Shown piece by piece: positions 1-44,398 of a DNA stretch of 44,398 nt. Numbering within the stretch: the stretch's first letter is position 1; each line of letters begins with the position of its first letter. The DNA is from a virus (lineage: Duplodnaviria; Caudoviricetes). The stretch covers positions 1-44,398 of IMG/VR virus record IMGVR_UViG_3300015050_000672; one strand, given 5' to 3'. Made by a program: the position numbers and the translations under genes. Under the pieces are notes generated by a model, which ran no database searches, was not told the origin of the DNA, and saw nothing but the letters and a program-made list of their open reading frames with translations.

Positions 1-123
1 GAGGGGCATGGCTTGGCAGCTTCCATAATGGCGGCGACATCCTCGCCGAGCAGAACCATACGATTACCTAAAATCCGGCACGCGCCAAGACGGCGGGCGA
101 GGTCACGCACCCTTCTTTCCGAC
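1..123. repeat. Terminal direct repeat, left copy (circular assembly overlap)
   Basis: Bases 1-123 (gaggggcatg...ctttccgac) are identical to 44276-44398, and the repeat cuts through the xis/int genes. Confidence 0.95.
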
Positions 124-176
124 CATCCCATGTGGTCAGCCAGAGCCTCCGGGGTCGTGGTCTCGGGCAGGGTCAT
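1..176 (-). CDS. Excisionase-like HTH protein, 5' part (continues across the circular join to 44104)
   Basis: ATG at 176 overlaps the upstream stop (ATGA). It reads MTLPETTTPEALADHMGWSERRVRDLARRLGAC..., in frame with ORF 44104..44385, about 115 aa in total, directly upstream of int. Confidence 0.65.
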   Translation of the reverse strand, partial: MTLPETTTPEALADHMGWSERRVRDLARRLGACRILGNRMVLLGEDVAAIMEAAKPCP

Positions 177-667
177 TGGCAGCCACCCTCCACCCATGCA
201 GCAATCCTGCCAGTGCGGCGGAACCATTCCCCGTTCAAGCGGTACGCGCTGAAGCGCCGGTGTAGTGATGCTTCCTCAGGCTGTCCGCCCGGCAGCACAG
301 CGTAGGTCTTGAGCGGGACTGGGACGGCGGTTTGCAAGCCCGCGACTCGCTCTTTGACGTTTACGGAGGTCCCGATCTTGATGAACCTCTGGAAGCCGAC
401 AACGTAGACGCCGGGCGCCTTGATGGGCTCGCGGGAGATGGGGGTAAACCGCCTTCGAAAATCTTCTATGTCCTCTTCCGAGGTGGCGGGCGCAAATGCG
501 AAATCCCACCCGGCCAGCGTCCGGCCGAGTTCCCCCTTCAGATAGCTATAGGGCAACCCCAAGACTTCGGCGGCTTGCTTTATGGTTACACGATCGCCAT
601 TGCGGAAAAAGTGCCCGCGGTTCAACTCGGCGGCCTGTTTAAGCGTCATGCGGCAGTCAGGGTTCAT
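173..667 (-). CDS. GIY-YIG superfamily protein (T5orf172/MUG113-like C-terminal domain) with N-terminal HTH-like region
   Basis: Motifs VYVVG...IKIGTSVNVKERVAGLQT and EASLHRRFSAYRLNGEWF. Confidence 0.75.
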   Translation of the reverse strand: MNPDCRMTLKQAAELNRGHFFRNGDRVTIKQAAEVLGLPYSYLKGELGRTLAGWDFAFAPATSEEDIEDFRRRFTPISREPIKAPGVYVVGFQRFIKIGTSVNVKERVAGLQTAVPVPLKTYAVLPGGQPEEASLHRRFSAYRLNGEWFRRTGRIAAWVEGGCQ

Positions 668-939
668 GGCTTGTCCGCTGTTCCGACAGCATTGAGCATG
701 TGCCTTTCGATGAAGGCAAACGCTGCTTCGCCTGATCCGGGCACAAGGCCAAGCAGGTCATGGAGTAGCTTCACGGCATCGGCTAATTCATTGCTGAGTC
801 GAGTATAATCTTCGTGCGTATGCGGGGGGTACGACATCAGGGCGCAGCGCTCGTGGTACTGCTCTCCCTCGATTACTAGCCTCTTGGCAGCAAACGGACC
901 GCCGCAGACCTTGCATCGTGTGGCGTCTGCCCCACTCAC
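664..939 (-). CDS. Hypothetical protein with CxxC...HxxC motif
   Basis: GTG at 939 overlaps the upstream stop; RCKVCGGPF...YHERCA; tightly packed in the operon. Confidence 0.5.
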   Translation of the reverse strand: MSGADATRCKVCGGPFAAKRLVIEGEQYHERCALMSYPPHTHEDYTRLSNELADAVKLLHDLLGLVPGSGEAAFAFIERHMLNAVGTADKP

Positions 940-1136
940 AGTTTCGATCCTCCCACAGCATTGCAGCAGTCCTCGCAATAGTGACGGTTGTTGTTGATGA
1001 TGATATTGGTGTTGACTGGAGCCCATTCCAGCCAACGACATACCAGAGCAATTCCAAACACGAATGATGCGCCGATAGCGCCGGCAGAAAAGCACGCTCC
1101 AATCAGGATCAATACCGCCTCAACTGGATTAACCAT
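936..1136 (-). CDS. Small membrane protein
   Basis: Hydrophobic stretch AVLILIGACFSAGAIGASFVFGIALVC; AGGAG SD upstream. Confidence 0.5.
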   Translation of the reverse strand: MVNPVEAVLILIGACFSAGAIGASFVFGIALVCRWLEWAPVNTNIIINNNRHYCEDCCNAVGGSKL

Positions 1137-1374
1137 CAGCGTTCTCCTGGGGCGATCCGGACACAGCAGGGACAGTGCCAGCCGTCCACGCAGCAATGCC
1201 GGCGGATGCCGTTAACGGGCCGTGCGCCGTTGTGCATTTGACGCAGCGCGTCTGCTCATGGTCCGGTGTCGGCGGGTGCCCCGAGTAGCGCATGGCGAAC
1301 GAACTGCCCGGCACGCAATGCATGAACTGGCCGCAATGATCGCATTTCGGCATCATGTTGAAGGCGCTACTCAC
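1129..1374 (-). CDS. Hypothetical Zn-finger protein
   Basis: CDHC...CVKC pairs; AGGAG SD upstream. Confidence 0.55.
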   Translation of the reverse strand: MSSAFNMMPKCDHCGQFMHCVPGSSFAMRYSGHPPTPDHEQTRCVKCTTAHGPLTASAGIAAWTAGTVPAVSGSPQENADG

Positions 1375-1620
1375 TGGCGTTCTCCTGGGGTGTGCGGTGG
1401 GCCATCATCGCATCGGCCAAACGATAGGCAGCTTTTGCTGTTCGATTTGCGGCGTCATTATCGAAATCACCTATGTTTCCTTTCCATAGGTTGGCAATTG
1501 CGATAAGCGATTTGGCAGCGAAATAGTCCCGTAGCGACATTCCAGTTTGGCTACCATTCGCAGGCCCTATGCCATAGGCGCTAAGATCGTTCTGCGGAAA
1601 TGCTGGCTGGTCATCTATTC
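1367..1620 (-). CDS. Conserved phage protein (PAFP...GMSLRDYFAA...AYRLADAM family); start uncertain
   Basis: Characteristic phage motif set, but no in-frame ATG near the SD (see findings). Confidence 0.6.
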
Positions 1621-1652
1621 CTCCTGATGCTGTGGGCGCGTGAGTGAAAGAC

Positions 1653-1913
1653 TCATGTCGCCTCCATGCTGCGAAACGGAAGCATCGGAGGCCGGTCCAT
1701 GCCGGACGTAAATTCCTGCTCACCGTGCTTGAAATAGTTTTCCTGAGCGTCGAACCAGCAGTCCCAGTGCCAAGCATGGTTCTGGTGATGGCCATCGAAG
1801 ATCGACCTCTCCCGAAGATAAACCTCAGTTTTTGCGATCCGCTGGTAGCACCAGACGCAGGTGTGCGGCTTGCGCGCGCCCTGCCACGTCTTGCTGAATA
1901 GATGATAAGTCAT
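1653..1913 (-). CDS. Hypothetical Zn-binding phage protein
   Basis: ARKPHTCVWC...HWDC motif; ATG at 1913 coupled to the upstream stop. Confidence 0.6.
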   Translation of the reverse strand: MTYHLFSKTWQGARKPHTCVWCYQRIAKTEVYLRERSIFDGHHQNHAWHWDCWFDAQENYFKHGEQEFTSGMDRPPMLPFRSMEAT

Positions 1914-2284
1914 GCTCGATCCTGCGAAGACACTGCGGTATTGAGGCGAGCAACTTCCTCGGTGTTTTCCGCGCGCCACTCCCCCCATGTTGGGTCAGTC
2001 AGCTTGTGTAGCGACCATTCCAGAATGTCCGGTTTGCGCGTGAACGGCTTTCGCAATCGCGGGTAACAGCGTTCGCAAAGCTGTCCGTACTTAGGCGAAT
2101 AGCCCAGGTGATCCGGGCAGAAATGCAGTCCACATCCTCGATCCTCTCCGTCTGTGTTAATCATGCCGCAGACGTAACTAAGACCGCGATTAATCTCCTT
2201 GTTACAGTCTGGATGGTCGCACAGCGCCGGCACGCCGTAGCCGACGTCTCGTCCGTCTTTGCCCTCTCCAATCGACCAGCCCAT
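1910..2284 (-). CDS. Conserved Cys-rich phage protein
   Basis: MGWSIG...RDVGYGVPALCDHPDC...RGLSYVCG...GCGLHFC pattern. Confidence 0.7.
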   Translation of the reverse strand: MGWSIGEGKDGRDVGYGVPALCDHPDCNKEINRGLSYVCGMINTDGEDRGCGLHFCPDHLGYSPKYGQLCERCYPRLRKPFTRKPDILEWSLHKLTDPTWGEWRAENTEEVARLNTAVSSQDRA

Positions 2285-2287
2285 GTG

Positions 2288-2575
2288 TCACCCAGCCTCA
2301 GTGTTTCGCTCTGCCGGAGGGTGCGGGAGCGGGGCTAGGCCAACGTATTTTATTCCGCCGTGAGTCCACGCGCCCAACGTATCGTGGCTAGTCGTCACGA
2401 TTCCTTTGACATAGGGGTAGCGGTCGTCCACGCATAGCCACGCCACCTCCCTTACCGCTGCCTGCGGTTGAGCGGCGAGCAGAGATCGAATTGCCCTCGC
2501 AGCGGAGGCCATGGCCCCATCACCCTGCCGCGCCTCTTCATCCAAAATTTCAAGTAGCTCCGTATAATCCGTCAT
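2288..2575 (-). CDS. Hypothetical protein
   Basis: Coupled ORF in the early-left operon. Confidence 0.5.
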   Translation of the reverse strand: MTDYTELLEILDEEARQGDGAMASAARAIRSLLAAQPQAAVREVAWLCVDDRYPYVKGIVTTSHDTLGAWTHGGIKYVGLAPLPHPPAERNTEAG

Positions 2576-2808
2576 GTCGCGTCTTCGCGGTTGGGGGAGG
2601 AGAGCGTGGGCGATGAATAGGCTGGGCAGTCGCGTTCGGGGTTACGGCAAGTGTCGCCAGTTGGCGCGCTGTCTCGGCACGGACAAGACGTCGCATGCGG
2701 CGTCGGCTTTGATCGACCATTCACAAAGCCCCGCCCTTTGCATCGCCGACAGCGGACGGTTTCTAGCCATCCGCCGCCACCACAGTCTTTGCAGGGGATG
2801 ACGCTCAT
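2572..2808 (-). CDS. Hypothetical protein with DnaJ-type CxxCxGxG zinc motifs
   Basis: CKDCGGGG...CRRCKGRG; ATG at 2808 overlaps the upstream TGA. Confidence 0.5.
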   Translation of the reverse strand: MSVIPCKDCGGGGWLETVRCRRCKGRGFVNGRSKPTPHATSCPCRDSAPTGDTCRNPERDCPAYSSPTLSSPNREDAT

Positions 2809-2873
2809 AGCGACACCGGAACAAAGAATATCACCAGCAGGATGATTATCAGTAAAATCCCGGGGTCCATCAT
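2805..2873 (-). CDS. 22-aa hydrophobic peptide
   Basis: MMDPGILLIIILLVIFFVPVSL; ATGA-coupled at both ends; GGGAGGGG SD upstream. Not in the ORF track. Confidence 0.5.
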   Translation of the reverse strand: MMDPGILLIIILLVIFFVPVSL

Positions 2874-3928
2874 TTCCCCTCACGATCTGTCGATGGGATC
2901 GCGAGAGCAGAAAATTCCTCCGCGCGCCGCACATCGCCACTGAATGTCATTGTTTCGCCATCCCGTATCCGCTTGTCGCTAAGCTGGTAAAGGCGTAGTG
3001 CCTGCCGCATTGTCTGCAATTGCGACAATTGGTGATATTCGGAAAGCGCCTCGACGGCGGCGATCTCCTGTTCCGTGAATGCGAGGAACAGCCCGGATGG
3101 CTGTTGCTTTGGTTGGGCAGCAGCGCGCAGGCGCTCGATCTCGGCGGCGGCTTCCTCGCAATCTTCATCAGCAATGTCATAGGCATTTCCGCTTCCGCCG
3201 TCGCGCATGATGCGACGGGCGCGCAGCCGTTCCACGATGTCAGCAGAACCTGTTCCGGCTGTTCTCCAGCCGTGATGCCACATGAAGGCGCAATAGGCGG
3301 CAACATCGCGAGGATCGCCTTTTGCTATATGCGCGTAGAGTTGGCGTTGGCAATCGCGCATCCAGTCATCCCGCATCCAGCCGCTGTTATGACCGTACTT
3401 GGATTCCGCCGCCTTCAACTTTTCCAGAAGCGCGGCTGAAAACCGAGACACAAGATCAGTCAAATTATCGAAATCATAGTCGATGGTGTTGCCGCTCTCA
3501 GCAGACGGCTGCGTGGGTTGGGCAGCATCTGGGATGAGGTCTTTCCTAATACCAACGCCAGCTGGACCTTGGCATGGTTTGTTCTGGTCGTCGGTGCGAC
3601 GAATGAAACCGCAATCCCGGCAGCAAACGAGATTGAACCGCTCGATCCAATGGTGGCCATTCGATGTCGCTACCACCTCGCGCGGCGACGGCAGATTCCT
3701 CTCAACCATCGCCATGCTCAGTGCATCGAGGAGGGTATCTGCGGCAAAGCGCTTGTGAAGCCAGCCGGTCCAATCGCCGCAGCACTCAATCGCGCAATTT
3801 GGCTGGCCGTTGAAGTCCGGGTTATCGCACATGATCGTTACGCTATCGCCTTCGTCGGCGCGCAAAACGTCGATCAGGCGAGCAACCTCGATTGCTCTTT
3901 CACTCTCAGCAGAACAACGATCAGTCAT
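2870..3928 (-). CDS. Multi-module early protein (KGDPRDVAAYCAFMWHH module; C-terminal ribbon-helix-helix-like segment)
   Basis: Long ORF with modules joined by AAQP linkers; C-terminal FTEQEIAAVEALS...MRQALRLYQ. Confidence 0.65.
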   Translation of the reverse strand: MTDRCSAESERAIEVARLIDVLRADEGDSVTIMCDNPDFNGQPNCAIECCGDWTGWLHKRFAADTLLDALSMAMVERNLPSPREVVATSNGHHWIERFNLVCCRDCGFIRRTDDQNKPCQGPAGVGIRKDLIPDAAQPTQPSAESGNTIDYDFDNLTDLVSRFSAALLEKLKAAESKYGHNSGWMRDDWMRDCQRQLYAHIAKGDPRDVAAYCAFMWHHGWRTAGTGSADIVERLRARRIMRDGGSGNAYDIADEDCEEAAAEIERLRAAAQPKQQPSGLFLAFTEQEIAAVEALSEYHQLSQLQTMRQALRLYQLSDKRIRDGETMTFSGDVRRAEEFSALAIPSTDREGK

Positions 3929-3969
3929 ATCGCACCTATCCATGTTTCAGTCTTCTTGCCACTCCGGGC

Positions 3970-4458
3970 CTAGTATTGTGACCTTCGGACATACTCAGCT
4001 TCAAGCTGGTCAAGTGGGCATGCCCTCAAAGCCGTAGTAATGTTGTAAAGCGGCGTCACGGTCCATTTCGCTTGGTTCCGATCCATGAATTCTCTGACTT
4101 CCTGCTCCCGGTCGGTGGTCAAGATTTCCCGATCAGAAACGCAGTGCCAGGCATTAGGACTGGGTTTGGCGCCCTCGGCAGGACTCGAACCTGCGACCTC
4201 GGGTTTAGAAAACCCTTGCTCTATCCGCTGAGCTACGAGGGCGGGAAGCGAGACATAATCACGGGACCCAATTGAATAGTTGGGCCTAGCGCGCAATTTA
4301 ACAATTTCTGCCATGGCATCCTCCAGCAATCGGTCAATTGGTTCGTTAACATCGGGGTCAATTTCGTCACGAATCCGCTCCAGAACGTCTTTCATGTCTC
4401 TTCTCCAAATGTTCGGATAGCCGGCCACTCCGCACATTAGGCTCATGCTATTTCCCAC
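3970..4458 (-). CDS. Hypothetical protein that reads through a tRNA gene
   Basis: Open frame with phage-like ends (DAMAEIVKLRA; VTPLY); start may be an internal Met. Confidence 0.45.
   Translation of the reverse strand: MGNSMSLMCGVAGYPNIWRRDMKDVLERIRDEIDPDVNEPIDRLLEDAMAEIVKLRARPNYSIGSRDYVSLPALVAQRIEQGFSKPEVAGSSPAEGAKPSPNAWHCVSDREILTTDREQEVREFMDRNQAKWTVTPLYNITTALRACPLDQLEAEYVRRSQY
4167..4242 (-). tRNA. tRNA-Arg (anticodon UCU)
   Basis: 76 nt: acceptor GCCCTCG/CGAGGGC, D arm GCTC-AGCGGATA-GAGC, anticodon loop TT-TCT-AA, T arm GCAGG-TTCGAGT-CCTGC, encoded G-CCA end. Confidence 0.93.
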
Positions 4459-4643
4459 CTATCCATGTGAGAAAGGCAACGGCGGCGGGAATAGCGACAA
4501 GTACTCATCGCGCCCTCCCATTTCGGTTAACGTCAATCCAGTATGCAGTCGGCATCACGAGGAGGACGACTAGAGCAATGAAAAGCTGAAGTAGCGGGCT
4601 CATGCTGCACCCGCGGCGCTGATAGGCTGTCTGTGTGAGTCCG

Positions 4644-5003
4644 TCATCGGTCCCTCCCGGCTGTTACGATTTCGCCTCGAAAATTCCGCCATGCACGAAT
4701 CGTGCGGGGCTTCTTGATCCCGTTGTGCTTCGCGCGGACCCGGTAGTCCTTGGATTTCTGGGCTACGTCCTGCGCGGTTTTGATCTTGTGCGGCTCAACC
4801 AGGGCCGGGGCCATGTTGCTTTCAACATTCAGGCCGCCGTTGCAGATGGCAACGATGTGATCCAAGTGCCATTTATCGCCAGCACCGATCTTCCTGCCTG
4901 AGATGTGGCAAATGCCGTTCTCGCGCTCAAATATTCTGAGCCTGACGCGCGGAGGCGGCATTGCATCTGGGGACGCGCCGGCCCATTCCTTGACGGCTCT
5001 CAT
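4644..5003 (-). CDS. HNH endonuclease-family protein (nin-region type)
   Basis: CHISG...WHLDHIVAICNGGLNVESNM...HKIKT. Confidence 0.8.
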   Translation of the reverse strand: MRAVKEWAGASPDAMPPPRVRLRIFERENGICHISGRKIGAGDKWHLDHIVAICNGGLNVESNMAPALVEPHKIKTAQDVAQKSKDYRVRAKHNGIKKPRTIRAWRNFRGEIVTAGRDR

Positions 5004-5539
5004 ATATGCTTCCAAGTCTTGCGGTGGACGATGCAGGCAATAGTCCCTTTATCGACTCCATATTCTCGCCCCAACGCGCGCTGCGACTTTCCACTGCTTC
5101 GTATTGCCAATACCTGTTCTTCGGTGAGAACACTTTGAGTGAGCTGCTCACCCATCATGCCGGGGATCTTGATGCGGCCCTTGTTGGCGCAGTCACGCAT
5201 GTTGTCCGCCCTAGTTCCTTCGAAAAGATGATCCGGGTTCACGCAGCAACGAATATCGCAGGTATGGCAAACGTCAGTTGACGAAGGCAAGCGCACCCCA
5301 TGCGCAATCTCATAAGACAGGCGGTGAGCTATGGTTGTCCGGTGGCCTGCGTTAACAACGCCGTAGCCGTTCGGCGTGGTCGCGTTCATCCAGAGCCAAC
5401 AACCAGAATTCGGCTCTGGGATGCTTCGTTCGAAAAAGAACTGAGTAGTGTGCGGATCACCGCGTGGCTTACGGCGAACACGAGGAGGAATCGCAGCATC
5501 GTCATCCTTTCCGATCCATTCTGGGAGTTCTCTAGTCAT
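5000..5539 (-). CDS. Free-standing HNH homing endonuclease with C-terminal HTH
   Basis: PEPNSGCWLW...GYG...AHRLSY...VCHTCDIRCCVNPDHLFEGTRADNMRD. Confidence 0.88.
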   Translation of the reverse strand: MTRELPEWIGKDDDAAIPPRVRRKPRGDPHTTQFFFERSIPEPNSGCWLWMNATTPNGYGVVNAGHRTTIAHRLSYEIAHGVRLPSSTDVCHTCDIRCCVNPDHLFEGTRADNMRDCANKGRIKIPGMMGEQLTQSVLTEEQVLAIRSSGKSQRALGREYGVDKGTIACIVHRKTWKHI

Positions 5540-5912
5540 GAAACACCACGCCATGGTTGGCCCCGAAAGCAGAAATCAGATCAATCAAATCAGTCATTTC
5601 CGCCTTGCTCAGATCCGACGACGAACGCCCCAGGTTCACAAAGCCGTTGCCGTCAAGGTTAGGGACCATGCGAAGCTCTCGCTTGAGGCTGTCCAGAAAC
5701 AGGAGCTTCCAGTCGTCTGCCGATAGCTTGATGCCGTGCCATGGGAGTTGCGCGGCTACGTCCGTCAGCATTGCCCACATACGGTCATTCTGCGGCAGCG
5801 AGCGGCGTGGAGCCTTGTACTCAACCCGCGTTCCGTCCGGCAGCTTGGAAGCCCACAGGGCCGCCTTCTGTCGGATTTCAGGGGATACGAGAACGAGCGT
5901 GGCGCGGGTCAT
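5532..5912 (-). CDS. ninB: NinB-family recombination protein
   Basis: RRSLPQNDRMWAMLTDVA...EMTDLIDLISAFGANHGV; follows SSB. Confidence 0.85.
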   Translation of the reverse strand: MTRATLVLVSPEIRQKAALWASKLPDGTRVEYKAPRRSLPQNDRMWAMLTDVAAQLPWHGIKLSADDWKLLFLDSLKRELRMVPNLDGNGFVNLGRSSSDLSKAEMTDLIDLISAFGANHGVVFHD

Positions 5913-5920
5913 GTCGGCTC

Positions 5921-6217
5921 CTAGAACGGAATGTCGTCGCCACCCATGTCATCGTCCGGGATAATTGACCTCTTGACTTGCCCCTTGAGGTTCGTTGGCT
6001 TCTGTGTCGGCTGCTGGCCCTGATCGTCTTTCGGGCGGATGCTGAAAGAGAGGGCGGGGGCTTTGTCGGCAGCGCCTTCCTTGCGCTTCCACGCGTTCAC
6101 CCAATACTCCACACCGTTGACGTTGAGCGTCCCGGTGAAGTCCGCATCCTGCTTGCCGGCGCGTTTCTTTTCATTGCGCCAGATGCTGCCACGGTTGGTG
6201 TTGTCGAAATCAGCCAT
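5921..6217 (-). CDS. Single-stranded DNA-binding protein
   Basis: Short OB-fold-like body (DFTGTLNVNGVEYWVNAW) with acidic tail DDIPF. Confidence 0.75.
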   Translation of the reverse strand: MADFDNTNRGSIWRNEKKRAGKQDADFTGTLNVNGVEYWVNAWKRKEGAADKAPALSFSIRPKDDQGQQPTQKPTNLKGQVKRSIIPDDDMGGDDIPF

Positions 6218-6924
6218 TAACCCGCCATCCTGTTGTCATCACCCCGCGCCAATTCGCGAAGGCCGGAAAGTTGCTCGGCGTAAACGCCACGCAAGAAGTC
6301 TTGCCAGTCGGACTTGAGCGAACCCAATCGATCCTTGTTCGCCGCCGCCCATTCCTGAAGCTCAAGGATTGATCCCGTCGAATGGATTTCCTTTTGCAGA
6401 GCCTCGAATATCGGGCGCTGGTCAACGACGCGAAGTTTCTTGATTGCCTCGGGCGCCGGCGCCGGGATGTTGTCGATCACCTCGCCGTTAGCGTCGTATT
6501 CGACAGTTGGAACGATGTCGGCAGCGCGGGTAACGTGCGGGTTCTGGCGCTTGAAGTCGTCGGCCTCTTCCTCGGAGTAGAGGTCGCCGTGGACAGCCAG
6601 CAATTTCAGTATCACTCGGTCCTTAGACCTTTTTTCTGCCATCGCAATCGGGTACGAATTCTTGTTGTTCTTCGGGCTAGCCTCGCCGAACGAATATTCG
6701 ACGTGATCGCCAAGCCGGCCGCCAACGAGGACCGAAACAAACCCGGCGGCCATGTCGCAGACCTTGAGTTCAGGCTTTTCCCAGATGATCCCGACTTCCG
6801 CCGCGATCCGCTCAAGGGCCTTGTGCTTGACGCACCAGGTTGTCCCGTGAACCTCCCAAATCTCGTCAGACTCGACGCCGTACTTCTCCATGAACGCCAT
6901 AACGGCCTTGCTGGGTTTAGCCAC
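6217..6924 (-). CDS. Putative ssDNA annealing protein (Rad52/Sak-like)
   Basis: KHKALERIA...SFGEASPKNNKNSYPIAMAEKRSKDRVILKL; positioned upstream of SSB and ninB; GTG start at 6924. Confidence 0.55.
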   Translation of the reverse strand: MAKPSKAVMAFMEKYGVESDEIWEVHGTTWCVKHKALERIAAEVGIIWEKPELKVCDMAAGFVSVLVGGRLGDHVEYSFGEASPKNNKNSYPIAMAEKRSKDRVILKLLAVHGDLYSEEEADDFKRQNPHVTRAADIVPTVEYDANGEVIDNIPAPAPEAIKKLRVVDQRPIFEALQKEIHSTGSILELQEWAAANKDRLGSLKSDWQDFLRGVYAEQLSGLRELARGDDNRMAG

Positions 6925-7135
6925 GGTCAGTCTCCACGATTGCGCTCGCCAAAAGGTCAAGCTTGGTTCTCATGCTCAAGATGTCGTCGCGCTGATTTTC
7001 GATGAACGGGCGCGATATCGGATCGTTGAACATCTTGCTTGCCTCGGTGACGGCAAGCCACGCATCGCGAACTGTGAGTTCGGCTTTGATCTGCGCTTCC
7101 TCGCGCGGAGTGAATGCTTCGCCGTTTTCAGACAT
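6917..7135 (-). CDS. Hypothetical protein
   Basis: GAGGA SD; packed in the operon. Confidence 0.55.
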   Translation of the reverse strand: MSENGEAFTPREEAQIKAELTVRDAWLAVTEASKMFNDPISRPFIENQRDDILSMRTKLDLLASAIVETDRG

Positions 7136-7286
7136 GCGCCATTTCCTCCGCTACGCGCCTCAAGATTTCTTCTTGCAGATAATCGGCTTCGATCTGTTCA
7201 ATCCGCGCCATGCGTTCTGCTGGGGGCAGGGGCCATAGGTTCCACCAGTGATGCAAAAGCAAATCGGCAAGCTGTTGTGACGACAT
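7128..7286 (-). CDS. Hypothetical 52-aa protein
   Basis: MSSQQLADLLLHHWWNLWPLPPAERMARIEQ...; fills the gap between two genes with overlaps at both ends. Not in the ORF track. Confidence 0.45.
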   Translation of the reverse strand: MSSQQLADLLLHHWWNLWPLPPAERMARIEQIEADYLQEEILRRVAEEMAHV

Positions 7287-7486
7287 CACTCTGCCTCCAA
7301 CAGTTCGAGCAGATCGTTGATTGCTTCCTGCTCGGTTGCGCCGCGCCCAATCTGACCGCGCGTCCCGCTATCTTCGGCGCCGTCGTAATTGTCGGTGACT
7401 GCTGACCAATCCATGTTGCGGACCGGAATCGGCGGGTAGTCAAAGCTGGTGTGGATGCGAAAACCGTTGGTGTCGTGGATTGCCAT
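7286..7486 (-). CDS. Hypothetical phage protein
   Basis: YPPIPVRNMDWSA...GRGATEQEAINDL; TGATG-coupled start at 7486. Confidence 0.65.
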   Translation of the reverse strand: MAIHDTNGFRIHTSFDYPPIPVRNMDWSAVTDNYDGAEDSGTRGQIGRGATEQEAINDLLELLEAE

Positions 7487-8241
7487 CACACGCTCTCCCG
7501 CTGCATCAACCCTCTCGCATGAGCCATATCGACCATGGCCCGAACGATGATTTCCGTTTCCTTGCCCAGCGCAGTGCCGCCGCGAGTTTTCGCCCAGTGC
7601 GCTTGTGCCTCCGCTATCGTGAACAGGCGGCAACCAGCCTTGACCATCGGCTCCGTGTCGCCAGTGAGTTTCTGCAAGAAGAAGGCGTAGCCATCGGCTC
7701 GTGATGCGCCTTGAATAATCCACTGATCGCCGAGGTTCGCGCCGCTGAGGTCCGCGCCGATGAGGTTCGCGCCGCTGAGGTTCGCGCCGCGGAGGTCCGC
7801 GCCGCTGAGGTTCGCGCCGCTGAGGTCCGCGCCGCGGAGGTCCGCGCCGATGAGGTCCGCGCCGATGAGGTTCGCGCCGCTGAGGTTCGCGCCGCTGAGG
7901 TCCGCGCCGCTGAGGTCCGCGCCGCGGAGGTACGCGCCGATGAGGTTCGCGCCGATGAGGTACGCGCCGATGAGGTTCGCGCCGCTGAGGTTCGCGCGGC
8001 TGAGGTCCGCGCCGCTGAGGTACGCGCCGCGGAGGTCCGCGCCGCTGAGGTCCGCGCCGCTGAGGTACGCGCCGCGGAGGTCCGCGCCGCTGAGGTCCGC
8101 GCCGCTGAGGTCCGCGCCGCTTTTGATTGCAGCCTTGACGGCCAAGCCAAGCTTGACGCTCGGAAAAGCATCCTCGCTGCAAGTGATTTCAGCGGAGAAC
8201 TGAACCGCGCCAGTAAAGCGGTTGAGGATATCGTATTTCAT
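7486..8241 (-). CDS. Pentapeptide-repeat protein with C-terminal DUF5758-like domain
   Basis: 26 x (S/R/I)GA(D/N/Y)L; C-terminal [17 protein letters not shown]. Confidence 0.92.
7732..8121. repeat. Tandem array of 26 x 15-bp units
   Basis: Unit gaggt(c/t/a)cgcgcc(gct/gcg/gat), encoding the pentapeptides. Confidence 0.95.
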
Positions 8242-8558
8242 TAGACCGTCTCCCCGTGCTTGCGGTAGTCGCGAACGTGGTCCTGCGTATTGGCGATGCG
8301 GTCGATCGGCGCAAAGCGCGCGTCCTGATCGCGGAGGTGTTCAGCCTCGTCGTTGATATCCTCCGTCACATTCCTGCACGTCCCTTCAACCGGGTTGCAT
8401 TCAAGGACGGTAATCACATCGCGGTATTCACCGGACGCAATGGCGCTGATGACAGCGGCGCGGGAGTTTTTGTCGCGGTCCAGTTCGAGGAACGCCTTGC
8501 CGAGCTTCCCGAAGTCGCATTCAACGAAATAAAGCGGCTGATCGATTGGCTTGCTCAT
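8241..8558 (-). CDS. Hypothetical phage protein
   Basis: [11 protein letters not shown]...[17 protein letters not shown]; coupled to neighbours. Confidence 0.65.
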
Positions 8559-8752
8559 ATCCTGCTCCCCTTGGTTCTCGCCAACGCAGCGGCGCGGTAT
8601 TCAGCGGCGGTCAATTCCGTAACCGCAAATTCAGTGCAGCCCTTGTCGGCGATCTGCGCGATGTGAAGGTCGCGGGAAGCATCACCGTTGACGAGCAAGC
8701 TATTTGCCGGACGGTCGGCATAGGCTGGGTATTCGATGCGGTAGAAGGCCAT
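8555..8752 (-). CDS. Hypothetical protein
   Basis: GGGGAG SD; coupled to the downstream gene. Confidence 0.55.
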   Translation of the reverse strand: MAFYRIEYPAYADRPANSLLVNGDASRDLHIAQIADKGCTEFAVTELTAAEYRAAALARTKGSRI

Positions 8753-8780
8753 TGGTCTGCTCCCCTTGTGCGGTGATTGG

Positions 8781-9020
8781 TTAGGCGGTGGCCGACTGTT
8801 CTACGGGGCTGGACGCAGCATTGATGGCCGCAATCAGACGCTCGGTCAGTTCAGCGTCGTCCGTGAAAATGACGATCTCGGCTTCATTAAATTGTTGGAA
8901 CGACTCGCTCTGCTCGCCGCGGAGCGTCAGCCTGAGGGCACCGCCCCCGAAGGTGGCGGCGGAAATCGACTTGACCCAGTGGTAATGCGTGCCTGTCGAA
9001 ATCATCAGTGCTGTGGTCAT
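8781..9020 (-). CDS. First gene of the leftward early operon, hypothetical
   Basis: GGGAGAG SD; just downstream of the pL/OL region. Confidence 0.6.
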   Translation of the reverse strand: MTTALMISTGTHYHWVKSISAATFGGGALRLTLRGEQSESFQQFNEAEIVIFTDDAELTERLIAAINAASSPVEQSATA

Positions 9021-9049
9021 CTGCTCTCTCCCGATTTGGTGAGAGCATA

Positions 9050-9087
9050 TAAAGCACGGCTTTACCTGATAGTCAAGCGAAGCTTTA
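9050..9087 (-). promoter_or_regulatory. OL operators (2) overlapping the leftward promoter pL
   Basis: TAAAGCACGGCTTTA (9050-9064) and TCAAGCGAAGCTTTA (9073-9087); minus-strand TTGACT at 9076-9071 followed by an AT-rich -10 region. Confidence 0.75.
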
Positions 9088-9128
9088 CCGAAATAGCAAA
9101 AAATATTGCGGGCCTCGGTTTCGGCCTA

Positions 9129-9449
9129 TCAGGCCACGTCGTCGCGCTGCTTTTGGAGGGTGTCTATCATAGCGCCTATCATGGCGCGCTCACGAGGCCG
9201 CAGGCGCTCGATTCTGACTTCCAGGGTGTCGGGAGGCGGGGGAGGGCCGGAGCCATCCAGTAGCCACGCACAGGGCACCTGAAGCACTCTGGCGAGCTTT
9301 GCGATCTTTGCCAGCTCTGGGATTGTCTCGTCACGCTCCCAACCTGACACTGCCTGCACTGTGACGCCGAATTCCGCCCCGATTTGAGCTTGCGTCGGTT
9401 TAGGGCGCATCCGCTCACGAGCTAATTTTATACGATTTCCTATAGTCAT
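9129..9449 (-). CDS. cI: CI-like XRE-family repressor (HTH only, 106 aa)
   Basis: IGNRIKLARE...TQAQIGAEFGVTVQAVSGWERDETIP; divergent from cro; ATG at 9449. Confidence 0.85.
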   Translation of the reverse strand: MTIGNRIKLARERMRPKPTQAQIGAEFGVTVQAVSGWERDETIPELAKIAKLARVLQVPCAWLLDGSGPPPPPDTLEVRIERLRPRERAMIGAMIDTLQKQRDDVA

Positions 9450-9459
9450 TTCAACATTA

Positions 9460-9521
9460 TAAAGCTCGACTTGATCGCCGCAATGAAGCAGTGCTTGACT
9501 TCCAAGTAAAGCCATGCTTGA
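9460..9521. promoter_or_regulatory. OR operators (3) with divergent pRM/pR promoters
   Basis: TAAAGCTCGACTTGA (9460-9474), TGAAGCAGTGCTTGA (9484-9498), TAAAGCCATGCTTGA (9507-9521); minus-strand TTGCGG-N16-TATAAT ahead of cI. Confidence 0.78.
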
Positions 9522-9531
9522 CTGCCGGACC

Positions 9532-9744
9532 ATGGAAGACAGAAAAGCAGCTTTGAAGCGCGCGATCGTCAACGCTGGCGGGCAGGCAGCCTTTGCTAGA
9601 GCGATCGGGGTCACAGCGCAGGCCGTATCGCAGTGGGAAGAAGTCCCGCCCCTGCGCGTGCTCGCGACGGAGCGGATTTCCGGCGTGTCGCGCAGTGACC
9701 TTCGCCCTGATTTGTACCCCGTTTCGGACGAGGCCCGCGCATGA
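9532..9744 (+). CDS. cro: Cro/YdaS-like regulator
   Basis: AGGQAAFARAIGVTAQAVSQW..VPP...SGVSRSDLRPDLY. Confidence 0.88.
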   Translation: MEDRKAALKRAIVNAGGQAAFARAIGVTAQAVSQWEEVPPLRVLATERISGVSRSDLRPDLYPVSDEARA

Positions 9745-10028
9745 ACACGCGGAAACACAATCACGTTTGTCATAACAACGCTTCCCCCGGCTGGGCGAGC
9801 GACCATCATGACACATTCGCGTCAGGGTTGCGACAAGATTTTGTCGGGAAATTTCAAACATCAGTTTCGCCGCCCCAAGTCGGCGAGAGCGCGACGGCAG
9901 TTGAACATGCCCCCCAGCCCCTAGCTGCCGTCGCATCAATTCACCTCGTGAACAGCCACACCGCAGCCAATGCGACGGCGAACACGATCAATCCGGTTGC
10001 ATTCTCGTCAAGCATGGAGGGCCTTTGA
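9741..10028 (+). CDS. Hypothetical protein
   Basis: ATGA-coupled to cro; no recognisable motif. Confidence 0.35.
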   Translation: MNTRKHNHVCHNNASPGWASDHHDTFASGLRQDFVGKFQTSVSPPQVGESATAVEHAPQPLAAVASIHLVNSHTAANATANTINPVAFSSSMEGL

Positions 10029-10330
10029 TGTCTGACCAGTTTGGATTGACGGGCGGGATCGCGTCGGGGGCACAACCGCAACCCCGCCCTCACCATCGCG
10101 CGGATACGCGGCGCGATTCCAAAAATTCAGTTACCGGCGACTACTCCTCCCCGCCGGTCAACTCGCGGCGCCAAGAAGAGGCTGCCGCGCCTTTTATTCA
10201 CCTGAAGCGCGGTCGCATCGCGCAAGCGGTTCTCGACGTAATCGCGGTGTTCGTCACCTTTCTTTTTGTCGCTTCGGTCGGGCTTAGTCTCCCGCTCGCA
10301 ATCTTCCTGATGTTTTTTGCCGCCTTCTAG
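10025..10330 (+). CDS. Hypothetical membrane protein
   Basis: GGAGG SD; hydrophobic C-terminus. Confidence 0.4.
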   Translation: MMSDQFGLTGGIASGAQPQPRPHHRADTRRDSKNSVTGDYSSPPVNSRRQEEAAAPFIHLKRGRIAQAVLDVIAVFVTFLFVASVGLSLPLAIFLMFFAAF

Positions 10331-10398
10331 CTTTCGAACACCAAGCGGCGCGCAAGATCCTTGTTCGAACGAACGACTAAGCAATAGGAGGCGGGGGA

Positions 10399-10848
10399 AT
10401 GACTCAGGCTAACCAGTTTGCATCGCAATGGACTGACGAACGCATTGCCGAGATAACAAAGCTATGGGCAGAGGGATATTCGGCAACACGCATCGGTGCC
10501 GCTATGGGCATTTCCCGTAGCTGCGTCATTGGCAAGGTAACGCGGCTGGGGCTACCAGAGCCCGCCGAAAAGCTCCCCGTTGTCACTGACCGCGTTTACA
10601 CACGGCAGCTTGCCGAGGTTACCCGCGCCAAGGTGAATGCCTATTATCGGCAGTATAGCAAGAAGCGGCGCGAAGAACGCAAGCTGATGATGGAGACCAA
10701 GGCTTCCATCCGCGAAGCCATGCTTGACCGCGGCGCAACCAAGACGTCGGCAGCATATCGCAAGCACCTTCCTCCGATGCCTGACATGTCCAAGGGCCAG
10801 TTGCGCGCGATGCTGGCTCAGGCCGCACAGAACACGGCCGCGCTATGA
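10399..10848 (+). CDS. gcrA: GcrA-family cell-cycle regulator-like protein (N-terminal HTH)
   Basis: WTDERIAEITKLWAEGYSATRIGAAMGISRSCVIGKVTRLGL; AGGAGG SD. Confidence 0.8.
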   Translation: MTQANQFASQWTDERIAEITKLWAEGYSATRIGAAMGISRSCVIGKVTRLGLPEPAEKLPVVTDRVYTRQLAEVTRAKVNAYYRQYSKKRREERKLMMETKASIREAMLDRGATKTSAAYRKHLPPMPDMSKGQLRAMLAQAAQNTAAL

Positions 10849-11279
10849 ATCAGATCATAGAACAGGTCTGCCAGCGCCGCTGTGTCCCGCCGGAGAAGTT
10901 CTTTGGCCCGGCCAAGGGCGCTCAAGTCGTGGCCGCCCGTAAAGAGGCCATAGAACGGCTACAGAAGGCCGGGCTGGGGCCTCAGAAGATCGCGGACGAG
11001 ACGGACCTTCACGTTCAAACGGTCTACTACTGGCTTCGACCGCAGCGCAGGGAGCGTGTTCGCCGGCAGAGCGCGGAATCGTTCCGACTGCACCAGAAAA
11101 AGATGCGGGATATCGGCGGGCCGCGGCAGAGCAAAGCGCAGCGCCAAGAAATCATTGACGCCTATCTGGAAGATCCAGCCAAGGGAACCGCTCTGGCGTG
11201 TAGCCGCGGCTTGGCACCTCTGTATGCCTACAAGCTGGTTCATGCGCTTGGGCTCTTGCCGAGGAAGGAAGAGCAATGA
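10845..11279 (+). CDS. HTH protein resembling the DnaA C-terminal domain
   Basis: IIEQVC...VVAARKEAI...GPQKIA...HVQTVYY pattern. Confidence 0.55.
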   Translation: MNQIIEQVCQRRCVPPEKFFGPAKGAQVVAARKEAIERLQKAGLGPQKIADETDLHVQTVYYWLRPQRRERVRRQSAESFRLHQKKMRDIGGPRQSKAQRQEIIDAYLEDPAKGTALACSRGLAPLYAYKLVHALGLLPRKEEQ

Positions 11280-11461
11280 AGCCGACGCCGCTGCACATCA
11301 TCGTCGCGCGCATCCGCCGACTGCCGCTTCATCACCAGATCGCGCATCTACGAGCCTTGGTAGCCCTTGAGCGCCCGTATTCAGTGAGGCGGAACGAACT
11401 GGAGAGTTTGCTGCGCGGGAAAATCGAGCGGCAATTACGAAAAGAGAGCCGAGTAGCATGA
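11276..11461 (+). CDS. Small basic hypothetical protein
   Basis: ATGA-coupled at both ends. Confidence 0.55.
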   Translation: MKPTPLHIIVARIRRLPLHHQIAHLRALVALERPYSVRRNELESLLRGKIERQLRKESRVA

Positions 11462-11862
11462 CTATTGCATTGCGTGCTTCGACGGTTGTTCTGCATTTAC
11501 CAATGCCTCCGAGCGTCAACGCTTCAACGCGCGCGGGGTTCAACGCCTACACAAAAAAGCCGTTCGTTTACAAAAGCGACAGCTTGAGAAAGTTCTTTGC
11601 CGAGGCCGATCAGCTCTTCATGACCCAGAAACGGACCATAGGCTTCGTCAAGGGACCGTTTACGTATCACCTGGTTCTCAACGAAAAGCTACGCCACGGC
11701 AACGCAGACGGGGATAACCGGGGCAAGTACGCCCTGGATTATGCCGAGCGTGTTGGCCTGATTGAAAACGACAAGCTTGCAGAGGGCGGGTCGTGGTCAT
11801 GGGGGCCGTGTGAGTTCGGAGCAATGCTAGCGATCTTTCCGACGTCGGGAGCCGCATCATGA
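11458..11862 (+). CDS. rusA: RusA-like Holliday junction resolvase
   Basis: LPMPPSVN...DGDNRGKYALD...GLIEND. Confidence 0.75.
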   Translation: MTIALRASTVVLHLPMPPSVNASTRAGFNAYTKKPFVYKSDSLRKFFAEADQLFMTQKRTIGFVKGPFTYHLVLNEKLRHGNADGDNRGKYALDYAERVGLIENDKLAEGGSWSWGPCEFGAMLAIFPTSGAAS

Positions 11863-12353
11863 AGACCGTCACTTACGAACGGTTGCGAGAAGTTCTTAGC
11901 TATGACTCAGAAACGGGTTATTTTAGGTGGCTGAAGTCGCCGGTGTATTTCATCAGTGTCGGGCAGGTTGCTGGGACTAACACCAGACGCTATCGCCAGA
12001 TTGGCGTTGATGGACGCCGCTACGGTGCGCACAGACTGGCATTCTTATTTATGACCGGAGAGATGCCGGTACTGGATGTCGATCATGCCGACGGAAACGG
12101 ATTTAATAACAAGTGGGATAATCTGCGCATTTGCACAGTCTCCCAAAATCTAGCTAACACCGGCCGTCACGCAGACAATTCCAGCGGGTTCAAGGGTGTT
12201 ACTTGGGACCGACCGCGCGGGAAGTGGCAGGCGAGAATCCAGGTACGAAAGCAAAAAATCCATCTCGGCCGTTTCAACAGCGCAGAAGAGGCCCACGCCG
12301 CTTACGTGGCCGCTGCTTTTGAGCATTTCGGCGAATTTCATAGGGCAGCATGA
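11859..12353 (+). CDS. HNH-AP2 homing endonuclease
   Basis: ERLREVLSYD...AHRLA...VDHADGNGFNNKWDNLR...SGFKGV...HLGRF..AEEA. Confidence 0.9.
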   Translation: MKTVTYERLREVLSYDSETGYFRWLKSPVYFISVGQVAGTNTRRYRQIGVDGRRYGAHRLAFLFMTGEMPVLDVDHADGNGFNNKWDNLRICTVSQNLANTGRHADNSSGFKGVTWDRPRGKWQARIQVRKQKIHLGRFNSAEEAHAAYVAAAFEHFGEFHRAA

Positions 12354-12384
12354 CCATCCATCCAGCAACCAACAGCGAGGCAGC

Positions 12385-12618
12385 ATGAGCGAGGGACACA
12401 ATCAACTCCGATCGATCGTCGAACGGGTCGTAAACTTGGAGGACCAGAAGAAGGAACTCGGCAATGACATCCGCGACGTCTACGCCGAAGCCAAGGGGAA
12501 CGGCTACAATCCGGCTGCCCTTAAGGTGATCGTTCGCAAGCAACGCGCCGACAAGGCGAAGGCAGAAGCGCTTGAGGCCGACGTACAGGCATACATGACC
12601 GCAATGGGGATGGTCTGA
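12385..12618 (+). CDS. gapR: GapR/DUF2312 nucleoid-associated protein
   Basis: QLRSIVERVVNLEDQKKELGNDIRDVYAEAKGNGYN...YMTAMGM. Confidence 0.88.
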   Translation: MSEGHNQLRSIVERVVNLEDQKKELGNDIRDVYAEAKGNGYNPAALKVIVRKQRADKAKAEALEADVQAYMTAMGMV

Positions 12619-12911
12619 TGGCGTGTTTCGTCTACCAGCTCAACGACCCGTGGGAAGAGGGATGGCCACCGTTCTACATCGGGATATCGAACAACCCGTG
12701 GGATCGTTTTTACAGTCATTGCCATGACCGCTTTTCCTCAGCGTATCCGCTCTTAGCGCTGTTCTTGCGCCAAGGGGTAACGCGAGACGACATCCTTTAT
12801 ATTTATCAGGAATGCCAAACCCGTAGAGAGGCGTTCGAACTGGAACACCAGTTGGTGACTACAACACCCAACCTTCTCAACCGTCCTTACAGGCGGGGGA
12901 GGGCTTATTGA
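12618..12911 (+). CDS. Small GIY-YIG nuclease-family protein
   Basis: FVYQL...FYIGISNNPWDRFYSH...EAFELE...LLN. Confidence 0.7.
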   Translation: MACFVYQLNDPWEEGWPPFYIGISNNPWDRFYSHCHDRFSSAYPLLALFLRQGVTRDDILYIYQECQTRREAFELEHQLVTTTPNLLNRPYRRGRAY

Positions 12912-13546
12912 TCGACGTTGGAGACATGGTTGCGGAGCTAATCGAGGCTGGATGTGCGCCTGATGTGGCTGCTGTTGTTGTCGTTCGCGCTTTCGTGTCG
13001 GGTGTTAATTCCACCGGAATTCCGCGGAGTCCGGTGGACAAAGTAGCAGAGAAAAGACGCGCTTATGATCGCAATAGAAAGCGGAAATCCACCGGACTTC
13101 CACCGGAATCCACCGGACTTCCAGAGCCGCCCACTATATCTTTAGATAAGAACAGTAAGAAAGAAAAAAGGGGCTCGCAACTTCCCGAGGGCTTTCGGCC
13201 GGATGAGGTTCGCTGGACAGCCGCTTGCCGGAAATTCGGGAACGAGGGCGCCGAGCGGGAGCTTCAAAAATTCACGTCGCATCACCGGGCGAAGGGCACG
13301 GTATTCAAAAACTGGAATTTCGGCTGGGACAAATGGCTGCTGCAATCCGAACAGTGGGGGCCAAAACAGTCTGCCGGCGTGGGCGTCGTGAACCCAGAGA
13401 CGGTCAATTGGCGGGCTGCTTTGCAGAGCTATCGGGCCTATGGGAATTGGCCGAAGGGACACGGGAATGACCCGACTTCGCCGAGTTGCCGCGCGCCCAG
13501 GGAATTGTTGCGTGAGTTCGGCTTTGAACCAGTGTCTACCCAGTAA
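12908..13546 (+). CDS. Putative replication initiation protein
   Basis: Position in the early-right operon, internal iteron-like repeats, KRRAYDRNRKRK, and C-terminal KF..HH...NW...W..W. Confidence 0.6.
   Translation: MIDVGDMVAELIEAGCAPDVAAVVVVRAFVSGVNSTGIPRSPVDKVAEKRRAYDRNRKRKSTGLPPESTGLPEPPTISLDKNSKKEKRGSQLPEGFRPDEVRWTAACRKFGNEGAERELQKFTSHHRAKGTVFKNWNFGWDKWLLQSEQWGPKQSAGVGVVNPETVNWRAALQSYRAYGNWPKGHGNDPTSPSCRAPRELLREFGFEPVSTQ
13010..13170. repeat. Iteron-like repeats (putative origin) followed by an A-rich tract
   Basis: TCCACCGGA at 13010, 13088, 13099 and 13109, an inverted copy at 13030-13038, then A-rich sequence to about 13170. Confidence 0.65.
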
Positions 13547-13709
13547 CGCGCGTACAGCATCACAAGGGATCGGTAATGAAAACGTTATGGCTCTTTGGGA
13601 TAATGATGTGCCTGGGTTTTGTTGCGGGGAGCCTTGACGATATTCGCCGGGAAATTCGGTATGGGAAAATGACCTGTATTTCAAAATAGACGCGCGTACA
13701 GCATCACAA
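13546..13709. repeat. 20-bp direct repeats flanking a mini-ORF
   Basis: acgcgcgtacagcatcacaa at 13546-13565 and 13690-13709. Confidence 0.9.
13576..13689 (+). CDS. 37-aa membrane peptide
   Basis: MKTLWLFGIMMCLGFVAGSLDDIRREIRYGKMTCISK exactly fills the space between the repeats; AAGGGA SD. Confidence 0.5.
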   Translation: MKTLWLFGIMMCLGFVAGSLDDIRREIRYGKMTCISK

Positions 13710-13725
13710 CTCACGGGGCAAATAC

Positions 13726-14301
13726 GTGGCAAGAACCAAGAAGCGAGCGCCTTACGACCCAAGCAAAGCGCACGACCGACGTTCCACGGATTTAAACCGT
13801 GGCATTGGACAGCATGTCGCACCTGTAGAAGTAGACGATCCCCTTGAGCTAGGTGGAAAGCTTATCGTGATGCGATCGACACGGAATGACCCGTTGGCGG
13901 GGATGCACGCGCGCAAGACGATTGACGAGGCCCAGTATTGGGGCGGCCGGGCCTTTCAGCGCGACTTCGAGCTTGCAGAGCGTGGTCCGCAGGCCATCGA
14001 CCCGAGCAAGGAATACGTTGATGGAGGATCGGCACCAGAACCCATCACGGAAGCCCAGCAGAAGGCCGCCAAGCAGCTTGCCAGGGTTTACCGGGAATTG
14101 GAGCAGGACGGGTCTGCGCTTATCCACGACGTTCTAATCCACTCCCAGACCTATAGGCAGATCGCGGCCTCACGGGGATTCAGCGGCGAGCGTTGGGAGA
14201 AGTTCTTCGGTATGAGCGTCCACTTGCACCTTCACACGCTGGCATGGGTTTATGGCTTCGCTAAGGAGCGGACGGGTAAAAAACGTCTCGGCGGTGGATA
14301 A
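13726..14301 (+). CDS. Putative late-gene regulator (Q-position antiterminator/activator)
   Basis: Last early gene before the late promoter; DPLAGMHARKTIDEAQY...VDGG...TYRQIA (HTH-like). Confidence 0.55.
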   Translation: MARTKKRAPYDPSKAHDRRSTDLNRGIGQHVAPVEVDDPLELGGKLIVMRSTRNDPLAGMHARKTIDEAQYWGGRAFQRDFELAERGPQAIDPSKEYVDGGSAPEPITEAQQKAAKQLARVYRELEQDGSALIHDVLIHSQTYRQIAASRGFSGERWEKFFGMSVHLHLHTLAWVYGFAKERTGKKRLGGG

Positions 14302-14323
14302 ATTGCAGCCCGGTACAAAAAGA

Positions 14324-14352
14324 TTGACGGTCCGCCCGGATGTGTGCATATT
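14324..14352 (+). promoter_or_regulatory. Late promoter (pR'-like)
   Basis: TTGACG-N17-CATATT directly after the putative late regulator. Confidence 0.65.
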
Positions 14353-14378
14353 GCCATGGTCGGAAGTGATTTGATTTG

Positions 14379-14410
14379 GCCCGCTCGGAGAAATCCGTGG
14401 CGGGCTTTTT
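14379..14410 (+). terminator. Intrinsic terminator (tR'-like)
   Basis: GCCCGC-TCGGAGAAATCCGTG-GCGGGC followed by TTTTT. Confidence 0.75.
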
Positions 14411-14600
14411 GCTGAAGTGCCCAGAGAGGGCGGACCGGATCATTACCGGCCAAATAACGGGCGCCGTCCCGTACCGAGGGCAGAACTCGGCTTCAGCGAC
14501 CAGTTCGGGCGGCACCGCTAGTCAACACGCCACATCCTCCCCATGTGCTCCGATTATACGTGAGCAGAGCGTAATGAAGCGAGTGCCGCCCGGAGCCTAA

Positions 14601-14715
14601 TCTGACTGCGGCGTGGAAGGACACGCGTGGGAATCGCATTTAAAAGCCGCTACCAAAGCCCAGCGATTGGGATCGGCCTGCGATTAGTCGGTATCAAGCC
14701 CGGCCAGTCAGAGCC
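14601..14715 (+). ncRNA. Non-canonical tRNA-like structured RNA with an extended central arm
   Basis: 8-bp closing stem TCTGACTG/CAGTCAGA; arm GCGTG-GAAGGA-CACGC; long arm AATCGCA...TGCGATT; T-like arm GTCGG-TATCAAGC-CCGGC. Confidence 0.6.
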
Positions 14716-14784
14716 TGATGTGGACAACGACCAGCAACGGGCTAGAGGCCCCTGTCAGGTAAACGAACAGCGGAGAATGCCGCG

Positions 14785-14991
14785 ATGAGCATTACACCGG
14801 ACCCAGAGTATGACTTCATTCCTCCGCTGCAGGCCGCGCCGGTCAAGCGCGGTACTCAGTGCGGCGAGTGCGGGATGAAGTTCGAATACGGCAAAAGTTA
14901 CGGTTTTTGTTGCGGCAATTTGCGGTGCCCGACTCAGCTTAAAGTGACGTATTCGAATACAGCCACAACGCTGTGCACCCGCAATGGGTGA
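14785..14991 (+). CDS. Small Zn-finger protein
   Basis: CGECG...CCGNLRCP; GGAG SD. Confidence 0.5.
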   Translation: MSITPDPEYDFIPPLQAAPVKRGTQCGECGMKFEYGKSYGFCCGNLRCPTQLKVTYSNTATTLCTRNG

Positions 14992-15154
14992 TTTGATCCA
15001 CGCAGACTTCCGCGGCAAGACCTGGATATCAGAAAAGCGTCTAGCTGAAGAGATTGCTGCCGGCGTTGTGTTCCCCACGGTGTTTGGGTTTGACAGCCCG
15101 CCCGCGGACACCGCGCCCTGCGAATATACGGCGCCGGACAAGGACTCGGCGTGA

Positions 15155-15631
15155 GTGATCGGTGTCCTAGACAATCTAGAACAGAACCTAACCCTCGCAA
15201 CGATTGACGAGAACTGGAAGCACAGATTGGGCCGGCAAACCGAACTTAGGTACAGGTTCAACGCGCCGGACCTCACTGTCAGGCAATTGGGCCATTTCCA
15301 GATCATCAACATTGACGGCCAAGAGATAACGATCGGTTCCATGGCAACAGACGAACAGATCGCGGCAGAGATAGCCAAGATTCGGCAGATCACAGAGAAA
15401 CCCATGAGCATCACAGGCTTACAGTCCGGCACGTTCAAGACGCTTCTGGAAGACATGAGGAAGCAAGTCGCGGAAGCCCAGAACCAGGGCGCGGCTAAGG
15501 TCGTCGCAGCCAAGGACAACGCGGTCGCTCAGGTATCCGCGGCAGTTGAAGGGGTGGTCGCCAAGGTAGACCGCGAGGTATCCGAGGCGCTCCAGGACTT
15601 TAGCGAGTTTACCAACGGCGGACCCGCATGA
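15155..15631 (+). CDS. Hypothetical protein (start uncertain)
   Basis: Long ORF with helical C-terminal half; coupled to the next gene. Confidence 0.5.
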   Translation: MIGVLDNLEQNLTLATIDENWKHRLGRQTELRYRFNAPDLTVRQLGHFQIINIDGQEITIGSMATDEQIAAEIAKIRQITEKPMSITGLQSGTFKTLLEDMRKQVAEAQNQGAAKVVAAKDNAVAQVSAAVEGVVAKVDREVSEALQDFSEFTNGGPA

Positions 15632-15816
15632 CCACGAAATATCATGCAGACGACGCACCGGCCATCAAGCGTCGTATGGAAGAGATCCAGGCTGAACGGA
15701 TGCGGGCCATCATGGGTAAGCCCATCGAAGAAACCAAAGAGGTGCCGACCGCTGGAGGCTGGGCCATGTACGGAACTGGTAGCGGAAATCTAGGCCATGA
15801 CTACGACCCCGCTTAA
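15628..15816 (+). CDS. Hypothetical protein
   Basis: ATGA-coupled; AADD-type start (HADDAPAIKRRMEEI). Confidence 0.5.
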   Translation: MTTKYHADDAPAIKRRMEEIQAERMRAIMGKPIEETKEVPTAGGWAMYGTGSGNLGHDYDPA

Positions 15817-15997
15817 GTCGCTTGCCCATCCCAACTGGCCGTATGCTGGTACTGCGCACGAATGGCGCGGGTTTGTGAAGGACGAGAAGCCTTCCTCGGT
15901 TCAATACGATGATGTCCAGATGGACATGCAGCGATCTCGAACCGGCGTCTACCAAAAGCAGAACTTCGGGCCGGAACTCAAATAGTTAACAATACAA

Positions 15998-16279
15998 ATG
16001 GCAAACCCAAGAGGACAACAGCGTGACAAGCCATTCCGGGACGCGCTCAGGATGGAATTGGCAGCGCTTGGGGAAGACCATAAGGCGCTAAGGGCTATAG
16101 CGCGGTCTCTGATCGCGGCGGCCTCAGAAGGCAAGATGGACGCCATTAAAGAGATTGGCGATCGGATGGACGGAAAACCCGCACAGGCCGTAATCGGCGG
16201 TGATGAGGATGATCCGGCGATTAATCTACTGCACCGAATCGAGCGCGTGATTGTCAACGCTCCAAATCCCGACCGCTGA
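15998..16279 (+). CDS. terS: Terminase small subunit (putative)
   Basis: NPRG...AIKEIGDRMDGKPAQ; overlaps the start of terL. Confidence 0.75.
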   Translation: MANPRGQQRDKPFRDALRMELAALGEDHKALRAIARSLIAAASEGKMDAIKEIGDRMDGKPAQAVIGGDEDDPAINLLHRIERVIVNAPNPDR

Positions 16280-17543
16280 GGTATTCCAGCCGCTTCTTGA
16301 GCCGGCGAGAAACAAGGCGGCACATGGAGGCCGAGGCTCCGGAAAGTCCCATTTCTTCGCTGACCTCCTCATTGAGGATAGCTTGTTCGAGCGCGGACTG
16401 CGCTCTGTTTGTATTCGTGAAGTCCAAAAGTCGCTCAAGGACTCGGCCAAGCGATTGCTTGAAGACAAGCTGCAAGAGCACCGCTTAGGCGAAGCTGATG
16501 GCTTCAAAGTGTTCCGGGAGGTGATCGAGACGCCGGGCGATGGTGTCATCACGTTTCAGGGTATGCAGGATCACACAGCGGAGTCCATCAAGAGCCTTGA
16601 GGGCTTTGGGCGGGCTTGGGTTGAGGAAGCGCAGACGTTATCAGCGCGCTCCCTATCGCTTTTGAGGCCCACTATACGAGCCGACGGTTCGCAGCTCTGG
16701 TTCTCATGGAACCCAAGGCGGAAAAACGATCCGGTTGACATGATGTTCCGGGGGGCGTCCCCGCCATCAAGCGCTGTGATTGTACGTGCCAACTGGTCGG
16801 ATAACCCTTGGTTCCCGGCTGTGCTTGAGCAAGAGCGGCTGGACTGCCTGAAGGGACAGCCTGACCAGTACGATCACATCTGGGAAGGCGGGTATGCGAC
16901 CGTGACTGAGGGCGCGTATTACGCTCAGTGCTTAGCTGATGCCAAGGCCAAGGGCCGGATTGGGAATGTAGCGGCTGACCCGCTGATGACCTATCGGGCC
17001 ATAATCGACATCGGCGGGACTGGCGCCAAGGCAGACGCGGTAGCGATCTGGATAGCCCAGTTTGTCGGGCGCGAGATCAGAGTGCTGAACTACTACGAGG
17101 CTGTTGGGCAGCCACTCGCAACGCACGTTAATTGGCTCCGAGAGAACGGCTACGGCAAGGCGCTGATAGTCCTGCCGCATGACGGATCGACTAACGACAA
17201 GGTTTACGACGTTTCCTACGAGAGCGCGTTCCGGGCGGCTGGCTTTGAGGTCGTTGTGATCCCGAACCAGGGCAAGGGCGCGGCATCCATGCGGGTTGAG
17301 TCGGCCAGGCGGCTGTTCCCCTCCATTTGGTTTAACGCAAACACAACGCAAGGCGGGATTGACGCATTGGGCTGGTATCACGAGCGCAAGGACGAGGCGC
17401 GCAACATTGGGCTTGGCCCCGAGCATGACTGGTCTAGCCACGGCGCGGATGCGTTCGGCCTGATGTGTGTTGCCTATGAGGCCCCGAGTGAGCCAGCGCA
17501 ACGTCGTGCCCTTGCCCGTCGCGGCTCCTGGATGGGCGCCTAA
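16251..17543 (+). CDS. terL: Terminase large subunit (PBSX/pac type)
   Basis: Walker A HGGRGSGKS, Walker B AWVEEA, SWNP, nuclease DIG...SHGADAF. Confidence 0.95.
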   Translation: MSTLQIPTAEVFQPLLEPARNKAAHGGRGSGKSHFFADLLIEDSLFERGLRSVCIREVQKSLKDSAKRLLEDKLQEHRLGEADGFKVFREVIETPGDGVITFQGMQDHTAESIKSLEGFGRAWVEEAQTLSARSLSLLRPTIRADGSQLWFSWNPRRKNDPVDMMFRGASPPSSAVIVRANWSDNPWFPAVLEQERLDCLKGQPDQYDHIWEGGYATVTEGAYYAQCLADAKAKGRIGNVAADPLMTYRAIIDIGGTGAKADAVAIWIAQFVGREIRVLNYYEAVGQPLATHVNWLRENGYGKALIVLPHDGSTNDKVYDVSYESAFRAAGFEVVVIPNQGKGAASMRVESARRLFPSIWFNANTTQGGIDALGWYHERKDEARNIGLGPEHDWSSHGADAFGLMCVAYEAPSEPAQRRALARRGSWMGA

Positions 17544-19786
17544 TGGCCTACGAGACCTCTGAAAAGCCCAAGCCCCGCAAGGAAAACAAGGCGGACGCCG
17601 ATATTCTAAAGCAGGCCCTGGAAGACTATGACGTCGCCTATCAATACCAGCGCGGCAACATGGATGAGGCTTACGAGGATCTTCGCTTTCGGCGTGGTCG
17701 GAAGGAAGACCAGTGGGACCAGGAGGCGATCACCGCGAGGGGCGACCGTCCGTGTCTCGTCATCAACACACTACCGCAGTTCATCCGGCAGGTTACGGGC
17801 GACATGCGGCAGATGCGGCCATCGATCAAGGTAAACCCCGTCGATAGCCGAGGCGACCCCAAGACCGCGGAAGTGCTAGCTGGGCTCGCCCGATACATCG
17901 AAAACCGATCTTTTGCCAAGCACATCTACACTACGGCCGGCGATAGCCAGGTGGCGGCGGGTATAGGTCATTGGCAGGTTACGACCGAATACGCAGGGAC
18001 CTCGACGTTCAACCAGGAAATCCGCATCCTTGGCATTGAGGACGGCGTATCCGTTCTGTGGGACCCGGACAGTGTGCTGCCGACCCGCGAAGACGCGATG
18101 TATTGCCATGTTCCGTATGACATTTCGCTGCGGAAGTTCAAGAAGCAATACCCAGATGCTCCGGTTGAGGGCTTTGGCTGCGAGATGCAGCACGCCACCG
18201 ACGGCTGGTACACTGGCGACAGTGTGCGGGTTACGGTCTACTGGGTCAAGAAGCCGATCAAGCGTTCGCTGGTGTTGGCCCCCGACGGTTCGATTGACGA
18301 TATCACCGCTCAGACTGAGGGATTCGGCAAGGAAGAGTTGGCTGGAGCAACTGAGTTCTACGCGGCCAAGGGTTTTAGGTTTGAGCAGCGCGACAGCTTC
18401 AAGGTCTGCCGCTATTTGATGACCGCGGGGACCATTCTGGAAGGTCCGACGGACTGGCCCGGGATGCACATCCCGATTGTTCCTGTGCTGGGCGAGGAAG
18501 TCCGCATCGGCCGGGAGGTGTATCGGCATGGCGTGGTGCGGTATGCCCGCGACCCGCAGAAGATGGTGAATTACTACGCTAGCGCCGACGCTGAGGTGGT
18601 GGCCTTGCAGCCCAAGGCGCCGTGGCTGGCTACGTTAAAGCAGGTCCAGAACCATATGGACCTGTGGGAGACGGCCAACACACATAACCATTCGGTTTTG
18701 ATCTACGATGCAGATGCGCAGGCCGCCGGTCCGCCGGCACGCATATCCCCTCCAATAGCCTCGCAGGCCATTCAGCTCGGTCGACAGCAGGCATTGGAGG
18801 ACACCAAGCGGGTTATCGGCATTTACGATGCCGGGCTAGGCCAGAAGTCCAACGAAACGTCGGGCGTGGCGATTAACGCCCGCGATCGGCAGTCGGACAC
18901 AGGAACGTTCGTCTATATCGATAACTTCAACATGGCGATTCAGCGAACCGGGCAAATCTTGCTCGACCTGATCCCGCACATCTACGACACGGAACGGCGC
19001 ATTCGCATCATTGGGGCCGACGGCTCCGAAAACCTCGTTGACATCAATAAGCCAATGATTGCTGGCGGCCAGGAAACGGTGCAGCACGACGTTACTGTGG
19101 GCGCCTATGACGTGACGCTAGATGTTGGGCCGAGCTTCTCGACACGGCGGGTTGAGGCTCAAGAGGGCATGAAGGCGTTTCTACAAGCATTCCCGGAGGC
19201 GGCGCCGGTCATTGGCGATCTGTACGCCAAGGGCCAGGATTGGCAGTACGCATCTGAAATCAGCGAGCGCTTGCAGGCGGTGTTGCCGCCTCAGATCAAG
19301 CAAATGATCGAAAAGGACAAGCTGGCTGAGAACCCCGAAGCCGAATCGAGCCCGGAACAGCAGCAACAGCAGGCGGCAGAGCAGAAGGCCCAGCAAGCCC
19401 AGCAGATGATTGAAGCTGCGGGCATGAAGAAACTGGAGAGCGAGACCAAGGAGGCGATAGCCAAGGCCGAGATTGCTGCGGAGAGCGCCCGCAAGGCCAA
19501 GGCCGACGCCGACAAGGCCGAGTTTGACGCGCAGGCGGCCCGAGAGAATATCGGCAAGGTCAAGGCCCAGGTTGCAAACGAGCACATGGAGAACCTTCGC
19601 ACCATTCAGGCGCACGACGCCGACATGGAGCGCGGGGAAGAGCAGCACAAGATATCAACCGCGGGTGAAGTAACCCGGATGGCGCGTGAACAGGAGAGCC
19701 ATGAGCGCTCATCCAGCCAATCCGACGAAAAGCACCAAGCCACCATTGAGAAAATGCAACAGAAACCCACTAAGGAGCCTGCCTGA
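17543..19786 (+). CDS. Portal protein, P22-like
   Basis: RPCLVIN...G.G.W.V...IPIVPV...ARDPQKMVNY...SNETSGVAI..R, with a long helical C-terminal barrel. Confidence 0.92.
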   Translation: MAYETSEKPKPRKENKADADILKQALEDYDVAYQYQRGNMDEAYEDLRFRRGRKEDQWDQEAITARGDRPCLVINTLPQFIRQVTGDMRQMRPSIKVNPVDSRGDPKTAEVLAGLARYIENRSFAKHIYTTAGDSQVAAGIGHWQVTTEYAGTSTFNQEIRILGIEDGVSVLWDPDSVLPTREDAMYCHVPYDISLRKFKKQYPDAPVEGFGCEMQHATDGWYTGDSVRVTVYWVKKPIKRSLVLAPDGSIDDITAQTEGFGKEELAGATEFYAAKGFRFEQRDSFKVCRYLMTAGTILEGPTDWPGMHIPIVPVLGEEVRIGREVYRHGVVRYARDPQKMVNYYASADAEVVALQPKAPWLATLKQVQNHMDLWETANTHNHSVLIYDADAQAAGPPARISPPIASQAIQLGRQQALEDTKRVIGIYDAGLGQKSNETSGVAINARDRQSDTGTFVYIDNFNMAIQRTGQILLDLIPHIYDTERRIRIIGADGSENLVDINKPMIAGGQETVQHDVTVGAYDVTLDVGPSFSTRRVEAQEGMKAFLQAFPEAAPVIGDLYAKGQDWQYASEISERLQAVLPPQIKQMIEKDKLAENPEAESSPEQQQQQAAEQKAQQAQQMIEAAGMKKLESETKEAIAKAEIAAESARKAKADADKAEFDAQAARENIGKVKAQVANEHMENLRTIQAHDADMERGEEQHKISTAGEVTRMAREQESHERSSSQSDEKHQATIEKMQQKPTKEPA

Positions 19787-20082
19787 TGGCAAGCCTTTAC
19801 ATCACTGAATATTCCGGCACCGCCAGCCAGCAAACGCAGATTGCGATGACGCCTGCTGTAGCCCATCAAAAGCTGACGATCGGCTCTGAAACGGATTCGG
19901 CCGCGTTCAATGTGAACACCCGGTTCATCCGGGTTCATGCGGACGCAATTTGCTCAATCCTGATCGAGAATGTGGAGACGGCGGCGACTGCCACGACATC
20001 GATGACGCGCATGGCGGCCGATCAGACCGAATATTTTGGCGTTGTCCCCGGCGGCAAGCTGTCGGTGATTACCAACACCTAA
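19786..20082 (+). CDS. Conserved head-associated hypothetical protein
   Basis: LYITEY...TRFIRVHADAICSI...TEYFGV; coupled to the portal gene. Confidence 0.7.
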   Translation: MASLYITEYSGTASQQTQIAMTPAVAHQKLTIGSETDSAAFNVNTRFIRVHADAICSILIENVETAATATTSMTRMAADQTEYFGVVPGGKLSVITNT

Positions 20083-20108
20083 TTCCGGCCCTTTGAGGCT
20101 GGTTGCCC

Positions 20109-20129
20109 ACCCGCTTCGGCGGGTTTTTT
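20109..20129 (+). terminator. Intrinsic terminator
   Basis: ACCCGC-TTCG-GCGGGT followed by a T run. Confidence 0.8.
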
Positions 20130-20141
20130 CATGAGAAAACC

Positions 20142-20975
20142 ATGACTGACGAGACCCAGGGGACGGCTTCACCGCCGGCCGAAGGTACGACGCCTGCTCC
20201 GGTTGCTGAAACAGTAGTCGAGCAGCAAGTTACAGAAACCACGACACCCGAAGCCGAGCCGGCCGCACAGGCCAGCGAGCCAGAAGGTGAAGCTACCGAG
20301 CGGAAACGTCTCTCGGGTGCCCAAAAGGCCAAACGCCGAGAAACCTATCTGCTCAACCAGTTGGCGGAACGGGAACGAGAGCTTCAGGAAGTCCGGTCAA
20401 TCCGGAAGACTGAAGATCAGCCCGACGCCGACAAGCCTCCGAAGGAAGAGGACTTTAACGGCGACTGGACGGCCTACGTGGCCGCTAAGGCAGCTTACGA
20501 AGCCGGTAACGCGGTTGAGCGCAAGCTGAGTGCCCGCGAAGCCAGAGCCAATGAGGCGAAGCGATCCGAGGCCGAACGAGAGCGCGACATGGCGCATCTC
20601 GATCGTGTCGAGGAAGCCCGCGAGCTTATCACCGACTACGACAAGGTGATGGCTGGCATGAAGGGTGTCAGCATCTCGACCGACCTGATCCGAGAGATCA
20701 AGTCTAGCGATAATGGCGCGCTGATTGCCTACGAGCTTGCACGTAATCCTGACCGCTTGCAGGCGATGAATCACATGACCCCGATGGAGCTGGCCCGCGA
20801 GATGGGCCGGCTTGAGGCGTCTGTGAAGAAACCTGCCGGAAAGAAGCAAACCGGAGCCCCGCCGCCCCCCACCCATCTCAAGGGTGGTGCGGCGCCTGCG
20901 ATCAACCCCGCCACAGCCGACATGGAAACCTATGTCGCTTGGCGGAAAACGCAGGGGTTCCAAGCCAAACCCTGA
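20142..20975 (+). CDS. Scaffolding protein
   Basis: Acidic low-complexity N-terminus, coiled coil, REMGRLEA...APPP; lies between portal and coat. Confidence 0.8.
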   Translation: MTDETQGTASPPAEGTTPAPVAETVVEQQVTETTTPEAEPAAQASEPEGEATERKRLSGAQKAKRRETYLLNQLAERERELQEVRSIRKTEDQPDADKPPKEEDFNGDWTAYVAAKAAYEAGNAVERKLSAREARANEAKRSEAERERDMAHLDRVEEARELITDYDKVMAGMKGVSISTDLIREIKSSDNGALIAYELARNPDRLQAMNHMTPMELAREMGRLEASVKKPAGKKQTGAPPPPTHLKGGAAPAINPATADMETYVAWRKTQGFQAKP

Positions 20976-20980
20976 TTGCC

Positions 20981-21023
20981 CGCAGTGATGCGCGCGGTCC
21001 CCGAGCGGCACGCAGTGATGCGC
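20981..21023 (+). promoter_or_regulatory. Twin GNRA hairpins in the coat-gene leader
   Basis: cgcagtgatgcgc at 20981 and 21011; each folds as CGCA-GTGA-TGCG. Confidence 0.5.
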
Positions 21024-21042
21024 CCCGCCAGAAGGAAATGAA

Positions 21043-22299
21043 ATGAGCAACACCACACTGACTGCGGACATCATTGCCAAAGAAGCAGTGATGATCCTCG
21101 AAAACGACTGCATCATGGGCAGCCTCGTCCATCGCGGTTACGAAGACGAGTTCTCCAAGAGCGTCAACGGCTACACGGTAGGCGAGACCATCTCGATCCG
21201 CCGTCCGAACGACTTCACTGTGCGTACCGGCTCGGTTGCCGCTATCCAGGATGTCGTCGAGGGCAAAACCACGATGACCGTGGATACCCAGATCGGCGTT
21301 GACTTCAAGTTCACGTCTCAGGACTTGACCTTGCAGATCAAGGAACTCTCCGAGCGCGTCATCAAGCCGGCGATGATCCAGCTTGCCAACAAGATCGACG
21401 GCGATCTGCTGGGCCTCTACAAGAAGATCCCGAACCACGTTACCATCCCCTCGGGTGGCATCGACTCGTTCGCTGACTTCGCGCTGGCCGCAGAGCGGAT
21501 GGACCTGATCGGCGTTCCCCAGGACGAAGGCCGCGCTGCGGTTCTGACCGCTTCCGATACCTGGAAGCTGCTTGGCTCGCAGACTGCGCTCTATATGCAG
21601 GACGTGGCGAAGTCGGCCTATCGTACCCGCAAGCTGGGCATGATCGGAGGCATCGACACCTATTCGTCGCTGAATTGCAAGACCCACACCACGGGTACTC
21701 GCGTCGGCGCCGATGCGATCTCGGCCTCGTTCACGGGTGACACCTGGGCGTCTACCAAGGACACCAACACCAGCACCATCAGCATCGGTTCCATGTCCGG
21801 CGCGACTGTCACGCTGGCGGCGGGTGACACCCTGACCATCGCGGACGTTTATGACGTCAACCCGGTCACCAAGGAGCGCCTTGCGCATCTGAAGATGTTC
21901 GTGGTGCAGAACGCCGAAACCGCCTCGGGCTCGGCGATTGCCGCGGTCGAAGTGACCCCGGCGATCATCGTCTCGGGCGCTCAGCAGACCGTTGCGCTGG
22001 CCGCTGGTGTCACCGACATAAACACCAAGGTCGTGACCTACCAGGGCGCCACCGGCACGCTGTACCCGCAGAACCTGTACTTCCACAAGAACGCCTTCGC
22101 TCTTGTGACGGTCCCGATGGTCAAGCCTCCGGGTGCGACCGAAGTCGGCCGGCAGTCGTACAAGGGATATTCGGTTCGCGTGATCCCATACTATGACGGC
22201 ACGAACGATGTCAGCAATTGGCGTCTGGACATGCTGTACGGGATCAAGGCGATCGACCCCCGTCTGGCGGTTCGCGCCTCGCTCGCAGCCGACATCTAA
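21043..22299 (+). CDS. Major capsid protein, P22 coat-like
   Basis: MSNTTLT...GETISIRRP...IKPAMIQLANKID...NLYFHKNAF...RLDMLYG; strongly biased codons. Confidence 0.92.
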   Translation: MSNTTLTADIIAKEAVMILENDCIMGSLVHRGYEDEFSKSVNGYTVGETISIRRPNDFTVRTGSVAAIQDVVEGKTTMTVDTQIGVDFKFTSQDLTLQIKELSERVIKPAMIQLANKIDGDLLGLYKKIPNHVTIPSGGIDSFADFALAAERMDLIGVPQDEGRAAVLTASDTWKLLGSQTALYMQDVAKSAYRTRKLGMIGGIDTYSSLNCKTHTTGTRVGADAISASFTGDTWASTKDTNTSTISIGSMSGATVTLAAGDTLTIADVYDVNPVTKERLAHLKMFVVQNAETASGSAIAAVEVTPAIIVSGAQQTVALAAGVTDINTKVVTYQGATGTLYPQNLYFHKNAFALVTVPMVKPPGATEVGRQSYKGYSVRVIPYYDGTNDVSNWRLDMLYGIKAIDPRLAVRASLAADI

Positions 22300-22314
22300 C
22301 CATAGGAGATATCA

Positions 22315-22527
22315 ATGGCTCTCAAGGAACTCTCTGATCTCAGCCCGGACGGCACTCGCCTGGGTCAGTCCGCGGCCGATCTCATCAGCTTTCATGGCAA
22401 GGCTGTATGTGACCAGGCGGCGGCGATCACCTGCGCTACCAACGCCACGGCGGCGACTGTGCGGACTGCGGTTCGTAACGTCATCACTGCGCTGGTGGAA
22501 AAGGGCCTCGTTGCCTCTGGTCCGTAG
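22315..22527 (+). CDS. Small head decoration-like protein
   Basis: DGTRLGQSAADLISFHG...ALVEKGLV; AGGAG SD; directly after the coat gene. Confidence 0.65.
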   Translation: MALKELSDLSPDGTRLGQSAADLISFHGKAVCDQAAAITCATNATAATVRTAVRNVITALVEKGLVASGP

Positions 22528-23234
22528 TGCGGATTGAATTTACGTCAAACGGCTGCGTTCCTGCGGCCGATCTTGAACGTAACGAAGACTATGCGCGGCG
22601 GCTTGGGTTCCCGAAATGGAGCCCGGCCGCCTCGCAGCGCCTTGCTGTGGTTGGTGGCGGGCCTTCCATCGCTGACCACATCGAGGAACTGGCGGCGTGG
22701 GATGGCGATGTCTGGGCCATTAACGGGGCGTTTAAGTGGTGCTCACGTCAAGGTATTGACGCCGTATTCTTCACCATAGATCCGCTTCCGGCGACGGCGC
22801 AACATGCGGTCGGGGTGGGGCGGGCGATTATTGCCACACATTGCGATCCCTCGTTGTTTGATGCGTTGCATGGCGCTGACGTTGAGGCGTTCAAGCTAGG
22901 TCACGCCGGGGCTACGACCGCGACCGCTGCGCCGCTCATAGCGGCCGATATGGGCTACCGTTCGGTTTCGTTCTTTGGGTGCGAGTCCAGTTTTGGCAAC
23001 GAAACGCATGTTTACGGCAATAGAGACGTAAAAAGCCTGATGCGCGTTCGCTGCAACGACCACGAATTCCTAACCACACCCGATATGATGATGCAGGCCG
23101 AGTTCCTGGGTGAACTAATCCGGGAAGTCCCGATGTTTTCAGATCGTTCGGGCGGGCTTTTGTCTGCGTTCATCGCCAATCCAGAAATAGACGTGATCGC
23201 GGCAACCCCGCTCATCCACGAGGCCGTTGCATGA
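22527..23234 (+). CDS. MptE-like/Maf (DUF115) glycosyltransferase-fold protein
   Basis: LAVVGGGPSI...VWAINGA...MGYRSVSFFGCESSF...HVY. Confidence 0.65.
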   Translation: MRIEFTSNGCVPAADLERNEDYARRLGFPKWSPAASQRLAVVGGGPSIADHIEELAAWDGDVWAINGAFKWCSRQGIDAVFFTIDPLPATAQHAVGVGRAIIATHCDPSLFDALHGADVEAFKLGHAGATTATAAPLIAADMGYRSVSFFGCESSFGNETHVYGNRDVKSLMRVRCNDHEFLTTPDMMMQAEFLGELIREVPMFSDRSGGLLSAFIANPEIDVIAATPLIHEAVA

Positions 23235-23647
23235 CCACAAAGACACGTCTGGAACTCATTATCGAGGCGCTGGACCAGCTTAACATTATCGTCCCCGGTC
23301 AAGCCCCGTCTGCCACGATCATCAACAAGATGGACGAAGTTTTCGATCCTATTGTGGAAATGATTGAGGGGCTTGGGATCTACTATGTTGACGACCCCGG
23401 CGAGATCGGGCCGACAGGGGGCGCGATCGAATCCTCTGCATTTCTGGCCTTGGGCGCCTATCTCGCCAACGCTGGGGCCGCGAAGTTCAATCTTCCTTCA
23501 GATACCAAGCTGAAGGCCTTGGCGCTGGAAGCCGAGCAAACGCTGCGAACCCTGTCCCGCCCAGCGTCTACCCGAAAATTCCTCAAGACCGATGCCGGCA
23601 TTCCGACTGGTCGCAGCCGTTCATGGAATTGGACGCTCGGTTCGTGA
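23231..23647 (+). CDS. Head-tail adaptor (P22 gp4-like)
   Basis: TRLELIIEALDQL...GQ; size and position. Confidence 0.6.
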   Translation: MTTKTRLELIIEALDQLNIIVPGQAPSATIINKMDEVFDPIVEMIEGLGIYYVDDPGEIGPTGGAIESSAFLALGAYLANAGAAKFNLPSDTKLKALALEAEQTLRTLSRPASTRKFLKTDAGIPTGRSRSWNWTLGS

Positions 23648-25062
23648 AAAAGCCTATCCCTATCCCGGTCTCTACAGCTCCGGGGTCGAAGTACCAGGAA
23701 AGCGCCGGCAGGCTTATCAACTGCTATGCGGAGCCTCTTGGAGAGACCGCGGCGAACAAGTTCGTTATCCGCAGGGCTCCGGGGTTGGAAAACTTCGGTA
23801 CGACGACCGAAGATGGTTGTCGCGGCTTTCTAGAGGTTGCTGGCGTTCTGTACGTTGCTTTCGATAGCAAGCTGGAGAAGTTTTCCACGGCTGGTGGCGC
23901 GTCAACCAATGTTGGCACCCTAAACGGCACCAAGAAGGGCTTCTTTGCTCGCAACAACAACACGACGCCGGATAAGTGGTTCGTAGATCCCGACGGCAAT
24001 ATTGCCGTGTTTACCCCTTCGGCTGTTACCAACTCATGGCCCGATGGCGATCTTCCTTCGGTTAATTCCACCTGTTCGATTGACGGCTATGGTGTGTTTA
24101 CCACGGGCGACGGCAAGGCCTATGCGACCGATCTAAACTCGACATCGGTAAATTCGCTTTCGTTTGGAAAGGCCGAGTCCAAGTCTGACGGGCTGGTCCT
24201 GTGTGCTAGGTGGGGCGATAAGCTCCTGTTGTTCGGAAACCAGAGCACAGAGGTCTGGACGAACGCAGGAACGTCTCCTTTCCCATTCGCTCGCAACTAC
24301 GTCATACCGCGGGGTATTGCAGGGCCTTACTGCTTGACCGGGCACGAAGACGGTTTCTCCAAGGTCCCGGTTTGGGTTGGGGACGACAACAAGGTGCATC
24401 GGCTCGCGGGTGCCGACACTGAGACTATTTCGTCACCGGACCTTAACGCCTTGATTGAGGCAGTTGAGGACAAGACCGACCTTGAGATGTGTTCCTATAT
24501 CTCGCGCGGCCATCCCTTCATTCAACTGTCCAGCGCGACCTGGACATGGGTGTTTGATCTCGACACCCAGAAGTGGCACGAGCGCGATAGCTACCTGGCC
24601 ACGCGCAGCCGTATCACCCAGAGCTATTATGCCTTCGGCAAGTGGCTTTGCGGCGATACTGAGACCGGCAATGTGCAGCAGATCCTAAGCACGGCGAAGG
24701 ATGAGGTAGACAGTCCGCTGCGCTATCGGCTGGAAAGCGGCCCAGTGCAGGACTTCCCCTATGGGGTCGTCGTCGGGAGGGCCGACTTCTATTTCGTGAC
24801 TGGTGTGGGTCAAGCCTCCGGTAGCGATCCCGACCAAACGGACCCGACTGTTGAAATCTCATGGTCCGACGATGGTCTGGTGTGGTCGAACCCTGTGCAA
24901 CGCAAGCTCGGCCGGCAGAGCGAAACCATCGCTTTAATATCGCTCATCGCCGAAACAGGACGAGCGGCGTGGATGGGTCGACGCTGGCGAATAGATATCT
25001 CTGACGCTGTTTATGCGGGCTTTCTCTACGGAACGCAGTCTGACAGTTCGAGGGCCGCATGA
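23644..25062 (+). CDS. Tail hub / packaged-DNA stabilisation protein (P22 gp10-like)
   Basis: RLINCYAE...APGL...FGNQSTEVW...TWVFD...WHER...ISWSDDG; about 470 aa. Confidence 0.85.
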   Translation: MKKPIPIPVSTAPGSKYQESAGRLINCYAEPLGETAANKFVIRRAPGLENFGTTTEDGCRGFLEVAGVLYVAFDSKLEKFSTAGGASTNVGTLNGTKKGFFARNNNTTPDKWFVDPDGNIAVFTPSAVTNSWPDGDLPSVNSTCSIDGYGVFTTGDGKAYATDLNSTSVNSLSFGKAESKSDGLVLCARWGDKLLLFGNQSTEVWTNAGTSPFPFARNYVIPRGIAGPYCLTGHEDGFSKVPVWVGDDNKVHRLAGADTETISSPDLNALIEAVEDKTDLEMCSYISRGHPFIQLSSATWTWVFDLDTQKWHERDSYLATRSRITQSYYAFGKWLCGDTETGNVQQILSTAKDEVDSPLRYRLESGPVQDFPYGVVVGRADFYFVTGVGQASGSDPDQTDPTVEISWSDDGLVWSNPVQRKLGRQSETIALISLIAETGRAAWMGRRWRIDISDAVYAGFLYGTQSDSSRAA

Positions 25063-25250
25063 AAGAGCAGCTTCCGCCTCGGGATCTGGTGTGGTTCGAG
25101 CCTTCCACTGGCAGGCCGACTGACAAGTTTTTCGATTGGGCCAAGAGCATTGATGAGCGGGTTCTAAAGCAGCCGGTTTCGGTTGCAGACCCGGCTAACG
25201 GCGATGTTCTGACCTATAACTCAACTACCGGACTTTGGGAGCCTGCCTGA
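25059..25250 (+). CDS. Small tail-associated protein
   Basis: TGRPT..FFDW...NGDVLTYNSTTGLWEP. Confidence 0.6.
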   Translation: MKEQLPPRDLVWFEPSTGRPTDKFFDWAKSIDERVLKQPVSVADPANGDVLTYNSTTGLWEPA

Positions 25251-25297
25251 TGGGCAAGGCGATAAGTCTACCGCCGCTGGAACGGCTGAACGAATGA
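25250..25297 (+). pseudogene. Possible N-terminal remnant of an HNH-AP2 endonuclease
   Basis: MGKAISLPPLERLNE* resembles the starts of the intact copies (VTYERLRE, LTHERLLQ). Confidence 0.4.
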
Positions 25298-25309
25298 TAG
25301 GAGGCTACA

Positions 25310-25972
25310 ATCGGAAATCTTTTCACTGACCTCTTTACCAACGATAACGAGGAACAGGCGGCCCGTGAGAAGGCGGATGGTCTGAGGGCCGGCGAAACCA
25401 AAGCCTATGGTGCACTTGACGCGGGGTACAGTACCGCCTCCGGCCTCTACGACCAGGCGCGGGTGCCGTTCTCTGAGCTATATGCCAAGGGTAGCAAGGG
25501 CTACGACACGTATTTGGACGCAACGGGCGTCAATGGCGCGGAGGGAATTTCGCGCGCTGGCGAGCTTTACAAGCTCATGCCGGGCTATTCTGCAGGGCAG
25601 ACGAGCGGGCTTGATTTGCTGGAGCGCAGGGCTGCGGCAAGGGGCGATCTTGGCGGTGGTAACACCTCGGCGGATACGATCAAGTTTGCGAGCGATTACG
25701 ACTCTGGGAAGTACAAGGATTTCCTCTCGGCGCTATCTGGCAATGCCGGGGTAGCAACAACGGCGGCGGCTGGAGAGGGCGGGCTGTATAGCTCGCAGGC
25801 CAGTCTTGCCGGAAGTGTGGGTTCCGAGAAGGCCAAGTATGGCTATGGCACGGAAACCGGCATCGGCAACGCCAACGCCGACGCCACGATGGCAAATGAG
25901 AAATCCAGCCAGAACTTCTGGGGCGCTCTCTTGGGTGGGGCCAAGCTCGCAACTTCCTTCTTTGGAGCGTAG
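25310..25972 (+). CDS. DNA ejection protein (P22 gp7 position), apparent ATC start
   Basis: AGGAGG-N5-ATC GGA AAT CTT TTC is in frame with ORF 25463..25972; Gly/Ala-rich, PGY...AAARG..GG motif. Confidence 0.7.
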   Translation: MGNLFTDLFTNDNEEQAAREKADGLRAGETKAYGALDAGYSTASGLYDQARVPFSELYAKGSKGYDTYLDATGVNGAEGISRAGELYKLMPGYSAGQTSGLDLLERRAAARGDLGGGNTSADTIKFASDYDSGKYKDFLSALSGNAGVATTAAAGEGGLYSSQASLAGSVGSEKAKYGYGTETGIGNANADATMANEKSSQNFWGALLGGAKLATSFFGA

Positions 25973-25975
25973 CTG

Positions 25976-26941
25976 ATGGCAGACGGTCAGGTCGATTTCT
26001 ACAACATGCTTTCTGGCCTGGGGGACACGATCGCGGCCAAGCGCAAGGAGGCCATGCGTCAAGAAGCGCTTTCCGGCGCAATTGGGCCTGATGGCGCTGT
26101 TGATTTCCAGAAGGCGATCCTCGGGTTTAGCAAGATAGGCGATTTGGAGAGCGCCGCGCGCATTGCCCAGATGGCGGGACAGGGCGAGGATAGAAGGTTC
26201 CGGCAGCAAGAGGCAGTTCGATCACAGAGTAACGCTGATCGAACCTTCGGGCTTCAAGAGCGCAATTTTAATCGAAGGGAAGAACCGGAAAACGTTCGGG
26301 CCGTGCGAGCGGCGGGGATCGACCCGACTTCTCCCGAAGGCCGCAAGACGCTATTTCCGAAGACGGATACGCCGATTTCAGCGGCCGACAAAAAGGCGGT
26401 CATGTCCGCCGAAGACGACCTCCCGAATATTGAAGGAACGATCGACGCCCTGAAGGTGGCGAAGGAATTGAACAGCAAGACGTTCACCGGAATAACTGCG
26501 GGTATCCGCGGCAAGATCGGCACGTCCGGCGTTCCGGGCGCAAACATGCTCGTTGATAAAGACGCCTCGATGGCGACCAGAGAGTGGGGGTCCGTCATGT
26601 CGGCAGAAGCCATCAAGACGATGGCTGACACCCTCAAGGGCGCCACAACCGACTTCGAACTCAAGAAATTTGAGGCGATGCTTGCAGATCCATCAACGCC
26701 GCCCGAAATTCGCGGACGCGTAATTGATCGGATGATGAACCTTGCCGAGAAGCAAAGGGTCATCAAATCCAGGCGTGTCGACGAACTCCGCACGGGAACA
26801 TACTTCAAGCCACAAGGCGGAGCAGGAACATCATACCCGCCGGCCGCGGTTCAGGCGCTCAAATCAGACCCTAACCTTCGCGATCAGTTCGATGCAAAAT
26901 ATGGTGCCGGCGCTGCCATGCGCGCGTTGAGCGGCCGGTAA
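25976..26941 (+). CDS. DNA ejection protein (second internal virion protein)
   Basis: Helical composition, LKGATTDFE motif, position. Confidence 0.65.
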   Translation: MADGQVDFYNMLSGLGDTIAAKRKEAMRQEALSGAIGPDGAVDFQKAILGFSKIGDLESAARIAQMAGQGEDRRFRQQEAVRSQSNADRTFGLQERNFNRREEPENVRAVRAAGIDPTSPEGRKTLFPKTDTPISAADKKAVMSAEDDLPNIEGTIDALKVAKELNSKTFTGITAGIRGKIGTSGVPGANMLVDKDASMATREWGSVMSAEAIKTMADTLKGATTDFELKKFEAMLADPSTPPEIRGRVIDRMMNLAEKQRVIKSRRVDELRTGTYFKPQGGAGTSYPPAAVQALKSDPNLRDQFDAKYGAGAAMRALSGR

Positions 26942-29010
26942 TGGCGAATTTTTTCGACCAGTTCGACAGCGAGGTGGTCGGTCCAGATTACGGCAGGGCC
27001 ATATCGTCCATTGAGAGTGGCGGCAACTACAAGGCTATTGGGCCGCCGACAAAGACGGGCGACCGCGCGCTAGGCAAATATCAGGTCATGGGCAACAATG
27101 TCGGCCCTTGGTCTGAGGAAGTGCTTGGCCGTAGGGTTACTCCACAGGAGTTCATCCAGAACCCCGAGATCCAGGACGCCGTCTTCAAGGGCAAATTCGG
27201 CCAGTACGCCGAGAAGTACGGCCCCGAGGGGGCGGCTAAGGCGTGGTTCGCGGGCGAAGGCGGTATGAACAACCCGAACGCCAAGGATGTGTTAGGCACC
27301 ACCGTTTCCAGCTATGCCGCCAAGTTCAACAAGGCGCTTGGCTATGCGCCGGAAGAAAAGCGTTCGACCGACGTAAGTGCGCAGGCGAAGCCGAAAGAGA
27401 ACTTCTTCGATCAGTTTGATACAGCCCCGCAAACCGATGCGCCGCAGCCAGCAGACCCGATGATTGCCGCTCGTGATGAGTTGGCCAAGGGCCTGAAGGC
27501 AGGCAAGAGCGGAGATCTGGATACATACCGAGCCGCGGCCTTCCGTACTAATCAGGGCGTTCCCGCAGCCGGTCCGACAGACGCGGCTATGAGTGGCGCG
27601 ACTGGTGGCTTTGCAGATGAAGCGAGCGCCGCCGCCCGTGCGCCGATCGACATGTTAACCCGCGGCGAGGGCTTCGATGAGGCGTATCAGCACAATCTAG
27701 CAGCTGAGCGCGATCGTCTCGCGCAGTATCAGAAAGCAAGCCCTATCGCATCAACTGCCGCAGAAGTGGCTGGCAGCCTCGCCATGCCGCTTGGCAAGGC
27801 CGGGGCGATCAGGACAGGGCTAGCGCAGGGAGCGCTATATGGCGCTGGCAACAGTGAGGGCGATGTAGCCCAGCGCGCGGCAGATGCGGCGGTTGGCGGC
27901 GTTGCCAGCGGGGCGCTCGGCGGCGTCGTTGCCGGCATTGGCCGTGCGGTTGGAAGGAAGGCGCCGTCCGCGACACCATCGATTCAAGAACTGAAGGACG
28001 CGGCTTCAAGGGGCTACCAGAGCGAGGCGATCAAGGGCCTGGAGATAGACCCGAAAGCCGCCTCTGAAATTGCCACCAGCATTCGTGTTAAGCTTGATGC
28101 GGATGGCTTTGATGATGTCGTCGCGTCCAAGGCTCACGCTATTCTAAAGAAGCTTGAGACGCGGCCAGATGGTGGTATTGTTACAGGCCAGAACCTCCAT
28201 TCGTTCCAGAAGACGCTAGGCAAAGCTGCTGGGTCGCTTGACCCGCAGGAGAAGGCGGCCGCGTCGATCGCGCTGTCTGAGTTGAACAAACGCCTAGAAG
28301 CAATTGATCCTTCCCAGGTGATCCGGGGTAGCGCAGACGATTTTTCGCGCACTATGAAGGAAGCGAATGCGAACTATAACGCCGCATCGCAGACTGCAAA
28401 GATCGACAAGAAGACAGTTGACGCCACGATAAGGGCCGGGGCTGCAAATTCTGGCATGAATGCCGGTAACACAATTCGCCAGCGCATGGCCGATGTTGCA
28501 ATTAGGCCCGCAGAGCAGCGCGGACTAAGACCAGAAGAGGTCGAAACTGCCAAGCGTATCGCTATGGGTAACCGCACGGAAAACGCCCTTCGCAAAGGCG
28601 GTAACGCCTTGGGCGGCGGCGGCGGCATTGGAACGCTTGCCGCGGCCGCGGCGGGCATGGGGGCGGCGGGCGCCTACACTCAAGACCCCGGTAGTGCGTT
28701 CGCCGGCCTAGCTCTTCCCGCTCTAGGACTCGCGATGCGTGGCATGGGCAACCGCATGACCATGAAGCAAGCCGAGAAGCTTTCTGAGGCGATCCGCAAA
28801 CGTGCGCCACTGGCTAGCGCCACGACAAAATTTGAAGAAAAAGTGGCTCAATTCCAGCAACAGCGAAACGCAAAAAATGGCGTGGCGGCGGCTCTAGCGG
28901 CCCGCAATCTTGCGACCAACCTTCGGGGCTCTGGTTTCAACGTCTCTGTGTCGGACCTGATGAGGTCGCTTGAGGGACCAGTAGCAAGCCGCGCCGAGGA
29001 TCAGCCATAA
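26941..29010 (+). CDS. Large DNA ejection protein with N-terminal lytic transglycosylase/lysozyme-like domain
   Basis: AISSIESGGNY...ALGKYQVM...AWFAG, then Ala/Gly-rich helical and membrane-like segments. Confidence 0.8.
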   Translation: MANFFDQFDSEVVGPDYGRAISSIESGGNYKAIGPPTKTGDRALGKYQVMGNNVGPWSEEVLGRRVTPQEFIQNPEIQDAVFKGKFGQYAEKYGPEGAAKAWFAGEGGMNNPNAKDVLGTTVSSYAAKFNKALGYAPEEKRSTDVSAQAKPKENFFDQFDTAPQTDAPQPADPMIAARDELAKGLKAGKSGDLDTYRAAAFRTNQGVPAAGPTDAAMSGATGGFADEASAAARAPIDMLTRGEGFDEAYQHNLAAERDRLAQYQKASPIASTAAEVAGSLAMPLGKAGAIRTGLAQGALYGAGNSEGDVAQRAADAAVGGVASGALGGVVAGIGRAVGRKAPSATPSIQELKDAASRGYQSEAIKGLEIDPKAASEIATSIRVKLDADGFDDVVASKAHAILKKLETRPDGGIVTGQNLHSFQKTLGKAAGSLDPQEKAAASIALSELNKRLEAIDPSQVIRGSADDFSRTMKEANANYNAASQTAKIDKKTVDATIRAGAANSGMNAGNTIRQRMADVAIRPAEQRGLRPEEVETAKRIAMGNRTENALRKGGNALGGGGGIGTLAAAAAGMGAAGAYTQDPGSAFAGLALPALGLAMRGMGNRMTMKQAEKLSEAIRKRAPLASATTKFEEKVAQFQQQRNAKNGVAAALAARNLATNLRGSGFNVSVSDLMRSLEGPVASRAEDQP

Positions 29011-29059
29011 GTTAACGGGCCACCAGGCCAACAACATCACCAGTACGCAATAGACCAGC

Positions 29060-29082
29060 AGCGCCCTCCGGGGCGCTTTTTT
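29060..29082 (+). terminator. Intrinsic terminator
   Basis: AGCGCCC-TCCG-GGGCGCT followed by a T run. Confidence 0.82.
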
Positions 29083-29097
29083 ATTGAGGAATTCCGA

Positions 29098-29565
29098 ATG
29101 TTGACCCATGAGCGGCTTTTACAGGCTCTCTCTTACAACGCGGGGACAGGCGTTTTTGTCAGTCGATCGACAGGAAAGCGCGTAGGCGCCGGGTCGTCTG
29201 ATTATGGCACAATTCGGATTGATGGGAAAACCTATAAATCCCACCGGCTGGCGTGGTTTTACGTCACCGGGGCATGGCCGGCTGTCGAGATTGACCATCG
29301 GGATTTGGACAAATCCAACAACCGTTTTTCGAATCTTAGGAACGCTTCGGCGTCCTTAAACAAGCGCAACAGTCCGACCTATCGCAATAACAAGGCCGGC
29401 CTGAAGGGCGTCTGCCTCAATAAGCGAGGCGGCACATATCGCGCGCAAATCTCAATCAACGGCTCAACAAAGCGGATTAGGTCCTTCCGGACAGCGGAAG
29501 AGGCCCACGCCGCGTACGTCTTGGAAGCCGCCCGGTTATTCGGTGAATTCGCGAGGGCTGCATAA
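29098..29565 (+). CDS. HNH-AP2 homing endonuclease
   Basis: SHRLAWFY...IDHRDLDKSNNRFSNLR...GLKGV...AEEAHAAY. Confidence 0.9.
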   Translation: MLTHERLLQALSYNAGTGVFVSRSTGKRVGAGSSDYGTIRIDGKTYKSHRLAWFYVTGAWPAVEIDHRDLDKSNNRFSNLRNASASLNKRNSPTYRNNKAGLKGVCLNKRGGTYRAQISINGSTKRIRSFRTAEEAHAAYVLEAARLFGEFARAA

Positions 29566-30539
29566 TGGCCGGGTCGATTTCCCTTTCGCTATCACAGCAA
29601 TTCGATGAATTGGGAGAGCCTCTTAACGGCGGCTTGCTGTATTTTTTCGCCGCTGGGACAACCACGCCGCAATCTGCCTATCAGGATACAGCCCTTACTC
29701 TTCCGTGGCCGAACCCCATCGTTTTGGACTCTGCCGGCCGAATTCCACCGTTCTACCTCGCGGACGGCCAGATCAAGATCAGGCTCGCCAACTCAGCGGG
29801 CGTTACACAGGTAGCGGCGGATAACCTTCTTGTCGTCGGAGCCTCGTCCGGCAGCGGTTCGCCACCGTCTGTTGACGCGACAACGATCTTTGATACTGGC
29901 GATCTCAAGGTAAAATACGGCACCGGGTCGCTGACTGGCTTTGTCCGAGCAAACGGGCGCACAATTGGTTCCGCTACGTCTGGAGGCTCTGAGCGGGCGA
30001 ACGCCGACTGCCAGGAGCTGTTCGAATTTCTCTGGGGCGTGGACGCGAACCTTTCGGTTTCGACCGGCCGCGGTGCCTCTGCGAATGCGGATTGGGTAGC
30101 CAACAAGAATATTGCGCTCCCTGATTGGCGCGGTCGTGTCATTGCCGGCCTGGATGACATGGGCAACAGCGCGGCGGGGCGGCTGACATCAACATATTTA
30201 GGCACTGCCGCAACCGCGCTTGGCGCCGCCGGTGGTGAGGAAAGCAACAACGTAATCCTAACGCATACGCATACTGCGGATGCGGTTGCTGACCATCGGC
30301 ATTTCACTGTTGCCGCCAACACCGGAAACACAACGCTATCGCTTTTGAACAGGCTTGCGCGGTTCTTCAACGACGGTAGCAACAACTCCTACAGCCTCAG
30401 TGGCCACTCCGACGACGCTAGCATTGGTCTTACATCTGATGGCGGTGGCCATACCCCTACCATCCAAAATGCTGGGTCTGCTTCCGCGCACAAATTAATC
30501 CAGCCGACTATGCTGGCAACTATCTACCTCAAGCTGTGA
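29565..30539 (+). CDS. Tail fibre with head-binding and collar-like domains
   Basis: GEPLNGGLLYFFAAGTT...NPIVLDSAGR; LPDWRGRVIAGLDDMG; HTH...IQPT. Confidence 0.8.
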   Translation: MAGSISLSLSQQFDELGEPLNGGLLYFFAAGTTTPQSAYQDTALTLPWPNPIVLDSAGRIPPFYLADGQIKIRLANSAGVTQVAADNLLVVGASSGSGSPPSVDATTIFDTGDLKVKYGTGSLTGFVRANGRTIGSATSGGSERANADCQELFEFLWGVDANLSVSTGRGASANADWVANKNIALPDWRGRVIAGLDDMGNSAAGRLTSTYLGTAATALGAAGGEESNNVILTHTHTADAVADHRHFTVAANTGNTTLSLLNRLARFFNDGSNNSYSLSGHSDDASIGLTSDGGGHTPTIQNAGSASAHKLIQPTMLATIYLKL

Positions 30540-30548
30540 GGCCCTGAA

Positions 30549-30893
30549 ATGTACACAGGATCTCTCGCAGCGGTTTCCACTCAGGAAGACTGGATCGCAA
30601 CCAGTCCGCTCATTGACGATGATGGCGATGAAGTCACCCTGACCGATGCGACTTTTGAGTTGTACGTCTGTAAGCAAAACGACTCTCGCAATGCGGTACT
30701 GACGGCCACCAATGCAAACGGGAAAATCACGCTGCCGAGCGCGACGACTTTTAAATGGTGGTTCACGCCGGAAGATATGAACGATCTTTGTGCAGGAACT
30801 TACGACGTATTCTTGCGGGTGACGATTGACGACGTGGTAACGCAGATCATGGCCGCTACCGTTCCGATTGTTGAGGGCGGCCCCAACTCATGA
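30549..30893 (+). CDS. Tail fibre adaptor (Ig-like) protein
   Basis: Beta-rich, LCAGTYDV motif; lies between fibre genes. Confidence 0.55.
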   Translation: MYTGSLAAVSTQEDWIATSPLIDDDGDEVTLTDATFELYVCKQNDSRNAVLTATNANGKITLPSATTFKWWFTPEDMNDLCAGTYDVFLRVTIDDVVTQIMAATVPIVEGGPNS

Positions 30894-31900
30894 GCCAATC
30901 TTACCGACTACGCATCTCTCGCAACGCCCTTAAGCTCAAGGTTGCGGCGCGCATCCCTGCGCAGTTGGTGGCGGGGACTGGCGTTACGATCACCAAAGCG
31001 AATGGCGTCTATACCTTTGACCTGGACGAAACCGAGATCGAGGATATCGCGACCGCGGCGGCGGCTGCACAGGTAGCTGCATCGGTTGGCGTTGATACAC
31101 AGGCGTATGATGCCGATCTAGCAGCCCTTGCAGCCAATTCTACCAGCGGATTGTGGGCTCGCACTGGCGCCGGCACTGGTTCGGCACGGACGATAACGGG
31201 CACAGCCAACGAAATCACGGTAACGAACGGGAGCGGTGCCTCGGGCAATCCGACGCTTTCGATCCCTTCGGCCGTGACGCTGACCGGCAAGACCATGACC
31301 GGCGGAACTTTTGCCAGCCCGGCACTGACCACGCCGACCATCTCGACAATTTCAAATACCGGAACGCTGACCCTCCCAACCAGCACAGATACTCTTGTTG
31401 GGAGAAACACGACTGACACGCTAACGAATAAGACGCTGACGTCTCCGACGGTAAACTCACCGACGTTAACCGCGCCGATCCTTGGAACGCCCGCGTCCGG
31501 CAATTTGGTGAACTGCACCGGGTATCTCCAGGGGACGTATAGCAACTCCCTCAGCGGAGACGTAAGTCTAAACAATACCGCCAACTATTTCGATGGTCCG
31601 AGCGTCGCGCAGGGCACAAGCGGCAAGTGGTATGTATCCGGTACGGTGACCCTTAACGACGCCAGCACGGCCGTTTTTTACGCCAAACTTTGGGACGGCA
31701 CTACCGTCATCGCCAGCGGGCTCGCTGTGAGCCTTAGCACTCAAACGCTAGCAACGATTTCTCTGAGCGGCGTCATCACTAGCCCCGCTGGAAATCTTCG
31801 GATTAGCGTTCGGGACACGACGACCACAGCCGGTCTTATAAAGTTCAACACGACAGGCAACTCCAAGGACAGCACGATAACTGCCGTTCAAATCGGCTAG
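30890..31900 (+). CDS. Tail fibre protein
   Basis: Thr/Gly/Ser-rich; QAYDADL, TDTLTNKTLTSP and LGTPASG motifs typical of fibres. Confidence 0.75.
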   Translation: MSQSYRLRISRNALKLKVAARIPAQLVAGTGVTITKANGVYTFDLDETEIEDIATAAAAAQVAASVGVDTQAYDADLAALAANSTSGLWARTGAGTGSARTITGTANEITVTNGSGASGNPTLSIPSAVTLTGKTMTGGTFASPALTTPTISTISNTGTLTLPTSTDTLVGRNTTDTLTNKTLTSPTVNSPTLTAPILGTPASGNLVNCTGYLQGTYSNSLSGDVSLNNTANYFDGPSVAQGTSGKWYVSGTVTLNDASTAVFYAKLWDGTTVIASGLAVSLSTQTLATISLSGVITSPAGNLRISVRDTTTTAGLIKFNTTGNSKDSTITAVQIG

Positions 31901-31989
31901 CCCGGCGCGATCATCATTACCCAGAGCGCGCCCCACAACATCGCCATGACGAAAATAACGACTGCGGCGAACTTTATGCCGTCCATCAT
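31897..31989 (-). CDS. Antisense 30-aa hydrophobic peptide
   Basis: MMDGIKFAAVVIFVMAMLWGALWVMMIAPG fills the gap between fibre and endolysin. Confidence 0.4.
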   Translation of the reverse strand: MMDGIKFAAVVIFVMAMLWGALWVMMIAPG

Positions 31990-32028
31990 GGGCGGAATCT
32001 AAACATACAACCAGACAGCGAGCAAGAC

Positions 32029-32490
32029 ATGAACGCATGGCCCACACAGGCCGAGTGCCGCCGGTTCTATGGCGCTCCTGGAACTAACCAGACCATCCTG
32101 ACGCTACCCTACGACATGACCTACGACGGCAAGCTCGTTAAGCGCATGACCATCAATAAGAAATGCGCAGACAGCGCCTTCCGCGCGCTCACCAAGATTG
32201 CCTCGGAGTACAGCGCCAGCGACCGAAAGTCGCTCGGGTTGTCGATCTTTGGTGGCTGCTACAACAACCGCGTGATGCGCGGCGGCACCCAGCTTTCCAT
32301 GCACGCATTCGCCTGCGCGATCGACTTCGACCCGAACCGCAACCAGTTGAAGTGGGGCAGGGACAAGGCCCGCCTTGCTCAGAAGGACTGCGAAGCATTC
32401 TGGAAAGCATGGGAGGCCGAGGGCTGGGTATCGCTCGGCCGCGCCCGCAACTTCGACTGGATGCATTGCCAAGCGGCGAGGCTCGGATGA
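32029..32490 (+). CDS. Endolysin, M15-family metallopeptidase
   Basis: GGCYNNR...SMHAFACAIDFD...DWMHCQ (SxHxxxxAxD...H zinc motif). Confidence 0.9.
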   Translation: MNAWPTQAECRRFYGAPGTNQTILTLPYDMTYDGKLVKRMTINKKCADSAFRALTKIASEYSASDRKSLGLSIFGGCYNNRVMRGGTQLSMHAFACAIDFDPNRNQLKWGRDKARLAQKDCEAFWKAWEAEGWVSLGRARNFDWMHCQAARLG

Positions 32491-32975
32491 GCGCCGTCTT
32501 AGCCTTCCGGTCCACCTTGAGAACATGCACGAAATGCAATGAAGCAAAACCTGAAACGGCTGAGCATTTCTACAGAAACCCGAAGTCGCGAAGCGGTCTG
32601 AGTACTGAGTGCAAAGCCTGCAAATCTGCCAGGATGAAGCCGGTCAACCGTCGATTTTATGACGCCAACCGCGAAGAGATATTGCTGAGAATATATCGCG
32701 GCAATGACGAGAGGTCCGGCAGGCTAACGGATATCGACGCGGGCTGGATGCGCGAGAACATTACGAATAGGCCGTGCTTCTATTGCGAAACGATAGACGC
32801 GCCGCGTGGCTGCGATCGTCTCGACAACGATCTCGGACATCTAAAAAACAACGTCGTTCCTTGCTGCAAGCTTTGCAACAAGACCCGGAATAATCATTTC
32901 TCGCCCGAAGAAATGAAGCGCATTGGGCGTGTCGTCGCTGATATTCGACGCGTCAGACAGGCGGCGCGCCTGTGA
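32487..32975 (+). CDS. HNH-like endonuclease inserted in the lysis cassette
   Basis: CTKC...CKAC...CFYC...GCDRLDNDLGHLKNNVVPCCKLCN. Confidence 0.8.
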   Translation: MSAVLAFRSTLRTCTKCNEAKPETAEHFYRNPKSRSGLSTECKACKSARMKPVNRRFYDANREEILLRIYRGNDERSGRLTDIDAGWMRENITNRPCFYCETIDAPRGCDRLDNDLGHLKNNVVPCCKLCNKTRNNHFSPEEMKRIGRVVADIRRVRQAARL

Positions 32976-33283
32976 GCCTCATTACCCAGCATCTTCACCT
33001 ATCCGACAAGGACACCGCCGAGCGTCTTTGTCGAATTGAATCCATGCTCGGTTCAATCAAGGAGTTAATTCGAATGTCGTTTGAAGACCTGAAAGTCGCT
33101 CTCGTAGCCGCCGATGCCAAGGCCGATGCCATCAAGGCAGACGTCGTTTTGCTGATGGAAAAGATTGCGGCGATCCCCGTTGCCGGCATGACCCCTGAGC
33201 AGGAAGCGGCGCTTGCCGAAGCCAAAACGCTTGCCGACGCGCTCAATGAAAAGCTTGGCGGCATCGACGCCCTTAACCCGTAA
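32972..33283 (+). CDS. Coiled-coil hypothetical protein
   Basis: Helical Ala-rich; an alternative start at 33074 has an AAGGAG SD. Confidence 0.55.
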   Translation: MSLITQHLHLSDKDTAERLCRIESMLGSIKELIRMSFEDLKVALVAADAKADAIKADVVLLMEKIAAIPVAGMTPEQEAALAEAKTLADALNEKLGGIDALNP

Positions 33284-33292
33284 GGAGATAAA

Positions 33293-33478
33293 ATGTCCAG
33301 CATCATGGATTGGTTTTCGTCGGCGAACTGGGGCGATATTTTGGGCGTAGGAGCGGCGTTTATGCTGTTCTTCGACCGGCTCGCCAAGCTGACGCCGACC
33401 GACTCTGACAATGCCATCGTCGCGACGCTTTACAAGGTGTTCTCGATCCTCGGCGTCAAAGTACCGGACATCAAGTAA
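33293..33478 (+). CDS. Putative holin
   Basis: Small hydrophobic protein with KLTPTDSDN motif; AAGGAG SD; inside the lysis cassette. Confidence 0.6.
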   Translation: MSSIMDWFSSANWGDILGVGAAFMLFFDRLAKLTPTDSDNAIVATLYKVFSILGVKVPDIK

Positions 33479-33691
33479 GTGTTCTCAATCGCAAGCGCGG
33501 TTGCTGCCTTCTTCGGTTTTCTTCGCGACCTTCTCAGTGGGAAGCGTCGCGAGGAAGACCGGCAGGCAGGACGCGATGAAGTCACCGCAAAGACAAACGA
33601 AAAAACACTGGAGACTAAAGATGCGATGGACAGCGTTGCTCGTCCTACCGATGACGCTGTTTCTGACAGCATGCGATCTGGAAAATTCTAA
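33479..33691 (+). CDS. Putative i-spanin (Rz-like)
   Basis: N-terminal hydrophobic anchor followed by a charged helical region; overlaps a lipoprotein gene. Confidence 0.55.
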   Translation: MFSIASAVAAFFGFLRDLLSGKRREEDRQAGRDEVTAKTNEKTLETKDAMDSVARPTDDAVSDSMRSGKF

Positions 33692-33959
33692 TATTGTTGT
33701 CCAGATCGTATGCCCGCGCATCAATGAATATGACGTGAAGACCCAGGATCGGGCCTTGGCGGAATATGCGGCGTTGCCAAAGGACTCGGTTCTTCGTCTG
33801 TTCATTGGCGACTACAAGCAATTGCGCGATCAAGTCAGGGTGTGCCGTGGAGAAAAGCTGGCCGAGGCCAGGCCGCCCATACCTGTTTCCCGGCCGGTGC
33901 TCGCCTTCAAGGACCGCTGGTTTGAGGGTGTGAAAGTCGCCGCGACGGCTTTTCGATGA
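33621..33959 (+). CDS. Putative o-spanin lipoprotein (Rz1-like)
   Basis: MRWTALLVLPMTLFLTAC lipobox; VCP...DY..LRDQVRVC; GGAG SD. Confidence 0.7.
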   Translation: MRWTALLVLPMTLFLTACDLENSNIVVQIVCPRINEYDVKTQDRALAEYAALPKDSVLRLFIGDYKQLRDQVRVCRGEKLAEARPPIPVSRPVLAFKDRWFEGVKVAATAFR

Positions 33960-34258
33960 CGGACGAAGAAATCAAGGCCGTCATCCACGGGGTATTGGCA
34001 GAGCAAAACCTGATCAGGGTCAGCACCATTGACGAAGACGAGACCGTCGTACTCAAGACCGTCGCGGCCATCCTGTCATCGTTCGGCATTGACGACGAGG
34101 ACCGTAAGGAAATCAGGGCCGATTTTGTCCACCTCCGGAAGTGGCGAAAGAGCGTTGAGCAGACACAGAGCTATGCCTTCAAGACCATCGTCACCGTGAT
34201 TGTCGGCGGGTTTCTCGGGGCCGTATGGATGGGCTTTAAAACCATGATGGGGAAATAG
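33956..34258 (+). CDS. Membrane protein (second holin/antiholin candidate)
   Basis: EIRADFVHLRKWRKS followed by a C-terminal TM helix. Confidence 0.6.
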   Translation: MTDEEIKAVIHGVLAEQNLIRVSTIDEDETVVLKTVAAILSSFGIDDEDRKEIRADFVHLRKWRKSVEQTQSYAFKTIVTVIVGGFLGAVWMGFKTMMGK

Positions 34259-34259
34259 A

Positions 34260-34574
34260 ATGAGGATTTTTGCTCTGCTATTCGCGCTGCTGTTCGCAAC
34301 GCCTACCTACGCCATGAACGATCTGGTCGGGCCGTTCTCCGAAGTCGTTGAAATGAGCCAAAAGCACGGAGTTGTAGTCGAGAAGATGAACGAAGCCGAT
34401 ACTGCAGCGATCGACGCCACTACCCCGCCAAGGCCGCAGCCGTCCGAGATTTACCTGCTGACGCTGGGGTCCTCGGTCATCCTCATACTGGTGAGGGGCG
34501 AAGAGGTGATCTTCTCAAGCAATCCGGTTGAGCTTGATCGGGTCAACAAGATTTTGGGCCGGACCAACTCGTGA
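34260..34574 (+). CDS. Secreted hypothetical protein
   Basis: Signal peptide MRIFALLFALLFATPTYA. Confidence 0.6.
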   Translation: MRIFALLFALLFATPTYAMNDLVGPFSEVVEMSQKHGVVVEKMNEADTAAIDATTPPRPQPSEIYLLTLGSSVILILVRGEEVIFSSNPVELDRVNKILGRTNS

Positions 34575-35002
34575 TCCTGGGCATTGCACTCTTCATCGCT
34601 GGCATGTTCATCGCTACGCAGAACACGCAGAGCAGAATATCAATGCCCTTGATCGTGGTCGGGCTGGTGCTGTTCGCTACAGCGGCGCACGCGCATGATC
34701 CAGCGGAACCAGAGCTAGACCAATGGTACTCCACCCGTAAGCAGCCAGACACCGGAATTAGCTGCTGTGGTCCATCGGACGCCTATTTCTGCGACGAGGG
34801 GGCGAAAGGTTCGCAAGTCGTCTGCACGATCAACGATACCAGGGACAACGCGAAGCTAAGCCGCCCGCCAATTCCAAATGGAACGGTAATAGAAATACCG
34901 CAGCACAAGATTAACAAAGACCCAAACCCGACCGGCCGGGCCGTGGTGTGGATTAGCTCCTATGGGTTTGTCTGGTGTTTTGTTGGAATTTCGGGCTCCT
35001 GA
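34571..35002 (+). CDS. Exported Cys-rich hypothetical protein
   Basis: Hydrophobic N-terminus with AHAHD cleavage-like site; SCCGPSD...PNPTGRAVVW...CFV. Confidence 0.65.
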   Translation: MILGIALFIAGMFIATQNTQSRISMPLIVVGLVLFATAAHAHDPAEPELDQWYSTRKQPDTGISCCGPSDAYFCDEGAKGSQVVCTINDTRDNAKLSRPPIPNGTVIEIPQHKINKDPNPTGRAVVWISSYGFVWCFVGISGS

Positions 35003-36235
35003 ATGGCCTTCTCGCCACCCCCGAGTGACGAACAGTGCCGCGAAGCGTATCAGGCCAGCCAAACCCACAAGGTTCATTCACGCGCTGCGCAAGCGATCAA
35101 CATAACCGTACCACAACTGAAGTGGCGGATTAAGCTCTATTTCGAACGCGGGCTAGGCGGCACGGCGCCGGTTCTCCCAGGATTTCGAATCTCCAAAACC
35201 ACAGCCGTCACCAACCAAGACGGCGAGATCGTTCGCGAGTTCATCCAGCAAAGGCCAGAACTTGGCGAGGAGTTTGAGGTTCCTGCTGGACATGCTGTTA
35301 AGGGCGTGTCTGCTCTGGTTGGTGCTGACGGCCGTACCATTCAGCAATGGATCAGGACGAAAGAGCAAACACAAACCGACCTGATTGCGGCCATCAAGGA
35401 AGAGTTCTCGCAGTACAGGGGAACAGCGAAGCTAACCAAGCCGCCAAAGGAAACTCACTCCGACCTGATGCAGATTTACCCGGTCTGCGACGTTCACGCC
35501 GGTATGCTGGCATGGGGACCGGAGACGGGAGAATCCAACGACCTGAAGATCGGCGTTGACCGAGTGGACGGCGCGTTGCAGCGCCTCATATCTCTTTCGC
35601 CTCCCGCCGAGACGGCCGCGATTATCAACCCCGGGGATTTCTTCCATGCCGATTCGCAGTCGAACGCAACGCCAGCTTCCGGCCACCAGCTTGACGTTGA
35701 CGGCCGCGCGCAGAAGGTCAAGCTTGCGGGCGTTCAACTGCTCAGGCGCTCCATTGATTACGCGCTGCAAAAACACTCGCGTGTAATCGTCAAGAACCTG
35801 AAGGGCAACCACGACCCAGAGTCCGCAGCCTGGTTGAACATCGCCTTGGGCATGTTTTATTCCGATGAGCCTCGGGTAGAGATCGACCTTGAGGACGGCA
35901 ATAACGATATCTGGCTGCACCTGTTCGGAGTCAACTACATCGGGGCAACGCACGGCCACACCATGAAGCCAGAGCGGATGGCGATGGTAATGGCTGACGA
36001 CAACCCGGAGTATTGGGGAGCGTCCAAATATCGCTGGATGATCTTCGGGCATATCCATCATGAGACGGTCAAGGAGGTCGGCTCGGTTCGTTGCGAGAGC
36101 TTCCGTCAGCCCGTCCCCAAGGACGCCTACGCTCATAGCCACGGCTACCGGGCGGGTAATTCAATGTCGGCGGTAACCCTGCACAAGTCTGACGGCGAGA
36201 TTGGCCGGCACAAGATCAACTTTCCGAGGGGCTGA
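35003..36235 (+). CDS. Calcineurin-like metallophosphoesterase with N-terminal HTH-like extension
   Basis: All five motifs present: DxH (CDVHAG), GD (PGDFFH), GNHD, HGH, GHIHH. Confidence 0.85.
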   Translation: MAFSPPPSDEQCREAYQASQTHKVHSRAAQAINITVPQLKWRIKLYFERGLGGTAPVLPGFRISKTTAVTNQDGEIVREFIQQRPELGEEFEVPAGHAVKGVSALVGADGRTIQQWIRTKEQTQTDLIAAIKEEFSQYRGTAKLTKPPKETHSDLMQIYPVCDVHAGMLAWGPETGESNDLKIGVDRVDGALQRLISLSPPAETAAIINPGDFFHADSQSNATPASGHQLDVDGRAQKVKLAGVQLLRRSIDYALQKHSRVIVKNLKGNHDPESAAWLNIALGMFYSDEPRVEIDLEDGNNDIWLHLFGVNYIGATHGHTMKPERMAMVMADDNPEYWGASKYRWMIFGHIHHETVKEVGSVRCESFRQPVPKDAYAHSHGYRAGNSMSAVTLHKSDGEIGRHKINFPRG

Positions 36236-36585
36236 TGGCGCTAACGCTTACGGCGGAAATGCTTGCGCACGCCTATGATTATCTGGCTTGTCAGAAACCG
36301 TTCAACAGTTGGAATTTGCCGCCATCCGAGGACGTTAAATTCTCGGTGGTCCGTCGTAAGGACCGCTTCGCGCACTACCAGATGAAGGGCGGGGAGCATC
36401 ACATCGTGTTCTCGTCGCACTATGTTGGTCGGCATGAAGTTTTGATTTCAACGATGGCGCACGAAATGATACACTTGCACGTCGAACAAGTCTGCATCGC
36501 AACCAGCAATCCGCACGATGCCGCGTTTCACAAGTTCGCTGATCGCGTCTGCAAGATACACGAATTTGATCGACGGACTTTTTAA
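36235..36585 (+). CDS. SprT-like zinc metalloprotease
   Basis: TMAHEMIHL...PHDAAF (HExxH plus downstream H). Confidence 0.75.
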   Translation: MALTLTAEMLAHAYDYLACQKPFNSWNLPPSEDVKFSVVRRKDRFAHYQMKGGEHHIVFSSHYVGRHEVLISTMAHEMIHLHVEQVCIATSNPHDAAFHKFADRVCKIHEFDRRTF

Positions 36586-37005
36586 GTGTACGAGATCGCG
36601 GAAATCGGCGGCCTTGATAACAGTGCAACCATCGAACACTTCAACGGGCTTGATCCGATCTTCCCGAGACTTGAGCTAAAGCATCTGGTCAACGGTTACT
36701 GGTGGCTTGCTTACCAGCAAGACGATCCTGTGGCGTTCGCTGGCATGGTTCCTTTCGGCCTTCCGGGTGTCGGATATTTCAAGCGCTGTTACGTCAAGCC
36801 GGATCATCACGGCCGCGGGCTGCAATATCGCTTGATGGCGGCAAGAGAGTTGAAGGCGAAGCAACTTGGCTGGACGTGTCTGGTTAGCGAGTGCGGAGAT
36901 GGTAATACTTACTCTGCGAACAACTTCCGGCGGTTCGGGTTTGAGCAGTTTGAACCAGAACAGCCTTGGGCGTCGGCTTCGATTTATTGGCTGAAACGCC
37001 TTTAG
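36586..37005 (+). CDS. GNAT-family acetyltransferase
   Basis: YVKPDHHGRGLQYRL acetyl-CoA motif; NTYSANNFRRFGF. Confidence 0.85.
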   Translation: MYEIAEIGGLDNSATIEHFNGLDPIFPRLELKHLVNGYWWLAYQQDDPVAFAGMVPFGLPGVGYFKRCYVKPDHHGRGLQYRLMAARELKAKQLGWTCLVSECGDGNTYSANNFRRFGFEQFEPEQPWASASIYWLKRL

Positions 37006-37044
37006 ATATAGTGTTTGGCGTCGATTTGTGCTAGGCTGATTTGC

Positions 37045-37326
37045 ATGAAAATCTATCTTGCTGGACGCATTCGCGGTGTCGAAAACTATCACGAAATTTT
37101 CGCAGAGGCCGCGGATAGGCTCCGCATAGACGGGCACACTATTTTCAATCCAGCCGCTGCAAACCAAGAAGGCAGGCCGCTGAACAAGATCATGGCCTAT
37201 CTTCTTGTGTGGCTTTGCGAAGAGGCCGAAGCCGTTGCGCTCTTGCCGGGATGGTGGCGCAGCGGAGGCGCTAGAATTGAGTGGATGCTGGCGAAGTATC
37301 TCAGGCTGAAGATTATCTACCTCTAA
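37045..37326 (+). CDS. DUF4406 / nucleoside 2-deoxyribosyltransferase-like protein
   Basis: KIYLAG.I.G...FNPA...LLPGWWRSGGARIE...A. Confidence 0.85.
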   Translation: MKIYLAGRIRGVENYHEIFAEAADRLRIDGHTIFNPAAANQEGRPLNKIMAYLLVWLCEEAEAVALLPGWWRSGGARIEWMLAKYLRLKIIYL

Positions 37327-37352
37327 CCACCACCAACATCTGACTAACCCAA

Positions 37353-37375
37353 CCCGCCCTAGCGGCGGGCTTTTT
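37353..37375 (+). terminator. Intrinsic terminator
   Basis: CCCGCC-CTAGC-GGCGGG followed by C-TTTTT. Confidence 0.75.
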
Positions 37376-37390
37376 CGCAAGGAGAGATAA

Positions 37391-37810
37391 ATGGCCACCT
37401 TCACCAAATACCAGGACGCTGTTGAGCAGATGTGGACCGGCACCCACAACCTCACGGCGGCTGGCAACGTCGTCAAGGCGTGCATTCACACGGACGCCCC
37501 GGTTGTCGCTACCGACGACGAGCTTGCGGACCTGACCCAGATCACGGGGACCGGCTACACTTCCGGCGGCAACGACACCCAAAACGCTATGACGGGAACC
37601 AGCGGCACGGCGACCTGGACGGCCACGGACATTGTTTGGACTGCTGGCGCTGCTGACTGGACGTCCACGGCTCGCTACGTCACGCAATACAACGACACCT
37701 CGACCGGCGACAAGCTGCTGAACTCGTGGGACTACGGATCGACCTTTGCGCTGGGTAACGCAGAGACCTTCACCTTGGATTTCGGAGCCTCGGTGGCGAC
37801 GCTTGCATGA
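37391..37810 (+). CDS. Virion structural protein (fibre base/adaptor type)
   Basis: GTGYTSGG...DIVWTA...YNDT...DYGS..L..ETFTLDF; AAGGAG SD; biased codons. Confidence 0.7.
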   Translation: MATFTKYQDAVEQMWTGTHNLTAAGNVVKACIHTDAPVVATDDELADLTQITGTGYTSGGNDTQNAMTGTSGTATWTATDIVWTAGAADWTSTARYVTQYNDTSTGDKLLNSWDYGSTFALGNAETFTLDFGASVATLA

Positions 37811-38202
37811 GCAAGATCAGGAACCTGAAAAAGATTGAGCTAGCTGACACGCGATCTCCTGACGAGATATTCGCGGCGTTCGGGCCGATCGCAGCTAGGC
37901 ACGGTAAAATCTCGAAAGGGACTATCCTGCCTTTTACGACAGTGCCTGCTTGTCCTCGCGTCAAGGTCTCGGAATTTCCAAAGAACTTCATCCCCACTCG
38001 ATATTTCGAGGCTATGGAGCATAACCAGCAGATTAGAAGCTGCTGCCGGCATCCTGAGAATCACGAAATCGAGGCTATGAAGTCCCACCCGGACGAAGTG
38101 GCCCCCGATATCTACGTGTTCTATTGCACCTGCGGTCGTAAACACAGGCGATTTTGCATCGGCAAGTTCGATGTCAATCGCCCTTATTGGGAAGCAGCCT
38201 AA
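37807..38202 (+). CDS. Cys/His-rich hypothetical protein
   Basis: CCRHPENH...YCTCGRKHRRFC. Confidence 0.6.
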   Translation: MSKIRNLKKIELADTRSPDEIFAAFGPIAARHGKISKGTILPFTTVPACPRVKVSEFPKNFIPTRYFEAMEHNQQIRSCCRHPENHEIEAMKSHPDEVAPDIYVFYCTCGRKHRRFCIGKFDVNRPYWEAA

Positions 38203-38997
38203 ATGTCATTTGGACGTCTTGGGGCGTTGGGCCGTGGCTTCGGCCGCATGGGAAGCGGCGGGAAAAGTGGATCTATTATCATCCCCGGGATTATTACCGC
38301 GGGGACCGGCTCTTATGCGTGGACCGGCGACGATGCGACTCCTGTCCAGAACCATATCCTAACGGCTTCGGGGGGGTCTTATACTTACACTGGCCAGGAC
38401 GCGACGCTGACGAAAAGCGGTGGCGCTGCTGTCACGCTCAACGACTCTGACAGGGGCGCCAATGTCAGCCTGAGTGGTGGCTTCTTGACGGCAACCAACA
38501 CGACTACGCGCGGAAACGTCCGCTCGACCACCAGTAAGTCGTCGGGCAAATTCTATTTTGAACACCTGCTTACAACCGGATCAAACGGTTTTGACCATGG
38601 AGTCGGGGTAGCAAATTCTACCGCTTCATTAACTACTGGTCCCGGTGGTTCAGGTGGCGCCCATTCTGTTGGACAGTATGGCGGCAACGCCACGATTTAC
38701 ATCAATAACTCATCGGTGGGTACGGGCACTGTCTGCACACTAACTAACCGTATGTGCGTGGCAGTAGATTTTGACAACAACCGCATTTGGTATCGGACCA
38801 ACGCTGGAAACTGGAACAATAGCGGGTCGAACGACCCAGCGACCAACACCGGAGGTGTGGATATCTCTTCCATTACTGGACCGTTCTTTGCTTTTGTTTC
38901 TGTGGAGCAATCAGGCGGGGGCAACGCCGTTTCCACGATAAACTTCGGTGCAACTGCTTTTACCCATACTGCCCCGTCCGGCTTTGGAAATTGGTAA
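38203..38997 (+). CDS. Fibre protein with C-terminal SPRY/ConA-like domain
   Basis: Repeats GSYAWTGDDAT and GSYTYTGQDAT; SGKFYFE...VAVDFDNNRIWY...INFGA..F...PSGF. Confidence 0.7.
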   Translation: MSFGRLGALGRGFGRMGSGGKSGSIIIPGIITAGTGSYAWTGDDATPVQNHILTASGGSYTYTGQDATLTKSGGAAVTLNDSDRGANVSLSGGFLTATNTTTRGNVRSTTSKSSGKFYFEHLLTTGSNGFDHGVGVANSTASLTTGPGGSGGAHSVGQYGGNATIYINNSSVGTGTVCTLTNRMCVAVDFDNNRIWYRTNAGNWNNSGSNDPATNTGGVDISSITGPFFAFVSVEQSGGGNAVSTINFGATAFTHTAPSGFGNW

Positions 38998-39000
38998 GTA

Positions 39001-41235
39001 ATGCCGACAGTCAATCTCGTTTCAGACTTCGGCGCAGTAGGCGACGGGCAGCGGACGACCGTCAATATCACCGTCACGTCCGGCTCGGCAGTTCTTACGT
39101 TGGGCACTGCGACCTTTAATGCTGGCACGATCACAGGCAAAACGGTATCGGTTTGGAACGGTAGTAACTACAACACCGGAGTTGTTCAAGCATCACCTAC
39201 GCCCACCTCGACCGTCGTCACGTTGAGCAATAACTTCACTTGGAACGCAACGGCGTCTTCGTCAGACGTCCTGTGGGGGACTGACGACACCAGCGCATTC
39301 AAGGGGACAACAGGCTCTTGGCGCGCCTATGCGAGAACTCAAACAGACACAGGCGACCCGCCGATCCTGGAAATACCAGATGGCAATTATCTAATAGATA
39401 TGGGCGCGGGTGCTGGTGGCATCGGCGGAGGAATGAATGTCGGGGTCTTAAATAACCTCACCGTCCGCGGCCAGTCCGGAGTTGCCGCCAACGTCAAGCT
39501 GATGAATTTTGCAAACGGTGAAGTGCGGCTAGGCCATGACGTGGCTGTGGTTCACAATCGAGGGCTTTACAATAACGGGGCAAGAAGCGCTCGCGTCCTT
39601 ACAGGGCGACGGGGCGACACAACAATTACCCTTTCGAACCCTACCGGACTAGACGACGCCTCCGCTACATACGGATCGCGCATTGTCGTCGGCAGAGCTT
39701 GCCTTCTGACGGCGTTTGACCTTCAGGCGCAAGATGACAGCGATTACAGTTACCCACCGAACCCGTTCTATACCGAGTGGAACAAAGTCACGGCGTATAA
39801 TTCAGGCACTGGCGTAATCACGCTGGAAACCCCGCTTACGCAGGACTATTTAGCGACTTCCCCGCAGTGGTGCCCTGACGATACGTCATTTGCATCTGGC
39901 CATGTGAGCGGGGCCGATCATGGCGGGCCATTCACGATCTACATTGCGCCGGATGGCTATAACACCACGATCACACTTGAAGATTTTACAGTAGACGACC
40001 CACACAACCAGACCGCTGTCCACGTTCGGTATATGGTCTGCAACCGTCTTGTCATGACTGGCTTCGGGCTTTACCCGACGCAAAATGATATTATTGAAAT
40101 GAACGATTGCGTTTATCCAAATCAGCTTGAGGTCGATAAGATGACCAATCAAGTGACTTGGAACAACTGCACGCTAAACCGGCTGCAACAGCAATCTGCC
40201 TCGCCCAATAAAATGATCCTAAACGGCGGATCGATAACGACGTTGGACACCGCGCGATATACAGAGGCGAACAATGTCGCAATAACTAGCGTCCTGATTG
40301 GCGTTTCCGGCTACGGCAGGACCGACAGGGCCATCCTCAACAACTGCACAGGCATCACGACCCTCCAGCGCTCGGGCTGCTCCAGTGACGACCTGGGGGG
40401 CAGCAGCGGGCCGAGCGCAGGAACGGACGCAAGTTCATTCTACGAGTTCAACGCAGGCGTGATGCGGTTCCTCCGATCAAGAAACGACGCGGGTGCGTGG
40501 GCAAGCGGGACAGGCCAGCAAAACCCGACCAGAATGTTCACGCCAGGGGCGTGGGTTTTCTTTGACAACAAATATCTAGACCAGGTTACAGATGTCTGGG
40601 ACGACGGGACATACTGCTATATTAGCTGGGCGAATACAACGGATTGGCCGTTTACCCCAGTCTCTAGGTTCCAGTCTCACCCGTGCCCGGATTGGACGGT
40701 AACAAACTCCACGGGAACGGCCCCTCAGCTGGAGGACTTTAACGCTGCAACGAACCGCGCCCCGATCTACTCATACAGCAAGAGGTCGATTGTAGCCGGG
40801 GCTTCCGCCGCTACCGTGAACGCAAATTATAATGCGCTTCTGTTGGGGAAATTCGTTTCCGAGAAATTGAACGTCATTACGCCTTATGTGGCAGGTGCGC
40901 TGACGTTCAACGATAGCCAGTTCAAGAATCGGACTTACGTCCAAAGGTCGGATTGGTCTTCGTCTACCACCTTCGGCAGCACCATAAATATGGCGGTCGC
41001 TGGTGAGCGCATCATCCGTTCGGCTACCACAGCCACCGGAGCGCAAAGCGGCGATTCCCTAGAGGACATGACGACGCCGGGTGAGGTTAACTTCACGGGA
41101 GCGGCCGCCGCTGGGACCATCTTTAGTGCGAATGTGACAAACGGAGAGACGCCAACTATCACCGTTGAATACATTATGGATCAGGGCATCCCACCAATCA
41201 GCCGAGGAAGGCTTGTTTTGTTAAGGATTAGATAA
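39001..41235 (+). CDS. Tail-spike/depolymerase-like protein (pectate-lyase-type N-terminal motif)
   Basis: VNLVSDFGAVGDG...TDDTSAF...IPDGNY; beta-rich 744 aa. Confidence 0.65.
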   Translation: MPTVNLVSDFGAVGDGQRTTVNITVTSGSAVLTLGTATFNAGTITGKTVSVWNGSNYNTGVVQASPTPTSTVVTLSNNFTWNATASSSDVLWGTDDTSAFKGTTGSWRAYARTQTDTGDPPILEIPDGNYLIDMGAGAGGIGGGMNVGVLNNLTVRGQSGVAANVKLMNFANGEVRLGHDVAVVHNRGLYNNGARSARVLTGRRGDTTITLSNPTGLDDASATYGSRIVVGRACLLTAFDLQAQDDSDYSYPPNPFYTEWNKVTAYNSGTGVITLETPLTQDYLATSPQWCPDDTSFASGHVSGADHGGPFTIYIAPDGYNTTITLEDFTVDDPHNQTAVHVRYMVCNRLVMTGFGLYPTQNDIIEMNDCVYPNQLEVDKMTNQVTWNNCTLNRLQQQSASPNKMILNGGSITTLDTARYTEANNVAITSVLIGVSGYGRTDRAILNNCTGITTLQRSGCSSDDLGGSSGPSAGTDASSFYEFNAGVMRFLRSRNDAGAWASGTGQQNPTRMFTPGAWVFFDNKYLDQVTDVWDDGTYCYISWANTTDWPFTPVSRFQSHPCPDWTVTNSTGTAPQLEDFNAATNRAPIYSYSKRSIVAGASAATVNANYNALLLGKFVSEKLNVITPYVAGALTFNDSQFKNRTYVQRSDWSSSTTFGSTINMAVAGERIIRSATTATGAQSGDSLEDMTTPGEVNFTGAAAAGTIFSANVTNGETPTITVEYIMDQGIPPISRGRLVLLRIR

Positions 41236-41239
41236 GGCG

Positions 41240-41437
41240 TTATCGCCGGTATACGGCGGATTGGTAGTCGCATTCAGCTTGACGCTGGGCATCGACGGCT
41301 CTTTGATACCGGGCCTCTAACTTTAGGCGCTCACGGGGATCGGTTGGCACTTTTATCATATCAAATACCCGGACAAATTCTGCCGCGTCAGCGCGGCGTC
41401 GTTTAAGTTCCAGAATGTCGGTCGTCTGTTTTGCCAT
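41240..41437 (-). CDS. Hypothetical protein
   Basis: Convergent with the late operon end. Confidence 0.45.
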   Translation of the reverse strand: MAKQTTDILELKRRRADAAEFVRVFDMIKVPTDPRERLKLEARYQRAVDAQRQAECDYQSAVYRR

Positions 41438-41509
41438 CCCACACCACTACCCCACGTTGCCCATTAAATCTAGGTCTTCGGTAAAAGGTTCGGTGGTTGG
41501 CCAAGAGCG

Positions 41510-41755
41510 CTAGTAGGTGCCGTCCAGGGCGCGCTCGACCCGCATCATGTAATTGAGCAGCAATTGCTCAGCGGGATTTCTGTCCCTGTTCTTGAGTCGG
41601 ATCATTCCTTCCCTAGTTTCTTCGTAGACGGCCGCCCTCCAGCAATGGCGAGCGGCAAACTTGCGAGGGCACGGCGACGGCGCGTCGTCGGGGTGGCATG
41701 CGCAAGTTCTGGTGTCTTCTTTCGCTTCGGCCGCTTGGTCCATCTGCCTCTCCAT
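41510..41755 (-). CDS. Hypothetical protein
   Basis: TCACHPDD.P.PCPRKFAARHC motif. Confidence 0.55.
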   Translation of the reverse strand: MERQMDQAAEAKEDTRTCACHPDDAPSPCPRKFAARHCWRAAVYEETREGMIRLKNRDRNPAEQLLLNYMMRVERALDGTY

Positions 41756-41762
41756 TGGTGGT

Positions 41763-41882
41763 CTAGAGATGATCGCTTAGTCGGGTGCCTACCAAAACTG
41801 TGAAAACCATTCCGAAGATGAAACCAATCGCCAGGCCGTAAGCGAGGGCTTTCTCTGGGCCGATAAATTCAAGGAAGGTCAT
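41763..41882 (-). CDS. 39-aa membrane peptide
   Basis: MTFLEFIGPEKALAYGLAIGFIFGMVFTVLVGTRLSDHL. Not in the ORF track. Confidence 0.45.
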   Translation of the reverse strand: MTFLEFIGPEKALAYGLAIGFIFGMVFTVLVGTRLSDHL

Positions 41883-41906
41883 AGTCTAAAGCTCACTGTT
41901 TAAGTG

Positions 41907-41981
41907 TGGTGGGGCCGTGGGGATCAATACCCCGACTAGCTGCGCCAGACCTACACCCGCCTTCGCGGGTTCACCGGCCCC
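41907..41981 (-). ncRNA. 75-nt tRNA-like RNA with ACCA end and no normal anticodon loop
   Basis: GGGGCCG/CGGCCCC-ACCA; ACCCGC-GAAG-GCGGGT; CTGGC-GCA-GCTAG; GGGG-TATTGAT-CCCC. Confidence 0.6.
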
Positions 41982-42119
41982 ATAGCCTGAATTCAACGGA
42001 GACAGGCTGAGCCGCATTGCCCGTGCACGGTGCCGATGCGGAACCTTGTGGCGGTCGGTGACTTTCGCTATCACCCTCATTGCCTGCCTCCATCCCCCGG
42101 ACTAGCCGGGAGCGAAACT

Positions 42120-42326
42120 CTATTCCCAACGCAGCCTGCGGATCGTGCCGTTATTGGCATCGATCAGATACATCGAGCCCCCCTCGTCGCTGACGACAGC
42201 GCGTCCGCTAAGCTGTCCGTCAATGCGAATATACGGGATAGCTTCTTGCGTGGCTAGATTGGCCCCCTCTACATCTGAGGCGCCGAGTAATGTTGTCAAT
42301 CCACCGCCTGCGGTTCCACTAAGCAT
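42120..42326 (-). CDS. Hypothetical protein
   Basis: AAGGAG SD, 68 aa. Confidence 0.5.
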   Translation of the reverse strand: MLSGTAGGGLTTLLGASDVEGANLATQEAIPYIRIDGQLSGRAVVSDEGGSMYLIDANNGTIRRLRWE

Positions 42327-42369
42327 TTTCTCTCTCCTTGGGTTGGGTTGGGGGTGTTTCGATGTTCGG

Positions 42370-42549
42370 TCAGGATCGGGCTGGAGCTGGGATGCAGTAA
42401 TAACTTGTCGTATGATCTTTGGCTTCTAGCTTCCAGCGCTCTCCTGCGCTTTGGCATTCTGCCCGGTCCTTGTACGGTAATGGAACGGTCGTAACTCCCA
42501 CGCCGCGGACGAGCTGCGAGCCAATAGTGAGAACCAGGATCCATGTCAT
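42370..42549 (-). CDS. Small exported protein with two Cys
   Basis: MTWILVLTIG...AECQSAG...YYCIPAP; GGAGG SD. Not in the ORF track. Confidence 0.5.
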   Translation of the reverse strand: MTWILVLTIGSQLVRGVGVTTVPLPYKDRAECQSAGERWKLEAKDHTTSYYCIPAPARS

Positions 42550-42565
42550 TCACGCCCTCCATTTG

Positions 42566-42682
42566 TCATTTCACCCACCCCATGTTGACGGCGAGAACTA
42601 TAAAACCAAGCGCAAGAAGCAGCAGTATCACACCAATCCCAGCCGCCATGGCTAGGTCTCCAACAGTGATTGCGTGGTTCAT
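42566..42682 (-). CDS. 38-aa membrane peptide
   Basis: MNHAITVGDLAMAAGIGVILLLLALGFIVLAVNMGWVK. Not in the ORF track. Confidence 0.45.
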   Translation of the reverse strand: MNHAITVGDLAMAAGIGVILLLLALGFIVLAVNMGWVK

Positions 42683-42693
42683 AATGTCGCGCA

Positions 42694-42936
42694 CTAGCGG
42701 TCTCCATTCGGGACCGAAACATCTGTCATGGCCCGCCAGGCGGACTCGACAACTACGTCATGATGTACAGCCGTCTTGCCAACGACGGCGTCAGCGCCGG
42801 CCGCCCACATCTCACGAGACGGATTTTTCATTAAGATAATCGCCGCATCCAGCTTCGCTACTATATCCTTGCTGGCATAAGGAAATTCGTACTCCAAATC
42901 CGATTTGATGTCGTCTAGACGCTCAAGCAGGTTCAT
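42694..42936 (-). CDS. Hypothetical phage protein
   Basis: MKNPSREMWAAG...AWRAM motif. Confidence 0.55.
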   Translation of the reverse strand: MNLLERLDDIKSDLEYEFPYASKDIVAKLDAAIILMKNPSREMWAAGADAVVGKTAVHHDVVVESAWRAMTDVSVPNGDR

Positions 42937-43146
42937 TCTTGCATCCTTTCCTATGGCGCTCTCTACTGAGCATCGTTCAAAAGCTGTTCCATATCCCGCA
43001 TCTGCCGAGATATCAGATAGGTAGGGATTTCAGGAACCTGGAGCAGCTCAATCAGGTTGCTGCACCGATGGCCTATCGGGCTGTCCGCCCCGTATCTGAC
43101 GCGCTTGGCGATCAGATCACGGCGGAGAACGTCCAGTGAACCTGCC

Positions 43147-43351
43147 TGTGTCAATGGTGTGCCAATATCCTGACACGTTCCTGTGCCGTTCACGGTCGAA
43201 GCTGCTTGATCCTGCAAGGGCATTGCGAATTTCCCCTTATTTTCCAACGGTTGCATAATTTGCGTATTCCCCTATATGGGTGTCACTTTGCCGACTTAAC
43301 CACTTGATCTTGCTTGCCTTCGTCTTTAGCTGTGTCATCTGGCGTGTCAAA
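43147..43351. other. Putative attP region (arm-type repeats around an AT-richer core)
   Basis: GTGTCA/GTGCCA copies at about 43148, 43159, 43171 (inverted), 43280, 43332 and 43344, next to the int 3' end. Confidence 0.45.
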
Positions 43352-44284
43352 AAGCTTGTCCGTCACGGTCGGGTCTTCATCGGCGTGCAGGTACGTGTTG
43401 AACAGGTGCTGCGCCGACTTCCAGCCGCCTGCCTTGGCTATCGTCTTAACGCCTACTCCTTTGTCATGCAGCGACGTAGCGAAGCCGTGGCGGCAGCTAT
43501 GAAACGTCAGCGGCTCTATGCCGGCCGCCATCGTGGCGCGCGCCCACGCGTCTCTGGCGGTCGTGTAGGCGATGTCGAAGGGCTCTTTGTCTTTTGGGAG
43601 GTTCGCAAGGGCAATGAAAAGGTCACTTGGCAAGTGAGCCCTCCTCTCGTTCCCAAGCTTTGTTTGTCGAATGAGCACGCTACGTCCTCGAAAATCGACG
43701 TCTTCCCATCGGACAGCAAGAGCCTCAGAGACACGCGCCCCGGTAGCGAACATGAAGAGGGCAAGGACTGCAACGTCTTGGCGGTCCGCGGCGGCACGAA
43801 AGTCATTGATCCACTCCAGGGTTACGGGCTTCTTGATCTTGGTATCGACCTTGAAGCGTTTCATTCGCATCGGCGGGCACAGGTTCAGTTCGGCGCAGTG
43901 ATTGATCACCGCTAGAACGGGAACCAAGACTTGGCGATTGCGGGTCGAGTTTTTGGCGGATGGATACATAGCCACGGCCGACTGCCTGATAGACCCAGCA
44001 TTCATATCCGTGACCTTGGCATCGCCCCAATATTTTGACAATCGGACAAGGTACTTCGACGGCTTCCCCGAACTGAGATATAAAGCGACAGCCTTCGGCC
44101 ATGTTAGCCCCTTTTCTTTCCCATCGAGACCACGTTTCCAGAACTTGTCTTCAATCGCGGACGCAATTCTTTGCGCTGTTTCTTTGTCAGATGCGCCAGT
44201 AGATCCACGGAGTCGATTTCCGGCAAGCGTTCCCCGATACTGCCAGACAGAGCTTCCCGGACGGCGATAGATTTTGAGGGGCAT
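43283..44284 (-). CDS. int: Tyrosine integrase
   Basis: TGARVSEAL (R), QTK (K), HSCRH (HxxR), GGW, TYLH (Y). Confidence 0.95.
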   Translation of the reverse strand: MPLKIYRRPGSSVWQYRGTLAGNRLRGSTGASDKETAQRIASAIEDKFWKRGLDGKEKGLTWPKAVALYLSSGKPSKYLVRLSKYWGDAKVTDMNAGSIRQSAVAMYPSAKNSTRNRQVLVPVLAVINHCAELNLCPPMRMKRFKVDTKIKKPVTLEWINDFRAAADRQDVAVLALFMFATGARVSEALAVRWEDVDFRGRSVLIRQTKLGNERRAHLPSDLFIALANLPKDKEPFDIAYTTARDAWARATMAAGIEPLTFHSCRHGFATSLHDKGVGVKTIAKAGGWKSAQHLFNTYLHADEDPTVTDKLFDTPDDTAKDEGKQDQVVKSAK

Positions 44285-44398
44285 GGCTTGGCAGCTTCCA
44301 TAATGGCGGCGACATCCTCGCCGAGCAGAACCATACGATTACCTAAAATCCGGCACGCGCCAAGACGGCGGGCGAGGTCACGCACCCTTCTTTCCGAC
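44104..44398 (-). CDS. Excisionase-like protein, 3' part (joins 1..176)
   Basis: Same frame as the ORF starting at 176 once circularised; overlaps the int 5' end out of frame. Confidence 0.6.
   Translation of the reverse strand, partial: SERRVRDLARRLGACRILGNRMVLLGEDVAAIMEAAKPCPSKSIAVREALSGSIGERLPEIDSVDLLAHLTKKQRKELRPRLKTSSGNVVSMGKKRG
44276..44398. repeat. Terminal direct repeat, right copy
   Basis: Identical to 1-123. Confidence 0.95.

Follow-up and report, generated by a model that had tools for sequence, protein, structure and literature searches.

A tRNA-shaped element in a temperate phage, probably descended from tRNA-Ala(GGC), as a candidate RNase P cut site

Non-decoding tRNA look-alikes occur widely in phage sequence data, and most lack an explanation. 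The described systems closest to the case reported here include the 8/4 allo-tRNAs, which were described alongside irregular tRNA polycistrons and some of which are inactive in translation (Mukai et al., PMC5389517, available part). The C4 RNAs of phages P1 and P7 and the CI RNA of P4 are small RNAs of temperate phages that are matured by RNase P (accessible sections of PMC5499578). In mycobacteriophage DS6A, a TLD-only tmRNA is short, anticodon-less and equipped with an Ala-type acceptor and CCA (PMC4131195, in its available part). Finally, YrlA is a non-decoding tRNA mimic with a circularly permuted order, in which the D and T loops remain canonical (Chen et al., PMC4201824, partial text).

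The charging and the maturation of such RNAs depend on a few positions. G3-U70 is the main alanine determinant; G3-C70 abolishes alanylation in insect, human and plant systems, and among the other synthetases that use A73, most depend on the anticodon or the tertiary core as well (PMC9976931, sections available). Bacterial RNase P prefers U at −1, A at −2 and an RCCA end (PMC4919922, excerpt), and it cuts substrates without a proper T loop, including the P4 CI and P1/P7 C4 RNAs (PMC5499578, as above).

We analysed one stretch of DNA, called the window below. It comprises an entire phage record that is 44,398 bases long, has 57% G+C and carries a terminal repeat of 123 bases. The phage is complete, temperate and of alphaproteobacterial type. 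It carries terminase, portal, major head protein, repressor and integrase genes, and the GcrA- and GapR-like proteins that it encodes suggest that its host is an alphaproteobacterium. In G103, a genome whose integrase is 62% identical, the tmRNA is of the alphaproteobacterial kind. The only tRNA that ARAGORN and Rfam find in the window is tRNA-Arg(TCT), at 4167-4242. Elsewhere the window encodes a pentapeptide-repeat protein in the early region (7486-8241, minus strand), an MptE-like protein in the head module (22527-23234, plus strand), exonuclease-like, SprT-like and GNAT genes in a row (35003-37005, plus strand) and several HNH and GIY-YIG genes. The element described here is located where small ORFs run leftward, in the interval that separates the integrase from the end of the last tail gene, and its features and those of its surroundings are as follows.

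41907..41981, minus strand: 75-nt tRNA-shaped element with an ACCA end, recognized by its fold
41975..41981, minus strand: 5' strand of the acceptor, identical to that of common alphaproteobacterial tRNA-Ala
41955..41970, minus strand: hairpin at the D position, 6 bp with a GAAG tetraloop
41934..41950, minus strand: middle hairpin in its favoured register, with a GCA triloop (fold)
41937..41953, minus strand: the middle region in an alternative register, with 4/5 stem pairs and a 7-nt loop, 6.2 kcal/mol less stable
41918..41933, minus strand: T arm with a 4-bp G-C stem and the loop UAUUGAU, which has no T-psi-C motif, followed by one unpaired A
41907..41917, minus strand: 3' strand of the acceptor with C at position 70 (U in tRNA-Ala), discriminator A and CCA
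41982..41983, minus strand: leader bases A(−2) and U(−1), matching the preference of bacterial RNase P (PMC4919922, excerpt)
41992..42095, minus strand: upstream stem-clamped RNA, in which a closing helix of about 17 bp surrounds three hairpins
41886..42080, minus strand: 64-codon ORF spanning clamp and element, a doubtful gene whose ribosome site is predicted to be fully paired
41763..41882, minus strand: 39-codon ORF from the ORF list, starting 25 nt past the CCA
42120..42326, minus strand: 68-codon ORF upstream of the element, its 3' part common to contigs of two other runs
43263..43280, minus strand: likely attP core just past the integrase (43283-44284), 1.3 kb from the element

The original prediction, a CCA-ended tRNA mimic that cannot decode, is supported by structure prediction at 41907-41981 and can now be placed on the minus strand, which it had left unstated. 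As it described, G1-G7 and C65-C71 form an acceptor of seven Watson-Crick pairs followed by discriminator A and CCA, position 3:70 (tRNA numbering) is G3-C70, and three hairpins stand in tRNA order with the middle loop GCA and the T loop UAUUGAU. The inability to decode also gains support from the folding model, which gives the triloop register a probability of 0.98 and the 7-nt anticodon register about 1e-4. That description had overlooked that the T stem has only 4 bp and precedes an unpaired A, and that the D-position hairpin has 6 bp and a 4-nt loop. This hairpin has a geometry of the tRNA-Sec/allo-tRNA type (PMC7609411, available part) and is joined to the acceptor on one side and to the middle hairpin on the other by 4-nt links. 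The acceptor-T helix has 11 bp with a bulge, which counts against the cut-site reading favoured below. Neither ARAGORN nor Rfam calls the element, and Rfam gives no relevant match down to E 10.

The minus strand forms a four-way fold of −41.0 kcal/mol that only 3/200 shuffles equal (z −2.85); for comparison, the phage's true tRNA-Arg has z −2.97. The 23 predicted pairs in place have probabilities of 0.67-1.0 in the element alone and 0.58-0.98 within a 570-nt context. That the cloverleaf arose by chance in G+C-rich hairpin DNA, or that the structure belongs to single-stranded DNA and has no RNA role, is very unlikely in our judgement. The element does fold as DNA too (−18.8 kcal/mol), two of its loops presumably resemble very stable DNA mini-hairpins, and looser descriptors yield several CCA-ended cloverleaves by chance. 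However, only one strand folds above background, the plus strand being no better than its shuffles (z −0.86), and there is agreement with tRNA sequences in the acceptor, the T arm and ACCA. A descriptor of the top half, written after the element had been seen (7-bp acceptor, NCCA, abutting T arm and at least 3 hairpins), matched 4 times in 60 dinucleotide-shuffled windows, and none of these windows held a match as stable per base as the element. Run on the window and 28 related phage records, the same descriptor found only the element and two true tRNAs.

By sequence comparison, the element very probably descends from a tRNA, and the parent was probably tRNA-Ala(GGC). Acceptor and discriminator agree at 14/15 positions with the G7-C66 form of alphaproteobacterial tRNA-Ala, and in this alignment U70 to C is all that sets the acceptor apart from the common one, a point that had not been made before. 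The Ala-type acceptor pattern occurs in 57/61 genomes of the order to which G103 belongs, and many of the tRNA-Ala genes there differ from the element's acceptor at position 70 only. To one such tRNA-Ala, 24 positions of the element's last 30 nt align, among them those of GTC in the variable loop and of the T stem GGGG/CCCC. Compared with unselected host tRNAs, the T-arm part is matched as closely by 14/2000 shuffles, a likeness that is not isotype-specific. In the lower half there is no likeness to tRNA-Ala (1200/2000 shuffles as good), and the D-position hairpin does not resemble a tRNA-Ala D arm in sequence.

The middle hairpin may retain a further trace of the parent. In its alternative register the 7-nt loop reads C-U-GGC-G-C, that is, C32, U33 and the alanine anticodon GGC (41946-41944), which had been overlooked. 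The triloop is thus probably a slipped register of this loop, and what was originally called a 3-nt anticodon loop would be a slipped alanine arm. A test devised post hoc found an arm of canonical size with Y32-U33-NGC-R37 in 384/200,000 or 916/200,000 shuffles, depending on the null. Because the 7-nt register is 6.2 kcal/mol weaker and its pair probability is near 1e-4, the anticodon is predicted to be buried. An origin from tRNA-Cys, with GCA itself read as the anticodon, was rejected: the loop opens only at a cost of 5.6 kcal/mol, and Cys is among the lowest-ranking isotypes. Ala ranks first with 52, the next isotype having 43, in a tRNA set that the search pattern had enriched for Ala (26/127). 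Among the 41 unselected tRNAs of G103 itself, Ala and Met tie at 12/15 acceptor positions, and one phage tRNA-Lys (L001) has an acceptor identical to the element's. By sequence, then, the assignment to Ala is not unique.

What became of charging can be suggested from these changes. The alanine determinant is gone, and in the model the anticodon and the tertiary core are both lost. Without the alanine mark and with the old anticodon buried, the element probably neither carries alanine nor reads codons; with all three lost, the RNA probably stays uncharged and binds EF-Tu poorly. This bears on the functions first proposed for it, among which the EF-Tu ligand becomes unlikely without charging, while a processing tag for the upstream RNA fits best.

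The processing tag has two points in its favour: the element retains the marks of an RNase P substrate, and immediately upstream is an RNA with a strong fold. The marks in the sequence are A at −2, U at −1, a helix starting at G+1 and RCCA. The U at −1 may be inherited, because it is common in host tRNA genes (15/41). The stem-clamped RNA at 41992-42095 has z −4.56 with 0/200 shuffles as good, its ends having been picked after the fold was seen.

We therefore favour, tentatively, the reading that the element is a remodelled descendant of a tRNA, probably tRNA-Ala, kept as a cut site for RNase P. Its history would have begun with a tRNA, specifically tRNA-Ala(GGC), whose lower half was then remodelled into two tight hairpins. 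The phage's leftward accessory transcript would contain the element along with the small ORFs around it, and host RNase P would cut before G1. This putative cut would give the upstream stem-clamped RNA a defined 3' end, sever the message of the 64-codon ORF and free a stable, uncharged 75-nt RNA. A second such pair, an ACCA-ended look-alike next to a long-stem RNA, is present at 14410-14597 (z −3.57 and −5.90, respectively). The case for a function is indirect and is made up of the uneven spread of changes, the intact pairing, the structured neighbours and the further mimics that occupy this slot in a related phage or lie elsewhere in this genome; what counts against it is that no second copy was found.

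The clamp helix is also predicted to hide the GGAGG and the ATG at 42080 of the 64-codon ORF, which raises the question of regulation. On a C4/CI-like reading, an antisense RNA matured by RNase P would act with the clamp on the 64-codon or nearby ORFs and so on lysis-lysogeny. The phage is temperate and has small leftward ORFs, and the buried GGAGG and ATG would suit such control. C4 and CI are, moreover, known RNase P substrates (PMC5499578, available sections). Yet the genome gives no match to the Rfam C4 model up to E 10, complements to the unpaired segments of the element reach at most 7 nt within 1.5 kb (those of 8 nt fall on paired segments), and the 64-codon ORF has no relative: among proteins of 35-112 aa it matched only itself. 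We consider this reading quite unlikely. No relatives of the proteins neighbouring the element were found either, and a promoter scan gave nothing significant (1 site vs 1.5 expected).

Contigs of two other runs track the window from 42229 or 42174 to 42104 and then resemble 41994-42010. Because they thus appear without most of the clamp, element and clamp are not a fixed unit. The 43263-43280 block, whose role as an attP core is likely from its sequence context, is a stretch of 15-18 nt directly after the integrase stop that is kept in 7/7 integrase relatives. A wider region, 43127-43280, combines the core with repeated TGACAC arm-type sites and is likewise kept in integrase relatives. The idea that the element is an attP fragment of a tRNA gene was rejected, as both acceptor strands are present and the conserved core lies at 43263-43280.

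A second copy of the element was not found in any search, where the model was built from one sequence and the genome sets are samples. That model (R1, self-score 110 bits), with its limited reach, matched 0/44 and 0/50 phage records and 0/151 family genomes, and its one match in 151 order genomes lies in a coding region. With blastn, phages and plasmids gave one chance match each; the element alone gave 9 matches in phages (E 0.2-7), none of the 3 inspected having acceptor and CCA. Pattern scans of viral sequences returned 0 matches for one pattern, 76 for a second (none homologous, one a true tRNA-Lys, with 53/76 run through ARAGORN) and 8 and 25 for further ones, all by chance. A metagenome scan returned only the window's own contig, and a genome scan returned 0 matches. 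As a DNA query, the element matched weakly in 139 of 401 family genomes, and the 31 inspected were short chance matches, mostly to a conserved coding motif; 2 more of these genomes gave no re-alignment. The same query gave one match, in a coding region, among 50 phage records. For the suggestion that tRNA-Arg(CCT) occupies this slot in relatives, no matching loose end was found among the 11 of 29 that were listed, and the arm that would bear the element is absent from the stretch of the G103 prophage remnant that was examined. The index of sequencing runs that we searched lists no RNA run with the element, which has no bearing on expression. The literature searched, which most subscription papers lay outside, yielded no description of it.

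Because no homologue was found in any search, the chief alternative is a relic pseudogene, left when local rearrangement overwrote the lower half of a captured tRNA-Ala gene. The relic would now be idle, although RNase P may still cut it. We regard this alternative as possible but doubtful. In keeping with it, the element is a singleton, its T loop, T-stem length and G3-U70 pair have all departed from tRNA-Ala, and the region is not conserved even in a relative with a 96% identical capsid. A possible source of the overwriting is also at hand, since the D-position stem recurs in a terminator-like hairpin near 20104-20119 of the same genome. Against idleness stand the distribution of the changes and the folding. 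The top half was kept and the lower half replaced: acceptor and CCA are almost untouched, whereas the lower half is unrecognizable yet fully paired. An acceptor whose sole change turns G-U into G-C, with its pairing intact, would not be favoured by uniform decay. In addition, the element folds as far above its shuffles as the phage's true tRNA, and the neighbouring RNA is strongly folded too.

The closest phage (G001), whose capsid is 96% identical, lacks the element, and in the same slot, from integrase-like genes to the end of the tail gene, it carries a circularly permuted mimic made of T arm, closed acceptor and D arm. This mimic scores 24.3 bits (E 0.012) with the YrlA model, below the cut-off of 69; it lies at L183 17520-17700 (plus strand) and has a large D-loop insert. 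A 21-nt stretch just upstream of it is common to G005 near 1004-1024. Another phage, G008, has two T-arm-bearing elements before its terminase genes at 33,000-33,400, minus strand (L190 13000-13400); one of them is YrlA-like (19.6 bits), and the cluster contains a 13-nt run identical to the 3' part of the element, possibly by chance. The window has a second RNA cluster of its own, at 14.4-14.7 kb and likewise before the terminase genes.

14410-14502, plus strand: ACCA-ended cloverleaf missed by ARAGORN and Rfam (z −3.57)
14503-14597, plus strand: long-stem RNA (z −5.90)
14602-14715, plus strand: member of a large phage tRNA-chassis family, without an Rfam match

The cloverleaf has an 8-bp acceptor, a 7-nt loop with CAT at the anticodon place, a long V arm and a T arm with a 5-bp stem and a GGCAGAA loop, and no homologue was found for it by blastn. 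Upstream, at 14324-14410 (plus strand), promoter-like hexamers 17 nt apart are followed by a terminator-like hairpin with a T run, as read by eye. The long-stem RNAs at 14503-14597 (plus strand) and 41992-42095 (minus strand) have unrelated cores, and each is closed by a long stem and abuts an ACCA-ended look-alike.

The chassis family is also found in loci L284-L403 and in G002, G009 and G020. Its members have a covarying 7-bp acceptor, a fixed D arm (invariant through selection by the search pattern), an 8-nt T loop and a variable middle that replaces the anticodon arm. A 19-mer of the chassis occurs in an estimated ~470 viral stretches, 120 of which were examined. In 98 parsed copies the middles span 45-190 nt, and NCCA is encoded in 2 only; an alignment of 38 copies has 99.3% of cells paired, with changes on both sides at 10/16 pairs. 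The element was rejected as a member: model R2 gives the copy at 14602 73.4 bits and misses the element to E 10 with filters off, so that a resemblance of the T arms seen by eye failed this test. Further phage tRNA-like genes that end in CCA and have unusual T loops occur at L334 1733-1823 (plus strand), where a gene with a 13-bp middle hairpin adjoins a chassis-family member, and in the tRNA clusters of L305 and L321.

Several non-decoding mimics in related phages are also what a free decoy might lead one to expect, that is, an uncharged RNA that soaks up host or defence proteins binding the tRNA-Ala-type acceptor or the CCA end, the loss of G3-U70 preventing charging. Acceptor and CCA are the best-kept parts of the element, and a phage RNA little more than the tRNA-like domain of tmRNA has been proposed to titrate SmpB (PMC4131195, available part). 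The element would, however, expose no anticodon loop to anticodon nucleases, and no Ro60/TROVE, RtcB, synthetase or CCA-enzyme family occurs among 61 phage proteins. We judge the decoy unlikely. A fuller version, to which we give little weight too, has selection switching the tRNA off at both ends: U70 to C would kill alanine identity, the register slip would hide GGC and the Sec-like D hairpin would rigidify the RNA. The outcome would be a decoy that is stable, uncharged and CCA-ended; it would occupy an exchangeable "mimic slot" by the integrase and shield host tRNA ends or tie up a tRNA-binding defence protein.

If, as we tentatively prefer, the element is an RNase P cut mark, the phage has reused the top half of a tRNA as punctuation, much as C4 and CI RNAs do with their tRNA-like ends; as a relic it would be unremarkable. 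Because the probable parent is still visible, the steps from tRNA to mimic (identity pair, anticodon register and elbow) could be read and reversed singly in vitro. The cluster at 14.4-14.7 kb, with its large covarying family, is a better entry point than the singleton element.

Set against known systems, the element shares with alphaproteobacterial tRNA-Ala (RF00005) the acceptor and discriminator at 14/15 positions, a 7-bp acceptor with an encoded 3' CCA, the variable-loop GTC, the GGGG/CCCC T stem and the cryptic U33-GGC. In contrast to canonical tRNA-Ala, it combines A73 with G3-C70 rather than G3-U70; the 7-nt U33/NGC loop on a 5-bp stem survives only in the register that has 4/5 pairs and a probability of about 1e-4; and the 5-bp T stem, T-psi-C-R-A loop and D-loop GG give way to 4 bp, UAUUGAU and a tetraloop. 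The U8/A14/G18G19 D arm is absent, and both RF00005 and ARAGORN stay below threshold. With the 8/4 allo-tRNAs it shares a long D stem with a tetraloop (6 bp and 4 nt here), a 4-bp T stem and occurrence in phages (Mukai et al., PMC5389517, available part). Whereas those have a 12-bp branch (8 + 4), the element has 7 pairs, an unpaired A and 4 pairs, with G-A at the eighth position; in place of an anticodon arm plus a long V arm and G/U73 it has one middle hairpin and A73, hence three arms, not four. Its 3' end motif is absent from the one supplement table file of PMC5389517 that was searched.

Like the C4 and CI RNAs, the element sits in a temperate phage and, by its sequence, carries the marks for RNase P maturation. 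It differs in giving no RF01695 match, in keeping a recognizable tRNA top half and in having no complementary target on the same transcript (within 1.5 kb, matches do not exceed 8 nt). The TLD-only tmRNA of DS6A is the likeness for a short, anticodon-less RNA with an Ala-type acceptor and CCA (PMC4131195, available part), but tmRNAs have G3-U70 and an unpaired D loop, whereas the element has G3-C70 and a paired D hairpin and matches no tmRNA model; a host-type tmRNA was compared with it directly. YrlA is, like the element, a non-decoding tRNA mimic, but the element is unpermuted, lacks both canonical loops that YrlA keeps (PMC4201824, partial text) and has neither the T-AS-D order nor an RF02553 match, and no Ro60/TROVE partner family occurs among the 61 proteins. 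Thus, by their membership criteria, the element lies outside tRNA-Ala, allo-tRNA, C4, tmRNA and YrlA; if it works at all, by analogy it resembles the tRNA-shaped RNase P substrates of temperate phages.
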